A program made the translations under genes and the position numbers. The notes beneath the pieces are model-generated. The model did no database searches and was not told where the DNA came from. It was given only the letters and a program-made list of their open reading frames with translations. A DNA stretch of 64,000 nucleotides from Candidatus Levyibacteriota bacterium (lineage in GTDB: Bacteria > Patescibacteriota > Microgenomatia > Levybacterales > UBA12049), in contig DAIDHK010000006.1 in the NCBI GenBank assembly GCA_027459725.1, positions 1,895 through 65,894 of the forward strand, given 5' to 3'. Shown piece after piece: positions 1 through 64,000 of this stretch. Each line of letters starts with the position of its first letter. The first letter of the stretch is position 1.

Positions 1-948
1 GTGCATCCATTTTATATTTTGCTAATAATTCCTCTGGTGTACCGGACTCTGCAAAAGTATCCTGCAAACCGACAAATTCCATGGGAAGTGGTCTGTGTTT
101 TGCTAAACATTCTGCAATTGCTCCTCCCAGGCCACCCATCACCTGATGATCTTCTACGGTTACAACTGCCTGTGTCTTTCTAGTTAAACTTAAAACTCCT
201 TCAACGTCAAGGGGTTTGATAGTTGAAACATTGGCGACAATCACCTGAATACCTTCATCGTCTAATTGTTTAGCTGCCAACAAAGCTTGATATAAAAGAT
301 ATCCTGTGGCAAAGATAGTAACTTGGGGATTATCTGAGATCCAGAAATTCTGTATTTTACCAACCTCAAAAGGGGTCTCATCTGTTGTTAGAACAATGGA
401 TTTATCCCGAGTAAAGCGAAGATAAACAGCAGTATCGATTTTAGTACTGGCAATAGTGGCTTTTTTACCTTCTATATTGTCGCAAGGGATATAAATCTGA
501 ATATCGGGCCAGCAGCGTGTAATAGCAATATCTTCAGTAGCCTGGTGGGTAGCACCGTCAGGTCCAGTCATAACTCCGCTGTGATGGCCGGCGATTTTTA
601 CATTAGCCTTGTTGTAAACTGCTGTTGTACGGATTGTCTCCCAGTTTTTACCTGGGGAGAAGGTAGCATATGAGGAAATGAAGGCAACTTTTCCTGCTTC
701 TGCTAACCCTGCAGCAATAGCAGCCATGTTTTGTTCAGCGACTCCAACTTCAAAAAATCTTTCAGGATGCTCTTTAGCGAATTTATCTGTGCGTGTTGAA
801 TCTGATAGATCAGCTGTCAGCACTACAACATCAGGGTTGGAATTGCCTAATTCTACAAGTCCTTCTCCAAATCCGTCACGAGTCGCTTTTTTCTGCGCAT
901 CGTCTGAAAACATCTTTTCATTTAGTTTCAAATTAGGATTTAACATAT
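1..948 (-). CDS. Transketolase C-terminal subunit, partial (3' end runs off window start)
   Basis: Minus-strand ORF from ATG at 948 translates to MLNPNLKLNEKMFSDDAQKKATRDGFGEGLVELG...GVAEQNMAAIAAGLA...LTRKTQAVVTVEDHQVMGGLGGAIAECLA, the pyrimidine-binding/C-terminal domains of transketolase. Absent from the ORF track because no stop lies within the window. It overlaps a spurious plus-strand ORF at 1..183. Confidence 0.85.
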
Positions 949-955
949 GTTTGTT

Positions 956-1834
956 CTATTGATCCGCTTCTATTTTACCCTGTAAAGTTCTTAACTCATC
1001 AAGTGCCTGTTTGGCCTGATCTGCATTAGGTGGTATGCCATGCCATTCAAATTTATTTTCCATGAAGTCCACACCTTTGCCAGGAATGGTGTGAGCGATG
1101 ATAACAGTTGGTTTCTGATGAACTGCTTTGGCTTCATTAACACTGTCAACTAACATTCTCATGTTATGACCATCGATTTCCAGAACATTCCAGTTGAAAG
1201 CAGCAAATTTATCTTTTAGTGGTTCAATCGGCATAACATCTTCAGTAAATCCGTCAATCTGGATATTATTACGATCTATGATTAAAGTTAAATTTGATAA
1301 TCTGTTTTTCCCTGCAAACATAGCTGCTTCCCACGGATTTCCTTCCTGAAGTTCTCCATCAGAACCAAGGCAATAGACATGAGCACTTTTATTATCCAGT
1401 TTTAGTGCTAAAGCCATACCAATAGCCTGAGAAAGTCCTTCACCTAAAGGACCCGAGGTGGTCTCAATTCCAGGTAATACTCCGCGATGAGGATGCCCCT
1501 GTAATCTTGTGTTAATTTTGCGAAGAGTTTTTAATTCTTCAAGAGGAAAATAACCTGACATTGCAAGGGCAGCATATTGTACAGGACAGATATGTCCATT
1601 GGATAACACAAGACGGTCTCGGTCTTTCCAGTCAGGATTGCGTGGATCATGATTAAGTACATGAAAATACATGGCAGTGAATATATCAGCCATACCAAGT
1701 GGTCCTGCTGAATGGCCGGACTTTGCTTCAAGGAGCATTTCTATAATATGCTCTCGCATTTCTACAGCTTTTTCTTCTAGATGCTTCAATTGTAAATCAG
1801 TTAATGAATCAACCATATCAGTTAGGAACTCCAA
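956..1834 (-). CDS. Transketolase N-terminal (TPP-binding) subunit
   Basis: 292 aa with the TPP-binding region (GHSAGPLGMADIF, GSDGELQEGNPWEA). Stop is TAG at 956-958; the C-terminal subunit starts at 948, giving the split-transketolase arrangement. Confidence 0.85.
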   Translation of the reverse strand: MEFLTDMVDSLTDLQLKHLEEKAVEMREHIIEMLLEAKSGHSAGPLGMADIFTAMYFHVLNHDPRNPDWKDRDRLVLSNGHICPVQYAALAMSGYFPLEELKTLRKINTRLQGHPHRGVLPGIETTSGPLGEGLSQAIGMALALKLDNKSAHVYCLGSDGELQEGNPWEAAMFAGKNRLSNLTLIIDRNNIQIDGFTEDVMPIEPLKDKFAAFNWNVLEIDGHNMRMLVDSVNEAKAVHQKPTVIIAHTIPGKGVDFMENKFEWHGIPPNADQAKQALDELRTLQGKIEADQ

Positions 1835-3134
1835 GGGATTTTTTCCCTATGTTTTTTTTATATACTATTATTAAATCAGAAACGTTGGATGAAAGTCTAT
1901 CGGTAATGATAGCGTCGCCAACTTTACTGAAAAATGGTGAACTATTATGCGCTTGTAAAAAAGATTGGGGATCAGCATTCTTTTCCTCTGCTTTGATCAA
2001 TGTTTGTTTATCACCAATTGCACCCGCGATAGGAGAATTGTCCCATCCATCAGAATCAATGGCGGCTATTGTAATTTTTTCTCCTAAATAGGGTAGAGCA
2101 GCTAAGACTAGTTCCTGATTTCTCCCGCCTTCACCACCTTTACCTTTGACTTTAACCGTGGTTTCTCCGCCTGCAAGAAGTATAGTATTCTCCGGTGTTA
2201 CATCGATAAGTTTTTTACCGGCTGAATCTGCATCAGACTGGAAGGAATTAGAATAAATTTGTACATTTACATTTCTTTCCGTGGCCAGATCTTTCATTTT
2301 GTTCATAGCGGTCATATTAGTATCCATTAACATGTTGTGAACGTTTGCAAAGTAATTATCATCTTTGGGAGTTTCAAAAAAGTCACGTTCTTTGAGTTTA
2401 ATAGACTCATTAATCTTGAATTTAATATACAGATCCCAAGCTTCACCCACAGTTGAATCATCTTTTACCAGAGGTCCTGAGGCAATAACTGATAGGTCAT
2501 CACCCGGAACATCAGAAAAAACCAGATTTATGACAGTAGCAGGATACAGATGTTCTGCCAATCCTCCACCTTTGACTTTGGATACATGTTTTCGCATGAC
2601 ATTCATATCGTGAATATTGGCTCCGGCGTGTAATAGAGCTTGGTTAAAGCTTGTTAATTTTTCTAGATTAAGACTATGTGGCTTTTCGAACATTACAGAG
2701 CCGCCACCGCATGTAACCATAATGATTAAATCAGTTTTATCCAGTTTACTTAACACATCCAGAACCTGTTGCGTGAAATCAAGATTAGCTTGGGAAGGAA
2801 GAGGATGAGTCCCAAGAGTAAACTTAATTTTGTTAAACTTATGTTCCTTGGCGTCAATGACGTAACCCTCTGTCAGTTTATCACCAAGTAATTTTTCTAT
2901 CAGAAAAGAAATCTCACCAGATCCCTTGCCGAATCCAAGAAGGAAAATTCTCTTAAAAGTCTGCAGATTAAATTCCTTCTTTTGTACATATAGATGATCA
3001 TTCTTAATAGTAAAGTGGTTGTTGATAACTTCCTCTGGCTGAATAGCTATTATAGCTGTGTCTATTAAATCTAAAATTAGTTTTCTCTCATCAGTACTGG
3101 CTAGCGTATCGTAGTTTTTGATATATTTTACCAT
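1818..3134 (-). CDS. Glycerate kinase, MOFRL family (DUF4147 + MOFRL)
   Basis: 438 aa; motifs TCGGGSV and ILLAGGETTVKVKGKGGEGGRNQE are typical of GckA-type glycerate 2-kinase. Stop is TGA at 1818-1820, overlapping the transketolase start by 17 nt. Confidence 0.75.
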   Translation of the reverse strand: MVKYIKNYDTLASTDERKLILDLIDTAIIAIQPEEVINNHFTIKNDHLYVQKKEFNLQTFKRIFLLGFGKGSGEISFLIEKLLGDKLTEGYVIDAKEHKFNKIKFTLGTHPLPSQANLDFTQQVLDVLSKLDKTDLIIMVTCGGGSVMFEKPHSLNLEKLTSFNQALLHAGANIHDMNVMRKHVSKVKGGGLAEHLYPATVINLVFSDVPGDDLSVIASGPLVKDDSTVGEAWDLYIKFKINESIKLKERDFFETPKDDNYFANVHNMLMDTNMTAMNKMKDLATERNVNVQIYSNSFQSDADSAGKKLIDVTPENTILLAGGETTVKVKGKGGEGGRNQELVLAALPYLGEKITIAAIDSDGWDNSPIAGAIGDKQTLIKAEEKNADPQSFLQAHNSSPFFSKVGDAIITDRLSSNVSDLIIVYKKNIGKKSLGVPN

Positions 3135-3223
3135 CTATATATATATTAGTTACAGCAGAGGAATTTGTAAAGCATTGTTATAAGGATTACAGTTATGGTT
3201 AAGATTCTCTAATGTAGTGTATA

Positions 3224-3532
3224 TTGAAGTGTACTATGATCAGTTCTGATATTGTTAATACAAGATTGAAAAATCAGAAACTTATTACTCCCAGGTTTAA
3301 TACTTCGGCTCAGGTAGTTGATTGGTTCGGAGCGATTCAAGCTCAGGATTTTGTTGCGGCTAAATGGGTGCTTAGTCTGTGGCAAAAAAATAAAACATAT
3401 ACGGAGATTGAGGAAGAATTTAATAAAGGTTTGATTTTGCGTACACATTTTATGCGTCCAACATGGCATTCATTGGATGGTAAATATTTCAGGACAACAA
3501 GCTCAAAAATAAATTTAAGAAATTGGATTTAA
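3224..3532 (+). pseudogene. N-terminal fragment of a winged-helix AlkZ/YcaQ-like (DUF1006) DNA-glycosylase-family protein
   Basis: 102 aa: FGAIQAQDFVAAKWVLSLW...ILRTHFMRPTWH matches the conserved N-terminus of YcaQ/AlkZ-family proteins, which are normally about 350-400 aa. The ORF ends after about 100 codons, so it is truncated. Confidence 0.5.
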
Positions 3533-3597
3533 AGATAAAGCTGGTAAGTAATGAATGTCTTCAGTATCCTTTCAGTTAGGATTGTTAAGATAAGATT

Positions 3598-4029
3598 ATG
3601 AAAGAGCAACATAAGAGTCTTTTACTTACAGGCTTGCTGGTGGTAATAGTAGCATTTATTGCATTTGTAGCTGGTACTACTGTTGGTCGCTGGCATGCAG
3701 TAAGCGGCTTACGTTCACCTGCTTCTATAATGAATAGGCCCGGCTGGGCTTCGGGCAAGTTAAATTATAATCCAAGAGCAAGAATGTTGGATAAGGGTAA
3801 AGTAAATCTTAATGGCACGATTACCGCGATTAATGGTAATCAAGTAACTTTAAGAATGACTGATGGAACTAGTAGAACTGTCACTCTCTCTTCCTCTACG
3901 CAGTATACTCAGCTCACGTCCGTTACTCAGACTAGTTTGAAAAACGGTCAGAATGTGACAATTTCTAATCTTCCAGTACAGAATGGTTCTTCCAGTGCCC
4001 AGGTTGTGCGCATTAATCCAACTCAGTAA
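3598..4029 (+). CDS. Small secreted/membrane-anchored protein (DUF5666-like beta-rich)
   Basis: N-terminal TM/signal (LLLTGLLVVIVAFIAFVAG) followed by VNLNGTITAINGNQVTLRMTDGTSRTVTL. No catalytic motifs. Confidence 0.45.
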   Translation: MKEQHKSLLLTGLLVVIVAFIAFVAGTTVGRWHAVSGLRSPASIMNRPGWASGKLNYNPRARMLDKGKVNLNGTITAINGNQVTLRMTDGTSRTVTLSSSTQYTQLTSVTQTSLKNGQNVTISNLPVQNGSSSAQVVRINPTQ

Positions 4030-4076
4030 TACAATTATAGATTATTTAAAATTTATTCTTTATACTACTTAAGCAG

Positions 4077-4505
4077 GTGAATATGAAATTGTTCTCCGCA
4101 TGTAATATCTATATTTCCGAATCAAAAATTGAAAATGCAGGGATGGGAGTGTTTGCCAGTCATGATATTAAGATTGGTGAAATAATTGAGAAATGTCCGA
4201 TTATTTTGCTTGACGAACCTGATATTTTAGAGATTAGAAAAACCAAACTGCGCAATTATTATTTCATGTGGGGGAATGATAAGAGGTATCATAAAGGGGC
4301 TATTTGTCTGGGATTTGGATCGATATATAATCATTCTTATTCACCTAACGCTACATATCGTAAAGTGTTTATAGAGGGCAAGATTGAATTCATTGCGATC
4401 AAAAATATCAGCTCAGATGACGAAATAACGGTAAATTATAATCATGGAAAGCCAGATGATAAGACAAGATTGTGGATAAAAGAGATTCCCCCAGCTAAAG
4501 AGTAA
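4077..4505 (+). CDS. SET-domain protein (putative protein-lysine N-methyltransferase)
   Basis: ENAGMGVFASHDIKIGEII (SET-N GxG motif), NHSYSPN (NHSCxPN-type motif) and DDEITVNY (EELTxxY-type) in the canonical SET order. 142 aa. Confidence 0.7.
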   Translation: MNMKLFSACNIYISESKIENAGMGVFASHDIKIGEIIEKCPIILLDEPDILEIRKTKLRNYYFMWGNDKRYHKGAICLGFGSIYNHSYSPNATYRKVFIEGKIEFIAIKNISSDDEITVNYNHGKPDDKTRLWIKEIPPAKE

Positions 4506-4697
4506 TTATATGAATAAATTTGTAGTAACAGAATTATTATTAGATGGGGTATTTGAAGCGCCCGGTCATAATGGATCTGGTTTTAAATATGAAGGATGAA
4601 AAATGGTGTATGGTAATGAAGAATTCATGAAATTTATATTATCAGAAATTTAAACAACAAGATTTAATAGAGGAGTTGTAAAATTAATATATAAATT

Positions 4698-5267
4698 ATG
4701 AAAAAAATATTTCTATTCATGATGACAACTCTCGATGGATTTTTTGAAGGGCCTGAACATGATTTATCTTGGCATAATGTTGACAGTGAGTTTGTTCAGT
4801 TTGCTAATGAACAACTGGATGAGTCAGACATGGTTCTGTATGGGCGAAGAACATATCAACTGATGGAGAGCTACTGGCCAACAGAATCAGGACTAAAGAA
4901 TGATTATGAAACAGCCAGAAGAATGAACAGTTTGAAGAAAGTAGTTTTTTCGCGGACTTTAAAAGAAGTCAAACAGACAAATATTTGGAAAAATGTAACA
5001 CTCAAACATGAAATAGATCCTCAGTTTATTAATCAACTAAAAGCTCAGCAAAGAAAAAATATTATTGTTCTAGCAAGTTCAAATTTATGTTTGAGTTTAC
5101 TGAGATTTGGATTACTAGATGAATTGAGAATAATGATTAACCCTGTGGTTCTAGGAAGGGGTACTAGATTACTTGAAGGAATTGAGAGGAAATTAGAACT
5201 GGATTTAATTAAAATGCGACATTTTGGCAATGGGAATGTCTTAAATATCTACAAGATTAATAAATAA
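4698..5267 (+). CDS. Dihydrofolate-reductase-family protein (RibD C-terminal domain type)
   Basis: MTTLDGFFEGPEHDLSWH...LYGRRTYQLM...VLGRGTRLLEG, the RibD_C/DHFR-like fold pattern. 189 aa. Confidence 0.6.
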   Translation: MKKIFLFMMTTLDGFFEGPEHDLSWHNVDSEFVQFANEQLDESDMVLYGRRTYQLMESYWPTESGLKNDYETARRMNSLKKVVFSRTLKEVKQTNIWKNVTLKHEIDPQFINQLKAQQRKNIIVLASSNLCLSLLRFGLLDELRIMINPVVLGRGTRLLEGIERKLELDLIKMRHFGNGNVLNIYKINK

Positions 5268-5273
5268 ATATAG

Positions 5274-5537
5274 CTATTTTCCACTTGACTGTGCCAATTT
5301 GTGATGTGAAGCTACAAGCCCAACAGTAACATAACATAAATAGACAATGCCTGTGAAACAGATTTCCGCTAAGTGAGAAGAATATTTGAAGATCAGCATT
5401 GTCCCAGTTATGAATGTTATGCCTATTAATACGTAGTTAATATATATCTTATTTAAGCTTGGTTTGATGAACAAGAAAAAAGTAAATAAAACACTCAGAC
5501 AAGCAATAAAAATGTGAAATATTAATAATGCGTCCAT
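5274..5537 (-). CDS. Small integral membrane protein (3 predicted TM), possibly the last gene of the oxidase operon
   Basis: 87 aa, hydrophobic, immediately downstream of cyoE on the same strand. Confidence 0.35.
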   Translation of the reverse strand: MDALLIFHIFIACLSVLFTFFLFIKPSLNKIYINYVLIGITFITGTMLIFKYSSHLAEICFTGIVYLCYVTVGLVASHHKLAQSSGK

Positions 5538-5599
5538 ATAATGGTCTGCCTATATTATATCTAACGGTGTTTAGAAGACAAGATGTTTAACTATATCAT

Positions 5600-6454
5600 T
5601 TAGGGTAGCCAGAACGATAAGCAAAGTAATAGACAAAAAACCATTAATGTAATTAATGAGAATTTGAAAACTGATTTACCCCAGAGAGTTTCATTAGTAG
5701 TATGTAGACCATTTATGCTTAACTTAAACCAGTATAACCCCAGTCCCAACATAATAATAATGTAGGTGTAACCTGTATAGTGGTAATAGAATAGTAAATA
5801 TATAGCCACCAAAAAAGCTATTATATAAATAATAATATCCCATTTTGCGACATTTACTCCCTTTTTTACTGGAAGTACCGGTATTTTAGCTTTTATATAG
5901 TCGTCTAAACGATAAATAGCTATTGCGTAAAAATGGGGCATCTGCCACATTGTCATGATGATAAAAAGTAATAAGGCTGCAGTATCAAAATTATTGGTAA
6001 CTGCACAGTAGCCTCCCACAATTGGCATAGAACCTGCTATACTTCCAACTAATGTACCATATGTAGATCTACGTTTGAAAAATCCATATATTATTACATA
6101 GAAAAACCAGCCTATAAAACCTAAAGCAAGTGTTAAGAGATTAGTGAAAATAAATAAAAGGACAAACCCTACTAATCCAAGAAATGTTCCATAAATCAGA
6201 GCATTTTTTGGAGAAATTAAACCTAAAGCCAGAGGTCGCTTAATAGTACGTTGCATCTTTTTATCAATTTCGCGATCAAGGTAATTATTAAACGTACATG
6301 CAGAAGCAATGACTAAGGAGATGCCAGTAATTGTCGTAATAAAAAGCAATAAATTAAAATTTCCTTTGGAGGCAAATAAAAAACCAGCTACTGCAGATAT
6401 GGCATTCCCATAAACCATTCCTGGTTTTGCAAGTAGATAATATTGTTTGATCAT
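5600..6454 (-). CDS. cyoE: Protoheme IX farnesyltransferase (heme o synthase)
   Basis: 284 aa polytopic protein of the UbiA-superfamily CyoE/CtaB type (NNYLDREIDKKMQRTIKRPLA). It is the last of the oxidase operon genes. Confidence 0.85.
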   Translation of the reverse strand: MIKQYYLLAKPGMVYGNAISAVAGFLFASKGNFNLLLFITTITGISLVIASACTFNNYLDREIDKKMQRTIKRPLALGLISPKNALIYGTFLGLVGFVLLFIFTNLLTLALGFIGWFFYVIIYGFFKRRSTYGTLVGSIAGSMPIVGGYCAVTNNFDTAALLLFIIMTMWQMPHFYAIAIYRLDDYIKAKIPVLPVKKGVNVAKWDIIIYIIAFLVAIYLLFYYHYTGYTYIIIMLGLGLYWFKLSINGLHTTNETLWGKSVFKFSLITLMVFCLLLCLSFWLP

Positions 6455-6500
6455 ATATTTAACATTTGTTCTTTATGAAATATAATTACTACTGATTTTT

Positions 6501-6890
6501 TTAGAATCCTTCTCCGTATTGCATCAGGTTATTAAGTTGTAACAAACTCATACTATAATTAAGATGAGCCATAATCCATATTGAACCTCCCACAATAATT
6601 AAGATAATACCTACAAATGAAATCATTACAGCCAGTTTCCATCTTGGCTTAGTTTCACGCCCCAAGTGCAAAAAGAATATTAATTGAACTATCATCTGTA
6701 ATAGTGCAAAAAAAAGTATAACAGTCAACAGTACATATGTACTTCCTATATGATTTGTTACCAGAAAATAGGGGATTAGGGTAAGAAAGATCGATGAAGC
6801 AAAGCCAGTGATATAAGTTGATAATTTTGGTCCTCGATTCTCTTTTAAGTTGTCCGTTGTTTGTATAACGTTTGTCATATTAAATTCCAC
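6501..6890 (-). CDS. cyoD: Quinol oxidase subunit IV
   Basis: 129 aa, 3 TM helices, placed between subunit III and heme o synthase as in cyo/qox operons. Confidence 0.65.
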   Translation of the reverse strand: MEFNMTNVIQTTDNLKENRGPKLSTYITGFASSIFLTLIPYFLVTNHIGSTYVLLTVILFFALLQMIVQLIFFLHLGRETKPRWKLAVMISFVGIILIIVGGSIWIMAHLNYSMSLLQLNNLMQYGEGF

Positions 6891-7476
6891 TCATTAAATA
6901 AACTATGGTAAAAATGAAGATCCATACGATATCTAAAAAATGCCAAAAAAGGCTAAGTAACGTTAGTTTGCGTGATAAACTAGAGGTCAATCCTTCCTTC
7001 CAGATTTTGAATAAACAGATTATCATCCAGATCAGACCAGCAGTAATATGTAATCCATGTGTCCCTACCAGAGTGAAATAGGCGGACAGGAAACCACTGC
7101 GCTGCCAACTGTTGCCTTCACTGATAAGTTTACTAAACTCACTCAATTCTAAAATCAAAAAAGTTATACCTAAAATAAAAGTTAAACTAAACCACAAAAT
7201 AACCTGAATTTTGTTTTTCTGTTGCAAAGCCAGAATAGCTAGGCCACAAGTGAAACTGCTGGTTAATAAAATTAAAGTTTCAGATAGTGCAAAAGGTAGG
7301 TTAAACACATTACGATCCATTGGGCCACCGAATGTATTACCTCGCAGTACTGTATAGGTAGCAAAAAGTACTCCAAACATGACCAAGTCGGTCATAAGAT
7401 AAATCCAGAATCCTAGAGTGGTTTTATCATTATTTTCTGTTTCTTTTTTTAAATTTAATGTTGTCACACTGTTCAT
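6880..7476 (-). CDS. cyoC: Quinol oxidase subunit III
   Basis: 198 aa with the 5-TM pattern of haem-copper oxidase subunit III (FFVGTHGLHITAGLIW-like region). Confidence 0.8.
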   Translation of the reverse strand: MNSVTTLNLKKETENNDKTTLGFWIYLMTDLVMFGVLFATYTVLRGNTFGGPMDRNVFNLPFALSETLILLTSSFTCGLAILALQQKNKIQVILWFSLTFILGITFLILELSEFSKLISEGNSWQRSGFLSAYFTLVGTHGLHITAGLIWMIICLFKIWKEGLTSSLSRKLTLLSLFWHFLDIVWIFIFTIVYLMSGI

Positions 7477-7479
7477 AGT

Positions 7480-9474
7480 TTAAACCGTTAATCTGTACTG
7501 TTTGTCAAGTTTTTCAACCTCACTGGCTGGTAGAACATATTCGGTGTTTTCATCAAAAGTTCTTTTTATCATACAAATGATCGCGCCAGTTAGTCCGATT
7601 ATTGCAAACAGAGTAGCTTGCCAGACCATAGCCAAACCAAACAGGAAAAGAAAAGCGGCCAGATAAATACCCATCGCTGTATTTTTTGGTAATACAATAT
7701 CTTCATATATAATGGGTGATTTATTTTTCTGCTTTTTCATCTCCCAGTAAGCATCACGGCTGTGAACCTGAGGGATGACGGGGAAGTTATAAAAGGGAAT
7801 GGGTGAGGGTGTTGACCACTCCAGCGAACGTCCATTCCAGGGATCACCAGTTGTATCGCGCAGTTGCCTGCGGTTTTTAATACTTACGATTAACTGAACC
7901 ACCTGTAAAATCACAGCTACAACTATAATTAATGCACCAATTAGTGAGACCAAAAAAAGGTATTGCCACCCAGTTGAAGGAGAGTAATGGTCCATACGGC
8001 GCGTGGCTCCCATCATACCTAGAATATATAACGGAACGAAAGAAGCGAAAAAACCGACTAGCCAGGTCCAAAAGACATATTTACCTAGTTTCTCATCCAG
8101 TTTAAAACCGGTAATTTTAGGAAACCAATATGTAATTCCGGCAAAAATACCAAACAAAGCTCCACCCACAATCATTGTATGGAAATGGGCAACTAAAAAT
8201 AAACTATTGTGTATTTGAAAATCTACTGGGGGGAGTGCCATCAACATACCAGCCATTCCACCAAATGTAAATGTACTTATAAAGCCAAAGAACCAATAAA
8301 TTGGGGAATAATACCTTATACGTCCACGAAACATTGTAAGGAGCCAGTTTACGATTTGAACTCCTGTAGGAATACCTATATACATAGTCATGATGCCAAA
8401 AAAAGCATTTACATCAGCACCGGCGCCCATGGTAAAAAAATGATGCAGCCAGACAGTGAATGACAATAGGGTAATTAAGCCAGCCGCTGCTACTAGGGAT
8501 GGGTAGCCAAATACTTTTTTCTGAGCAAAAGTTGATACTACTTCAGAATAAATACCAAAAGCGGGAATGATCAGAACATACACTTCAGGATGTCCCCACA
8601 TCCAGATTAAATTCCAATACATCATCTGATTACCGGCATTGTTCAGTGTGAAAAAATGCATTCCCAGATAACGATCAACAGTTAAAAGAGCAATAGTCAT
8701 AGCAAGGATTGGGAAGATGGAAATAACTAACAACATGCTCATCAGAGAAGTCCAGGTAAACATTGGCATACGCATAAGACTCATGCCTGGAGCTCGCATC
8801 TTAAGAATAGTTACTACGAAATTTATACCTCCGATGAGTGTTCCTAAACCAGAAATTTGCAAGCTCCAGATCCAATAATTTACCCCAGTCCCAGGTTGAA
8901 ATTGAAGCTCGGATAAAGGAGCAACAGCTAGCCATCCAGTGGCTGCAAACTCTCCACCTAACACAAAAAACATGTTAATTAATATTGCTCCTGCAACGTA
9001 TAACCAGAAACCTAATGAATTTAGAAAAGGAAAGGCAAGATCGCGCGCGCCGATTTGTAGAGGGACGATTAAATTTATTAACCCAAACAGAAAGCCCATG
9101 GTAACAAAGAAAACCATGATATCGCCATGAGCAGTAAAGATTTGCTGGAAGTGATTAGCATCAAGATAGCCGTGTTTTGCTCCAAGAACTCCTGGGCCAA
9201 CAGTTAGAACCTGCTGTGAGAAAAGCATAAGAGCATCCAGTCCTCCTCTTACAAACATCAAAAATGCCATGATAAGATACATGACGCCGATTTTTTTAGG
9301 GTCAGTGGAGGTAAGCCAATTTTTCCATAACCATCTCCAGCGCTTTGTTATAGTTAAAAAAACAGCAGCCGCACCTAACATGGTAAAAATAGCTCCGGTG
9401 CCACCTATGGTAAACCACTGGTGCGGAAGATCTGCCCAAGTAAGTTGACCAATGATAAAAGATTTCCAATTCAT
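7480..9474 (-). CDS. cyoB: Haem-copper quinol oxidase subunit I
   Basis: 664 aa; WMWGHPEVYVLIIPAFG and the conserved His-rich helices of HCO subunit I. Confidence 0.9.
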   Translation of the reverse strand: MNWKSFIIGQLTWADLPHQWFTIGGTGAIFTMLGAAAVFLTITKRWRWLWKNWLTSTDPKKIGVMYLIMAFLMFVRGGLDALMLFSQQVLTVGPGVLGAKHGYLDANHFQQIFTAHGDIMVFFVTMGFLFGLINLIVPLQIGARDLAFPFLNSLGFWLYVAGAILINMFFVLGGEFAATGWLAVAPLSELQFQPGTGVNYWIWSLQISGLGTLIGGINFVVTILKMRAPGMSLMRMPMFTWTSLMSMLLVISIFPILAMTIALLTVDRYLGMHFFTLNNAGNQMMYWNLIWMWGHPEVYVLIIPAFGIYSEVVSTFAQKKVFGYPSLVAAAGLITLLSFTVWLHHFFTMGAGADVNAFFGIMTMYIGIPTGVQIVNWLLTMFRGRIRYYSPIYWFFGFISTFTFGGMAGMLMALPPVDFQIHNSLFLVAHFHTMIVGGALFGIFAGITYWFPKITGFKLDEKLGKYVFWTWLVGFFASFVPLYILGMMGATRRMDHYSPSTGWQYLFLVSLIGALIIVVAVILQVVQLIVSIKNRRQLRDTTGDPWNGRSLEWSTPSPIPFYNFPVIPQVHSRDAYWEMKKQKNKSPIIYEDIVLPKNTAMGIYLAAFLFLFGLAMVWQATLFAIIGLTGAIICMIKRTFDENTEYVLPASEVEKLDKQYRLTV

Positions 9475-9482
9475 ATTTAGTT

Positions 9483-10394
9483 TTACATTTGCATATCTTG
9501 CATAGAATTGTTTGGCTTCATATGAGGATATGAGGTGGGAGCCATGTAGTTCATTATAACCGAAGTAAAAAGATTATTTACAGGTGAAGAATAAGTTATG
9601 GGGGATACGTTTTCAGTGGGTTGCGTTAGTTGATTAAATACAGACCGATTTAACTCTATGGAGTTTTGTTTAACGTTATATACCCATTTATTAAATTCTG
9701 TTTGGGATACAGATATTGTGATAAATTTCATCTCCGAAAATCCCTTGCCATTTATCTCCGTGTCTGTTCCATAAAACTGTCCCGTGGTGTTAGCCATTAA
9801 ATGTGTTTGCGTGGACATACCTGACATAGCATAGATTTGTCCACCCAGCTGGGGAATCCAGAAAGATGTCATAGGAGACTGGTCAGCTGTTAGTTCGAAC
9901 TGAACAGGAGTTTTCTCAGGTATCTCCAGTAAGTTAAGTGAAGCTATACCTAGTTTGGGATAAACAAATAGCCATTTCCAGCGTAACGCGATAACCTGGA
10001 CGGTGAGAGGTTGATTGATGGAAGCAATAGATTGACTGGGGTCTAAGCGATGTGTATAGTTCCAGTTAATAAAACCCATCGTACTGACCATAAAGATTGT
10101 AAAAGCCCACCAGAAAATCTGAATGCCATGATTATGATCCCATTCGGGCAAATATTTTGCCTCACTATTGGACTCTCTATATTTTATTGCGACAAAAATA
10201 GCGAAAATAAAAACCGGTACAATAACAATCGACATCATAATAAGGGCAATAAACATTAATTGTCTTTCCTGGACAGCAATTATTCCTTCTGGGTTGAGAA
10301 CGGCAAAATTATAGTTATGTAGTAAGATCCAGCCTATCAGGATAACATCAAAGATAATGAATGAAGAGATAAGAAGTCTAGCAAAGTATTTCAT
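9483..10394 (-). CDS. cyoA: Quinol oxidase subunit II (CuA-less)
   Basis: 303 aa, two N-terminal TM helices plus a cupredoxin-like domain. No Cys residues where the CuA site H..C.E.C..H..M would lie, so it is quinol-oxidising (bo3/aa3-600 type) rather than cytochrome-c-oxidising. Confidence 0.8.
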   Translation of the reverse strand: MKYFARLLISSFIIFDVILIGWILLHNYNFAVLNPEGIIAVQERQLMFIALIMMSIVIVPVFIFAIFVAIKYRESNSEAKYLPEWDHNHGIQIFWWAFTIFMVSTMGFINWNYTHRLDPSQSIASINQPLTVQVIALRWKWLFVYPKLGIASLNLLEIPEKTPVQFELTADQSPMTSFWIPQLGGQIYAMSGMSTQTHLMANTTGQFYGTDTEINGKGFSEMKFITISVSQTEFNKWVYNVKQNSIELNRSVFNQLTQPTENVSPITYSSPVNNLFTSVIMNYMAPTSYPHMKPNNSMQDMQM

Positions 10395-10540
10395 CGGCCT
10401 TTTTAGTATAACTGGTAAAAACTAAAAATACCAAGTTGATAACAATACGTCAGCCGTAGAAGGTACAATACATCAGCAAAATTATCCTTCATGATCCATC
10501 AGTAGTTTACTTTATTGATATACTTTTATATGCTGTTAAT

Positions 10541-11206
10541 ATGTTTAATAATTTTCGTGACCGGTTGCTATTTATAAAGTTATCAAGAGATGAACAATAT
10601 GCACGGCTTGCATTTTTTATTTTGGGAGTGGTGTGTACGGCGATTGTAATTGATCTTATATACTTAAATTTATTCCTTCTTAACCGCGGGAATAATGCCG
10701 TTTTTACCAGTAGCTCTATCAAACATTCAATTACTTCAGTTCCATCACCTATGATGGTGGATAGTCTGTCTCCAACTTCAATTCCTACACCAGTACCTAC
10801 CACGATTACCTCATCGGGTAGTAGTGGAGTACAAAGTGGGGGTGTAAAAGATTTATATATTCCTTTGGGATCAGGTACTACTCAATCCAATGTCTGGACC
10901 AATATCCCCGGAGCAGAAGCACAAATTGATTTTGGTCAGTATCAACATATTAAGGAGGTACGCTTCGAAGCTTCAATATATGTTCCCGACAGCAATGAAG
11001 CTGTATCGGTGCGTTTGTACAATATAACAGATAATCATCCAGTATGGTACTCGCAGGTTACAACTAATAGCAACAACAATAACTATCTAATCTCAGGACC
11101 TGTTAGTTATGTTTTTGGTCAGAAGTTATATCAAGTACAAATGGAAACACAATTGCAGGCACCTGCTAATTTGGTTCAGTCGAGAATACACGTTATTCTA
11201 AACTGA
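10541..11206 (+). CDS. Membrane-anchored hypothetical protein with Ser/Thr/Pro-rich linker and beta-rich C-terminal domain
   Basis: 221 aa; TM helix (LAFFILGVVCTAIVIDLIYL), then TSVPSPMMVDSLSPTSIPTPVPTTITSSGSSG linker. No recognisable enzyme motifs. Confidence 0.4.
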   Translation: MFNNFRDRLLFIKLSRDEQYARLAFFILGVVCTAIVIDLIYLNLFLLNRGNNAVFTSSSIKHSITSVPSPMMVDSLSPTSIPTPVPTTITSSGSSGVQSGGVKDLYIPLGSGTTQSNVWTNIPGAEAQIDFGQYQHIKEVRFEASIYVPDSNEAVSVRLYNITDNHPVWYSQVTTNSNNNNYLISGPVSYVFGQKLYQVQMETQLQAPANLVQSRIHVILN

Positions 11207-11529
11207 AAATAGTTCAGTTATGGTAATATATTACTTTTGAGTGGAGATTATAGTTTGATATGCATTAATATAATTATCTGTCATTCTTTTCTCACTATCA
11301 TCAAAAAATTTTCCACCTGCTCTGTTTACGTTTATTACATTATTCGCTATAGATTGGCATTGAGGCATGATTGGGGAGATGATAAAGGAAACGGGGATGG
11401 TATTATCTGTATAATCTACAAGAGTCAGGTCTGCAATCAATGTCTACTATGGATTATGAGTTAAGGACATTATGAAACATATCACATTACCGCTTCACAT
11501 TAATTGACAGATCAGCTAAAATATGCGCA

Positions 11530-12189
11530 ATGTTTAAAATACAGAAATTAGATTTTTTAATTGCTTTTTATGTCACATGTGTGATGATTTCTGAGTTAAT
11601 GGGATCCAAGACATTTCCTATTGCTACTATTGTAGGATTCCATCTCAGCGCAACAGTAGTTATTTTTATTCTGCCGTTTGTTTATGCGGCTAATGATATT
11701 ATTGTTGAGGTTTTTGGTAAAGCTAGAGCTCAAAGTGTAGTTCGCTCAAGTCTATTAATGATCTTTTTCTTGTTTTTGTTTTCAATTTTGGCTACATTGT
11801 TGCCACCGGATGCGCGTTTTACCCCACAAAACAGAGAATATAGTGATATTTTCGGTATTTCCATCCGTTTCTCGGCAGCCAGTTTGATTGCTTTTGCTGT
11901 TAGTGAGTTTTTAGATGTATATATTTTTGCACGCATGCGCCAACGTTTGGGGAAGAAAAAATTGTGGTTGCGCACTAATGTTTCAAATTTTGTTAGTGAA
12001 TTTTTTGATACAGCACTATTTATGACACTTGCATTTTATACTTTCAATTTATCTATAGGAGATAATATTAACTTTATTGCAGGTTTATCCCTACCTTATT
12101 GGCTTTTACGTTGTGGAATGTCGGTTATAGAAACACCGTTAGTTTATATTGGTGTAAGGTGGTTAAAGAGCGAAAAAGTTAGAGCATGA
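11530..12189 (+). CDS. Queuosine-precursor transporter, YhhQ/VUT (COG1738) family
   Basis: 219 aa, 6 TM; ANDIIVEVFGK and FFDTALFMTLAF motifs typical of YhhQ. Confidence 0.65.
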   Translation: MFKIQKLDFLIAFYVTCVMISELMGSKTFPIATIVGFHLSATVVIFILPFVYAANDIIVEVFGKARAQSVVRSSLLMIFFLFLFSILATLLPPDARFTPQNREYSDIFGISIRFSAASLIAFAVSEFLDVYIFARMRQRLGKKKLWLRTNVSNFVSEFFDTALFMTLAFYTFNLSIGDNINFIAGLSLPYWLLRCGMSVIETPLVYIGVRWLKSEKVRA

Positions 12190-12710
12190 ACATTATCTTC
12201 ATTGCAGTCACTTCCGTAGATGGAAAAATGACAAAAGGAGTCAATCCTCTGGTGCACGAATGGACTTCTTCTGAGGATGCGAAGCATTTTCTTAATACTC
12301 GAAATGAACACAATCTTATTGTTATGGGTAGCAAAACTTATGATGTCGTAAAGCCCTTAGCAGAAAAGAGTAGATTAAGAATTATCCTTACCCGAAACCC
12401 TGATAATTATGCTCAAGAAAAAGTTGTAGGACAGATTGAGTTCTCTAGCGAATCTGTAACTGCTTTGGTTAAGAGAATGGAAAAATTGGGATACCAAAAG
12501 ATGTTGCTTGTAGCAGGTCAAAAAGTAGCAACCGATTTTTTTCTTGCTAATTTAGTCAACGAATTTTGGTTGACAATTGAACCTAAACTTTTTGGTATGG
12601 GGAATAGTTTACTTACTCAAGAAATGGAGATTGATTTAGAATTGTTTAGCCTAGAAAAGCTAAATGAAAAGGGAACATTATTACTAAAATATAGAGTGAA
12701 AAAGAGATAG
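12186..12710 (+). CDS. Dihydrofolate-reductase-family protein (second paralog), start overlaps yhhQ stop
   Basis: 174 aa; IAVTSVDGKMTKG...VMGSKTY...RIILTRNP follows the DHFR/RibD_C pattern. ATGA overlap with the upstream gene. Confidence 0.6.
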   Translation: MNIIFIAVTSVDGKMTKGVNPLVHEWTSSEDAKHFLNTRNEHNLIVMGSKTYDVVKPLAEKSRLRIILTRNPDNYAQEKVVGQIEFSSESVTALVKRMEKLGYQKMLLVAGQKVATDFFLANLVNEFWLTIEPKLFGMGNSLLTQEMEIDLELFSLEKLNEKGTLLLKYRVKKR

Positions 12711-12795
12711 AGAAAAGTAATTTTAATTTTCCTCTTTATATATAATAACAAATATATTGACGCTTACGTTACGTAATAGTTTATAATCCCTGTAT

Positions 12796-13560
12796 ATGGA
12801 ATACACAGTTAAGAAACTAGCCAAGTTGTCAGGTATTACTGTCAGAGCACTTCATTATTACGATCAAATCGGATTACTAAAACCCAATAGTGTCAAAGCG
12901 AACGGTTATCGCGTTTATAATGATCGTGAACTGGAAATGTTACAGCAGATTATGTTTTTTCGCGAACTGGGATTTTCTCTAAGAAAAATAAAACAGATTG
13001 TGCAGGATAATGACTTTAATGTTTTACAGGCTTTGACTGAGCAGAGAACTCTGTTGACAATAAAGAAAAAAAGGCTGGAAAATTTACTGTTGACTATAGA
13101 TAAAACTTTTAATTCTTTGAAAGAGGGTGAGAGTATGAGTGATGATGCGAAGTTTTCAGCTTTTAGTGACCAGAACTATCAGAAATATAAAAATGAGGTA
13201 GAAAGTCGTTGGGGTAACACAAAAGCTTACATACAATCCATGAAGAAAGTAGGTAAGATGTCAAAGAAAAATTTAGATGATATAAAAGTAGAAGCAGAGG
13301 ATATCTATGCGACTATCGCTAATCTGTATATGCAAGGCTTAATAGTCGAAAGCTTAGAAGTGCAGAATCAAATTGAACGTTTCTATCAGCATTTAGGAAA
13401 TTTTTATGAGCCCAGTTATGAAATGTTTAAAAATTTAGGTTATATGTATGTGGATGATGAGCGATTTAAGGAGTTCTATGAGAAACGTGCCAAAGGTTTA
13501 GCTCATTTCATGCGTGATGCGATGGCATATTATGCAAACAAGCATAATAAAAATGCTTAA
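12796..13560 (+). CDS. MerR-family transcriptional regulator with TipAS-like C-terminal domain
   Basis: N-terminal HTH: YTVKKLAKLSGITVRALHYYDQIGLL...GYRVYNDRELEMLQQIMFFRELGFSL. The long C-terminal helical domain is like TipAL/Mta. Confidence 0.8.
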   Translation: MEYTVKKLAKLSGITVRALHYYDQIGLLKPNSVKANGYRVYNDRELEMLQQIMFFRELGFSLRKIKQIVQDNDFNVLQALTEQRTLLTIKKKRLENLLLTIDKTFNSLKEGESMSDDAKFSAFSDQNYQKYKNEVESRWGNTKAYIQSMKKVGKMSKKNLDDIKVEAEDIYATIANLYMQGLIVESLEVQNQIERFYQHLGNFYEPSYEMFKNLGYMYVDDERFKEFYEKRAKGLAHFMRDAMAYYANKHNKNA

Positions 13561-13888
13561 TCTCTAATTGGCCTTTTCGCGAAGGGCCAGGGGATTTATA
13601 GTTATCTGACTACAGCAAAGAATAACGCTACAGCGGCGAGAATAGCAGCTACTAGCCACATCGTTTTATTATTTTTTAAACTATTCAAATCTAAATTCAT
13701 GTTTATATCTTAAACAAATTTGATTTTATACACAAGCGAGAAATCTCTTGTATTGCAAAGTTACAGCAGATGTGCTAACTTTAATAATTGTGCGAAAAAG
13801 ACAAAATGAAAGAAAAATAAAGTAAAAGCTCATATCTATCCCATAAAGAATATATAGAATTAAGGCGATTGTTTTAAAAAAGCTTCCA

Positions 13889-14278
13889 ATGAAAACCATT
13901 CAACAAACATATCACATACAAGCTTCTCCTGCGGATGTCTGGAGAGCTTTGACCAATGCTAAAGATATTGAGAACTGGAGTGCGGGACCAGCCAGAATGA
14001 ATGATCAAGTAGGTACTGAATTTTCTTTGTGGTCCGGTAATATCTGGGGTAAAAATATAAAAGTTGTCCCTCAGAAGCAGCTAATACAAGAATGGTACAG
14101 CGTAGAGGACAAGCCGTGGGATAAACCTTCGGTAGTAAATTTTATGCTCTGTGCAGAGAAAAATGGAACACAAGTAGAGCTATTACAGACTGATGTGCCG
14201 GATGAATATGCAAAGGGTATTAGCGATGGATGGAGAGAATATTACTTAGGCCCTCTTAAAGATTATATAGAACAGTAA
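13889..14278 (+). CDS. SRPBCC-superfamily protein (AHSA1/Aha1-like domain)
   Basis: 129 aa; ASPADVWRALTNAKDIENW...GWREYY pattern of the Activator-of-Hsp90-ATPase-homologue/START-like fold. Confidence 0.6.
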   Translation: MKTIQQTYHIQASPADVWRALTNAKDIENWSAGPARMNDQVGTEFSLWSGNIWGKNIKVVPQKQLIQEWYSVEDKPWDKPSVVNFMLCAEKNGTQVELLQTDVPDEYAKGISDGWREYYLGPLKDYIEQ

Positions 14279-14360
14279 ACATCGTAATTTTAGTTACAGC
14301 CCTGCTTGACATGAGTAGATCCTAGAGATAAGTTAAATACACGGTATTTATTTTCTGCTC

Positions 14361-15659
14361 ATGCGAATTGAAGAATTAGAAAAAAAGATTTATGTTTGCT
14401 TGGATGAACTAGCACACGATGATGGTTTCAATGCCTCGGGAAAAAGTGAGGTTTTCGGCTGCATCTTCGGTCGGGATAGTTTCATTACTATATTAAAGCT
14501 TCTGCGGACTCTGAAAGTACGTCCGGATGGCAAATTACTGTCCACTTGCAAGAAGAGTTTACTCAAACATATAGAGTTGCAGGGAAAAAATTTAAACATC
14601 GAGAGTGGGGAACAGCTAGGGAAATTTATTCATGAATATAGAGTAGACAAATATGAAAGATTAACCGCTCGTAGAAAACCTTGGTATGTCTATCCGGACA
14701 AAATATTGCGTAATTACGACAGTATAGATGCTACACCGCTGGGTTTGATCGCGATTTATCGTTATTGGGAGTTGACCAATGATGGCCATTTCTTACTAAC
14801 TGTTTTACCTTCTGTCGAAAAAGGTTTGAACTGGATTATGTCTTATGGGGATATGGATAAGGATTATCTGCTGGAATATTCTTTACCTGCAGAGCGTCTC
14901 CATGGAGGTCTTGCAGTTCAATCCTGGGCTGACTCTATTCCATCTCTAGCTGATACAGCAGGAAAGTTACCTGATTACCCTATAGCACCCGTAGAGGTAC
15001 AGGGTATAGCGTGGTTAGCTCTCAGATTATGGTCTAATTATTTTTCCGGTGCTTATAAAGAGACTCAAAATATCCGGTTTAGTAAAAAACTAAGATTATT
15101 TGCAGATAAAATGAAAAAGCGTTTTAATAGAATGTTTTTAATGAGCACCTCTGAGGGTTTATTTCTTGCTCAAGCATTGGATGGACATAAAAGACAAGTC
15201 AGAACAGTAACATCACATCCTCTGATTTGTCTGTGGTCGGCCATTGAAGAAAATGATCACTATGAATCAATAATTGATGAAGTGTATATAAATTCAATCG
15301 TACATCGTGCGTTTGAAACGGATTTATTTGTCCCTGGTGCGGGAATGCGTACTATGAGCACTAAATCATCGACATTTGATCCAACTGAGGCTTCTTATCA
15401 TAATGGCAGCTTCTGGCCTATGCTTAATGGTTTGATTATTGAAGGTTTGCATAATTTTGATTATTTTACAGAGGCAGCTAAATTGAGTAATGCTAGCTTA
15501 TCTGCACTGCAGTATTTTGGTCTGCCTATTGAATTATACATTCAAAATGAGGGTAAATTTTCAATTTACAGAAATCCCCTCAGCGGTCAGCAAAGCTGTT
15601 TAAATCAGGCGTGGTCAGCTGCTTCTGCATATGATTTATTGCTTTCTGTGATAAAATAA
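14361..15659 (+). CDS. Six-hairpin glycosidase, amylo-alpha-1,6-glucosidase (GDE_C)/GH63-like
   Basis: 432 aa; DATPLGLIAIYRYWELTNDGHFL and YHNGSFWPMLNGLIIEGL are characteristic of debranching-enzyme-like or mannosyl/glucosyl-glycerate hydrolase-like (alpha/alpha)6 barrels. Confidence 0.6.
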   Translation: MRIEELEKKIYVCLDELAHDDGFNASGKSEVFGCIFGRDSFITILKLLRTLKVRPDGKLLSTCKKSLLKHIELQGKNLNIESGEQLGKFIHEYRVDKYERLTARRKPWYVYPDKILRNYDSIDATPLGLIAIYRYWELTNDGHFLLTVLPSVEKGLNWIMSYGDMDKDYLLEYSLPAERLHGGLAVQSWADSIPSLADTAGKLPDYPIAPVEVQGIAWLALRLWSNYFSGAYKETQNIRFSKKLRLFADKMKKRFNRMFLMSTSEGLFLAQALDGHKRQVRTVTSHPLICLWSAIEENDHYESIIDEVYINSIVHRAFETDLFVPGAGMRTMSTKSSTFDPTEASYHNGSFWPMLNGLIIEGLHNFDYFTEAAKLSNASLSALQYFGLPIELYIQNEGKFSIYRNPLSGQQSCLNQAWSAASAYDLLLSVIK

Positions 15660-15723
15660 TTTCCTCTTGCGCTATTCTTACTTGGTTATGTTTTAAATCT
15701 TAAGCCACAAAAGTATACTGCTG

Positions 15724-16854
15724 ATGTTTATGAGAATTGCACAAATAGCACCTCCTTACGAAAGTGTGCCTCCGAAAAAATATGGGGGGACAGAAAGGAT
15801 TGTGTCTGCTCTTACAGAAGAACTCGTAAAAAGGGGTCATGATGTTACTTTATTTGCCAGTGGGGATTCTTCCACTTCAGCACGTTTGATCTCGACTTTT
15901 TCCAGGGGTATAAGAGAAGAATTTCCGCATGATATGAATCCTTTTGATGATGCCCAAAGGACCATGGCTTTTGTACAGCACTTGGTAAAAGTATATAAAA
16001 TGGCTGGTCAGTTTGATATCATACATGATCATACTACGTTGCGCAGTTTGCCTCTGGGACTTGCGTTTGGACAATATAGTAAGGTCCCGGTGATATCTAC
16101 CTTACATGGAGTATTAAGCGAAAATAATATTAAAAATTACGAAAATCTTAATAGGGCCTATCTGGTGGCCATCTCTGAATCTCAAAAAAGACCCGCTCCT
16201 GATTTAAACTATATTGCTACTGTTTATAATGGGCTTGATATGGCAAAGTATCCTTTTTGTGATAAGCCTGGTGACTACTTATTACATGTTGGACGTATTA
16301 GTCATCTGAAAGGTGTACATCATGCAATTTCCATTGCTAAAAAGTTAGGCCTTCCCTTAATTATTGCTGCCAAACTTGATGAGATTGATAAACCATATTA
16401 TGAAGAGAAAGTTAAACCCTTTATTGATGGTCGGCAAATTAGGTGGGTAGGAGAGGTTAGTGAAGATGAAAGAAATATATTGATGGCCAATGCCTTATGC
16501 TTTATGCATTCATTGGAATGGGAAGAGCCATTTGGTTTAACTTTGATAGAATCAATGGCTACTGGCACTCCTGTTGCAGCTTTTAATCATGGATCAATGC
16601 CTGAAATTATTCAGCAGGGCAAGACTGGTTGGATAGCTGATTCGGAAGACGAGTTGGCGGAGCTAATTAAAAATAATGCCTACAGTATAAATCGTCATTA
16701 TTGCAGATCTTATGCTTTAAGAAAGTTCAGTGCCAAAAGAATGGTCAATGATTATGAAATGATTTATGAAAGTATTGTGGGAGCTGAACAATTTCCAACA
16801 TTATGGTACCGAAGACATCAAGTCAAACAACTTAATTTATCTGACAATAATTAG
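15724..16854 (+). CDS. Glycosyltransferase family 4 (GT-B, retaining)
   Basis: IAPPYESVPPKKYGGTERIVSALTEELVKRGHDVTLFASGDS at the N-terminus; EEPFGLTLIESMATGTPV (E-x7-E region) in the C-terminal domain. Confidence 0.8.
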   Translation: MFMRIAQIAPPYESVPPKKYGGTERIVSALTEELVKRGHDVTLFASGDSSTSARLISTFSRGIREEFPHDMNPFDDAQRTMAFVQHLVKVYKMAGQFDIIHDHTTLRSLPLGLAFGQYSKVPVISTLHGVLSENNIKNYENLNRAYLVAISESQKRPAPDLNYIATVYNGLDMAKYPFCDKPGDYLLHVGRISHLKGVHHAISIAKKLGLPLIIAAKLDEIDKPYYEEKVKPFIDGRQIRWVGEVSEDERNILMANALCFMHSLEWEEPFGLTLIESMATGTPVAAFNHGSMPEIIQQGKTGWIADSEDELAELIKNNAYSINRHYCRSYALRKFSAKRMVNDYEMIYESIVGAEQFPTLWYRRHQVKQLNLSDNN

Positions 16855-16890
16855 TTTTGGAATTATTTTTGAGAAACGGAGGTGATGTGA

Positions 16891-17208
16891 ATGGCAGATA
16901 AAAATAACAATTATGATCATAAACGCGAAAATAAGAAAAATACACGTGATAAAGATGTAATCAATTCTATGGTGGCTGGTGCAGCTGGAGCGGTGATAGG
17001 AGCGGGAGTAGCAATTGCAGGAGCTGCAGTTCTTAGAGATGAAAAAAATCGTGAAAAAGTTAAGTATATGTTAAGCAAGGTTAAGGATCAGGCCACTGAG
17101 ACTCTACATGATGCGCGGGATACCGCAATGGAAAAAAAAGATCAAGTTCAGGATAAGGTACTGGACGGTAAAGAAGTCAAAAGCAGAGATAGAAAATCGC
17201 TCGAGTGA
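16891..17208 (+). CDS. Small hydrophilic protein with glycine-zipper segment (YtxH/LEA-like)
   Basis: 105 aa, highly charged, with a central AGAAGAVIGAGVAIAGAAVL segment. A strong GGAGGTGA Shine-Dalgarno precedes it. Confidence 0.4.
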   Translation: MADKNNNYDHKRENKKNTRDKDVINSMVAGAAGAVIGAGVAIAGAAVLRDEKNREKVKYMLSKVKDQATETLHDARDTAMEKKDQVQDKVLDGKEVKSRDRKSLE

Positions 17209-17296
17209 GAAAGAGGAAATCTTATTTGCTTATAATCTTCAGGTGATGTGGATAAATAAGATTTGGGCGGTTGAGGTTTTGTTAAAAAAATAAGGG

Positions 17297-17743
17297 CTAT
17301 TTTTTCAAATACAGATGGATATTATCCTTTATAGCTTCTTCTTTCCAGTGTAAGAAGGGGAAGTAGTTAAGGAGTACCCTAGCGCCTGGGTGTAATTCTT
17401 CTTTTAGTTTTCTTTCCAGGCGCCCCATTATTGAGGGCATAGGATAACATACTATTATGCTGTAAATAGATAAGTTAACGGTCCAGAAATCCTTATTAAT
17501 TAGATTAATATTTGTTAAATCTTCTTTTTTTATTAAACTGGATGAAAGTTGTCTAAGGTCATCATTAATCTCGTATGCGTCTATACGTTTTATGCCTGAT
17601 TTAGCCAGCGCAATAGAGATACGACCATCGCCGCTGCCTAAATCAGCGGCAATATCGCTTATCTTAGCTTGTGAAAGTTCTACCATAGTGGTTACCCGAT
17701 AACGGGAAGTAGTGAAATATGGTATTTTGGGTATGCCTTGCAT
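17297..17743 (-). CDS. Short class-I SAM-dependent methyltransferase
   Basis: DLGSGDGRISIALA (motif I) and IDAYEIND (motif II). At 148 aa it is short for the family and may be N-terminally truncated. Confidence 0.5.
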   Translation of the reverse strand: MQGIPKIPYFTTSRYRVTTMVELSQAKISDIAADLGSGDGRISIALAKSGIKRIDAYEINDDLRQLSSSLIKKEDLTNINLINKDFWTVNLSIYSIIVCYPMPSIMGRLERKLKEELHPGARVLLNYFPFLHWKEEAIKDNIHLYLKK

Positions 17744-17825
17744 ATCTGTTTTATGATGAAGTTTAATTTCCGGAATTTATTTTCACTTAGCTTAATAAGT
17801 ATAATTTACAAATTTATAACAAATT

Positions 17826-18056
17826 TTACCAGATATATGGTAAAAGACGATAATGTACGATTTGGCAGTAGTTATAATAACCGGGAATATTTTTGCATAT
17901 ATACTTATCCTCTTCAAAAAGACGTAGAATCATCCCGTAAAATCCCACCAGCAAAAAGATAAAGGTCCACGGAGAGTTTAAGGCCAGATGGGTGGCAAGT
18001 AAAATAATGGAGGCACCAAGACACATCGGATGTCCAATTATTAGAGTGAATTTCAA
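17826..18056 (-). pseudogene. C-terminal fragment of an isoprenylcysteine carboxyl methyltransferase (ICMT)/phospholipid methyltransferase-family protein
   Basis: GHPMCLG...LFEEDKYICKNIPGYYNYCQIVHYRLLPYIW matches the RHPxYxG...EE..L...FG..Y..Y...V.R.IP C-terminus of the ICMT/PEMT family. Only 76 codons, with a non-ATG start. Confidence 0.4.
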
Positions 18057-18182
18057 AGAATGTATCCACCTTCATAACTAAGTTTGCGGCTTCAAATTCT
18101 TATCGTAATCTTGCATAACTTTCACTCGATCGTAATACTGAAAAATTAAGCTATTAAATATAAGAAAGGAGGTGCATCAAGG

Positions 18183-18548
18183 ATGGAAAACAAAAACCAA
18201 GCGGTCATAGCAAGTTGGATCACTGTAATTGCAGGGATCTGGTTGATTGTTGCGCCATTCGTATTAGGATACGTTAATGGTACACCGCGTACAAATGATA
18301 TTTGGTTGGGTATTATTGTCGGCGTGGTAGCACTTATTCGTGCGTTTACACCAGCAAATACAATCTGGTTAAGTTGGATAAATATTCTTGCCGGCATTTG
18401 GTTGATTATCGCACCATTTGTGTTGGGGTATGCTAATAGTGCTCCGCGACTAAATGATATCATTCTGGGTGTTATTGTAGCCGCTGTAGCAATATGGACC
18501 AGTGCAGCAGATTCTGGTAGTAGTCATAACACACGTGCGGTTGTATGA
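18183..18548 (+). CDS. SPW-repeat-like membrane protein (two internal repeats)
   Basis: 121 aa made of two ~50-aa repeats: WITVIAGIWLIVAPFVLGYVNGTPRTNDIWLGIIVGVVA and WINILAGIWLIIAPFVLGYANSAPRLNDIILGVIVAAVA. This is the architecture of the SPW repeat family, with APF in place of SPW. Confidence 0.55.
   Translation: MENKNQAVIASWITVIAGIWLIVAPFVLGYVNGTPRTNDIWLGIIVGVVALIRAFTPANTIWLSWINILAGIWLIIAPFVLGYANSAPRLNDIILGVIVAAVAIWTSAADSGSSHNTRAVV
18213..18470 (+). repeat. Intragenic tandem duplication (~150 bp x2, ~75% identical) inside the SPW-like gene
   Basis: DNA at ~18213-18340 and ~18370-18470 aligns nearly codon for codon (aagttggat...ggttgatt...gcaccatt...gtattaggata/gtgttggggta...aatgata). Confidence 0.45.
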
Positions 18549-18826
18549 CATTAAGGTGATTAAATAGTTGCTATTGATGGAGATATGGAGTCTTCAATAA
18601 TAGAGACATCTCATGTTCATTGTCGTTAGGTGTATAAATAGTGTGTAAGTAATGGTTAAGATCATATTCTTATTAAATATACAATATTGTGAACTCTCAA
18701 CTGCTTGATATGGAAAAATTATTATTATTTCTATCTTAGGAGAAATAGTAGGGGGTTGGTAAGCGTACTGATGGTTAAGGCTATCTATATTTATTACAGC
18801 TTCTGAGGATAAAGAATTAATAAATA

Positions 18827-18873
18827 AATCTATCATAAAGATGATAGATTCGAGAATAAATGTTTTTTCTTCC
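18827..18873 (+). terminator. Perfect 10-bp inverted repeat (AATCTATCAT-aaag-ATGATAGATT) followed by a T6 run
   Basis: Read from the sequence at 18827-18850, with tttttt at 18863-18868. It lies in a convergent intergenic gap. Confidence 0.3.
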
Positions 18874-19058
18874 CTAAATATCAGCGATGCGACAGAGGGT
18901 AATAAATGAGGTAGCTATTACAAGTGAATAACCAGATATGATCCAATGTATAATGGATAATTTAGTACTTAAATCATGCAGGATATAAGGAATATACACA
19001 TTTAATATCGTATTATAGATTACAACGATTTAAATTAGAGTAAGAATGTTATGACATA

Positions 19059-19775
19059 TTAATAAGTTTTTATATTGTGCAAACTAGCTTCATTTCTGTC
19101 TAACTGTGTTGTGGAGATATAGTTTTCACTACGCATTTCTTTCAGGACGAGTGCAGCTTCAGACTTGGCTTGTGCTTTATGGATTGCAAAATAGGAAGGG
19201 GCATTAATTAAACCTAGTAAGTAAGCAGACTGAACCAAAGACAAATTTGATGCCGAAGTACTAAAATATGTTTGAGCAGCTGCATTAATTCCATATGCTA
19301 ATTTTCCAAAGTATATTTCATTGAGATACATTTCTAAAATTTGCTGTTTGGTAAACTTTTCTGTGATAAAAAGAGCATATAGTTTAGTAAGAATATCAGT
19401 TTGTAGATTATCCTGGTCGTTGAAATAGACATTTTTGGCAAGTTGCTCTGTGATAGTACTAGCGCCCTGTCGTTGTTGGTTTGTGAGTGTATAAAAAATA
19501 GCACGTAATGTTCCTTCCAGATCTACACCAGGATTGGTATAAAATCTCTCATCCTGGGAAGCAATAGCAGCCAGTGGAACATATTTTGATATTTTATTCA
19601 ATGATACATATATAGCATGATGCTGTGTCAGTTGTTGTCTGACCGATAAAGGCATAGTTTGTAATTTTGCTTCAATGCTGGGTTGGAGAATTAAATAGAT
19701 ATAAGAATCTATAGTGATAATAATAATCAATAGGACTATAGACACGATCAAAATTTTTTTTATATACTTTGACAT
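19059..19775 (-). CDS. mtgA: Monofunctional peptidoglycan glycosyltransferase (GT51)
   Basis: N-terminal TM anchor; EDERFYTNPGVD and GASTITEQLAKN are GT51 motifs 1 and 2. No transpeptidase domain. 238 aa. Confidence 0.75.
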   Translation of the reverse strand: MSKYIKKILIVSIVLLIIIITIDSYIYLILQPSIEAKLQTMPLSVRQQLTQHHAIYVSLNKISKYVPLAAIASQDERFYTNPGVDLEGTLRAIFYTLTNQQRQGASTITEQLAKNVYFNDQDNLQTDILTKLYALFITEKFTKQQILEMYLNEIYFGKLAYGINAAAQTYFSTSASNLSLVQSAYLLGLINAPSYFAIHKAQAKSEAALVLKEMRSENYISTTQLDRNEASLHNIKTY

Positions 19776-19834
19776 ATAGAATAGTATTATAACAGTAAAA
19801 AGATGGATGATGTTTAATCGTAATAATTAGTAGG

Positions 19835-20857
19835 TTATAATTCAGATACAATACTGGGATCATTAAATCCTAAATTATATCCAGCAAGAGTAAGCGTAGA
19901 ACCAGTGTTAATCGTAAGTCCTGAAACATTATCATTTGCTCTCATAGTTGGCTGGTTTATGCCGCTTCCAATAGTAACTAATGTATAAGGATCAGGAACA
20001 GCACCAATATCCCAGTTGCTACTATTTTCATAATCAGTTGAAGTTCCATTAGTCCAAGTAACCGATGTATAATTTCTTGCTGCAAGTGCAGCAATTTCCG
20101 TTGAAGGTAATGCACGACTATACATTCGAATATCGTCAAGGCGGCCATTATAATAGACGTTCCAGTCTTGGCTTTCTCCAATATTCATAGCCAGTGAATT
20201 TGTCGTATCGTCAATATTTATACATGACCACGTTTTATCCAAGACACTATTCTTATACCATTTTACTGTTTGGGCTGAAGCATCATAAACTACTGCCCAA
20301 TGATGCTACTGCCCTATGGTAATTGCTGATGCAGAATAAAGATAGTAATTTTTGCCATTGGTACCCATAACACGCAATTTAATGAAAGGCTGACATGCAG
20401 TGCTCGGTGTCAGGCAACTGCTATATCCATCATCATAAATAACATAACCCGGATGGACTGTACCTGAATCATATTTCTTACTAATTATTCCTGCGCTTGA
20501 ACTATTATCCCACGTAGTTGGTTTCATCCAAAACGCAATTGTAAAACTTCCCCTGAAATTAAGACTTAAGTAATTTGGAACACTAACGTACTTATTTGAT
20601 CCATTAAAGCTAAGGCTTCGAGCATCGAGAAAAGTAGTATATGGAACACTCTTATTGGGTATGGAAGAGTTTTTTGGGTTTTCATTATTGCCTATGCCGG
20701 CGGAATTCGTTACTGTTGATCCTGTGCTGGTTTTGTCAAGTTTCCAATACCCAACAAGTGTATCATTTGTAATAGTTGCCAAAGCATTGTGTCTAACAAG
20801 GAAAAATGCCACAGTAAGTAAGAAAACAAAAATGAGTAGATGTAGATTTTTTTTCAT
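19835..20857 (-). pseudogene. Secreted LamG/concanavalin-A-like lectin-domain protein interrupted by an in-frame TAG
   Basis: ORFs 20306..20857 and 19835..20242 are in the same frame, and the frame is open from 20305 to 20243. Read through the TAG at 20306-20308 gives ...SASAITIGQ*HHWAVVYDASAQTVKWYKNSVLDKTWS..., a typical LamG core (WHHVAVTYD...LYVNG). The N-terminal signal peptide is present. Confidence 0.6.
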
Positions 20858-21019
20858 TTCAAAATATCTTAAAGCGAGGCTACATTCAGAAAACTAATGG
20901 AGAATATAATTTCAAGATGGATAATTATATCCAATACGCATCTGAAAAAGATGAGAATACCGTGATATAATTAGCTTTATGAACTCTTTGATTTTATTAA
21001 GGGTTTATGTATATAAAAT

Positions 21020-22123
21020 ATGAATTTTTCTGTCGGAATAGTGGGATTACCTAATGTTGGTAAATCTACTTTGTTTAATGCATTACTAAAGAAACAGCAG
21101 GCGCTGGCAGCGAACTACCCTTTTGCTACTATCGAACCAAATGTGGGAATAGTAGCTGTGCCTGATGAGAGACTGCAGAAGCTGGCAGAGATAACCAAAG
21201 ATGAAGAAAAGATGTCTGGTTTACCTCCGTTGAAACCGGCTACAGTTGAATTCGTAGATATTGCCGGTTTGGTTAAAGGCGCATCAAATGGAGCTGGGTT
21301 GGGTAATAAATTTCTTTCACATATTCGCGAAGTTTCAGTAATCTGTCATGTTGTACGAGCTTTTGTTGAAGAAAATGTGATTCGTGAGGGAAGTAGCGAT
21401 CCGGAAAATGATTATGCCACTATACAAACTGAATTAATTTTATCAGATCTGGCGACTGCGCAGAGCGTTCAATCCCGTATCAAGCGTAATGATGATCCAA
21501 TGTTGAAAATTGCCGTAGATAAATTGATAGATAATCTCAATGCTGGTATTCCTGCTCGTGAGATAAGTTTTTCTATAGAAGAATTGGCTCACATCAAACC
21601 GTTATTCTTACTCACTTACAAGCCAGAATTAGTCGCACTTAATGTAAGCGAAGACGAATACAGTCCAATACATGCAGCGAAACTTGTAGAACGTTACTCC
21701 AATTTACTGCAATTGAATAAATCTAATCTAATAGTCATTTGTGCCAAAATTGAATCAGATTTGTCATCACTCTCAGAAGATGAGCAAAAGAGCTATTTAC
21801 AGGAGTTAGGATTTGCGAATTCTGGCTTGGAACGTCTTATTCAAAAGGCATACGATCGTTTGGGTTTAATCAGTTATTTAACATGTGGAGAAAAAGAAGT
21901 TAAAGCTTGGACGATAAATAAAGGAGAGACAGCTCCAGAAGCTGCTGGTGCTATTCATACTGATTTTACTAAGAAGTTTATTAAAGCAGAAGTTGTTTCA
22001 TATTCGGACTTTGTTCAATTTGCTGGTTGGAAGGGGAATCGAGAACAAGGAAAAGCGAGATTGGAAGGAAAAGATTATGTGATGCAAGATGGGGATGTCG
22101 TAGAATTCAAAATCGGTACATAG
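21020..22123 (+). CDS. ychF: Ribosome-binding ATPase YchF (Obg-like ATPase)
   Basis: GIVGLPNVGKSTLFNAL P-loop, NYPFATIEPNVG, C-terminal TGS domain. 367 aa. Confidence 0.9.
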   Translation: MNFSVGIVGLPNVGKSTLFNALLKKQQALAANYPFATIEPNVGIVAVPDERLQKLAEITKDEEKMSGLPPLKPATVEFVDIAGLVKGASNGAGLGNKFLSHIREVSVICHVVRAFVEENVIREGSSDPENDYATIQTELILSDLATAQSVQSRIKRNDDPMLKIAVDKLIDNLNAGIPAREISFSIEELAHIKPLFLLTYKPELVALNVSEDEYSPIHAAKLVERYSNLLQLNKSNLIVICAKIESDLSSLSEDEQKSYLQELGFANSGLERLIQKAYDRLGLISYLTCGEKEVKAWTINKGETAPEAAGAIHTDFTKKFIKAEVVSYSDFVQFAGWKGNREQGKARLEGKDYVMQDGDVVEFKIGT

Positions 22124-22203
22124 TCTAATCTGAGTAAGATAAATACTAGCTAAGATCTATTACTAAAATAAAAAGATAAGGAGTACTGAAGTAAACCTTC
22201 TCA

Positions 22204-22560
22204 ATGAGTTACAACACATATCTGCTCAATCTGTCAATCCATTTGCCAATCTGGGCGAAAATTTCTCTACTGTTATTTTTTTTTCATGGCATGACGACTA
22301 GTAATAAAAATTATATCCCATTAGCAGAAAAACTTGCAAAGAATAATGTTTCTGGATTGGCATTAAATTTACGTGGGCATGGAAATAGTAAATGACAACG
22401 ATAGCTGATGGTCTGAATGCTTATGCCTATTAAATTAAACTGGGTGCCGTGCCATCACGTATAGGACTTTGAGGTACTAGTTTAGGGAGCAGCGCTGCAT
22501 CTGTTTCAGAAAAATGGTTAATATGGCGTATGGTTTTACGGGTCACGGATGCTTATACCA
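22204..22560 (+). pseudogene. Degraded alpha/beta-hydrolase gene remnant
   Basis: A 63-aa ORF carries the canonical alpha/beta-hydrolase N-terminus (LLFFFHGMTTS...LAKNNVSGLALNLRGHGNSK) and then stops. A GTSLGSSAASV nucleophile-elbow (GxSxG) motif is encoded about 100 nt further on in a different frame. Confidence 0.5.
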
Positions 22561-22726
22561 ACGAAATGCTTCAAATGCGCTACCCACAAATTAAGGGAGT
22601 AGAAATTGTAATTTTTCAGGAAAAATAACATTGATAATTTTGAATATCAAGGATGAGGTCTATTTCCCGCAAATATTAACTACCACTTGCCTCAAGAGCG
22701 CGAGTATAGTAAAATTACTGCTACAT

Positions 22727-23002
22727 ATGCGAAATTATGAATTAACTTTGGTTCTTAGATCCAAACTCGATGATAAAGCCAGAAAGAAAGTTTTAGAATC
22801 AGTCAAGACATGGTTAAAAGATTTACAAGTAACCAAAGAAGAGGAGTGGGGACAAAAGCCATTGGCTTATCCTATTAAAAAAGAAGAAGCTGGATATTAT
22901 GTTATGTTACAATTGGAAGGAGAGAATCTTCCTTCAGATGTAGAACGAAGACTATTCTTGGCAGACGAAGTATTAAGACATTTATTAATTAGAACAAAAT
23001 AA
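22727..23002 (+). CDS. rpsF: 30S ribosomal protein S6
   Basis: MRNYELTLVLRSKLDD...WGQKPLAYPIKK matches bS6 (MRHYEIV...). The start is taken at the internal ATG at 22727, not the ORF-track start at 22631. Stop TAA overlaps the ssb ATG (TAATG). Confidence 0.8.
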   Translation: MRNYELTLVLRSKLDDKARKKVLESVKTWLKDLQVTKEEEWGQKPLAYPIKKEEAGYYVMLQLEGENLPSDVERRLFLADEVLRHLLIRTK

Positions 23003-23487
23003 TGGCTAGAAGTTTGAATCGAGTACAATTGATTGGGAATTTGACACGTGATCCAGAATTGCGTTATACGCCAAGCGGTACAGCAGTGTGTTCGTTTAGT
23101 TTGGCTACTAATCGTTCCTGGACAACTGACACGGGTGAAAAACATGAAGAGACAGAATATCATCGCATCGTTGCCTGGAATAAGTTAGGAGAACTTTGTA
23201 GTCAGTTCTTAGTAAAGGGACGAAAAGTGTATGTTGAAGGTCGGTTATCAACCCGTAGTTGGACGACACAAGACAATCAGCAAAGAACTACTACCGAAAT
23301 TGTGATTGATGACATGATTTTGCTTGATAATAAAGGTCAGAGTGCCGGTGCAAGTGAGCCAGCTCATGAAGAGGCTGCTCCATCTAGAAAAGCTAATGTA
23401 CCAACTAAGCATGAAGAAAAAGAAGAAAAAAGAGAATCTCAAAGCGGTGCAGAAGAAGAAATCTCGCCTGATGATATTCCTTTTTAA
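23002..23487 (+). CDS. ssb: Single-stranded DNA-binding protein
   Basis: OB fold: LNRVQLIGNLTRDPELRYTPSGTAVCSFSLATN. Acidic tail ending DDIPF. Confidence 0.9.
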   Translation: MARSLNRVQLIGNLTRDPELRYTPSGTAVCSFSLATNRSWTTDTGEKHEETEYHRIVAWNKLGELCSQFLVKGRKVYVEGRLSTRSWTTQDNQQRTTTEIVIDDMILLDNKGQSAGASEPAHEEAAPSRKANVPTKHEEKEEKRESQSGAEEEISPDDIPF

Positions 23488-23519
23488 ACAAGAAAAAATT
23501 TATTAAATATTAAAAAAGC

Positions 23520-23765
23520 ATGAAAAAAATTGTAACAAAAAGAAGAATACAAAAAGTACAGACTCCACGTACGGATTATTTTGTGGAAAATAAAAAGACA
23601 CCATATTATGGAGATGTAAATACATTGAAGATGTTTTTGACTGAAAGAGGTAAGATTATACCACGTAGTCGAAGTGGTCTAAATGCAAAGAATCAGCGTC
23701 TGTTAACTAAAGCCGTAAAATATGCTCGTCATTTAGCTCTTATTCCATTCATCTCACGTGGATAG
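23520..23765 (+). CDS. rpsR: 30S ribosomal protein S18
   Basis: [58 protein letters not shown] matches bS18. Confidence 0.85.
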
Positions 23766-23949
23766 AATTTATTTTCAGTATTTCTTCAGAAAGTTGCTTC
23801 AGTATTATGTTGGATAGTCCTTATTATAAATTATGGAGTATGGCTATCTTAGTGTAAAAAGATTATAAATTTACCATTTCAGTAACTTTGCTTGCTAGAC
23901 AAATCATAATACTTTATACTAAAGATGTCTTATTTAAAAATTACATACT

Positions 23950-24720
23950 ATGGTTTCCTTGCCCATTTCATTACCTAAAGAAGCCACAATTTTTGTTAAA
24001 GAAGGTGATGCTGTCAAAAAAGGACAATTAATCGCCAAGGTAGAAGCATCTGCAGAACACGTTATCCATCTTGCACAAGTACTCCATGTCTCGCCACATA
24101 AAGTCGAAGATCTATTACTGCGAGAACCCGGAGATAGTTTGGAAAAAGGAGATGTTATTGCGGCCAGAAAAAAGAGTTTTGGTTTTTCCAAAATTAAATT
24201 ATTAAGCAATATTTCGGGTATGATTACTCGTTTCGATCGTGAAACAGGGGATCTGACTGTAGGAGGGGAGATTGGTGATGAAAAAGAGATAATATGTCCT
24301 ATTGATGGTGTAGTGCAAATGTGTAATAATGATCAAATTGTCATTGATACCAATGAAATTGTTGTGCAAGGAATAGGAGGATTTGGTAAGAGTGTACAAG
24401 GAAAAATCTATGTCTTGCCAAGTGTAGTTACACCCGCTGATTCACAACAATTGATGATCCAGCTTAACAGCTCGATTACCAACAAGGTTATCATGGCAAG
24501 GTCTTTACATAGAGATGCTTTAATCAAAGCGATAGGACTGGAAAGTTTGGGGATCATTGCAACGACAATCTTACCTGAGGATATAGAATACTTGATTCAG
24601 CGTAATATGCTGATACCAATCGTTTTGGTTGGTGAAGATCAGGTGGAAAAATTAAGCAAAAAATCAGGTAAAAATGTTTACCTTGTGGGATCAACAAATA
24701 CCATTTTGTTTTTAGAATGA
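23950..24720 (+). CDS. Hypothetical protein with N-terminal barrel-sandwich-hybrid-like (lipoyl/HlyD-like) segment
   Basis: 256 aa; VKEGDAVKKGQLIAKVEA and GMITRFDRETGDLTVGG resemble hybrid-barrel motifs. No catalytic motif seen. It sits where rplI normally follows rpsR. Confidence 0.35.
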   Translation: MVSLPISLPKEATIFVKEGDAVKKGQLIAKVEASAEHVIHLAQVLHVSPHKVEDLLLREPGDSLEKGDVIAARKKSFGFSKIKLLSNISGMITRFDRETGDLTVGGEIGDEKEIICPIDGVVQMCNNDQIVIDTNEIVVQGIGGFGKSVQGKIYVLPSVVTPADSQQLMIQLNSSITNKVIMARSLHRDALIKAIGLESLGIIATTILPEDIEYLIQRNMLIPIVLVGEDQVEKLSKKSGKNVYLVGSTNTILFLE

Positions 24721-26045
24721 TGCTGAATTTAAGTATCTTTCGGAAAGTTAATTTCAATATGAAACCTTCAACACTTAGAATTATTCTTTTTGTCATAATT
24801 GCTGGTATTGTAGGATATCTATTTGGGATATATAAAGTCACATTGGATTGGCAAAATTATCGTCCTCAATTATCCATAATAAATCAGGATCCGCCATCTG
24901 GTATGCAAACTATGGATATGACTCCGTTTTGGACGGTTGCACAGGCAATTGAGACTAGTTTCTATGATCGTAAAGCTATTAATCCGCAAAATATGGTCAA
25001 CGGTGCAATCTCAGGCATGATTAGTACTCTTAATGACCCATTTACGATGTATTTACCCCCAACCAATAATACAGCGTTCAAACAGCAAATATCTGGTCAA
25101 TTTCAAGGTATAGGAGCAGAATTGACCACAAATAATAAACAAGTGCTTATTATGGCTCCATTAGATGGTAGTCCAGCTCAGAAAGCAGGTTTAAAGTCTG
25201 GAGATATTATTGAAAAAGTAAATGGCGAGGATATTACTGGTATGGATCTAAATAATGTAGTTAATATGATTAAAGGTCCTAAAGGTACTAAAGTAACACT
25301 AACAATTCTTCCTAAAGGAAGCAAGACTACTAAAGATTTTGTCATTACCCGCGATACGATTAATGTAAAAACAGTTAGTTCTTGGATTAAAGCAATCAAG
25401 GATATTCCGACTATTAATGAAAAAGCTAGTGCATTCGCAAATCAGCAAAATAAGGAAATTGCTTATATCCGCTTGTCTGAATTTGGTGAACAAACTGATC
25501 AGGAGTGGACTCCAGTAGTAAATAATTTAGCTTTGCAGTTAAAGAAAAACCCCAATATTAAAGGGGTAGTATTGGATCTGCGTGAAAATCCGGGTGGATT
25601 GTTAACAGATGCTTTATATATAGCGTCGGAATTTTTACCTCAGGGTGCTACGGTTGTAAAACAAGAGGATGCGTATGGTAATATCAAGTCTTTAACAGTA
25701 GATCGGAATGGTGTTTTGCAAAATGTTCCAATGGTGGTGTTAATAGATGGTGGATCAGCTTCGGCGAGTGAAATAGTATCGGGTGCTCTAAGAGACAATA
25801 ATCGAGCTAAATTGGTAGGAGAGAAGTCATTTGGTAAAGGTACAGTACAAGATGCTGAAGATTTAGCGAACGGTGCTGGTTTGCATGTAACTGTTGCGAA
25901 GTGGCTTACTCCGAATGGTACGTGGGTTGGTAACGGGAAAAATGGCATAGGTTTAAAACCAGATGTAGTTGCAGCTCTGAATCCTAAGGATCCTACACAT
26001 GATACCCAATTGGAAGCAGGGATCGAGACATTATTAAAAGAATAA
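24717..26045 (+). CDS. ctpA: Carboxy-terminal processing peptidase, S41 family, with PDZ domain
   Basis: PDZ region: GSPAQKAGLKSGDIIEKVNGEDITG. S41 catalytic region: VLDLRENPGGLL, DGGSASASEIVSGAL, FGKGTVQ. The N-terminal TM is present. The start may be the internal ATG near 24759. Confidence 0.85.
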   Translation: MMLNLSIFRKVNFNMKPSTLRIILFVIIAGIVGYLFGIYKVTLDWQNYRPQLSIINQDPPSGMQTMDMTPFWTVAQAIETSFYDRKAINPQNMVNGAISGMISTLNDPFTMYLPPTNNTAFKQQISGQFQGIGAELTTNNKQVLIMAPLDGSPAQKAGLKSGDIIEKVNGEDITGMDLNNVVNMIKGPKGTKVTLTILPKGSKTTKDFVITRDTINVKTVSSWIKAIKDIPTINEKASAFANQQNKEIAYIRLSEFGEQTDQEWTPVVNNLALQLKKNPNIKGVVLDLRENPGGLLTDALYIASEFLPQGATVVKQEDAYGNIKSLTVDRNGVLQNVPMVVLIDGGSASASEIVSGALRDNNRAKLVGEKSFGKGTVQDAEDLANGAGLHVTVAKWLTPNGTWVGNGKNGIGLKPDVVAALNPKDPTHDTQLEAGIETLLKE

Positions 26046-26105
26046 GGTTTTCTTTCAGGTATATTTAAGGTTAAGGTATTAATATTTTTTGGATGGTAAA
26101 TTAAT

Positions 26106-27344
26106 ATGAGAAAATTAATAATTTTGATAGTCGTATTAGTCGTAATATTAGGAATTTACAGTGGGATACAAGTTTATCTGCCTCAAGTAGGTAGTTTTAT
26201 ATCCTCACAAAGTATTAATAATAACTTAAATAATTCTAATTCAGGTCCACAAGAGAAGGTAAAAGTGGTAAGCGAAGAATCAGTTACTATAAATGCAGTT
26301 AAAACCGTTGGACCTTCAGTTGTTACAGTTGAAGAAATTTCTTCAAATAGTCAAAATCAGCAACAACAGTTAAACCCGTATTTTAATCCATTTGGCGGAA
26401 TGTTTGGTTCACCTTTTGGCAATGGGGGAGGAAGCAGCAATGGGGGTAATAGTTCTGGGGGTAATAGTTCCGGCGGAAGTATCAGTAATCCAGTGGCTAT
26501 TGGTTCAGGGTTTATTATATCTTCAAATGGATTGATTGTTACCAATAAGCATGTTGTCTCTGATCCAGGTTCATATGTTGTTATTACTAGTAACGATAAG
26601 ACATACAAAGTTCAGCAGATTTATCAGGATCCACAAAATGATATTGCTGTAATTAAGATTAATCCATCGGATAATCCAGGCCAGGTATTAAAACCGGTGA
26701 CTCTGGGGAATTCAAATAATCTACAAGTCGGACAATTTGTGGTTGCCATTGGAACTGCATTGGGAGAGTTTAGAAATACGGTTACAACAGGTGTAGTCTC
26801 TGGATTGGGTAGAGGTATTACAGCTGGAGATCAATTCGCAGGTGAGACCGAGAATCTAAGTGATGTAATCCAAACTAGCGCTGCGATCAATCCAGGCAAT
26901 TCGGGTGGACCTTTAATTAATGACGCCAATCAAGTAATTGGTATCAATACTGCTGTTGCTCAAAATGGTCAAAATATTGGTTTTGCTTTACCGATAAATA
27001 CAGTAAAGGATGCTTTAAACAACTTTAATCAAAACGGTGGTAAATTTACATATCCGTACTTAGGAGTGCAATACAAAATGGTGGATCGCAATCAAGCTAT
27101 TTTGAATAATGTTCCTCAAGGGGCATATATAGCTCAGGTTGTCTCAGGATCTCCTGCAGCTTCTGCCGGTTTACAACAAGGAGATATTATCACCAAAATA
27201 GATGGACAATCACTCACTACCACGAATGCTTTATCAGATATTATTTCTAAGAAGAAAGTTGGTCAAACAATTGTGATTACTTATTGGAGAAATAATAATA
27301 TTGCCACATTAAATGCAACTTTGGGTAGTGCGCCAAATCAATAA
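26106..27344 (+). CDS. htrA: HtrA/DegP-family serine protease (trypsin-like + PDZ)
   Basis: TNKHVV (His), NDIAVIK (Asp) and GNSGGPL (Ser) make up the catalytic triad. A C-terminal PDZ carries GLQQGDIITKIDGQ. A low-complexity G/S/N insert follows the signal anchor. Confidence 0.85.
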   Translation: MRKLIILIVVLVVILGIYSGIQVYLPQVGSFISSQSINNNLNNSNSGPQEKVKVVSEESVTINAVKTVGPSVVTVEEISSNSQNQQQQLNPYFNPFGGMFGSPFGNGGGSSNGGNSSGGNSSGGSISNPVAIGSGFIISSNGLIVTNKHVVSDPGSYVVITSNDKTYKVQQIYQDPQNDIAVIKINPSDNPGQVLKPVTLGNSNNLQVGQFVVAIGTALGEFRNTVTTGVVSGLGRGITAGDQFAGETENLSDVIQTSAAINPGNSGGPLINDANQVIGINTAVAQNGQNIGFALPINTVKDALNNFNQNGGKFTYPYLGVQYKMVDRNQAILNNVPQGAYIAQVVSGSPAASAGLQQGDIITKIDGQSLTTTNALSDIISKKKVGQTIVITYWRNNNIATLNATLGSAPNQ

Positions 27345-27422
27345 CTTGAATACAAAGATATAATAAAAAAATAATCTGCTGAGACTTAAAATTGAGAATC
27401 TTAATTTTACAAGTAAACTTTC

Positions 27423-28169
27423 TTATACAATTTCACCTTTGTAATGCCCATAAGGATAATTAAATTTTTTTGTGTCATATACAAGTCCATGTTTCTTGAT
27501 GTATAGGTAAGTTCGTAGCCAAAATATGAGCAAACCGACTACACCTTTCTCTCTGGCTCGTCTTGGGGAATGAAAAACTTTCAGGGAAAAGAAAAAATGA
27601 GGTTTGGCTCCTGATAATAATGATCTATTTCCGTAATCAGTGTCTTCACCTAGAATAGCTTTTTCATCGAATCCATTTATTTTTATATGATTCCTTTTTG
27701 TTGTAAAAATAAATCCTGCTCCCACTGTGGGATGAAGAAGATAAATTATAATTATAATTGGATATGCAATAGCTAAAAATAAATTATCTAAAAAACGTTT
27801 ACTTGCAGTCCATACTAGCACCATAGAAATAAAATCTTCTTTGGGTTCAGTTTTATATAAAAGTCTGGCTATAAAATTATCTGACAGGATCATATCGGCA
27901 TCTAAAAACAAAATATACTTATATTTTGAGTGTTTAGCTCCTATATTTCGTTGGTGTCCTGTGCTTCTTTTTGCTGTAAATATTGATAGGTTTTTTAATC
28001 TTTGTTTAAAATTCTCTGCGACTTGTAAGGTTCTATCGTCTGAGTGTCCATCAACAATTAATACTTCAAATTTATCCGGTAAATTTTGCTTTTGTATGGA
28101 TTGTAGAGTTTTGGCTAAATAATGTTCTTCATTATAAGTGGGAATAATAATAGATAATTCATTAATCAC
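27423..28169 (-). CDS. Glycosyltransferase family 2
   Basis: LSIIIPTYNEE, LIVDGHSDDRT, FLDADM (DxD), 248 aa with a C-terminal hydrophobic segment. A dolichyl/polyprenyl-phosphate sugar synthase-like fold. Confidence 0.75.
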   Translation of the reverse strand: MINELSIIIPTYNEEHYLAKTLQSIQKQNLPDKFEVLIVDGHSDDRTLQVAENFKQRLKNLSIFTAKRSTGHQRNIGAKHSKYKYILFLDADMILSDNFIARLLYKTEPKEDFISMVLVWTASKRFLDNLFLAIAYPIIIIIYLLHPTVGAGFIFTTKRNHIKINGFDEKAILGEDTDYGNRSLLSGAKPHFFFSLKVFHSPRRAREKGVVGLLIFWLRTYLYIKKHGLVYDTKKFNYPYGHYKGEIV

Positions 28170-28367
28170 CTTATGATTATACTCTTGTCATCGAACAAAA
28201 CAAAATTTATCATGAGTGATAATAAACAAAATTTAAGAAAATTAATCTTTTATTATAATGAATATATTTGTCTATAAAATATATTTTTCTTTAGTAAATA
28301 AATTAATGATGAAATTACTATTTGCAAATTTCTAATCTTTGATTTACAATACGACCATATTAAAAAT

Positions 28368-29150
28368 ATGGCAACAAGATCGTTATCATCAAAAAATAAA
28401 AAAACTTCCATCAAAAAAACAGCTCCTGCAAAGTCATCAAGAGTTAATACGTCTAAGAGATCTACAAAAAATAAGAGTTCTAATCACCCAATTAATATCG
28501 AAAATGTTACAGAACAGTCAGTTGGAGTTAAGCCAGTTGATCATTCCCACATTAAGAACAGATTAAATTCAATGCAAATCAAAAGATCATATATAATAGC
28601 TGTATTGGCTGCTATTGTTGTGTTAGTTATAGTTTACTCTATTAGAAGTTGGTTTGTAGCCGCATTGGTAAATGGTCAGCCAATTTATCGGTTAGATGTT
28701 ATAAATCAACTTGAGCAACAATATGGAGATCAAGAAATGCAGTCTTTGGTAACACAAGCTTTGATTAAACAAGAAGCTAACAAAAGACATATTACAGTAA
28801 GTCAGCAAGAAATAAATTCTCAAATGACTACTATAGAAAATAATTTGAAGAAGCAAGGTGAAACATTAGATTCTGCCTTACAACAGCAGCATATGACTAA
28901 ACAGCAGTTAACAGATCAAATAGTTTTACAACAGGAAATTCAGAAGATGGTGGGGAATGTGAATGTTACGGATCAGCAGGTAAAGGATTATATGAATCAA
29001 AATAAAGGTTCTCTTCCAGCAGGAACTACTGCATCTCAGGTAAAACAGCAATTACAACAGCAGGAATTACAGCAAAAAGAACAACAATTCGTAACTGATT
29101 TACAGACCCATGCTCATATAACTTCTTGGGTAGACTATTACTCCGGATAA
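28368..29150 (+). CDS. Membrane-anchored SurA-N-like chaperone-domain protein (no PPIase domain)
   Basis: Basic N-terminus, TM helix, then a Q-rich helical domain resembling the SurA/PpiD N-terminal chaperone domain. No rotamase motifs. Confidence 0.45.
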   Translation: MATRSLSSKNKKTSIKKTAPAKSSRVNTSKRSTKNKSSNHPINIENVTEQSVGVKPVDHSHIKNRLNSMQIKRSYIIAVLAAIVVLVIVYSIRSWFVAALVNGQPIYRLDVINQLEQQYGDQEMQSLVTQALIKQEANKRHITVSQQEINSQMTTIENNLKKQGETLDSALQQQHMTKQQLTDQIVLQQEIQKMVGNVNVTDQQVKDYMNQNKGSLPAGTTASQVKQQLQQQELQQKEQQFVTDLQTHAHITSWVDYYSG

Positions 29151-29317
29151 TTAATTTAATCTTTAGTTTATGCTCTTCTTTATAAATTAGGTATAGAGAC
29201 TTTAGTTTCTTTTGGTATCATTACAATACTTTAAATACTCAATTCTTTAGTTTTACGAATTATTATATGCAGATTGTTAAAGAGTGTTTTTTTTACATTT
29301 AGTATCACTAGTATATA

Positions 29318-29644
29318 TTGACAAGTCTTCTGTTAACCCTCTATTATAATTATGTTATGGCAAAAAGGAGAGCTGCTGTTAAAAAAGCAAAAAGTAGAAA
29401 AGTTAGTGTCAAAAGTTCATCGTATTCAAGTAGTCATCATGATAATAATACATTATTGTTAATTCTGGCAGGAGTAGTTGTGGTTATTTTATGCTTGTAT
29501 TTGCTAGGCATGATTAAGTTTAATCAATTTAATGCAAATCAATATATGTCAGGAAATCAAATGTTTCGTAATAATGTTCAATACAACGTCAATCAAGAAA
29601 CAGTCATGCCATCTCCTGCTAAAGATTCACTCCAACATCCTTAA
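29318..29644 (+). CDS. Small basic membrane protein
   Basis: 108 aa with a basic N-terminus and one TM helix. No similarity recognised. Confidence 0.3.
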   Translation: MTSLLLTLYYNYVMAKRRAAVKKAKSRKVSVKSSSYSSSHHDNNTLLLILAGVVVVILCLYLLGMIKFNQFNANQYMSGNQMFRNNVQYNVNQETVMPSPAKDSLQHP

Positions 29645-31049
29645 AATCCAGTTGAGATAGCAACTTTATCGAATTTAAATTTTTCTCATGGTTAAAAAAT
29701 CTGCGTAATATGTTATAAATATCTAAATCAAATTCGACATCTTTGATGAAATCTTTTGTATTGCCGCTTTCATCCACACGCACATCTCCGAAATAGCACC
29801 ATTTATCTACCAAGAAATATTCCAGTTTATTAGTAAAAATATTTCGCTCTTCAATAGCTATGGGTCCCCTAAATGGCCATGGTTTTACTTTTAACCCAGA
29901 GAATGCAGTTGTGAAGCGTAGTAAATACTTTACGACTGATTCTTTTTTTACGCAGGCACCTTTACATGTACCCAATCTGTGTGCAAAACAACTGCCTGGG
30001 GTTTTTTCAAGACCCAGAAGTTTTTCACACAAATTATACTCTTTTACCATGCGTGCTAGATATGTTTTGGCTTGTCTTCTCGAACGGAAAAAACCTATGA
30101 ATTTATCCAACGCAGAGGCCTCTAATTTGTTAAGAACCTTCAAGGATACAACAGGATAACCGCTTGGATCTGTTTCTCTATATAGACCAATTAGCTCTGT
30201 TTGACGACGCAATTGTCGGTTATACAAAGGCAAAAGTTTTTTAATTAATTTTGACTCGGTAAAAAGTGCCCCTAATTCGCCAGCGGTAGTAATAGTTTCT
30301 ATATTCCTTACTTGTTGGCTCATTTGCATTTCTATACTTGATCGGATGTCAGCATTGAAATGAGAGAGAATTCTTTCGTGAATATTTTTACTTTTACCAA
30401 CATAAAGAGGTATATTCTCTTGTCCATAAAAAATATAAACACCAGGTAGTTCTGGGAGGCTATCTATATCGGCCTGTTTTAATTGCGAGGGAAGAGATGG
30501 TCTATTCATAGCTACTTTTAATGCTGACATAAATTTTTCAGTTGGGAATAGATGCTGAACTTTTTGATAAAATTGATAAATTAAAAAAGCATCTGAATAT
30601 GCACGGTGTCTTTTATCACAGGATAATTGCATTCGATTCATCACGGCGTCTAAATTATGATGACGTTCTTCCGGAAATAGATTACGCGATAGTTTAACCG
30701 TACAGCACTGTTTGGCAGTAAAAGAAATTTCTTCACGATTAAATTCATGCTTAATAAAGCCATAATCAAATCTAGCATTGTGAGCACAAAAAACAGCATC
30801 TTTCAATAACTCGAATACTTTGTCTTTAATATCATGAAAAGTTGGCTGATTTTCCAGATCTCCAGCACGAATACCGGTGAGCATTTCTATTTCTGGAGGT
30901 AAATAACGTTGTGGATTAAGGAGTTGGTTGTAAGTCTCGATTATCTTATTATTTTCTACACGAACAATCCCTATCTCGATTACTCGGTCATAAGGAAAAC
31001 GTGTCCCAGTAGTTTCTAAATCAACAAAAGCAATCTTGGCAGGCAACAT
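29619..31049 (-). CDS. DnaQ-like 3'-5' exonuclease fused to GIY-YIG (Cho/UvrC-N-like) nuclease domain
   Basis: N-terminus: FVDLETTG (Exo I), FCAHNARFDYGF (Exo II) and HRAYSDA (Exo III) of DEDDh exonucleases. Centre: GVYIFYGQENIPLYVGKSKNIHERILSHF, the GIY-YIG motif. C-terminus: a Cys-rich UvrC-like region. 476 aa. Confidence 0.75.
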   Translation of the reverse strand: MLPAKIAFVDLETTGTRFPYDRVIEIGIVRVENNKIIETYNQLLNPQRYLPPEIEMLTGIRAGDLENQPTFHDIKDKVFELLKDAVFCAHNARFDYGFIKHEFNREEISFTAKQCCTVKLSRNLFPEERHHNLDAVMNRMQLSCDKRHRAYSDAFLIYQFYQKVQHLFPTEKFMSALKVAMNRPSLPSQLKQADIDSLPELPGVYIFYGQENIPLYVGKSKNIHERILSHFNADIRSSIEMQMSQQVRNIETITTAGELGALFTESKLIKKLLPLYNRQLRRQTELIGLYRETDPSGYPVVSLKVLNKLEASALDKFIGFFRSRRQAKTYLARMVKEYNLCEKLLGLEKTPGSCFAHRLGTCKGACVKKESVVKYLLRFTTAFSGLKVKPWPFRGPIAIEERNIFTNKLEYFLVDKWCYFGDVRVDESGNTKDFIKDVEFDLDIYNILRRFFNHEKNLNSIKLLSQLDFKDVGVNL

Positions 31050-31255
31050 AAGTTAAAATATTTTAAATAAAAGTCTGTGTTTAAACTTGAGATCTGGCTA
31101 TAATTCTGAAAAACTTCACAATCGATTAGTTTATGAAAAGTGGATACATACTAGCAAAAATAGATAGTAATGACAATGATTGTAATGTAATAAAACTTTA
31201 AGTTAAATAAAGCTGAGTTTGCAGTTTATCTATCTTTATGAAATGCTGATGAGAC

Positions 31256-33019
31256 ATGATGATACTATTCTTTTTTGCATTTCTTTCTGGATTAGTTACC
31301 ATATTTGCTCCTTGTATTTGGCCTTTATTGCCTATTATTTTAGCTTCTTCCTCCCAGAGTAAGGGGCATTGGCGTCCCTTAGGAGTGACTCTTGGATTGA
31401 TGCTTAGCTTTGCTTTCTTTACACTCTCAATTTCTTGGTTAATTAGTCTTTTCCACTTAGATCCTAATATCTTGCGTTGGTTTGCAGTAGTCATATTGTT
31501 TATTCTTGGGTTGGCAATGGTAATTCCCGCATTTTCAAGATTACTGGAAGGGTGGATTAGCCGTTTTAGTGGTAAATTCTCAATCGTATCTGGTTCAGAT
31601 AAGAATGAGTTTTGGTCTGGTTTTTTATTGGGTGTGTCTTTAGGTATCGTCTGGACACCTTGTGCAGGTCCTGTTTTTGCAACTGTTGCAACTTTGGCTG
31701 CTGTCGGGAACGTTTCTTTGACTTTGATATCTATCTCTCTCTTTTATGTACTGGGTGTAGGTATACCTTTGTTTATCTTTGCATATGGTGGAAGTCTGTT
31801 ACTGTCCAAAACTCGATCATTCTCAAAATATACTCTGATTGTACAAAGAATATTTGGTATTCTAGTAATTTTAATTTCTTTGGCAATTGCTACTAATTAC
31901 GACAAAGTAGTGGAGAATGATCTGTTAAATCTATTTCCAGCTTTAACTAACGGGGTAGAGAACATTGACAATAATCATGCTGTAATAAGTCAGTTGAATA
32001 AGCTAAAACATCCGGGTCAACAGTCAAGCAGCGTGTCAAATTTTAATACACAGTCTCTGTTAAACACAGATTATCCGGCTCCAGGATTAAATGGAGGAAC
32101 AGCTTGGCTGAATAATCCGAATGGGGCAGCTACCAATAGTAAACCGATAACTATGAAACAATTGCGTGGCAAGGTTGTACTTATTGATTTTTGGACATAC
32201 ACATGTATCAATTGTATTCGGACTTTGCCTCATGTAACCACGTGGTATAACAAATATCATAAAGATGGTTTTGTTGTGATTGGTGTACATACTCCTGAAT
32301 TTGCTTTTGAGCACGATACATACAATGTGTTGAATGCAATCAAAATGTTCAATATTCACTATCCCGTAGTGCAGGATAACAATTACACGATATGGAACGC
32401 TTACAACAATGAATATTGGCCGGCTGAGTATTTGATTGATGCCAATGGTAACGTAAGGCGAACAGATTTTGGTGAGGGACAGTATACTCAGATGGAAGAA
32501 GCGATTCAGTTGTTGCTGAAAGATGCTGGCAAAAAAGTGAATAACGACTTGTCTTCAGTTCCTGATAAAACACCACAGGCCCAAACATCACCCGAAACGT
32601 ATATAGGTTCAGACCGTGTAGAATATTATTATCCCAACGGTTCATATCCTGGTGGAATGTATCACTTTGTGCTGCAGAGTCCCAGTTCGAATTCATTTAG
32701 TTTGGGTGGTACATGGGACATTTATAATCAATTCGGTCAGACAGTAGGCAAGACTGAATTGCAATATAACTTCTTAGCGCAGCATGTTTACCTAGTTTTG
32801 TCTGCTGGTTTGAATAAATCAGCTATTGTAAAAGTTTTTTTGGATGGTAATCAAATCTCTGATTCAGAAGCAGGTAGTGATGTACAGAATGGAGTAGTGA
32901 ATGTTAATACTGATCGGTTGTATAATTTGGTTGATTTGCATGGTAATACTGAAAACCATATTTTGCGTCTGGAATTTGAAACATCCGGTACCCAAGTCTT
33001 CGCGTTCACATTTGGATAA
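31256..33019 (+). CDS. DipZ-like protein: CcdA/DsbD-type membrane domain + thioredoxin-fold (CxxC) domain + extra C-terminal domain
   Basis: TM region with paired Cys (FAPCIWP... TPCAGP), a periplasmic redoxin domain with WTYTCINCIRTLP, then a further ~150 aa beta-rich C-terminal region. Confidence 0.7.
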   Translation: MMILFFFAFLSGLVTIFAPCIWPLLPIILASSSQSKGHWRPLGVTLGLMLSFAFFTLSISWLISLFHLDPNILRWFAVVILFILGLAMVIPAFSRLLEGWISRFSGKFSIVSGSDKNEFWSGFLLGVSLGIVWTPCAGPVFATVATLAAVGNVSLTLISISLFYVLGVGIPLFIFAYGGSLLLSKTRSFSKYTLIVQRIFGILVILISLAIATNYDKVVENDLLNLFPALTNGVENIDNNHAVISQLNKLKHPGQQSSSVSNFNTQSLLNTDYPAPGLNGGTAWLNNPNGAATNSKPITMKQLRGKVVLIDFWTYTCINCIRTLPHVTTWYNKYHKDGFVVIGVHTPEFAFEHDTYNVLNAIKMFNIHYPVVQDNNYTIWNAYNNEYWPAEYLIDANGNVRRTDFGEGQYTQMEEAIQLLLKDAGKKVNNDLSSVPDKTPQAQTSPETYIGSDRVEYYYPNGSYPGGMYHFVLQSPSSNSFSLGGTWDIYNQFGQTVGKTELQYNFLAQHVYLVLSAGLNKSAIVKVFLDGNQISDSEAGSDVQNGVVNVNTDRLYNLVDLHGNTENHILRLEFETSGTQVFAFTFG

Positions 33020-33047
33020 TAATTGATAATTTGTATTCTCATGTAAA

Positions 33048-34517
33048 GTGTTTATACTAATACATATGGACCATAATACAGAAATTAATACATCTGAAAT
33101 TAGTGAACATAATCCTGAATCTCCTGAAAATTCTGAAGCCAATAATCCAATATTTGCGGAAAATAGTTCGATTAATAGGATAGTACCACCCAATGCATTT
33201 AATAGGAGAAGTGAAATTAAAATATATCGTAAAAGGGGTGAAGAAGATGTGGATATTCCAAAAAAGTCGGAGATAAAGTGGGGTAGAAAGATATTCCCGC
33301 TAGCATTATTTGGAACTCATTTGCATCAAAATATTACCAGTAAAGTTACAGGAACAGAGCATACATACAATAGCACTGCTGAAAATGAGTTTCTGGATGC
33401 AAATCCTGCATTGAAACAAAATTGGCCAGAAATATTGGAATATGTAAATGGTAAGACTTCAGAACTTCTAGATCCTGAAGGTAAAAATGTCTGGATTGCC
33501 AAGGTTAGGTTTCTTCTCTCAAAAAATCAATGGCGCGCTGCCCGTGAAATGAATAAAGCGTTAAAGAAAGATGATATTACTGAAGAAGAGTTATCGAAGA
33601 TGTTAAGAGGAATAGATTATGGTAAATCGCTAAATACTTCTTTGGAGTCAAATGGATATATGCTTGATTTTCTTCGTCATAGACGTAAAAGAAAAGCTTT
33701 TGTAGGAAGCACAGCGGAAGCTGATTTGATTGGTTGTTTGGTACTTAAGCCACAATATGCTTGGATAGCTGAAACTTTTAAAACACTGGAAAGTAGTAAA
33801 AATGGAAAATTCAATTTTTTGAACTTTGAAAAATTAAGAGAAGAAGAAATATCTGTGAATATGCCAAATGTTTCAGGTAAAATAGATGTGAGTAAAATTA
33901 GTTACGAAAGTTTTTTTACTCATGTAATAGATGCCATATTAGATGATGGAATTAAATTAGATTTAGTTGAAATCAAGACTGCTTCAATACCTCAAGGTTC
34001 TCAAGTTAACTCGGAAGAAATAAAGAAAAAACATCAACATGATATTTCTCATACATTGCGAGTTTTGTTGAATTTTTTCGGTGGTTTTTATGCTTTAGAA
34101 CGCTTGGATTACGAACTTGAAGCTGATGAAGTACAAAAACATCTTAATGCACTACAACAAGACAATTCAGAAAATGATTCAATATCTGACTTGCAAAAAT
34201 TGAGCGAGAAAATATATACTAATCAGCGATACAAACAAGCAGTTGAAACAAAGCTCAGAAAATTGATTTCAAACATAGATACACATATCATTTCCGTGCT
34301 TATTCCTAATTTAAGATCTGATATTCCAAAAGAAAGAGTTAGGACCGGATTGCTACAGCCTTCAGATTTCGTTGCTATTTTACCCGAAGATGTCTCTATT
34401 GAAAAAATAAGCATAGACTTCAGGGGAGATGAGAGAGTCATAAAAAGTTTTGGAATTGCCGATTATGTCGCTCATTATAGAAGACAGATGCAACCCCCAA
34501 GAGTTTATGCAGCTTGA
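33048..34517 (+). CDS. Large acidic hypothetical protein (orphan, no recognisable domain)
   Basis: 489 aa, no TM or signal peptide, no motif I can assign. The ORF is continuous and sits in a codon-usage-typical region. Confidence 0.4.
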   Translation: MFILIHMDHNTEINTSEISEHNPESPENSEANNPIFAENSSINRIVPPNAFNRRSEIKIYRKRGEEDVDIPKKSEIKWGRKIFPLALFGTHLHQNITSKVTGTEHTYNSTAENEFLDANPALKQNWPEILEYVNGKTSELLDPEGKNVWIAKVRFLLSKNQWRAAREMNKALKKDDITEEELSKMLRGIDYGKSLNTSLESNGYMLDFLRHRRKRKAFVGSTAEADLIGCLVLKPQYAWIAETFKTLESSKNGKFNFLNFEKLREEEISVNMPNVSGKIDVSKISYESFFTHVIDAILDDGIKLDLVEIKTASIPQGSQVNSEEIKKKHQHDISHTLRVLLNFFGGFYALERLDYELEADEVQKHLNALQQDNSENDSISDLQKLSEKIYTNQRYKQAVETKLRKLISNIDTHIISVLIPNLRSDIPKERVRTGLLQPSDFVAILPEDVSIEKISIDFRGDERVIKSFGIADYVAHYRRQMQPPRVYAA

Positions 34518-34555
34518 GACTGGTCAGTTAAAAATAAATCCTTTATACTAATTTA

Positions 34556-36241
34556 ATGGGGACTATTTTTTTAGACATTACCGTCATTATTTGTGTAGCA
34601 GCAGGACTCTCATTGATTTTTCGTTTATTCGATCAGCCCGCCATTTTAGCATACATTCTAACTGGAGTGCTACTTGGACCATTGGGTCTGTTCCATATTG
34701 CAAGTACCTCGGATCTTCAATCCTTCGGTTATGTGGGAATCACTCTGCTGCTTTTTATGTTAGGTCTGGAGTTGAGATTAAAAGAACTTGCCTCAATAGG
34801 CAAGACTGCTATTGTCATAGCTATTTTACAGATGTGGTTTACATTTGTCATTTCCTTCATTACTCTACGTATCCTGGATTATACCATTACTCCTGCTTTT
34901 TTTACTGCTATTGCTTTAACTTTTTCTAGTACTGTAATTTTAGTAAAAATATTTTCAGATAAAAAAGACCTAAACAGCCTGCATGGTAAATTAGCAATCG
35001 GTATCTCCCTAACCCAGGATTTAGCGGCAATAATTCTGTTAGTATTTCTATCTAACAATAAAATCTCATTGTCTCCGCTTAGCTTGACAGAAGAGATAGG
35101 TACTTTAGTAATAAAGATTGTTATAGTTTTCGCTATAATAACTTTTTTGAGTTACAGCATATTTCCAAAAATAACTCGTTATATTGCACGTTCTACAGAG
35201 TCATTATTCTTATTTAGTCTTGCTTGGGTATTTTTATTGACAGCTGTTTTAGCTTCACCATGGATTGGCTTTTCCATCGAAATAGGTGGGTTTTTGGCTG
35301 GCCTTGCATTGGCTAATACGAACGAGACATATCAGATTGTAGGTAGGATGAAACCTTTACGTGACTTTTTCATTACTATCTTTTTTGTCATGCTGGGGTT
35401 GCAAATGACCTTTGCCCATGTTTTTTCAATTTTACCTATGGTTCTAATTCTGTCTATCCTTGCCTTAATAGTAAAACCTGTTATATTAATATTACTTGCA
35501 AGTGCATTTGGTTTTCGTAAAAGAACTTCATTTTTAGTAAGTGTTAGTCTTGGACAAATTTCTGAGTTCAGTTTGCTTGTAGTATTCTTGGTGAGTAGTC
35601 TGCTTACTCCGGACGTAGTGACTACGATTGTTCTAGCAGGTCTTGTGTCATTTGCTATATCATCTTATGTTACTCAAAACAATAATTTTTTCTATAAGTT
35701 AGTAGGTGATAAATTAACATTTCTTGAAAGTTCACACATTCATCATCTGCAAGATGGAGAAAATAAGGAAGAATTATTAAATTTTAAAAACCACTTGGTA
35801 ATTATTGGTGGTCATCAGATGGGTAATAGTGTATTGGAATCTTTAGAAAAAGATGAAGATGTAGTTGTAGTTGATTTCGATCCAGATGTAGTCAGGAGAC
35901 TTCGCCAGAAAGGTGTTAAAGCATTCTTTGGTGATATAGCAGATCCGGAAATACAGGATAGAGCAGGGTTGGATAGAGCCCGGTTGGTTATATCAACTGT
36001 CCCTGATGTAGAAGATAATTTATTACTTATAGAACGTCTAAATAAAGAAAATAAAAGAGCCAAAATTATTGTTATGTGTTATGAAATCGATGATGCAAAG
36101 AGACTCTATAAATCTGGTGCTGATTATGTGGTATTGCCTCATTTAGCAGGTGGTAGGCATCTTGCAAAAGTATTAAAAAATGAAGAATTAGATGAATTTG
36201 AAAAGTACAAGAACAAAGATCTTCAATACTTCAAGATCTAA
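34556..36241 (+). CDS. Cation:proton antiporter (CPA2, KefB/Kch-like) with C-terminal TrkA-N/RCK domain
   Basis: 12-13 TM Na_H_Exchanger-type membrane domain; C-terminal Rossmann region HLVIIGGHQMGNSVLESLEKDEDVVVVDFD...AFFGDIADPE. Confidence 0.8.
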   Translation: MGTIFLDITVIICVAAGLSLIFRLFDQPAILAYILTGVLLGPLGLFHIASTSDLQSFGYVGITLLLFMLGLELRLKELASIGKTAIVIAILQMWFTFVISFITLRILDYTITPAFFTAIALTFSSTVILVKIFSDKKDLNSLHGKLAIGISLTQDLAAIILLVFLSNNKISLSPLSLTEEIGTLVIKIVIVFAIITFLSYSIFPKITRYIARSTESLFLFSLAWVFLLTAVLASPWIGFSIEIGGFLAGLALANTNETYQIVGRMKPLRDFFITIFFVMLGLQMTFAHVFSILPMVLILSILALIVKPVILILLASAFGFRKRTSFLVSVSLGQISEFSLLVVFLVSSLLTPDVVTTIVLAGLVSFAISSYVTQNNNFFYKLVGDKLTFLESSHIHHLQDGENKEELLNFKNHLVIIGGHQMGNSVLESLEKDEDVVVVDFDPDVVRRLRQKGVKAFFGDIADPEIQDRAGLDRARLVISTVPDVEDNLLLIERLNKENKRAKIIVMCYEIDDAKRLYKSGADYVVLPHLAGGRHLAKVLKNEELDEFEKYKNKDLQYFKI

Positions 36242-36317
36242 AGAATTTTGGCTGCTTCTTACATATATTTTACAATTCCCACACTTCAATATAAGCTCTA
36301 TAAGCTAATATACAGAG

Positions 36318-37061
36318 GTGAAATTCCGTAAACCTATTTTATATCTAGTTATAATATCTTTCGTATTTACATTTAGTTTTTTTCCGCCATCTATTCTAGC
36401 TCAAACTAAAAATGAGGGTGGACGCAGAATAATAAGACTTGATGCTACTCCTTTTCCTACTACAGAGTTATCACCAAGTCCGTCAGTATCATCTTCTCCC
36501 ACTCCTAGTCCCGATGTTTCTCCGTCACCTTCTCTACAACCATCTCCGAGTGTAGACCCTACGGTAACACCTTCATCGGTACTTATTGATACTCCAACTC
36601 CGTCAAATACACCCTCTGTTACACCCACCCCTTCCGCTCCAACACCCACACCATCTCCTATGAGCCCTACACCAACTCCGGTTCCACCTGTAATTTATCC
36701 ACAATCTGAAGTCACAGTATCACCTACACCTGCTGTATTAGGTATTTCACAACAAACCACTCCAACGCCTCAGTTGCAGATAACTCCTACACCCACTACT
36801 GCTCCCTTGTTGCAAAGGACTTTACCAAAACTTATGGAACTCTTAAATTACGGTAATAAGACTGAGTTTTATGGACAAACAGGTTTTACTACGCAAGAGA
36901 CTAGGGTGCTTGTGTCTGTGGCGCTGTTTCTTCTGTTAGCAGGTATATATTTATTCTACTACGAAAAAATAATTTCATTTTTTAATTATTTACAAAATAA
37001 ATTGTCTTCTATGACTAATGATAGACATCTAGATCATATTGTTTTCCCTTTACATAAATGA
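36318..37061 (+). CDS. Secreted Pro/Thr/Ser-rich low-complexity surface protein with C-terminal TM anchor
   Basis: Signal peptide, about 120 aa of (S/T)P(S/T) repeats, C-terminal hydrophobic anchor VSVALFLLLAGIYLFYY. Confidence 0.5.
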   Translation: MKFRKPILYLVIISFVFTFSFFPPSILAQTKNEGGRRIIRLDATPFPTTELSPSPSVSSSPTPSPDVSPSPSLQPSPSVDPTVTPSSVLIDTPTPSNTPSVTPTPSAPTPTPSPMSPTPTPVPPVIYPQSEVTVSPTPAVLGISQQTTPTPQLQITPTPTTAPLLQRTLPKLMELLNYGNKTEFYGQTGFTTQETRVLVSVALFLLLAGIYLFYYEKIISFFNYLQNKLSSMTNDRHLDHIVFPLHK

Positions 37062-38245
37062 TGAATATGAGAAAGTATATAGGATTAGGTTTAATTATAT
37101 TAGCTGTGATTGTTTTACTTGGAGTGTGGTACATTAATTCTCCTTATAGCTCAACCACTAGAACTTTTTCTGCTTATACCTTACTGAATTCGTCATTTCA
37201 AAAGTATAAATCTCAATTTATTAATTCTGATGGTAGAGTAATTGACTATTCCCAAGGCTCTATTACTACATCAGAAGGTCAAAGTTATGCCATGTTGCGT
37301 GCAGTTTGGACAGATGATACCGTGACATTTGCCAAAGTTTGGAATTGGACAAAAAATGATTTACAGCATAAATCAGGTGATCATTTATTCGAGTGGCGTT
37401 GGGGTAAGCGTAGTGATGGTACTTATGGTGCTTTATCTGGGGGAGGTAATAATAGTGCGACTGATGCGGATGAAGATATTGCTTTGGCATTAATATTAGC
37501 TGGACATCGTTGGAACAACCAGACATATTTAAATGAAGCTGCTCAGATAATACCTGATATTTGGAAGTACGAAACTGCTGAAGCTAATGGACATAGATAT
37601 ATAACCGCTGGAAATTGGGCTGTCAACGGAAATGAAATTGTGATGAACCCATCATATTTTGCTCCTTATGAATATAGAATCTTTGCCAATATTGATACTA
37701 AGGATAATTGGAAGTCGTTGATTAATCCAGGATATCAAATGCTAAACAATGTCGGTAGTGCTGCATTTAATACAGGCTCAGGAGTTGGTTTACCTCCAGA
37801 TTGGTTTACTATGCAGAAAGATAATGGTACTATCAAAGTTGCCTCTATTCCTAATGCAGACAGTAATTATTCGTTTGACGCTATCAGAGTTCCTTTTCGT
37901 GTTGCGCTTGATTATTTCTGGAACAAAGATCCACAGGCGAAAGAGTATCTTCTAAAAAATTATAGTTTTCTGTTAAGTCAGTATGAAAAAACCAATCAGT
38001 TAGTTTCAGGATATACTCACAATGGCAAACCTCTAGATAATAATCAAAATCCTGATATGTACTCAACTAGTATAGGTTATTTTATGATCGCTGATCCGCA
38101 GATAGCTAAGGATATATATAACAACAAGATTATTAAACTATATTCCAATGACAGTAATAGTTTCAATTCCAATCTGGGCTATTACGAACAAAACTGGTTA
38201 TGGTTTGGTGCTGCAATGTATAACAACGCATTGCCTTATTACTAA
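37058..38245 (+). CDS. Glycoside hydrolase family 8 (endo-beta-1,4-glucanase, BcsZ-like)
   Basis: TSEGQSYAML (catalytic Glu region) and SATDADEDIALALILAGHRW (GH8 signature ATDxDxxIAxxLL). N-terminal signal anchor. Confidence 0.75.
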   Translation: MMNMRKYIGLGLIILAVIVLLGVWYINSPYSSTTRTFSAYTLLNSSFQKYKSQFINSDGRVIDYSQGSITTSEGQSYAMLRAVWTDDTVTFAKVWNWTKNDLQHKSGDHLFEWRWGKRSDGTYGALSGGGNNSATDADEDIALALILAGHRWNNQTYLNEAAQIIPDIWKYETAEANGHRYITAGNWAVNGNEIVMNPSYFAPYEYRIFANIDTKDNWKSLINPGYQMLNNVGSAAFNTGSGVGLPPDWFTMQKDNGTIKVASIPNADSNYSFDAIRVPFRVALDYFWNKDPQAKEYLLKNYSFLLSQYEKTNQLVSGYTHNGKPLDNNQNPDMYSTSIGYFMIADPQIAKDIYNNKIIKLYSNDSNSFNSNLGYYEQNWLWFGAAMYNNALPYY

Positions 38246-38247
38246 AT

Positions 38248-39771
38248 ATGGAAAAGTTTAAAGTTAATTATTCCCGTTTACAAAAAAATATTTTAATTCT
38301 CACTATGGCGTGGGGAATAATTTATTATAGTTGGTGGTTTCAATTCTATAATGCGGGTAATTTAATTTTATACTCGTTACTTTTTATTGGGGAGACTTAC
38401 CATATTATCATGGCTTTTCTTTTCTGGCACACTGTCTGGCCAAAACGAAATAAGAATAAAACAATAAACTTGCCTAATGAATTTTTGAAGGAAGCCTCGG
38501 TTGCAATTTTAATTCCAGTTGTTTCAGAGCCTGTATATGTAGTTGAACAGACTATATTACATGCCAAAGCTATTAACTATAAAAATAAAAAAATTTATGT
38601 CTTGAATGATGGTTATGTAGCGTCCAATCCAAATTGGCAGGATTATGAAGAATTGTGTGAACGATTAAGTGTAAAAATAATTACTAGGAGATTACCCGGT
38701 GGTGCAAAAGCGGGTAATATAAATCATGCATTGACCAAGTTAAAAGAGGATTATTTGGCTATTTTCGATGCAGATATGAAGCCAAAAGAGGATTTTTTGA
38801 GTAAGACTATGCTCCATTTTGCAGATAGAAAGGTTGCTTTTGTCCAAACGCCACAATATTATGAAAATTACTCAGAAAATCAAGTTACCATGGGTGCCTG
38901 GGAACAGCAAGATTTTTTCTTTGGACCAATTATGGTTGGTAAAAATCACTATAATGCTTCGTTTCTTTGTGGGACTAACTTCGTTATCAGGAAAAAAACA
39001 TTACAGGAAATAGGTGGTTTTAATGAAAAAAATATAGCTGAGGATTTTATTACATCATTGAGGATTCATCAGCAAGGATGGAGGAGTATTTATGTCCCAG
39101 AGGTTTTAGCGAGTGGGTATGCGCCATTTGATTTAGGCGCATACTACAAACAACAACTCCGGTGGGCAAGAGGCTCGTTGGAAGTATTATTACTGCATAA
39201 TCCATTATTTATACGTCATCTTACTGCCTCTCAGAAGTTGCAGTATTTATCATCAGCGCTTTTCTATTTTAATGGGGTAGTGGTGCTAATTGATATGGTA
39301 ATTCCTCTGCTATTTTTATTTTTTGGCTTACAACCGGTAGGAGTCTCGACAACCCAATTTTCGTTATATTTTATACCTTATATTTTATTAAGCCTATACA
39401 ATATTTATCAGGTTTCGGACGGCACGATTACTTTTCGGTCATTTTCTTTCACTCAATCAAGTTTCTATCTACAATTAGTTGCTCTGTGGTCTATTTTAAC
39501 CGGTAAAAAAATGGGGTTTGTGGTTACTGATAAAGAACAGAAAGTGGGAAGAAGTTATCTTATGTTATGTTTACCTCATTTTATGTATATCGCGATCTCT
39601 GTATTTGCAATCTCTTGGGGTTATTTCAACCGAGGGTTAAATCCTGCTTTTATTGCAAATGTTGCATGGGTACTATTTAATGTAGTTCTATTTATACCAT
39701 TTATATTATCTAGCATAAGTTGGAAAAAATCTATTAATATTAATAAATCATTCCAAACCTCCTTAACTTAA
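38248..39771 (+). CDS. Processive GT2 beta-glycan synthase (cellulose-synthase BcsA-like catalytic subunit)
   Basis: DAD (DxD), FVQTPQ, TEDF-like AEDF, QQLRWARG (QxxRW), flanked by multiple TM helices. Confidence 0.8.
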   Translation: MEKFKVNYSRLQKNILILTMAWGIIYYSWWFQFYNAGNLILYSLLFIGETYHIIMAFLFWHTVWPKRNKNKTINLPNEFLKEASVAILIPVVSEPVYVVEQTILHAKAINYKNKKIYVLNDGYVASNPNWQDYEELCERLSVKIITRRLPGGAKAGNINHALTKLKEDYLAIFDADMKPKEDFLSKTMLHFADRKVAFVQTPQYYENYSENQVTMGAWEQQDFFFGPIMVGKNHYNASFLCGTNFVIRKKTLQEIGGFNEKNIAEDFITSLRIHQQGWRSIYVPEVLASGYAPFDLGAYYKQQLRWARGSLEVLLLHNPLFIRHLTASQKLQYLSSALFYFNGVVVLIDMVIPLLFLFFGLQPVGVSTTQFSLYFIPYILLSLYNIYQVSDGTITFRSFSFTQSSFYLQLVALWSILTGKKMGFVVTDKEQKVGRSYLMLCLPHFMYIAISVFAISWGYFNRGLNPAFIANVAWVLFNVVLFIPFILSSISWKKSININKSFQTSLT

Positions 39772-39778
39772 TTGAAAT

Positions 39779-41323
39779 ATGATCAAACATGAAAAAATAT
39801 CTACTATAACAAGCGGACGAAAATTATTTTATATTTCTTTATGTCTCCTAATTGCAATTTCTATAGGAGTAAATTTAATTACTGTTACTGATCAGTCAAT
39901 TCGTTTAGATGAGTCACAATCATTATGGGCAGCTACCAAATCAGTAACTGGTATATTGAAATATATATCTCAAGATGTACAAGTTCCTTTATATGAATTG
40001 TTATTACATTTTTGGATACAAATCTTTGGAACCAATATTGTTATAGCACGAGGTCTTTCTTTTATTTTTTTTATTTTTACACTACCTGTTTTATACAAAG
40101 TTTACCGTCAGGTCGCGGGTAGGTCAGTCAGTTTATTAGGTGTAACTATTTTTTCTTTATCACCATTTATTCTTTGGTATAGTAACGAGGCACGTATGTA
40201 TACGATGTTTGCCTTAGCAACTAGTCTAGATCATTTGTTTTTCTTAAAGTTGTATAAATCAAAAGGCAAAAATGGCAAGCTAGGATATTTTCTCTCTACC
40301 TTATTTGGAATGTTCTCCCATTACTTCTTTATCTTCTTCTTGTTCACTCAATTTGTGTACGTCATCTTTAGTATTTTTTTAAATCGAAATACAGAAAGTT
40401 TTAAAGCCAAGATTGCTATTAGAAAAAAATTTTTAATTAGTTATATTACAATTTTATTTCTCGATGGTGTTTTTTTCCTTCCATGGGCAGTTTATTTCAT
40501 TTTCCGTGGTTTAGCGGGCAATACACAACCTTTAATACCTCCACCCACATCATATGATATTTTTGCAACATTTATAAATTTTCTTTTTGGCTTCCAGAGT
40601 ACTCAAGTTCAAACCTTGATGGTATCTTTATGGCCACTAATTGTCTTGGTTTTATTTTTTATTTTTACTCGTCGCAATTCGACTCATGTTTTATATAAAG
40701 GATATTTTATTTTGACCGCCTTTTTCCCGATACTTATGATTTTTTTGTTGTCTTTTTTTAAACCAATTTTCTTATCTAGATATCTTATCTTTGTAACTCC
40801 ATCATTATTTTTTATAGTTGCGTGGATTTTATTAAGCTATTCAAAAAAAACTTCCTATATTCTAATTACTATATTTTTAATGTTATTATTAGGCTTATTG
40901 TTTTTTCAAAATTTATCACCGTTTACTCCTGTCAAAGAGAATTATGTGGGAGTATCAGAGTTTCTTGATCAGAAGGCTACAGCATCTGATCTGATTGCTG
41001 TTAGTGCTCCATTTACAATTTATCCTGTTGCATATACTTACAAAGGGGAAGCAGGTATTGTGACTATCCCCAAATGGGATCTTTATAGTCATGGGGCAAT
41101 TCCTGCATTTTCAATAGCAAATTTAAAAACTGACTTGCAATCTTATAAGAAGGAGTATAATAATATTTTCATAGTTTTTTCATACAATCAAGGATACCAA
41201 CAGCAGATCCAGAATTATATGGATACACACTTCAAACGTTTAGTAGCAAAGACATTCTCTCCAGGTTTGGAAGTAGATGAATATCAGCTTAGATATGATC
41301 TATTATCCAATAATAAGCATTAG
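39779..41323 (+). CDS. GT-C-fold polytopic membrane glycosyltransferase (ArnT/PMT-like)
   Basis: 514 aa, more than 10 TM. RLDESQSLW in the first periplasmic loop resembles the DE/DD motif of GT39/GT83-type GT-C enzymes. Confidence 0.5.
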   Translation: MIKHEKISTITSGRKLFYISLCLLIAISIGVNLITVTDQSIRLDESQSLWAATKSVTGILKYISQDVQVPLYELLLHFWIQIFGTNIVIARGLSFIFFIFTLPVLYKVYRQVAGRSVSLLGVTIFSLSPFILWYSNEARMYTMFALATSLDHLFFLKLYKSKGKNGKLGYFLSTLFGMFSHYFFIFFLFTQFVYVIFSIFLNRNTESFKAKIAIRKKFLISYITILFLDGVFFLPWAVYFIFRGLAGNTQPLIPPPTSYDIFATFINFLFGFQSTQVQTLMVSLWPLIVLVLFFIFTRRNSTHVLYKGYFILTAFFPILMIFLLSFFKPIFLSRYLIFVTPSLFFIVAWILLSYSKKTSYILITIFLMLLLGLLFFQNLSPFTPVKENYVGVSEFLDQKATASDLIAVSAPFTIYPVAYTYKGEAGIVTIPKWDLYSHGAIPAFSIANLKTDLQSYKKEYNNIFIVFSYNQGYQQQIQNYMDTHFKRLVAKTFSPGLEVDEYQLRYDLLSNNKH

Positions 41324-41333
41324 GTATATGGAA

Positions 41334-42239
41334 TTATTCACTTTCTTCATTCTCTGAATTGTCGGAATTGCTGATATCTAATTGAGAATAATCTGCTTGC
41401 GGGATTTCACCCTCCATAATCACTGGTAGATTAGACCAGGAATGTTTTATTCTATGATCGGTCAAGCGGTCCTGGGGGAAATTATATGTTTTAATTTTTT
41501 CAGAACGCATACCTCTTCCTACCTGAGTTGACTTAAGGGAGGATATCTGTGAAGTCTGTTTTTCCATCTCCATTTCCCAGAGTTTTGCACGAAGCATTTG
41601 CATTGCTATCTCACGATTTTGTCCTTGAAAGCGTTCTGTACGACAGACTACAACGATTCCGGTTGGCTTATGTACCAAACGCACGGCAGTAGAAACTTTA
41701 TTAACATTCTGCCCTCCATGACCACCTGCCCGAAAAGCTTCAAAATCTATATCATCAGGATTAATATGTAGATCTATATCTTCAAGCTCAGGCAATATCG
41801 AAACAGTAGCGGTTGAGGTATGTACACGTCCACGTTTTTCAGTTTCTGGAACTCTTTGTACTCGGTGTACACCAGCTTCATATTTGAAGCTTTTAAATGC
41901 GTTGAATCCTATGATTTTTATTACACTTTCATCAAGAACCTCGATTTTAAACCCATTTATTTGAGCATAGCGAGAATACATCCTAAGCAATTCTTGTGCC
42001 CATAATTTAGCTTCATCACCACCTGCGGCGCCTTTTGTTTCCAGGATTACATTTCTTTCGTCCAAACCTTCATTAGGCTCTTCTGGTTTCATGGTCTCCA
42101 CAATAGCCTTTTTTTGTGCTTCCAAGTTGGCGATTTCTTCCTTAGCCATATCAGACAAAGAAGCATCTTCCAATAGTGGTATGGTCTCAGCTATTTTTTG
42201 CTCAAGTTCTTGAATTTGAATGTGTCGGTAGTCGGTCAT
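41334..42239 (-). CDS. prfA: Peptide chain release factor 1
   Basis: [23 protein letters not shown] (GGQ) and [17 protein letters not shown] (the RF1-type PxT region; PET here rather than PAT). 301 aa, shorter than typical at the N-terminus. Confidence 0.85.
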
Positions 42240-42321
42240 ATTAGCTTCCTTTCATTGTAACGTCTAATTTTGTAGGAGCAATAGAGTTCCTTAAATAAAA
42301 CCAGACTACAACATGAAGTGG

Positions 42322-42621
42322 CTACTTTAATGCCTGAAGCATCTCCCGAAGAGTCTTGGGGCCTTCTTGCTGTTTGCGTTTTTCTTCTTTCTTTTTGGTT
42401 ACTTGAACTTTGTGAGCTTGAGCCTGATCACGTTTCTCCTGGAATCTGCTTATTCTAGAACCAGTATCCACAAAACGATCCTGCCCAGTATAGAAAGGAT
42501 GACACTTATAACATAATTCTACATGGATGACATCTTTGGTTGATCCCACTGTGAATTTGTTCCCGCAAACGCATATGACTTGTGCTTGATGGTTATATTT
42601 TGGGTGGATAGTAGCTTTCAT
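42322..42621 (-). CDS. rpmE: 50S ribosomal protein L31
   Basis: MKATIHPKY...VICVCGNKFTVGST...CYKCHPFYTG matches bL31 with its Cys ribbon. The start is taken at the internal ATG at 42621 rather than the ORF-track start. Confidence 0.85.
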   Translation of the reverse strand: MKATIHPKYNHQAQVICVCGNKFTVGSTKDVIHVELCYKCHPFYTGQDRFVDTGSRISRFQEKRDQAQAHKVQVTKKKEEKRKQQEGPKTLREMLQALK

Positions 42622-43093
42622 AGTCCTCATATTATAGCCTAGATCACTGTTATTGGCAAGTTGGCGCATTACCTCACTGAAAATCTTGGTTTACTCTATT
42701 CGTTACCTCAAATAATATTCTTGGTGAAATATAGTCCATAATACTACAGATCGGGAAGGTGTGAAACCATGAATTTGAGAATAAAACATGTATTGATATG
42801 TCAAATGGCATCAATATACAAAAAAACTTTGCGAAAACTATATTTAACATTATATCCCGTAAATGTTCTTCGAGAGATATAAAATATTACTGATCAATTA
42901 AACTCTATTTAGGAAATTTTCTGCTCAAAATTATACTACGATTTTCAATGAGGTAACGAGTAATGTTATACTAAGATTCTTGCTTGAAATATGCGGTTGG
43001 GTGAAACTTGTACAGAGACTAAGGCGTGGTTATATTGCTATCATGATTCGGTATAATAATTTAGTAAAAATGGTAAGAGAAAGGTAAGTTTTA

Positions 43094-43122
43094 TTGACAA
43101 AATATTATTTTTTAGATATGTT
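43094..43122 (+). promoter_or_regulatory. Sigma70-like promoter candidate (TTGACA-17-TATGTT)
   Basis: ttgacaaaatattattttttagatatgtt lies about 12 nt upstream of the ORF starting at 43134. Confidence 0.3.
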
Positions 43123-43133
43123 GTTCACAACAC

Positions 43134-43622
43134 ATGGTAAAAGTTGAAACACTTTTTACTCACCCGTCTGTACCTCTCCCATCGATGGAAAATAGATTGA
43201 GTGAGATTTATCGAGAACTACATTTACAAGTCAGGATAAATCAAACATCTAGAGTAGGTGAACAAGGGAAGATAGTAAAGACACGTCTACCATTTTCCGC
43301 AACTAATTTTTTTCTAACATATGGAATTGAAGAAAGTTTCTACCCTCAATCTGAAACTTTTCAAGCAATGACGGTTATTTTACTTTGTGAACTGTCTCGC
43401 AAGCTTCCTTTAGCTTCAAGAATGTTCATAGAAGGAAGAGCTAGAGGAAGAACACCCAGTAAACTGTATGATTTCCTCACAATTTCTCCAAGGGAACAAA
43501 AGACTTATTTAAAGGAATGTTTTCCTGCACAAGTAAGTGATCCTGCATTTATTGAAGATGCCAATATGCTAAAGCGAGCTGTCTCTAAAATTAGTAATCC
43601 ACTTGGTAGTAAAAATAGATGA
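43134..43622 (+). CDS. Hypothetical protein
   Basis: 162 aa, no motifs recognised. Preceded by about 430 bp of non-coding AT-rich DNA. Confidence 0.35.
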   Translation: MVKVETLFTHPSVPLPSMENRLSEIYRELHLQVRINQTSRVGEQGKIVKTRLPFSATNFFLTYGIEESFYPQSETFQAMTVILLCELSRKLPLASRMFIEGRARGRTPSKLYDFLTISPREQKTYLKECFPAQVSDPAFIEDANMLKRAVSKISNPLGSKNR

Positions 43623-43627
43623 GTAAT

Positions 43628-44869
43628 TTATTTTAATATTTCAATTACCTCATCGATTGAAAGTGTTTTTTGTTCACGTGACTGTAAATTTTTCAATATT
43701 AATACATTTCTTTCAATCTCATCAGGTCCCTGAATGATTACAAAAGGGATATTTTTTTGATCTGCATATTTTAGCTGCTTCTCCATTTTTGCATTACTAT
43801 CTGAATAAAGTTCACATAGAATGTTCTCCTCTCTCAATTTAGCAAAAGTAGCAACTGCATTATCCTCTGAGTCCATATTGAAGATACTGATAAGAACCTT
43901 AGTATTTTGTAAATTAGTGGGGAAAAGATTATTTTCTTCCATAGCATCCAATAAACGGTCGAATCCTAGCGCAAAACCTACTGCAGGGATCTGTCGAGTT
44001 GCAAACATTCCGATTAAATTATTATATCTTCCACCTCCTGCTACCGAACCTGCAGTATAACCTTCTATTTCTATTTCAAAAATTAGACCTGTATAATAAT
44101 CTAAACCACGCGCTAATGTGGGAAAAAATATAAATTGCTCAGACTTTAGTCCCATTCTTTTTAAAAGATGAAATATAGTTTTTAAGCGCATTGTCGGTTG
44201 TTGATTTTGCATGGATTTTAGGATAAGTTCTGCTTTACTTTTTTCAAGGCCATTGCTGATCATTTCTTCAATCACTTTTTCTTGACCAATTTTTTTTAAT
44301 TTATCAATTGCACGAATAATTATAGGTAATTGACTGTCTTCAATCTTTAATTGTTCATTAGTAGCCAATTCATTAAAAATATTCCGATCGTTAATGAGGA
44401 TTTTGAAGTTGGGGAAGCCAAGAGCCTCAACGGCCTTACCTGCTGCAACTATAGTTTCAGCATCTGATAGGGGAGTATCTACCCCAACAATATCACAATC
44501 GCATTGAAGAAATTCTCGAAATCTACCTTTTTGAGTGTTTTCTGCTCGCCAAACTTGTTGGATTTGATACCTTTTAAAGGGCATCACTAGTTTTTCACCA
44601 TATTGTGCAACCACGCGCGATAGGGGTACAGTTTGATCGTAGCGCATAGCAACACGACGATCACCATTATCAGTAAAACGGTACATTAGTTTATCACCTT
44701 CTGCTCCATATTTTCCCATTAACAGCTCTTCATATTCGAGAGCGGGTGTTTCTAATGGTTCAAAGCCAAAAGAAGAAAAAGCAGTTCTAATTTTGTTGAT
44801 CATGTATTGTCTTTTTCTGGATTCTACAGGCAAAAAGTCTCTAAATCCTTTTAAATTATGAACATTCAT
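43628..44869 (-). CDS. hisS: Histidine--tRNA ligase
   Basis: Class II motifs (FRDFLP, YRFTDNGDRRVAMRYDQTVP, GGGRYNNL), RGLDYYTGLIFE, C-terminal anticodon-binding domain. 413 aa. Confidence 0.9.
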   Translation of the reverse strand: MNVHNLKGFRDFLPVESRKRQYMINKIRTAFSSFGFEPLETPALEYEELLMGKYGAEGDKLMYRFTDNGDRRVAMRYDQTVPLSRVVAQYGEKLVMPFKRYQIQQVWRAENTQKGRFREFLQCDCDIVGVDTPLSDAETIVAAGKAVEALGFPNFKILINDRNIFNELATNEQLKIEDSQLPIIIRAIDKLKKIGQEKVIEEMISNGLEKSKAELILKSMQNQQPTMRLKTIFHLLKRMGLKSEQFIFFPTLARGLDYYTGLIFEIEIEGYTAGSVAGGGRYNNLIGMFATRQIPAVGFALGFDRLLDAMEENNLFPTNLQNTKVLISIFNMDSEDNAVATFAKLREENILCELYSDSNAKMEKQLKYADQKNIPFVIIQGPDEIERNVLILKNLQSREQKTLSIDEVIEILK

Positions 44870-44933
44870 AATTGCATTTTAGCACATAGAGAATATGTTT
44901 ACATTTAAGTAACATAAAATTCTTTGAAATTTT

Positions 44934-45701
44934 CTACTTAATCGGTTTGGAAGTTATAGTTGCCGAAGGTCCGGCAGTAGGTGAAACAGATAAACTAATA
45001 GCAGGGTCTTTAGGTGCCCCATCGAATTGTAAAATTCGGTTAGCAATTGTCATTGTTTTATCCGTTTTACTAGGATAACCATATATTATCACCCGATCAC
45101 CTTCCGATAACTTAGAAAAACCTGATCTAACAAAATTAGCTCCCAGAGCGGAAGAGTATGTTTTTGTAAAAGCTTCGACGTCGATTTTGTGCTGAGTATT
45201 TCCGCTCACTGCAAGCATAAACGTTCCATTTACTCGATCAATTGAGGCTATTTCACCAGTCAAATATGTCGGCATTGCGTAGATATTGATATATCTGGCA
45301 AGTAAATGCTCCGAATCTTTATTCCACAATCCTAGGGCAGTTATTACAGCTCCTTTGGGTAAGTCGGAAATACCTATCGTATTTCCGTTGAGATCATAGA
45401 ATTTAGTAATCTCATCTGCATCGATGAATCTGGTGTTATTTTGTAGGTCGTTAATAGTTATTGAGGTACTTCCAATGCTTACTATTGTGCCCATAATTCC
45501 ACGTTTTTCGACCAAATTCATCTGCGAAACTTCTTTTTTGATTTTATTTAAAATTGCTTGTTCATTAGCAGGGGTAGTAGGACTTACAGAGGCACTGGAA
45601 GAAGCATTTGATTGAGCCTCTATTGTGGATGGAACAATAAATGACATCAGACCGATTAGGACAAATAATATAGCAAAATATATTTTAATGTTAATTTTCA
45701 T
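44934..45701 (-). CDS. Secreted hypothetical protein
   Basis: 255 aa; signal peptide (IYFAILFVLIGLMSFIVPSTIEAQS), S/T-rich segment. No motifs. Confidence 0.4.
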   Translation of the reverse strand: MKINIKIYFAILFVLIGLMSFIVPSTIEAQSNASSSASVSPTTPANEQAILNKIKKEVSQMNLVEKRGIMGTIVSIGSTSITINDLQNNTRFIDADEITKFYDLNGNTIGISDLPKGAVITALGLWNKDSEHLLARYINIYAMPTYLTGEIASIDRVNGTFMLAVSGNTQHKIDVEAFTKTYSSALGANFVRSGFSKLSEGDRVIIYGYPSKTDKTMTIANRILQFDGAPKDPAISLSVSPTAGPSATITSKPIK

Positions 45702-45704
45702 AGT

Positions 45705-46157
45705 TTAAAATTGTTGAGTTGAATAGGTCAGAGTTCTGACCATTGTTTGCTCAGTCCCATCAGGGAAAATCGCTGTAATATATAAAGGATTGGTATCATT
45801 GTCAATAGTCGTACTCAAAGAATATGTTCCATCATTCGCAGCTACTCCTACCTGATCACTACTGGTAGTTGAAACAACAATAATACTTCCCTTAGTTGCT
45901 TTCCCACTAACAGTTATGGCATGGGTAGTAAGGACGCTTTCATCAGTTGGCTCGGTAATTGTAAAAAAATCACCTTTGGGAGCTGAGGTGGGTGAAGGAA
46001 TAAGTGTAGGTTTTACTGTGATTATTTGTACTGCTGGTTTAGGAGCAGATTTGAAATAGTGATCATAAACATAAAAAGTACCTCCAGCGACCATCAGACC
46101 AACCAAAACAGCAATAAAAGATAATATGACACGTTCAGCTTTCATAAGTAGTAACAA
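45705..46157 (-). CDS. Secreted/membrane-anchored hypothetical protein
   Basis: 150 aa; N-terminal TM/signal, beta-rich remainder. Separated from the downstream gene by 3 nt. Confidence 0.4.
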   Translation of the reverse strand: MLLLMKAERVILSFIAVLVGLMVAGGTFYVYDHYFKSAPKPAVQIITVKPTLIPSPTSAPKGDFFTITEPTDESVLTTHAITVSGKATKGSIIVVSTTSSDQVGVAANDGTYSLSTTIDNDTNPLYITAIFPDGTEQTMVRTLTYSTQQF

Positions 46158-46208
46158 TACGGGTGATCAGATAATACGTTATCAGACATATCTTGTCAAG
46201 AAACATAA

Positions 46209-46742
46209 ATGTGTGTTAGTATGGTGCAGATGGAAATAACATCATTAGCAAAAAACTCATTGAAAATTAAAGGTAAACAGACATCAGTAGTCGTAAATCC
46301 ACTGGATAAATCTGTAACGTTTGAGGCTGCTGTGGTTTTTGATAGTCCCAAATCATTATTAAAACTTAAGTCTGATATCTTGACCATTGATGGGCCGGGT
46401 GAATACGAAATTGGTGGATTGAAAATAACTGGTGTTAGATATGAGGATTCAGTTTCATATACTTTCATAGTCGATGATGTGCGTATAGTTTTGGTTGATA
46501 ATAAAACGTTGGCAAAATTTCATTCCAAGCTTCCTGATGTAAATTTGGTTATAGTAATGGTTTCTTCAGAAGATGATTTATCTAGTGCTACTAATGTTGC
46601 TGGGTCAGCTGTTTTGTATATGGGTGACAAATCTGATGAAGTTGTAAATAAATCTATTAAAGAAGGTGTAACCAAAACTAGTAAGTATACAGTTACCAAA
46701 GATAAATTGCCGACAGAAGTACAACAGCTATTGTTAGTTTAA
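46209..46742 (+). CDS. MBL-fold-like (UPF0173-type) protein with degenerate metal-binding motif
   Basis: MEITSLAKNSLKIKGKQTSVVVNP parallels the MKITWLGHSCF.I.GK..ILIDP start of metallo-beta-lactamase-fold hydrolases, but the HxHxDH histidines are not evident. Confidence 0.35.
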   Translation: MCVSMVQMEITSLAKNSLKIKGKQTSVVVNPLDKSVTFEAAVVFDSPKSLLKLKSDILTIDGPGEYEIGGLKITGVRYEDSVSYTFIVDDVRIVLVDNKTLAKFHSKLPDVNLVIVMVSSEDDLSSATNVAGSAVLYMGDKSDEVVNKSIKEGVTKTSKYTVTKDKLPTEVQQLLLV

Positions 46743-46831
46743 CGATATAAATTTAAACAGAGGTATAAGCTGAGAGGGTAAGGTCTAAGAAAATTCTCTT
46801 ATTGCAAACTACTTATGTCTTTTACTTATCT

Positions 46832-48157
46832 ATGTCCACTATTAAAGTTCCTCCACATAATGAAGAAGCAGAACAGAGTGTTTTAGGTGCAATTCTGATA
46901 GATAAAGAGGCAATTTCAGTGGTCTCGGGAATTCTCAGACCTGAACATTTTTATAGCGATCTTCATGCTTTAATTTATATAGCCATGTTGGATATTCATG
47001 AGGAGAGAAAGCCAATAGACGTTCTGACAGTTTCGGCACAGATAAAAAAACATGATAAAAATAAAACAGTTAGAAGTTCATACCTTAATGAGCTGGTCAA
47101 TGCAGTTCCTACTGCTGCCAATGTTGAAGAATACTCTCATTTGGTGAAAGATTTAGCTACAAAAAGAGCTCTAATTCACGCAGCATCAGAAATAGCCGAA
47201 TTAGGTTTTGAAGAAGATAAGGAGGTAAAAGATTTGCTTGATCGGGCAGAGTCGAGCATTTTTACTATCTCTCAAAGCAGTATCAAAAGAGATTTTATTG
47301 CCATTAAGGATACTTTGACAGAAAGTTTTGATCGTTTGGATGAATTACATCGTTTAGGAGAGGGATTAAGAGGAACAAAAACGGGCTTTTCTGATTTAGA
47401 TCGTATTTTATCAGGTATGCAAAAATCCAATCTGCTCATATTAGCAGCTCGACCTGGACAAGGGAAAACAGCACTGGTAGTGAACATAGCTCAGTTTATA
47501 GGTGTGATGGAAAAAAAAGCCGTGGCAATTTTCTCTTTGGAAATGAGTAAAGAAGAACTGGTTGATCGTTTAATGGTTGGTCAGGCAGATATCGATGCTT
47601 GGAAACAAAAAACTGGACGTTTGAATGAGGAAGACTGGACAAAACTATCGAACGCAATGGGTGAACTTGCCGAGGCACCTATTTTTATCGATGATACCCC
47701 TGGTATTTCTATTGCCGAGATGCGTAGTAAGGCGCGTAGGTTACAACTGGAGCATAAAGATTTAAGTTTGATAATCGTGGACTATTTACAGTTGGTGGAT
47801 CCTGGACAAAAATTTGAAGGACGTGTACAGGAAGTAGCCCATATCTCAAAGTCATTGAAAAATCTAGCTCGTGAGCTAAATGTGCCAGTTTTGGCTGCAT
47901 CACAGTTATCTCGTGCAGTTGAGCAGAGGACTGATCGTAAACCTCAATTAGCCGATTTACGCGAATCAGGCACAATTGAGCAGGATGCAGATGTGGTTAT
48001 GTTCATTTATCGGCCCGACATAGAAGGTAATCCCATTAACATTCCTACTAAATTATTGATAGCTAAACATCGCAATGGAGCTACTGGAGAAATTGATTTA
48101 TTGTTCCGGGGTGATCGTATCAAGTTCTACAGTGTTGAGAGACAGCAACAGGTATAA
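46832..48157 (+). CDS. dnaB: Replicative DNA helicase
   Basis: PPHNEEAEQSVLGAIL N-terminus; Walker A ARPGQGKTA, Walker B LIIVDYLQL, arginine finger region. Start taken at the ATG at 46832. Confidence 0.9.
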   Translation: MSTIKVPPHNEEAEQSVLGAILIDKEAISVVSGILRPEHFYSDLHALIYIAMLDIHEERKPIDVLTVSAQIKKHDKNKTVRSSYLNELVNAVPTAANVEEYSHLVKDLATKRALIHAASEIAELGFEEDKEVKDLLDRAESSIFTISQSSIKRDFIAIKDTLTESFDRLDELHRLGEGLRGTKTGFSDLDRILSGMQKSNLLILAARPGQGKTALVVNIAQFIGVMEKKAVAIFSLEMSKEELVDRLMVGQADIDAWKQKTGRLNEEDWTKLSNAMGELAEAPIFIDDTPGISIAEMRSKARRLQLEHKDLSLIIVDYLQLVDPGQKFEGRVQEVAHISKSLKNLARELNVPVLAASQLSRAVEQRTDRKPQLADLRESGTIEQDADVVMFIYRPDIEGNPINIPTKLLIAKHRNGATGEIDLLFRGDRIKFYSVERQQQV

Positions 48158-48287
48158 CAGCAGTTTTCCGCATTTAGCATTTTTGTCATTGTTGTCACCT
48201 TCATGTCAGGGAAATTACAGTAACTGTAATAAAAATGTCTATTTAAGGTCAAGTAAATTAATTATTTTTATTACAAAATACCTTTGC

Positions 48288-49349
48288 ATGATAGAAGGTA
48301 AAATTACACCCACACAAGTTGCAACCTTAGCTGCTCAAGATCATAGAGTCGGCTTATCATTTAATAATAAATTATATGGTGGAGTTAGTGGTGATGTAGT
48401 ACACGAAGGCTACTTACAACATTCTTTATCTCATGACAGACAAAAAGTAGTAATAAAAGTAGGCCCTGGAGTGGGAAATCGAGAAGTAACAGCGGCTAGG
48501 CGTATACATGCTCAAGCTCCTTCATTTCCTTTGATACAAGATTTACTTTCAGGATATGATTATGTAGTATATCCTTATTTATCAGGCGATACAATTGACC
48601 AAAGAGTAAGGGCAGGAGTTCCTGAATCAACAGAGGAATTCAGTATATTTGCCAGATTACACGCTCAGCTTTGGGAACAAACGCAAAAAGATGGAATATC
48701 AGTTTTAGATGGTTATCCTAAGAAATTGGAACAGACCAAAGAAATTCTATATAAGCTTGCGCTCAAGGATAATGATGGCAAAGAAATACCCGTTGCTGAT
48801 ATTGCTCATAGAGACTGGAGAGTAAATGGTAGGTCTATAGGTAGGTTAGAAGATGTGATTGATACGACTTCGGCAAATATTAGAAAGTCAGGTATGGGTG
48901 TTTTGACTCATGGTGATGAAGGAGCAGGGAATGCAATAAAAGAAAAAAATAGTGGAGACATAATTTTTATTGATCATGGATCGGCAGGGGTCAGGGCACC
49001 AGAAGAAGCAATTGCAAAAATTCTCTTGTGGTTTGATGCGACTAATGTCAATGGTAGGGGATATTCATTAAATTTGAATCCAAAAGGGGTAGAATTGCAA
49101 ACCAAAGAACAAACCAAACCGCATATTCACAGATCTGTTGCAGCAGCACAAACAGCATTGCAACCCTATCTCAAAGACCTTTCTTCTGATTCAGCGATTT
49201 CATCTTATATGATGGTTTATCTTTGGAGAGAGTTGCACTGGCTGGAGCGAAGAGGAAGGCAGGATGCGATGCCGTATTTACTAGCAAAATCTTTATCATT
49301 TGCGCCTGAGTTGCAGACTTCAGGTAGAGGACGTAGCAGCTATATTTAG
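48288..49349 (+). CDS. Protein-kinase-like-fold small-molecule kinase (APH/choline-kinase family)
   Basis: KLYGGVSGDVV (glycine-rich loop equivalent), VVIKVGPG (beta3 Lys), THGDEGAGNAI (HGDxxxxN catalytic loop), IFIDHGSAG (DFG-equivalent IDxG). Start taken at the first ATG after the dnaB stop. Confidence 0.5.
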   Translation: MIEGKITPTQVATLAAQDHRVGLSFNNKLYGGVSGDVVHEGYLQHSLSHDRQKVVIKVGPGVGNREVTAARRIHAQAPSFPLIQDLLSGYDYVVYPYLSGDTIDQRVRAGVPESTEEFSIFARLHAQLWEQTQKDGISVLDGYPKKLEQTKEILYKLALKDNDGKEIPVADIAHRDWRVNGRSIGRLEDVIDTTSANIRKSGMGVLTHGDEGAGNAIKEKNSGDIIFIDHGSAGVRAPEEAIAKILLWFDATNVNGRGYSLNLNPKGVELQTKEQTKPHIHRSVAAAQTALQPYLKDLSSDSAISSYMMVYLWRELHWLERRGRQDAMPYLLAKSLSFAPELQTSGRGRSSYI

Positions 49350-49356
49350 TGAGATT

Positions 49357-50373
49357 ATGTGGCAAGAACAAAACTCATTTATACCTAATGTCAGTGAATC
49401 TATTAATCCACGAACAGCATTATGGACTATAAATACACATCATGATATATCAGAGGTAATTGATCAACTGAGTAGTGATCTTAATAAAGTCAGCATTGTC
49501 GGATTTGATCTGGATGGTACAGTTTTAGGAAATGGAATAATTTTCCCGGGTAGTGGTATGGCATCTCTAAATGAAAAAGGTAAAAAGGTAACCATAGTTA
49601 GTGGTGCTGGGCCAGTGAGTATTAGAAAAAAAATAGTTGGAGCAGGACAGATTTTACGAGGAGATAAGAGGTTGGTGGAAATACCTTTTGCTGCTAACGA
49701 AGGATCTCAAATCTTTCATGCAGGAGCTTTAGATGGAGATCTAAGTCCAAATCATTTATTATATGAACAAGAAATCTCTTCACATGGAACGAGAGAGTTA
49801 TCAAGTTTTGCTCATGAATATCAAGATTTTGTTGACTTTTATGGTTTTTATCCCTCAGGTAGAACATCAGACCCTTTTAATTACGTTCTTTATACGAGAA
49901 GGGATTTGATGAGAGAAAAACTCATAGAAAAATATCCTAAATCAGTGATTACGGAAGATTTATTATACTTTTTAACTTTGTTAGAAGAACAAGGAGCATC
50001 TAAATTTATTGCTAAGTCTCAAAACGAGGATACTTTTAGAAAAGTTGATGCTTTTCATCATTTGCGTGGTGTAAATAACGAAGGGTTTTATAATATAGTA
50101 GACCGTGATGTTAATAAACTTACTGGATTGATTAAATTAGCAGGCTTGCATCATATGAGGACCGTTGCAAGTGAAGAATTAGCATATTTTGGTAATGACT
50201 GGAATGATAGAGAAGCACTGGTGGGGGCTAAGGTGGGATTTATAGTCGATTCAAAATCTACAATTAGAGATAGAATGGTCCCAGATTTATTGGCTTCTAA
50301 AAAAGGTGGACATCTTGTTGTACTTAATCCATCTTTAGTAAACGATTGCTTAACAGGAATTGCTAAGATATAA
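49357..50373 (+). CDS. HAD-superfamily phosphatase, Cof/IIB-like with large cap
   Basis: IVGFDLDGTV (motif I DxDGT) and YFGNDWNDREAL (motif IV GDxxND). Confidence 0.6.
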   Translation: MWQEQNSFIPNVSESINPRTALWTINTHHDISEVIDQLSSDLNKVSIVGFDLDGTVLGNGIIFPGSGMASLNEKGKKVTIVSGAGPVSIRKKIVGAGQILRGDKRLVEIPFAANEGSQIFHAGALDGDLSPNHLLYEQEISSHGTRELSSFAHEYQDFVDFYGFYPSGRTSDPFNYVLYTRRDLMREKLIEKYPKSVITEDLLYFLTLLEEQGASKFIAKSQNEDTFRKVDAFHHLRGVNNEGFYNIVDRDVNKLTGLIKLAGLHHMRTVASEELAYFGNDWNDREALVGAKVGFIVDSKSTIRDRMVPDLLASKKGGHLVVLNPSLVNDCLTGIAKI

Positions 50374-50380
50374 CTTAAAT

Positions 50381-51094
50381 ATGGCAAAACTTGAACAAAC
50401 TCTTTGGATTATTGATATTGATGGAACGATCATTAATGTGCATAAAAATCAAGTTCCTGCCTGGACAGAAGCACTACAACAGGCTTTTTCTATAACGCCT
50501 GATGAGTCGACTCTGGTGAGTTATTTCGGTAAACCATTTCAATCAGTTCTTAAAAATGTGGCGATGTATTATTCTATTTCAGAAAAAGAAATATCTAAAA
50601 AAGCGAAGTTTGCAGAAGAAATTTATGTCTCCTCAGTAAACAAACATTTGAAAAAGACAGGAGGTAGTATCCTGCCTGGAGCTGAAAACTTTCTGAGGTT
50701 ATTAGGAGAAAATGGAGCAAAAAGAGCCATTGCTACAGGTAATCCCCGACGTGAAGGTGAGTCTAAGCTTATATATTTTGACTTACTCAAATATTTCGAT
50801 ATTACTGTTTTTAGTGACAATCGGAAAGAGAGAATTGAAATGGTTGAGGAAGCAATTAAACAGGCAGAAAAGAAATATCATTTAAAATTAAGATCGCATC
50901 CGAAAAGAGTTGTTATTATAGGAGATTCTATTCATGATATTGAAAGCGCTAAGCTTATCTCTGCTTCAAGTATAGCAGTTACAACTGGTCATACTTCAAA
51001 ATATAAATTACAAATTGCTGGTGCTGATATGGTTCTCTCTGGTTTGAGCGATTTTTCATCAATTAAACAAAAGGTTGCATCACTAATAATTTAA
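50381..51094 (+). CDS. HAD-superfamily hydrolase, subfamily IA
   Basis: IIDIDGTI (motif I), AIATGN (motif II), VIIGDSIHDIESA (motif IV). Confidence 0.7.
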   Translation: MAKLEQTLWIIDIDGTIINVHKNQVPAWTEALQQAFSITPDESTLVSYFGKPFQSVLKNVAMYYSISEKEISKKAKFAEEIYVSSVNKHLKKTGGSILPGAENFLRLLGENGAKRAIATGNPRREGESKLIYFDLLKYFDITVFSDNRKERIEMVEEAIKQAEKKYHLKLRSHPKRVVIIGDSIHDIESAKLISASSIAVTTGHTSKYKLQIAGADMVLSGLSDFSSIKQKVASLII

Positions 51095-51179
51095 ATTTAC
51101 ATTCATAATTAGAATGACCCTGACATGAATCTGACATGTCTTGTAAGTTTCTCGTAACTTTTATACAATTGATCATCGC

Positions 51180-52475
51180 ATGGTCATTGAAGCTACATAT
51201 CCTATTAATTTTCGCAAAGCTGATGCTGCAAGTTTGGGTGAACAAATCAAAAATAGACAATCAGTAGTTTTAATTGGTTTGAAAAGAGTAGGTATCAGTA
51301 ATTTTTTGCGATTTTTTCTCTACCATAAGGATATTCTCTCCACGTATTTAGGTGCAGAAGAAAATCATTTGTTTATTCCTGTTGACTTGCATGATTTAAT
51401 TGAAAGGGAGCTTTTCCCCTTTTGGGTACTTACTTTAAAACGTGTTTGCGATTCAGCCATGGAGTTGCCTCTGGACGATAAGGTCAAGAAACAAATTGAA
51501 TCACAATTCCTCAACAGTATACAAACCAGGAATACATTTATTGTTTTTGATTCTGTGCGCAGTGTGATTATGAAACTATGTGAGTTTGGTTACATGCCTA
51601 CTATTTTCTTCATTCGTTTTGATCGTATGGAGGATGTCATGAATCAAGAATTTTTCTCCAACATTCAAGGACTAAGAGATGCAACGCATCAGCGTTTGTC
51701 CTATGTTTTTACGAGTTTTAAAAGTCTGGATATTTTGTTTCCCGAAATATTTAATAAACAGGCTCTAAATGTGTTTGCTAAAAATATATATCTACAGCCA
51801 GCAGAGGCCAAAGATATTGAAATAATTTATGAGACATATAGTGCAAAATATACTAAGCGAGACTTAAACAAAATAAAGAAGGATTTACTTAATTTGACAG
51901 ATGGTTATGTTCAATTTCTTCAATTAGGGTTGATTGCTCTGCATGAAAAACAATATCCTAAACTTTTACCAGAGGAATTATATGATTTGTTGTTGAATGA
52001 CGAAAGATTTATGCTACAGTCGGAAGAGATTTGGGAAAGTCTGTTACATACCGAGCGTGAAATTCTTCACAAAGTTAGCAACAATGAAGAACTTACTAAT
52101 ATTGAAATGGAAGAAGCTAAATATTTATTTGAAACCGGTATAATAAGGAGGAACTCTAGCCAATTAGAAATTTTCAGCCCCTTATTTCAAGGCTACATCT
52201 CGAGTCTAAAAAATCATACAACTTTAAAGGATGATTCAATAGAATTTTCTAAGAAAGAAAACCAATTGTTAAATCTACTTCTACAATATAAAGAGAATAT
52301 TGTTGATAGAGATCAGATTATCGAATTGGTTTGGCCCGAAGTGGAGTCTTTTGGTGTGACAGACTGGGCGATAGATAGATTAGTCTCTCGATTACGGCGA
52401 AAATTAAGAATGCAAAGATCTAATTACAAGATCAGTACAATCCGCACCCGGGGATACAAACTGACTGTGGTATAG
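51180..52475 (+). CDS. Putative regulator: N-terminal P-loop-NTPase-like domain (degenerate Walker A) + helical region + C-terminal OmpR/PhoB-type winged-helix DNA-binding domain
   Basis: VVLIGLKRVGISNF (GxxxxG[I]S, the Walker A Lys is missing), FFIRFDRMEDV (Walker-B-like). The C-terminal ENQLLNLLLQYKENIVDRDQIIELVW...AIDRLVSRLRRKL...TIRTRGYKL fits the trans_reg_C consensus. Confidence 0.5.
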   Translation: MVIEATYPINFRKADAASLGEQIKNRQSVVLIGLKRVGISNFLRFFLYHKDILSTYLGAEENHLFIPVDLHDLIERELFPFWVLTLKRVCDSAMELPLDDKVKKQIESQFLNSIQTRNTFIVFDSVRSVIMKLCEFGYMPTIFFIRFDRMEDVMNQEFFSNIQGLRDATHQRLSYVFTSFKSLDILFPEIFNKQALNVFAKNIYLQPAEAKDIEIIYETYSAKYTKRDLNKIKKDLLNLTDGYVQFLQLGLIALHEKQYPKLLPEELYDLLLNDERFMLQSEEIWESLLHTEREILHKVSNNEELTNIEMEEAKYLFETGIIRRNSSQLEIFSPLFQGYISSLKNHTTLKDDSIEFSKKENQLLNLLLQYKENIVDRDQIIELVWPEVESFGVTDWAIDRLVSRLRRKLRMQRSNYKISTIRTRGYKLTVV

Positions 52476-52476
52476 T

Positions 52477-52920
52477 TTATCTGTTGATTGCCTTGTAAAC
52501 AGGAGAGAGCATTATGATAATTAGTTTTTCTATAAAAAAACTAAATAATACAAAACCAATAATCATTCCACTCACTGCGATTAGTTTATTTAAATTGGAG
52601 ATTTCATTGCCTTGCTCTCGGTGGTGGCGTAAATACACTCCATAAATGACTTGTACAAAGATTATCAATCCTAAAATACATAGATAGAACCAACTAAGCC
52701 AGTTCTTTTGGTTAGTTAAGGCTTTATCCAGAGCTGTGAGCTGGGGGACTACAAAAAAAACAAATACAAGAGTAAATAAAGTTTCAATACTAGATAGAAT
52801 AAAAATGGCTGAAGAATATTTCTCCATTTTTCCAACGGTAGTGCGGATTCTAAAAAAGGAAGTTCGTTTCAAAAGAGACGTTTTAGTAACATTATTAGAG
52901 GCATTTGTTGTATTCTCCAT
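52477..52920 (-). CDS. Small membrane protein
   Basis: 147 aa, 3-4 TM. No motifs. Confidence 0.35.
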   Translation of the reverse strand: MENTTNASNNVTKTSLLKRTSFFRIRTTVGKMEKYSSAIFILSSIETLFTLVFVFFVVPQLTALDKALTNQKNWLSWFYLCILGLIIFVQVIYGVYLRHHREQGNEISNLNKLIAVSGMIIGFVLFSFFIEKLIIIMLSPVYKAINR

Positions 52921-53110
52921 AATTTTATTACAAGAATATACTTTTATAGTTTAAGCGATAAATTAGAAATAGACAACTACATAAAGTTACTATTTTTAAG
53001 CAGAAAATAAAAATGTAAAAGAATAATTAAGGGACAAGAAAATTTAAACTATATTTTATCTTGTTATATCGAAGAAGTCATTAACTTTAAATTTTGAATG
53101 TTAGGTCAAG

Positions 53111-53194
53111 TGCCGGGAGAGGGACTCGAACCCACACAGCCATTATAGCCAGTAGTTTTTGAGACTACCGCGTATACCATTCCGCCATCCCGGC
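53111..53194 (-). tRNA. tRNA-Leu (anticodon CAA), class II with long variable arm; 3' CCA not encoded
   Basis: Reverse complement reads GCCGGGATGGCGGAATGGTATACGCGGTAGTCTCAAAAACTACTGGCTATAATGGCTGTGTGGGTTCGAGTCCCTCTCCCGGCA. The acceptor stem is 7 bp, the anticodon loop is CUCAAAA, and the T-arm is GGTTCGAGTCC. The following bases are CTT. Confidence 0.85.
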
Positions 53195-53250
53195 ATTTGG
53201 TATATATTATATCAGAAATTAGCTTTATTTTTTATAATCTTGGTGCTAGA

Positions 53251-54765
53251 ATGACATCTATGCAGTTTGAGATCTCCCAAAAAGCTCCACAAGACATAAA
53301 TTCCGATATTTTAGCAATTTATAGCTTTCAAGATGAAGAAAAAAAAGCTGAATTAGTCTGGAATGATACACTTTTACAAATTGACAAGTATTTAAATGGA
53401 CAGTTATTAAACAATTGTCTTAATGAAGGCTTTCAGGGTAAGTGGGGTAGTATATTTAGCATGTTTACCCTAGGTATGATTATCCCGAAAAAAATAGCCA
53501 TTATAGGATTGGGGAAGAAAAGTGAATTTGTCTTAGAAGATCTGAGACAGACGACTGGTCAGTTTATTAAGTCCATAAATAAAAAAAATAAGACAATAGC
53601 TATAATTTTGCCAAGTGGGACACTAGAAAATAGTAAAGAACTGCTTGATTCAGTAGTCCAAAGTGTAGAGTTGGCTAACTACGAATTTGACAAGTACCAT
53701 ACACAAAAAGATGAACAAATTAAATTATCGAATGTTCTATTTATTTTAGAAAAAGGTAAGGAAATATCTCCTTTGAACAAACAAATTAGTCATTCTCGTT
53801 TATATTCTCAAGCTGCAGTTTTAGCACGAAATTTGGTTAATGAGCAGCCAACCATTGCTACTCCGCATTATTTAGCAGAGTTGGCTAAGAGTATCGCTAA
53901 AGATAGTACTGAGATTAGCTGCAAAGTGTTTGATCGAGTTCAAGCAGAAAAGATGGGCATGCATGCTTTTTTGGGTATTGCAAGAGCCTCTACTATAGAA
54001 CCTAAATTTATTTTTTTAGAATATAAACCAAAGGTCAGTAAAAGTAAAAAGAAATTAGCGTTGGTAGGTAAAGGTATTACATTTGATAGTGGAGGTATAA
54101 ATGTCAAACCAGGCAATCACATGCAAGATATGAAAATGGATATGGCAGGGGCTGCTTGTGTATTGGGAGTATTTTCCGTTATCGCGGAGATAAAACCAGG
54201 TTTTTCGGTTATTGGATGCATCGCTGCTACACCTAACTTAATTTCTGGTAACTCAATTGTCCCAGGAGATGTTGTTAAAGCCTATAATGGCAAAACCATT
54301 GAGATTTTAAATACTGATGCAGAAGGTCGAGTAACAATGGCAGACAGTCTGTCTTATGCTGTAGAGCAAGGGGCGACTGAAATTATTGATTTTGCAACTT
54401 TGACTGGTGCAGCTGTTGTTGCTCTGGGTACGGATATAGCAGCTATGTTCTCAAATAATAAGGATTTAGCTCAAAAAGTGAAAACAGCAGCTTATGAGGC
54501 TGGAGAAAAAGTGTGGGAGCTGCCGCTTGAAAAAACATACAAAAAGTTGAATAAAAGTGAAGTGGCTGATGTCGCAAATATTCCTAGTGGTCACTATGCA
54601 GGGACAATTGCAGCAGCATTGTTCTTACAAGAATTTGTGGACGATAAACCTTGGGTACATTTTGACATTGCTGGGCCAGCCTTTGCTGATACTTCCTCGG
54701 GATTGCACCCAAAGGGTGGAACTGGATTTGGTGTGACTACTGTGTTAAAATTGTTAGAAGTATAA
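53251..54765 (+). CDS. pepA: Leucyl aminopeptidase (M17)
   Basis: VGKGITFDSGG, NTDAEGRVTMADSL and the other M17 metal-ligand motifs. Start taken at the ATG at 53251 (MTSMQFE...) rather than 53197, which abuts the tRNA. Confidence 0.85.
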   Translation: MTSMQFEISQKAPQDINSDILAIYSFQDEEKKAELVWNDTLLQIDKYLNGQLLNNCLNEGFQGKWGSIFSMFTLGMIIPKKIAIIGLGKKSEFVLEDLRQTTGQFIKSINKKNKTIAIILPSGTLENSKELLDSVVQSVELANYEFDKYHTQKDEQIKLSNVLFILEKGKEISPLNKQISHSRLYSQAAVLARNLVNEQPTIATPHYLAELAKSIAKDSTEISCKVFDRVQAEKMGMHAFLGIARASTIEPKFIFLEYKPKVSKSKKKLALVGKGITFDSGGINVKPGNHMQDMKMDMAGAACVLGVFSVIAEIKPGFSVIGCIAATPNLISGNSIVPGDVVKAYNGKTIEILNTDAEGRVTMADSLSYAVEQGATEIIDFATLTGAAVVALGTDIAAMFSNNKDLAQKVKTAAYEAGEKVWELPLEKTYKKLNKSEVADVANIPSGHYAGTIAAALFLQEFVDDKPWVHFDIAGPAFADTSSGLHPKGGTGFGVTTVLKLLEV

Positions 54766-54784
54766 GTCAGAAAGACAAAATTAT

Positions 54785-55339
54785 ATGATTGGAGTTACAG
54801 ATTTACGCGCCGGTACAACGTTTAAAGAAGATGGTAATTTATATCAGGTTGTCTCTTATGAGCATATCAAAATGGGACGCGGTTCTGCGAACATTAAAGT
54901 AAAAGTAAAGAATTTAAACAATGGTTCTACTATTGAAAAAAGTTATATTAATGGTGCAAAAGTTGATGATGTCACAGTAATAAAAAAAGATTTACAATTT
55001 TTGTACAAAGATGAAGATAGTGCATATTTCATGGACCCAAACACATATGAGCAAATACCGGTTAGTTTGAAAAGAATTGAAGGGAATGAGTATCTAAAAG
55101 AAGGAGAGAGTTTTACTGTGAGTTTTCTAGATGATGAGGCACTATCTGTTTTGTTCCCTCCAAAGATGGTGTTTAAAGTTATAGATACCGCTCCCGGTAT
55201 CAAAGGTAACTCAGCTACAAACGTTTTCAAAGACGCTGAATTGGAAAATGGTATTAAAACGAAAGTGCCTCTATTTATCAATATCGGAGAAGCAATCCGT
55301 ATTGATACCCGAACAGGAGCTTATACAGAAAAAGCATAA
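54785..55339 (+). CDS. efp: Elongation factor P
   Basis: Three-domain EF-P: KMGRGSANIKVKVKNL loop, KVPLFINIGEAIRIDTRTGAYTEKA C-terminus. 184 aa. Confidence 0.9.
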   Translation: MIGVTDLRAGTTFKEDGNLYQVVSYEHIKMGRGSANIKVKVKNLNNGSTIEKSYINGAKVDDVTVIKKDLQFLYKDEDSAYFMDPNTYEQIPVSLKRIEGNEYLKEGESFTVSFLDDEALSVLFPPKMVFKVIDTAPGIKGNSATNVFKDAELENGIKTKVPLFINIGEAIRIDTRTGAYTEKA

Positions 55340-55427
55340 CTTCTTGATAATTTATATTTCATTTTTGTTTGTTTATTCCTGCTGGTGAGATTGAAATGAT
55401 GTTATAATATAATGGCGTGAATTTAAG

Positions 55428-56696
55428 ATGAAAAATCATATCTTTTTAGCCTTCAAGGAGAGATCTTTTCTATTTTTGTGGATTGGAGAGGTTTTCACGC
55501 AGTTAGCAGGGAATCTTTTTACTATTTATCTTGTCTTAACTACTTTTCCTCTAACCAAATCTAACACTGCGGTTTCAGGTGTTGTTTTGACATTTACTCT
55601 TCCGGCAATAATTTTCGGTGTCTTAGCTGGTACACTAGTCGATCGGTGGAATAAAAAAAATGTCTTAGTAATTACAAATATTTTACGTGCTCTGGCTGTG
55701 TTAATATTGGCTTTTGTTAATACTAATTTAATAGTGATCTATTTAGTATCTTTAATTGTCTCTTTGTTAACACAATTCTTCATTCCGGCTGAAACGCCTA
55801 TAATTCCGCAAATTGTTAAATCAGAACACTTGTACTCGGCCAATGCTTTATTTGGGTTAGCCATCAATGGTTCAATGCTGTTAGCTTATGTTATCTCAGG
55901 AGCTGTATTGGTGACGTTTGGTCCACAAGGTTCTTTATTCTCTTTCGCACTGTTGTTATTGTTGGGTTCACTGAGTATATTTTTTGTAAAATATCAGGTA
56001 AGGGAGGGGAATACCCCAAAAGTAGTTGCTAATTTAAACTGGCGAAAAGAATTGCGCAAAGCTTTTTTACTTTTAGTTAAAACTAAAAAAGCTTACAGTG
56101 CCTTATTCTTACTGGCTTTGACACAAACACTGGTCTTAATTTTAGCCACAATTACACCGGGTTATGCAACGGATGTTCTACATGTAGATATTAGTAAATT
56201 TCCTATAATTTTTGTTACACCAGCTGCCATAGGTATGTTTTTGGGTGCTTTAGTTTTGATCAATAAATTCCATAATGTCTCAAAAGAAAAGATAATTGTG
56301 ACAGGATTATTTTTATCAGGTATTTGTATGGTATTATTACCATTTGGTTCTTTGATTACTTCAAAGGAGTTTGTCTTGAATGTCAATCGTATGCTGCCTC
56401 ACTTTTTGATTATTAGTGATTTGCATATTGTGGTAGTCCTAGCTTTTATACTTGGTTTGGCAAATTCACTAGTGTTTGTACCTGCAAACACTATGCTTCA
56501 GGAAAGTGCTACAGATGACACGAGAGGTAAATTATATGGATTACTTAATTCTATAGTAGGTATCTTTTCCTTACTGCCTATTATTGCTGTAGGAGGGTTG
56601 TCAGATTTGTTAGGAGTGAAGAACGTTGTGCTGGGAATTGGGGTTTGTTTGCTATTCATAGGTCTGTATGAGTACATTTTGCAAAAAAGAGGATAA
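55428..56696 (+). CDS. MFS transporter
   Basis: 422 aa, 12 TM, GTLVDRWNKKNVL-type motif A in loop 2-3. Confidence 0.75.
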   Translation: MKNHIFLAFKERSFLFLWIGEVFTQLAGNLFTIYLVLTTFPLTKSNTAVSGVVLTFTLPAIIFGVLAGTLVDRWNKKNVLVITNILRALAVLILAFVNTNLIVIYLVSLIVSLLTQFFIPAETPIIPQIVKSEHLYSANALFGLAINGSMLLAYVISGAVLVTFGPQGSLFSFALLLLLGSLSIFFVKYQVREGNTPKVVANLNWRKELRKAFLLLVKTKKAYSALFLLALTQTLVLILATITPGYATDVLHVDISKFPIIFVTPAAIGMFLGALVLINKFHNVSKEKIIVTGLFLSGICMVLLPFGSLITSKEFVLNVNRMLPHFLIISDLHIVVVLAFILGLANSLVFVPANTMLQESATDDTRGKLYGLLNSIVGIFSLLPIIAVGGLSDLLGVKNVVLGIGVCLLFIGLYEYILQKRG

Positions 56697-56705
56697 AATA
56701 ATATT

Positions 56706-57398
56706 ATGACATGGTTTTTGATTTGTTTAATATTTTGTTATACAGTTTTTTTATACGATGTTTATCGTTTAGGTAAAGGTGATTTCGTACTCGACAGAAA
56801 GGATGTCCCTTTAGAGAGATTATTCAACTTTACCTTTATAACTACTTTGATGGCAATTTTCTTTGGAAGGTTGTCATATGTAGTTTTCTATGGTAATACT
56901 AGTTATTTAAATCCGCTGAAGTTTTTAGTCATACCTTATTATCCAGGATTAATTTTACCAGGAGGAATTGTAGGCGCCTTTGCTTATTTATGGTTTATAC
57001 ATAAAGGGAAAAAAGTCCCTAGTGGAAGGCTGATAGATTTTTATGCTACAGCACTACTTATGATTATGCCACTGGTTATGTTAAGTGAATTATTTCTTTT
57101 GCCAAATCAAGAGTATTGGCTGCAGGTTATATTAGCTGCAGTTTATCTATTAGTATTCTTGCTTTTTAATTATATCTTACTACCAAAAGTTGGCAGGGGA
57201 GAAATAAAGGATGGAACAATAGGACAAATATTTTTAGCTATTTTGTGTGTTGTCTCTTTTCTGCAAGATAGCTTTTTAATCCATAAAGGAATTTTTTATT
57301 TCTTGCGCTTAGAAGATATTTTTTACCTTCTAGTAACTTTCTTTGTGCTATTTATAGTCGTAAAACGTGAATTTATACCGAACAGAAGATCACGTTGA
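56706..57398 (+). CDS. Polytopic membrane protein, function unknown
   Basis: 230 aa, about 6 TM. No motifs. Confidence 0.4.
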   Translation: MTWFLICLIFCYTVFLYDVYRLGKGDFVLDRKDVPLERLFNFTFITTLMAIFFGRLSYVVFYGNTSYLNPLKFLVIPYYPGLILPGGIVGAFAYLWFIHKGKKVPSGRLIDFYATALLMIMPLVMLSELFLLPNQEYWLQVILAAVYLLVFLLFNYILLPKVGRGEIKDGTIGQIFLAILCVVSFLQDSFLIHKGIFYFLRLEDIFYLLVTFFVLFIVVKREFIPNRRSR

Positions 57399-57404
57399 AT
57401 TAAT

Positions 57405-58178
57405 ATGCATCCCATTAAAATTATATTTGAAAATGAAGATTTGCTCGTTTTGGATAAACCAGCTGGGATAACGACTAATAGGTCAGAGACTACCAGGGAG
57501 CCTACAATTCAGGATTGGACTGAAGAAAAACTGCATATAAATAAGGATAAGATTTCTAGTGAAAAAATTGAAGATTATTCAAGCGATAAGTATTTTCAAC
57601 AAACTTTCTTACAACGTGGAGGTATCGTGCATCGTTTAGATAAGGAAACATCTGGTATATTATTAGTTTCCAAGAATTGGCAGTCTTTCAAGAATTTGCA
57701 GTCTCAATTTCATGATCGGGTAGTTTCCAAGACATACCTTGCTTTAGTGCATGGTATTTTAATTCCAAAAGCAGGAGAAATTTCAATTCCCGTAGATCGT
57801 TTGCCCTGGAATAGACATCGTTTTGGTGTTGTTCCTGGCGGCAGGCCCTCCGTTACAGTTTACCAAACACTAAATGTGTATAATTGGAAAAACAAAAAAA
57901 ATGAGCATCTATCTTTGGTTAAGTTATATCCTAAAACAGGAAGAACCCATCAAATCAGAGTACACTTAAAATATCTAAATCATCCGATTATCTCTGATAT
58001 GCTCTATGCTGGAAGAAAAACGAGCAGAGACGATCGTAGAGTCTTAGATAGAGTCTTTTTGCATGCAGCAGGTATTAAGTTCAAAGATCCAAGTAATGGT
58101 GAAGATGTTGAGTTCAAAAGTGAGTTGGCTTCTGAATTAAAAGAGTTTATGGACAAGCAGCTAGAACTTGAGAAGTAG
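57405..58178 (+). CDS. RluA-family pseudouridine synthase
   Basis: GIVHRLDKETSGILLV (catalytic Asp motif) and GRTHQIRVHL. No N-terminal S4 domain. Confidence 0.85.
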   Translation: MHPIKIIFENEDLLVLDKPAGITTNRSETTREPTIQDWTEEKLHINKDKISSEKIEDYSSDKYFQQTFLQRGGIVHRLDKETSGILLVSKNWQSFKNLQSQFHDRVVSKTYLALVHGILIPKAGEISIPVDRLPWNRHRFGVVPGGRPSVTVYQTLNVYNWKNKKNEHLSLVKLYPKTGRTHQIRVHLKYLNHPIISDMLYAGRKTSRDDRRVLDRVFLHAAGIKFKDPSNGEDVEFKSELASELKEFMDKQLELEK

Positions 58179-58259
58179 GAAGGTTTGGTTTTGTTGATTA
58201 AGTTGGTTATAATATAATGGTATTAGCTTTAAACTAATACAGTAAACGGAGGTGAGATT

Positions 58260-58397
58260 ATGGCTGGTAACAATGGATTTTTTAAAGGTGAAAAGAAAAA
58301 AAAGAAAAAAGAATCTCTTAATAAACAATCATACGGTAGTAATGCTCCGACTTTTGTTTTGCCCAGATTAATTGAAAAGAAAAGAAAACCCGAGTAA
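58260..58397 (+). CDS. Candidate 45-aa lysine-rich small protein
   Basis: ATG at 58260 preceded by AACGGAGGTGAGATT (strong SD). Translates to MAGNNGFFKGEKKKKKKESLNKQSYGSNAPTFVLPRLIEKKRKPE. Its stop overlaps the next ATG (TAATG). Below the ORF-track length cut-off. Confidence 0.3.
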   Translation: MAGNNGFFKGEKKKKKKESLNKQSYGSNAPTFVLPRLIEKKRKPE

Positions 58398-59200
58398 TGA
58401 GAAAAAATCTAGCGGCCCATCACGGTTCTGGGTTGAAAACCGCGCTGTTGTTTTTTGTAATAGTTTGTTTTGTTATACTGATTTCGCTTGCAGTTAGGTT
58501 TTTTGTTGCATTTAAAAATAGCAGTTTTGATGGTCAACACCAGTTTGTTTTGTTAGTGCGTTCTGACAATAATAAAGGTATGTTAGCGCTTTTTCAGCCA
58601 AATTCATCGTTTTCTGTTATGGTTGTGCCATTAAGTAATATAAATAATCAGAATATCTCAGCTGATTTACACATAGGTATTGATGGTAGCGTTAGGGGAA
58701 ATATCGATAAAATCGCTAATAAGAGTGATGTTAAATCAATTATTTTCAATTCCATATTTCATCTTCAACAACAAGGTAGTCATGTAACATGGTTAGATTT
58801 AATGCGTTTATGGTTTATTGCTAATACAACTCCTGTTGTTTTCATGCCAGTTGATAAATTGCCCCAAGATAATATTGTAGGCACTATGGGGTTACAACTT
58901 TTCATTGACAGTGGTATCCAAAAAGATAATCAAACTGTGCAAATTATTAATAGTACTCCACAACCTGGTTTGGGAACTAGAATGGCATCGGAATTAACTA
59001 ATATGGGAGCTGATGTAATCGATGTTCGCTCTTCTCCTACAGAAGTTGAGCATTCAGTCATAAATTATGATAAAATTTCTTATACAGTTACAAGATTAGA
59101 ACGTATTTTGCAAATGCCTGCTATGTTGACTAACAATCCAGGAATTGCTGATATACAGATTATTATTGGAGCAGATGATGCATATCCGAAAACCTTTTAA
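58397..59200 (+). CDS. Membrane-anchored LytR_C-domain protein
   Basis: N-terminal TM; C-terminal VQIINSTPQPGLGTRMASELTNMGADVIDV...IQIIIGAD resembles the LytR C-terminal (LytR_C) domain. Confidence 0.5.
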   Translation: MRKNLAAHHGSGLKTALLFFVIVCFVILISLAVRFFVAFKNSSFDGQHQFVLLVRSDNNKGMLALFQPNSSFSVMVVPLSNINNQNISADLHIGIDGSVRGNIDKIANKSDVKSIIFNSIFHLQQQGSHVTWLDLMRLWFIANTTPVVFMPVDKLPQDNIVGTMGLQLFIDSGIQKDNQTVQIINSTPQPGLGTRMASELTNMGADVIDVRSSPTEVEHSVINYDKISYTVTRLERILQMPAMLTNNPGIADIQIIIGADDAYPKTF

Positions 59201-59455
59201 AAAGGTTAGATAATTTGAAAGAAGATAGATGGTATTATTGAGAAAATAATCTTATATATGTATTAATATCATTATTATGACAACTTTAGTTATTATTCTT
59301 ATAATTGCTTTGATTTCAATATTATGGGCGTATTGGTCTTTCCGGCAAAATACAAAACATGAACGATTAAATGAAGTAAAAAGAGACCTTAATAAGGGGA
59401 GAGTGGTATTCTATTCACAAAGTAGTAATAAGAAAGAGAGTATTAATTAATTTAT

Positions 59456-60193
59456 TTAGTTTTCTTGATCCAAATGACCAGCAGGTTCATTGTCTTCATC
59501 CCTTATTGTTTTAAAAGTAAATTTAGTTTTTTCCAATGTAATAAATGATGGTTGGTTTTTAAATTTGCTCACTCTTTTAGTCTCTCGAATAAAGATAACT
59601 ACTTTATTCTCTTGACTACTTTTAATGAACGTCTCATATAAATTTCCAGCTTCGATTAATTTGATTAATCTTTTTCCCAGGTCATCAGGTAACATCCCAA
59701 TAAAATGTTTTTGTTGTGAGATAACAAATATTTTCATTCTCTTGGTCTGTAATTCAACTTTTTCTCCACTACGTAGCATGGTTAGAGTTTTTTTATCGGC
59801 TAAGTTAATTAAATCCACTACCTTTGTTCTTCCTGGCTCTTCAATGAAAAGATTAGTAAAAGATAGGGGAGCTACTGAAGTATATTGTTTACCGTCACTG
59901 CCATTTAGGCGTTTAATATTCCTGGTAGCAATCGGATTATGCTCATCAATATCTAAAACCTGTTGATATACTAACCTGGCTTTCTTAATGTTTCCTATGC
60001 TGCTCCATGCAAATGCCAAACGATTCATGGTTTCGATATCATGAGGGTTTTCTTCTAGTAGTTGTTCATTTATCTTTATAGCGCCTTCCCAATCTCCTGC
60101 CAGGGCGGTTTGAATGGCTAGTGTTTTTGATGCGGTCATAGAAGTTTGTATAGTTGGACTGATAGCTTCAAATTGTAGGCAATTCGGTTGCAA
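59456..60193 (-). CDS. TPR-repeat-containing protein with uncharacterised C-terminal domain
   Basis: N-terminal TPR-like helices (ALAGDWEGAIKINEQLLEENPHDIETMNRLAFAWSSIGNIKKARLVYQQVL). 245 aa. Confidence 0.45.
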   Translation of the reverse strand: MQPNCLQFEAISPTIQTSMTASKTLAIQTALAGDWEGAIKINEQLLEENPHDIETMNRLAFAWSSIGNIKKARLVYQQVLDIDEHNPIATRNIKRLNGSDGKQYTSVAPLSFTNLFIEEPGRTKVVDLINLADKKTLTMLRSGEKVELQTKRMKIFVISQQKHFIGMLPDDLGKRLIKLIEAGNLYETFIKSSQENKVVIFIRETKRVSKFKNQPSFITLEKTKFTFKTIRDEDNEPAGHLDQEN

Positions 60194-60319
60194 AAGTCAA
60201 TAGAGGAGCGGTATAATATGCAAAGTGTCAAGGCTTGGAAGCGTATTAATGGTATAAGAGGATAATGTTTGTTTATATCCCAATACATTTGATATCTATT
60301 CCTCTTTGGTATTTTTTAT

Positions 60320-61063
60320 ATGAGTGGACATTCAAAATGGAAAACAATTAAAAGACAGAAAGGTGCTAATGATGCTAAACGTGGACAAGCGTTTACGAAG
60401 TTATCGATGGCTATTACTTTAGCTGTTAAGCAGGGTGGTGGGATTGGTGATCCAAATAAGAATTTTAAACTTCGATTAGCTGTAGATGCAGCTCGTGCTG
60501 TTAACATGCCAAAAGATACCATTGAGAGAGCTATTGAACGTGCTTCAGGCAAACAGCAGGATGAAATGGAAGAAGTACATTACGAAGGTTTCGGCCCAGG
60601 TGGAGTTAGTGTAATGGTCGATGCGATTACGGACAAAAAACAACGAACTACACCGGAGATAAAAAGCTTGTTTGACAAAAATGGGGGAGTTTTAGGTAAC
60701 CCAGGTACTGTTGCTTATCAATTTCAGCAGGTAGGTCAAATTATCCTTGAAAAACCGAGCATGAGATTAGATGACATTTTCTTGTTAGCAGCTGATACGG
60801 GAGCAGAAGACGTCATACAAGATGGTGAAGATATCGTGATATATACTAAACCAGAAGATTTGTCTAAAGTAAGCGATGCATTGCAGAAAAATAATTTAAC
60901 TGTTTCTGAGAGCGCAATCATCCAAAAACCGACTATATATAAAGAATTACTAACTCAAGAAGAAGCAGATAAATTTACTAGTTTTATAGAAAAAATCGAA
61001 GATCATCAAGATGTGCAAAATGTCTTTCACAATGCAAATTTTGTTTCAGACATACCAGTTTAA
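60320..61063 (+). CDS. yebC: YebC/PmpR-family DNA-binding transcriptional regulator
   Basis: MSGHSKWKTIKRQKGANDAKRGQAFTKL N-terminus is diagnostic. 247 aa. Confidence 0.9.
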   Translation: MSGHSKWKTIKRQKGANDAKRGQAFTKLSMAITLAVKQGGGIGDPNKNFKLRLAVDAARAVNMPKDTIERAIERASGKQQDEMEEVHYEGFGPGGVSVMVDAITDKKQRTTPEIKSLFDKNGGVLGNPGTVAYQFQQVGQIILEKPSMRLDDIFLLAADTGAEDVIQDGEDIVIYTKPEDLSKVSDALQKNNLTVSESAIIQKPTIYKELLTQEEADKFTSFIEKIEDHQDVQNVFHNANFVSDIPV

Positions 61064-61143
61064 AAATACTAATTGCTAGTTGCAGATTTAATTATTAACC
61101 CCAAGATTCTCATTTATTATTTTTATTGATGTATAATAGTTAG

Positions 61144-62037
61144 ATGAGATTTTTTAATCCGTTTAGGTTACTTCATAGGCTAGATGCTCCAACCGAAAAC
61201 AGGGAAGAGACTAAGCCAATTGTAAAGCCAGTACATAATATTCAACATAAAGAAATGACCCAGGGTTTTTTTGACAAACGTCAAAAATTTATAATCGGTA
61301 TTATCATTTTATCTTTAATTTTTTTATCGATCCAATTTAACATTGGTCAACAAGACATTTTTATAGTTGTTGCATTAGCAATACTTACAAATGTCTTTTT
61401 ATACTGGGCAATGAGACACGATTTAAAAGATAATATGATGTATACAATTTTTATTCTACCTTTTTTTTATAGTTTGGCTTTTGGATTGTTCTATTTACTT
61501 ATTCCGACACGGATTATATTTAGATTAATTTTAACTTTTATTTATGGTCTTGGATTGTATTCTTTATTTCTCAGCCAAAATATCTTTGTAGTAGGAGCAA
61601 TTAGAACTATTCAGCTACTTACTGGTGCAAGGATCGTTTCCTTCATGATAGCTATTTTATGTTTTGTTTTTTTAGTTAACACTGTAATTTCTTTACATTT
61701 TGCTTTACCGATAATTTTAGGTTTACTATTGCTTTGTATTTATCCGTTGACATATCATTCTTTGTGGATTTATGTTTTACAAAAAGCTCCATTTAGATTA
61801 TCTTTATGGAGCGGGGGAGTTACATTGTGTTTATTGGAGATCGCTACGGTTTTATTATTCTGGCCCAGTAGTCCAACTGTATTAGCTCTATATTTAGGAA
61901 GTATATTCTATTTATTCGTTGGACTCTCGCATGTGTGGATTGAGAGAAGGCTATTTAGAAATGTAATGTGGGAATTTAGTTGGATATTGATTGTGGCTTT
62001 TTTATTTTTGTTCTTGTTTACAAGTTGGGGAAATTAA
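61144..62037 (+). CDS. Polytopic membrane protein, function unknown
   Basis: 297 aa; hydrophilic N-terminal ~60 aa, then about 7 TM helices. Confidence 0.4.
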   Translation: MRFFNPFRLLHRLDAPTENREETKPIVKPVHNIQHKEMTQGFFDKRQKFIIGIIILSLIFLSIQFNIGQQDIFIVVALAILTNVFLYWAMRHDLKDNMMYTIFILPFFYSLAFGLFYLLIPTRIIFRLILTFIYGLGLYSLFLSQNIFVVGAIRTIQLLTGARIVSFMIAILCFVFLVNTVISLHFALPIILGLLLLCIYPLTYHSLWIYVLQKAPFRLSLWSGGVTLCLLEIATVLLFWPSSPTVLALYLGSIFYLFVGLSHVWIERRLFRNVMWEFSWILIVAFLFLFLFTSWGN

Positions 62038-62999
62038 AAGTATCGGGTTAGAAATTGAGGCAGGGGAGCAAGAGAGTAAATAAGTCCTATAATAAATATG
62101 ATATATATTGATATAGTATGAAAATAGTTACATTAACTTTTCACGAGTGTGGATAAGTAATTATAGGATTCTTACAAAAGATGTTCAGTTGTGCCTAAAA
62201 ACAGCCTAACGCACTCAGGGTAGTGCATATGTTTGTATACGGGAAATATTACTTAAGTTATCTCCTCTTGGGTAAGACTGCTAATTGAAATGAAAAAAAT
62301 ACGAAAATACTTTTCACGGCTGGGCTTATTTCGCTTTGAGTAGAACTTCTAGAGGAGGGGTCAGTTTAGGCAGCAGTTACTGCTTTAGGAGAGAATAGGA
62401 TATGTTTAACTTCAGAATTATAAATTCTATATTTATCTTCTCTTTTCAACGTATGGATCTTGTATCTCTCACGTCGCACAATAATACTTTTGCGACGCCA
62501 CTCATGGTCATACTACGAGGGGAGGGTCTACTTTTGTGTACATTTCTATGTGCTTTTCCTGATGTAAGATCTAATTGTTAGCTAAAATCATGATTAATTC
62601 TCCACAAATTTCCCTCAATATTTGTTATGTACTTTTTTCGTATGCTTTTTTAGACAGTTTTAAGAGTTTGAGTTTATATATATATCAGGGATTCATATTA
62701 GTTACAGACATTAGATATATTAAAATGTATAAGTAGTCAGCTTTTCAATAAAAACGAGTCCTAGCGCATTCTGGGGGCTTGTTTTTAAGGCCAAATTAAT
62801 ACTAACAATAGTAAGTATAAGCGGTCTAAAGATTAGTCATTATAAGCACATAGTATTAATAAAAACTTTATTGATAGATCCTGGTACATAAGTTCAGTTA
62901 TATTTTTGAAATAAAATTAAATTTACACAATATATCCAAAATTATCAGCAATGATCTATGGCATGGACTTATATTTAGTTTTTTTGAAATATATCTTGG

Positions 63000-63019
63000 C
63001 GTGAAAAGAAATTTTCACG
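63000..63019. promoter_or_regulatory. Perfect palindrome CGTGAAAA-gaaa-TTTTCACG at the 3' end of a convergent intergenic gap
   Basis: Read from the sequence. Related TTTTCACG half-sites occur at ~62140 and ~62312. Confidence 0.3.
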
Positions 63020-63032
63020 GAAAATTTATTAA

Positions 63033-63698
63033 TTATTTTTGTTGTGTGATTTTACCTATTTGACTACCCTTAAAAGTGATCGTCTGATTAGTGTTTGGAT
63101 TTTGTGTGATTATTTTTTTTCCATCACGGCTAATAATACTTAGATATGTCCCCTGCTCTGAAGTTTCTACAACATCAGTACAAACATAACCTTTAACCGT
63201 TTTTAACCCATGATCTAAACCGACATTAAACTCAACCCACATAGCATTACCTTGAGGATTGAATGGATCTTCTCCTGCAACTAATTTGGGATTCTGAACT
63301 TTAAATACATTAGTAGCGTTAATTTGTGTACCATCAATTGTATAAATATCGCCACGATCAATTGTATTAGGTTGATCTCCGGGAACTGGGATATTAGGAC
63401 TCAGTCTAAAGTTTGCATCTGTTGGAATGATATCAATACCCTGGTAGATAGCATTTGGAACTCTATCACCATAGTAGGATGATGCTAGTTTATATGCTCC
63501 AATACCAAGCAACCCAAGGGCTAAGCCTGTATTAATATTTTTAGAGTTTGCTGTATAAAATGTAGTAACAGTTTCTCTTAATCGTCCAGCTTGCGTAGCT
63601 AGCTTAGCCTTAATAGCATCTTTTATCTGGGAAGCTAATGGAGTTCGTACTTCTCCTGAGTAATAATAGACTCCTAATGGTTTTAAATTCTCCTTCAT
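63033..63698 (-). CDS. Hypothetical protein (membrane-anchored, beta-rich)
   Basis: 221 aa, one central hydrophobic segment (GLALGLLGIGAYKLA). No motifs. Confidence 0.4.
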   Translation of the reverse strand: MKENLKPLGVYYYSGEVRTPLASQIKDAIKAKLATQAGRLRETVTTFYTANSKNINTGLALGLLGIGAYKLASSYYGDRVPNAIYQGIDIIPTDANFRLSPNIPVPGDQPNTIDRGDIYTIDGTQINATNVFKVQNPKLVAGEDPFNPQGNAMWVEFNVGLDHGLKTVKGYVCTDVVETSEQGTYLSIISRDGKKIITQNPNTNQTITFKGSQIGKITQQK

Positions 63699-63783
63699 AT
63701 TAATATAGGATTATATATTATGGGATTCTTTTCGTCAAGTTGACCTTGTGCAGTTTAATTGTTTAATATATAAAGTTATATGC

Positions 63784-64000
63784 AAGATAAAACACTGCCG
63801 GAATTAGTCGATGATTATTTAGAATACTTAAAAGTCGAAAAAAACGCTTCCCCGCTTACTATTCGTGATTATATGCATTATTTGAAAACCTTTTCAGATT
63901 GGTTTTCCTCTACCCTATCTCACAAAAAAATAGGCGACCTGGATCTGTTTATTATCAGACGATATCGTGTTTTTTTGAGCTCAAAAGTGGATGAAAATGG
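63784..64000 (+). CDS. Tyrosine recombinase XerC/XerD-like, N-terminal part (runs off window end)
   Basis: LVDDYLEYLKVEKNASPLTIRDYMHYLKTFSDWF...RRYRVFL is the N-terminal SAM-like core-binding domain of phage-integrase-family recombinases. Confidence 0.6.

What the first reader, a model, noticed from the sequence alone, without database searches (positions are those of the whole stretch)
62038..63032. ~1 kb gene-free gap between two convergent genes, containing GC-rich hairpin and perfect palindromes
The membrane-protein gene ends at 62037 and the minus-strand gene ends at 63033. So nearly 1 kb sits between two 3' ends with no ORF of 60 aa or more in any frame. The rest of the window is gene-dense. 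The gap contains a GC-rich 7-bp-stem hairpin (CGTCGCA-N12-TGCGACG at 62472-62497), a perfect palindrome CGTGAAAAgaaaTTTTCACG at 63000-63019 followed by a T-rich tract, and two further TTTTCACG half-sites. This is what an unannotated structured ncRNA, a decayed gene, or a mobile-element boundary would look like. A XerC/D-like recombinase starts about 750 bp further on.
Basis: seen in the sequence. Interest (0 to 1): 0.5.

Follow-up and report, generated by a model that had tools for sequence, protein, structure and literature searches.

The report
Xer recombination (dif-like) site in CPR bacteria
The "GC-rich hairpin" in this gene-free gap is most likely not an RNA but the 28-bp DNA target of the neighbouring Xer recombinase, probably the chromosome-dimer resolution (dif) site of a large group of candidate-phyla-radiation bacteria, and it sits beside a conserved, unexplained array of promoter-like and DnaA-box-like motifs.

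Summary

The hairpin is the centre of a 28-bp element, ACGTCGCACAA-TAATAC-TTTTGCGACGC (62471-62498). It has two 11-bp inverted arms around a 6-bp centre, which is the layout of a dif/Xer core site.
- It is unique in the window.
- It is present in 8 of 8 loci fetched through the flanking protein.
- It occurs in at least 120 metagenome contigs (114 distinct), almost always in the order YebC, DUF5656, site, xer.
- Conservation collapses outside the 28 bp.
- The one variable "stem pair" is a C·A mismatch in 30% of loci, so pairing is not selected.
- The arm sequence recurs at the xer promoter in 62 of 71 loci.
- A phage contig carries an exact copy.

No Rfam family and no conserved RNA fold was found.

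The 400 nt to the left hold strand-specific motifs enriched 50- to 100-fold: TGATATAGT (a promoter type in this genome), TGTGGATAA (a perfect DnaA box), TTTTCACR repeats and AAAATACGAA. Their role is unknown. Whether the site lies at the replication terminus is only hinted at. I rate it a new member of a known kind, of moderate interest.

The parts
62471..62498 (.). 28-bp dif-like Xer core site, ACGTCGCACAA / TAATAC / TTTTGCGACGC. Left arm 62471-62481, central region 62482-62487, right arm 62488-62498.
   Evidence: Sequence read. Unique in the window even with 3 mismatches, where 0 are expected. Conservation across 114 distinct loci is confined to these 28 bp. The arms vary independently of each other. 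Present in 8 of 8 protein-fetched loci.
62109..62117 (+). TGATATAGT, an extended -10 promoter-like element pointing towards the core site. The inferred transcription start is near 62124.
   Evidence: Found in 50 of 73 non-redundant loci, with the reverse complement in only 2. Occurs at 1.23 per kb left of the core against 0.012 per kb elsewhere. The same motif type lies 11 nt before the 5' end of tRNA-Leu and upstream of protein genes in this window.
62086..62093 (+). CCTATAAT motif. Its inverted copy ATTATAGG is at 62160-62167. It is preceded by the purine block CAGGGGAGCAAGAGAG (62061-62076).
   Evidence: Conserved in the 5-way alignment. It recurs in both orientations, in tandem or as the full palindrome CCTATAATTATAGG, in other lineages. 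Enriched 21-fold.
62138..62156 (+). TTTTCACG (62138-62145) followed by TGTGGATAA (62148-62156). The latter is the exact complement of the DnaA-box consensus TTATCCACA.
   Evidence: Positions. TGTGGATAA is in 45 of 73 loci, always in this orientation. It occurs at 0.91 per kb against 0.008 per kb elsewhere, and TTTTCACR at 2.45 against 0.043 per kb.
62292..62318 (+). GAAAAAAATACGAA followed by a second TTTTCACG (62311-62318).
   Evidence: Invariant block in the window and L001-L004. AAAATACGAA occurs 25 times on the plus strand and never on the minus strand left of the core, about 100-fold enriched.
62351..62361 (+). Purine block AGAGGAGGGGT. A second block, GGGGAGGG, lies at 62519-62526, just right of the core.
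   Evidence: Conserved. In other lineages a GGRGAAGTGG block lies about 45 nt right of the core. Role unknown.
62759..62790 (+). Conserved hairpin (TCCTAG-N6-CTGGGG) followed by a T run. It may terminate the rightward transcript, and it is the last block conserved with relatives.
   Evidence: Terminator-like hit. The stem is kept in L001, L003 and L004, with one change on both sides and two on one side. Homology with L001 ends at 62786. Equivalent blocks occur in other lineages.
62787..63032 (.). Non-conserved half of the gap, on the 3' side of the variable minus-strand gene. It contains the palindrome CGTGAAAA-GAAA-TTTTCACG (63000-63019).
   Evidence: No BLAST homology with L001 over 62787-63695. 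MAFFT lines the palindrome up with GTGAAAATAATTTTTCAC in L001. The palindrome alone is not beyond chance.
63033..63698 (-). 221-aa protein of unknown function. It occupies the variable slot between the core site and xer.
   Evidence: No Pfam or NCBIfam family. It is unrelated (E = 0.37) to the 243-aa protein in the same slot of L001. Other genomes carry transaldolase, GH18, trehalase or DUF4230 genes there.
63780..64000 (+). 5' part of the XerC/D-like tyrosine recombinase gene (the window ends inside it). A promoter-like TTGACC-18-TAATAT lies at 63740-63769.
   Evidence: Pfam Phage_int_SAM_1. Promoter scan. The full-length orthologue in L001 scores XerC 254 and XerD 252 bits and keeps the catalytic residues R-K-H-R-H-Y.

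Best explanation
**What it is.** The hairpin is a double-stranded DNA site. It is the 28-bp core recombination site (11-bp arm, 6-bp centre, 11-bp arm) of the XerC/D-like tyrosine recombinase encoded 1.3 kb downstream.

**How it would work (inferred).** Xer protomers bind the two arms, GTCGYACAA and its inverted copy TTTTRCGAC. Two copies of the site on a chromosome dimer synapse, and the strands are cut and exchanged at the edges of the TAATAC centre. This returns the dimer to monomers. It would be the dif site of this Levyibacteria/Microgenomates-type CPR lineage, genetically linked to its recombinase as in the XerS/difSL and XerH/difH systems.

**Autoregulation (inferred).** In most relatives the same arm sequence sits on or next to the xer promoter, which suggests that Xer regulates its own gene.

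**The flanking DNA.** The 400 nt to the left hold a conserved rightward promoter (TGATATAGT), a perfect DnaA box and TTTTCACR repeats. These look like a protein-binding platform or accessory region of unknown role. The right half of the gap is non-conserved spacer beside a slot in which genes turn over.

**Shown versus inferred.** Shown here: the architecture, uniqueness, conservation, synteny, absence of selection for pairing, recurrence of the arm at the xer promoter, an intact recombinase active site, and the phage copy. Inferred: Xer binding, recombination, and the dimer-resolution role.
For: 1. **Architecture.** 11-6-11, with the arms identical as inverted repeats at 9 of 11 positions. 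This matches the definition of dif sites in PMC5357621 and PMC2958812.
2. **Uniqueness.** Single copy in the 64-kb window even at 3 mismatches, and in every 18-31 kb relative locus.
3. **Extreme conservation confined to 28 bp.** At least 120 metagenome stretches and 114 distinct loci. An unconstrained position in the centre is C in 93%, and conservation falls to background 2 nt outside the searched 24-mer.
4. **Unbiased recovery.** The site is present in 8 of 8 loci fetched through the DUF5656 protein rather than through the motif.
5. **Synteny.** The order YebC, DUF5656, site, xer holds even where DUF5656 is only 26-30% identical.
6. **No pairing selection.** The only variable 'pair' is C-G 42, T-A 23, C·A 34 and T·G 15, close to independence. 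This fits two half-sites, not an RNA stem.
7. **Arm at the xer promoter.** In 62 of 71 loci a copy of the arm (GTCGYAnAA, at most 1 mismatch) lies within 220 nt upstream of xer. It is often fused to a TTGACA -35 box, and sometimes forms tandem or palindromic copies.
8. **The recombinase.** It is Xer-family and keeps R-K-H-R-H-Y. It is the only such gene in the window.
9. **Phage copy.** A phage contig (holin, CHAP endolysin, MuB/TniB-like ATPase) carries an exact 28-mer in an intergenic gap. It has no Xer gene and none of the accessory motifs within 11 kb, and about 0.01 matches are expected by chance. Elements that exploit a host Xer carry such mimics (PMC9765430).
10. **Terminus hints.** Gene orientation converges on the site. 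In the two genomes where about 20 kb to the right could be read, cumulative G-C peaks 7.3 and 16.5 kb to the right of it. That is 1-3% of contig length, inside the range published for dif.
Against: - **Terminus not shown.** GC3 skew on the plus strand stays positive on both sides, out to 14 kb each way in the pooled loci. The two local skew maxima coincide with the same gene boundary (FolD/gyrA) and could reflect gene-specific composition. No whole genome could be read.
- **Single copy per genome and single xer per genome could not be checked.**
- **Weak similarity to canonical dif.** 12 of 28 positions match E. coli dif (my own comparison, from memory of the E. coli sequence).
- **Position.** The site stays close to DUF5656 (250-680 nt), while its distance to xer varies from 240 to 5539 nt.
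- **This genome lacks the promoter half-site.** The window's own xer promoter shows no clear copy of the arm.
- **Flanking array.** Chromosomal dif sites are not known to need a flanking DnaA-box and promoter array, so part of the biology is unexplained.
- **No experiment.** Binding and recombination are untested.
Confidence: 0.6

Rival explanations
1. A Xer-type recombination site that does not serve chromosome dimer resolution. It could be a resident attachment or cassette-exchange site, where mobile elements or gene cassettes enter next to xer. This would resemble IMEX attB sites or the pdif modules of Acinetobacter. Alternatively it could be a site used mainly by phages.
For: The slot between the site and xer holds unrelated genes even in close relatives: 221 aa against 243 aa, E = 0.37. 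It varies from 0.24 to 5.5 kb and holds metabolic genes in others. A phage carries an exact copy, and a second viral contig has a variant with its own integrase 3.3 kb away. No skew switch is seen at the site itself.
Against: No second full site flanks the variable genes: the arm motif occurs only once in the window, and only half-sites lie at xer promoters, including in compact loci that carry no cargo. The cargo genes are ordinary metabolic genes. The site and xer are inherited vertically across very divergent genomes. Use as an attachment site and a dif role are not exclusive, since IMEX elements use dif itself.
Confidence: 0.17
2. A palindromic operator, with no recombination. Xer or another regulator binds the arms to control transcription, for example of xer or of the rightward TGATATAGT transcript.
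For: The arm sequence recurs at xer promoters, overlapping the -35 box or the start codon. A conserved promoter points at the site.
Against: The 6-bp centre is as conserved as the arms, with the unconstrained position C in 93%. That is typical of recombination cores and not of operators. The phage copy lies in an unrelated context. The site is up to 5.5 kb from xer.
Confidence: 0.1
3. The gap encodes a structured non-coding RNA of about 670 nt, running from about 62124 to the hairpin and T run at 62790. In this reading the hairpin is one of its helices.
For: A conserved, credible promoter (TGATATAGT) and a conserved terminator-like hairpin bracket the conserved half of the gap. The motifs are strictly strand-specific.
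Against: No Rfam match in the window or in 14 relatives. Folding is no better than shuffles. The consensus structure is -3.6 kcal/mol with covariation 0.08 over 409 columns. The hairpin's variable pair is C·A in 30% of loci. The order of the motifs differs between lineages. A transcript may still exist without a conserved fold.
Confidence: 0.05
4. The conserved left half of the gap is a DnaA-binding replication-control element: an origin, or a DnaA-box cluster of the datA/DARS type. The 28-mer would then be part of it.
For: A perfect DnaA box in fixed orientation occurs in 45 of 73 loci and is more than 100-fold enriched. TTTTCACR direct repeats resemble weak DnaA boxes (my own judgement). AT-rich tandem TGATATAGT repeats are present. 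gyrB and gyrA lie 13-18 kb away in two genomes.
Against: Genes converge on the site rather than diverge, and there is no skew minimum: the plus strand is G-rich for 62 kb to the left. DnaA-box matches with at most 1 mismatch are not enriched in the window. No dnaA or dnaN gene lies nearby. This reading does not explain the link with xer. It could hold for the array alone, alongside a dif role for the 28-mer.
Confidence: 0.07
5. The gap is plain decayed spacer or a pseudogene.
For: The right half (62787-63032) is not conserved with the closest relative.
Against: The left half is as conserved as the flanking coding DNA, about 76% with L001. Its motifs are shared across more than 100 divergent genomes. 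No relative has a gene there.
Confidence: 0.01

Closest known systems
Canonical bacterial dif with XerC/XerD (E. coli, B. subtilis)
   Same: A 28-bp site with 11-bp imperfect inverted arms around a 6-bp centre. It is intergenic, single copy in all sequence seen, and very conserved. The recombinase matches the XerC and XerD models best and has the full catalytic set.
   Different: Only one xer gene was seen, and it scores equally as XerC and XerD, below both curated cut-offs. The two arms are near-identical rather than distinct XerC and XerD arms. Only 12 of 28 positions match E. coli dif (from memory of that sequence). The gene is linked to the site. Terminus location is not shown.
Single-recombinase modules XerS/difSL (streptococci, lactococci) and XerH/difH (Helicobacter, Campylobacter)
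   Same: One recombinase genetically linked to its site, with both arms presumably bound by the same protein. difSL lies immediately upstream of xerS 'as a single module'.
   Different: The protein is not in those clades: XerS model 135 bits against a cut-off of 267, and XerH structure E = 2e-12 against XerD 1e-38. The centre is 6 bp, against 11 bp reported for difSL. The site is 0.24-5.5 kb from xer and stays next to DUF5656, with other genes in between.
Archaeal XerA/dif
   Same: A single XerC/D-like recombinase and a highly conserved 28-bp site with near-perfect arm symmetry and conserved flanking sequences. That site was identified with the same in-silico criteria. The XerA model scores 209 bits, just under its cut-off of 220.
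   Different: This is a bacterial lineage. In Thermococcales dif is not next to xerA.
XerL/dif of Legionellales and its IMEX element LME-1
   Same: A divergent single-recombinase system overlooked by homology searches. A mobile element carries a mimic of the site, and that dif lies tens of kb from the skew inflection.
   Different: XerL is a distinct clade. Here integration of the phage has not been observed; only a copy of the site on a viral contig has.
Plasmid Xer sites with accessory sequences (cer, psi)
   Same: A core site flanked on one side by a few hundred bp of conserved protein-binding DNA (for cer; here).
   Different: The location here is chromosomal. The motifs are a DnaA box, TTTTCACR and a promoter, not ArgR/PepA/ArcA sites. 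No function has been shown.

Membership tests
dif / Xer chromosome-dimer resolution site | Two ~11-bp partially symmetric arms separated by a 6-8 bp central region | tested here: met
   ACGTCGCACAA-TAATAC-TTTTGCGACGC at 62471-62498, with arms identical as inverted repeats at 9 of 11 positions.
dif / Xer chromosome-dimer resolution site | Occurs once per chromosome | tested here: inconclusive
   One copy in the 64-kb window at up to 3 mismatches, and one per locus of 18-31 kb. No complete genome could be read.
dif / Xer chromosome-dimer resolution site | Non-coding and highly conserved among related genomes | tested here: met
   114 distinct loci with conservation confined to the 28 bp. Present in 8 of 8 protein-fetched loci. 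The site is intergenic everywhere; ORFs called across it in public records (L126, L127) differ in strand and length and are not conserved.
dif / Xer chromosome-dimer resolution site | Located in the replication terminus, where strand composition switches sign | tested here: inconclusive
   No GC3-skew switch within 14 kb either side in the pooled loci. Cumulative G-C maxima lie 7.3 kb and 16.5 kb to the right in the two genomes that could be extended, which is 1-3% of contig length. Gene orientation converges on the site. No global skew is available.
dif / Xer chromosome-dimer resolution site | A cognate Xer-family tyrosine recombinase with an intact active site is present | tested here: met
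   XerC 254 bits and XerD 252 bits, both below the equivalog cut-offs. Best PDB match is XerD, 1e-38. R, K, H-x-x-R, H and Y all align with XerD. The N-terminus of the gene lies in the window at 63780.
dif / Xer chromosome-dimer resolution site | Xer binds the arms and recombines two sites (with or without FtsK) | not testable with these tools
   There is indirect support only. The arm sequence recurs at xer promoters in 62 of 71 loci, and a phage carries a copy of the site.
XerS/difSL or XerH/difH family | The recombinase belongs to the XerS or XerH clade | tested here: not met
   XerS model 134.9 bits against a cut-off of 267. XerH structure 5jjv E = 2.4e-12 against XerD 1.3e-38. The system may work like these modules but is not a member of either family.
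Structured non-coding RNA | Conserved secondary structure supported by covariation, or a match to a known family | tested here: not met
   Rfam gave nothing. Fold z-scores are -1.45 and 0.0. Consensus structure is -3.6 kcal/mol with covariation +0.08. The hairpin's variable pair is C·A in 34 of 114 loci.
Intrinsic terminator (reading of the GC-rich hairpin) | A G+C-rich stem directly followed by a run of T | tested here: not met
   The hairpin is followed by CCACTCATGG and the terminator scan does not list it. A separate conserved hairpin with a T run does exist at 62759-62790.
Replication origin / DnaA-box cluster | A cluster of DnaA boxes with an AT-rich unwinding element at a skew minimum where genes diverge | tested here: not met
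   There is one perfect box (62148-62156) and one with 1 mismatch (62598), and the window shows no enrichment. The skew is positive on both sides and genes converge. Conservation of the single box is real and remains unexplained.

The most novel reading that the evidence does not exclude
The conserved array left of the site (rightward promoter, perfect DnaA box, paired TTTTCACR boxes, AAAATACGAA) may be a chromosomal accessory region that makes Xer recombination at this dif-like site depend on DnaA or on transcription. That would couple dimer resolution to the replication cycle. It would be an arrangement known in principle only from plasmid sites such as cer and psi, and never with DnaA. A more extreme version, which the data also do not exclude, is that an initiation-control element and the resolution site are deliberately placed together.
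Probability: 0.1. Interest if true: 0.75.

Novelty: new member of a known kind. Interest (0 to 1): 0.45.

Why it matters
CPR/Patescibacteria make up a large share of bacterial diversity and cannot be grown alone, so how they maintain their chromosomes is known only from gene lists.

- **A landmark for genome work.** A near-invariant 28-bp Xer site would be a practical anchor for finding the terminus and checking assemblies. It would also help link phages and integrative elements to their CPR hosts, as the phage copy found here suggests.
- **A directly testable system.** One purified Xer protein and one 28-mer would be enough to test recombination.
- **An open question.** The flanking DnaA-box and promoter array has no counterpart at known chromosomal dif sites. 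If it is functional, it would point to a new kind of control over dimer resolution.
- **A library gap.** No paper in the held library mentions Patescibacteria together with XerC and dif, and none mentions DUF5656.

Tried and rejected
- **Known RNA families.** I ran Rfam on the gap at E up to 10, on the whole window, and on 14 relatives. It found only tRNAs, and ARAGORN found only tRNA-Leu.
- **RNA structure.** I folded the whole gap on both strands and ran RNAalifold on two segments. Neither gave support.
- **Origin of replication.** DnaA-box matches with at most 1 mismatch are not enriched in the window. The skew is positive on both sides and genes converge on the site.
- **parS.** TTTTCACG resembles half of the parS palindrome (my own knowledge). 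The copies here are direct repeats 19-23 nt apart or outward-facing, never the parS arrangement, so I dropped this idea.
- **KOPS-like polar words.** A search over the 62 kb left of the site gave no convincing skewed G-rich 7- or 8-mer. The test was underpowered.
- **Look-up of the window's own proteins.** Exact look-ups found nothing on record, so the source contig could not be extended.
- **Pairing in the hairpin.** The two both-sided changes seen in L002 at first looked like RNA covariation. The 114-locus table showed that the positions vary independently.
- **Terminator reading of the 63000 palindrome.** The stem is AU-rich with no clean T run on the minus strand, and the palindrome is not beyond chance.
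- **Third genome.** The last look-up (L133) ended at a contig edge in gyrA and added nothing on the skew.
Full report
**1. The observation.**
The window is AT-rich (about 34% G+C) and densely coded. The 297-aa membrane protein ends at 62037. Its database copy and its relatives carry the precomputed Pfam family DUF5656/PF18900, although my own Pfam scan found nothing. A 221-aa minus-strand ORF ends at 63033. Nothing longer than 59 aa lies between them.

The hairpin CGTCGCA-N12-TGCGACG is at 62472-62497, and the palindrome CGTGAAAAGAAATTTTCACG is at 63000-63019. A perfect G+C-rich 7-bp hairpin is rare here: 3 in the window against a mean of 0.4 in shuffles. Perfect 8-bp palindromes are common: 29 against 21.8 expected. 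TTTTCACG is over-represented, with 7 copies where 1.95 are expected, and 4 of the 7 lie in the gap. A XerC/D-like gene starts at 63780.

**2. The gap is conserved, but not as a gene and not as a folded RNA.**
The closest genome found is a Candidatus Levyibacteriota MAG (L001), with 87% amino-acid identity in DUF5656. It has the same ORF-free gap. DNA homology runs from the gene straight through 62038-62498 at about 76%, the same level as the coding flanks. It resumes at 62713-62786 and is then lost until 63696.

Three more relatives (63-65% identity) also have 620-800 nt without a gene after DUF5656. A five-way alignment shows short invariant blocks separated by variable stretches with indels.

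The RNA tests gave nothing:
- Rfam found no family in the gap at E up to 10, in the whole window, or in 14 related loci.
- The gap folds no better than shuffles, with z = -1.45 and 0.0.
- RNAalifold gives -3.6 kcal/mol with no covariation for the segment left of the hairpin. To its right, only one small hairpin (62759-62776) is conserved.

**3. The hairpin is a 28-bp DNA site.**
I scanned the metagenome collection with the conserved 24-mer GTCGYACAATAATANTTTTRCGAC. Across 114 distinct loci, conservation falls to background two bases outside the pattern. This defines a 28-mer, A-Y-GTCGYACAATAATACTTTTRCGAC-R-Y. The one position I had left free in the centre is C in 93% of loci.

Read as DNA, the site is an 11-bp arm, a 6-bp centre and an 11-bp inverted arm: ACGTCGCACAA / TAATAC / TTTTGCGACGC, with 9 of 11 arm positions symmetric. 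That is the textbook layout of a dif/Xer core site.

The only 'base pair' that varies inside the pattern is C-G in 42 loci, T-A in 23, C·A in 34 and T·G in 15. This is close to what independent variation predicts, so pairing is not under selection. The two both-sided changes I first saw in L002 are therefore not RNA covariation.

The 28-mer is unique in the window at up to 3 mismatches. Because the metagenome loci were selected by the motif itself, I also fetched three loci through distant DUF5656 proteins. Each has exactly one site, in the expected place and orientation, and one of them differs at a single 'fixed' base. Together with the window and L001-L004, that is 8 of 8.

**4. Link to the recombinase.**
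Where the contigs are long enough, the order is YebC, DUF5656, site, xer. DUF5656 was found in 93 of 126 loci, and YebC and Xer in 69 each. The order holds even where DUF5656 is only 26-30% identical.

The full-length Xer of L001 scores 254 bits on the XerC model and 252 on XerD, both below the curated cut-offs. It scores 209 on XerA and 135 on XerS. Its best solved relative is E. coli XerD, and it keeps R, K, H-x-x-R, H and Y. No second xer-like gene lies in the window.

In 62 of 71 loci where the xer start is visible, a copy of the arm (GTCGYAnAA, at most 1 mismatch) lies within 220 nt upstream, almost always on the same strand.
- Often it is fused to a TTGACA -35 box about 65-70 nt before the ATG.
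- In other lineages it lies 10-17 nt before the ATG.
- In some loci there are two or three tandem or palindromic copies.

The simplest reading is that the protein that binds the arms of the 28-mer also binds the xer promoter, and that this protein is Xer itself. That is an inference. The window's own xer promoter (TTGACC-18-TAATAT) shows no clear copy.

**5. A phage carries the site.**
The same pattern occurs once in the viral collection, where about 0.01 matches are expected by chance for a pattern of this specificity. That estimate is my own and assumes about 1e11 bases searched.

The contig encodes a holin, a CHAP endolysin and a MuB/TniB-like ATPase. The 28-mer (ACGTCGTACAATAATAGTTTTGCGACGT) sits in a 235-nt intergenic gap. 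No YebC, DUF5656 or Xer gene and none of the accessory motifs lie within the 11 kb held.

Mobile elements that exploit a host Xer carry such mimics, for example LME-1 in Legionella. A relaxed pattern found a second viral contig with a weaker variant and its own tyrosine recombinase 3.3 kb away. I give that one little weight.

**6. Is it at the terminus?**
This is the defining feature I could not settle.
- In the window, the plus strand is G-rich over the 62 kb to the left.
- Pooled over the loci, third-codon-position G-C skew on the plus strand is +0.12 to +0.2 from -14 kb to +14 kb, for genes on either strand. So there is no switch at the site.
- Gene orientation does flip at the site, from about 86% plus on the left to mostly minus on the right apart from xer. 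But the synteny is shared between loci, so they are not independent samples.
- I extended two genomes to about +20 kb. In the 751-kb contig, cumulative G-C peaks 7.3 kb right of the site, and the 2-kb bins fall to -0.12 to -0.15 within a block of genes that are all on the minus strand. In the 565-kb-contig genome the peak is at +16.5 kb.
- Both peaks lie at the FolD/gyrA boundary. They could mark a true strand switch or reflect gene-specific composition.

The distances equal 1-3% of contig length. Published dif sites lie within 0-1.39% (one sigma) and at most 3% of genome length from the shift point. Legionella dif lies 35-79 kb from it. The result is a hint and no more.

**7. The rest of the conserved half of the gap.**
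The 650 nt left of the site carry strictly strand-specific motifs, compared here with the rest of the loci:

| Motif | Per kb left of site | Per kb elsewhere |
|---|---|---|
| TGATATAGT | 1.23 | 0.012 |
| TGTGGATAA | 0.91 | 0.008 |
| TTTTCACR | 2.45 | 0.043 |
| AAAATACGAA | 0.51 | 0.005 |
| CCTATAAT / ATTATAGG (both orientations) | 0.59 | 0.028 |

TGTGGATAA was never found on the other strand left of the site. TTTTCACR usually occurs as a direct pair 19-23 nt apart. The order of the motifs differs between lineages, which argues against one folded RNA and for a set of protein-binding sites.

TGATATAGT is a promoter type in this genome. TGATATAAT lies 11 nt before the 5' end of tRNA-Leu, and TGATATAGT precedes a small minus-strand ORF at 5590. 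A rightward, non-coding transcript from about 62124 is therefore likely, possibly ending at the conserved hairpin and T run at 62759-62790.

TGTGGATAA is the exact complement of the DnaA-box consensus (my own knowledge). An origin is nonetheless unlikely, because there is no skew minimum, genes converge on the site, and the boxes are not enriched in the window. I could not assign a function to the array. Conserved flanks around dif are on record for Thermococcales, and accessory sequences are known for plasmid Xer sites.

**8. The non-conserved half.**
From 62787 to 63695 the window and L001 share no detectable DNA homology. The genes in that slot, 221 aa and 243 aa, are unrelated (E = 0.37). 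Elsewhere the slot holds transaldolase, GH18, trehalase or DUF4230 genes, and the distance from site to xer ranges from 240 to 5539 nt. The palindrome at 63000 aligns with a similar GTGAAAA-N4-TTTTCAC in L001. It may be an inverted pair of the TTTTCACR box or a weak two-way terminator.

**9. Verdict.**
The best explanation, at about 0.6, is a dif-like core site of a single XerC/D-like recombinase, with probable autoregulation of xer and exploitation by a phage. It is a new member of a known kind. It works like the linked XerS/difSL and XerH/difH modules and like XerA/dif, but the protein belongs to none of those clades.

The library holds no paper that mentions Patescibacteria together with XerC and dif, and none that mentions DUF5656. 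The unexplained DnaA-box and promoter array is the part that could turn out to be new.

Noticed in passing
L131:6308-6335 (IMGVR_UViG_3300045051_000818, 41.5 kb): A phage-like contig (holin, CHAP endolysin, MuB/TniB-like ATPase, LPD38 domain protein) carries an exact copy of the 28-bp site in an intergenic gap. No recombinase gene lies within the 11 kb held. It may be a phage of CPR bacteria that uses the host Xer.
   Followed up: partly
L132 (IMGVR_UViG_3300006141_000019), site at about 7222-7249 on the reverse strand: A second viral contig has a weaker variant of the site (ATGTCGCAAAATAATAATTTTTCGACGT). A tyrosine recombinase 28% identical to the CPR Xer lies 3.3 kb away.
   Followed up: partly
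window 63033-63698 (-) and L001:12002-12733 (-): The gene in the slot between the site and xer is unrelated in two genomes whose flanks are about 76% identical in DNA (221 aa against 243 aa, E = 0.37). Neither has a Pfam or NCBIfam family. The slot looks like a hotspot of gene turnover.
   Followed up: partly
window 53206-53214 (-) and 5590-5598 (-): The extended -10 motifs TGATATAAT and TGATATAGT lie 11 nt before the 5' end of tRNA-Leu and about 40 nt before a small unlisted minus-strand ORF (start near 5547). The ORF looks like a short membrane protein. This promoter type seems to be general in this genome.
   Followed up: partly
L009, L015, L019, L025, L047 and others, from about -600 to +400 around the core: Other lineages carry arrays of about 45-nt units, TAGCCTCAAA...TAGAGCGTATTAACGCGCTAAA, and inverted TTGAGGCTAAA / TTTAGCCTCAA pairs around the site, often followed by AAACCCGAA. 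They look like lineage-specific repeats or hairpins of unknown role.
   Followed up: no
about +162 from the core in 17 loci (e.g. L006, L014, L029, L039, L040, L093): TCCCCTACTATRGG lies at a fixed distance right of the site. On the opposite strand it reads CCTATAGT followed by AGGGGAGAG. Those are the same two elements seen left of the site, here pointing back at it. They could be a convergent promoter or a mirrored binding site.
   Followed up: no
L126:11258-11656 (+) and L127:11228-11455 (-): Public gene calls place hypothetical ORFs (132 aa and 75 aa) across or beside the 28-bp site. They differ in strand and length between genomes and are probably spurious.
   Followed up: no
L129 and L130 (right of the site in the 751-kb and 565-kb-contig genomes): FolD, gyrA, a pyrophosphatase gene, gyrB and a RarA-like gene lie 9-20 kb right of the site, all pointing towards it. 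The local G-C skew turns negative at the FolD/gyrA boundary in both genomes. DnaB lies about 10 kb left of the site in L127.
   Followed up: partly
PDB entry 9i5v, chain 14: A 401-residue chain labelled 'Ribosome-associated translation inhibitor RaiA' matches the Xer recombinase over its full length (E = 6e-32). The label in the file looks wrong for that chain.
   Followed up: no
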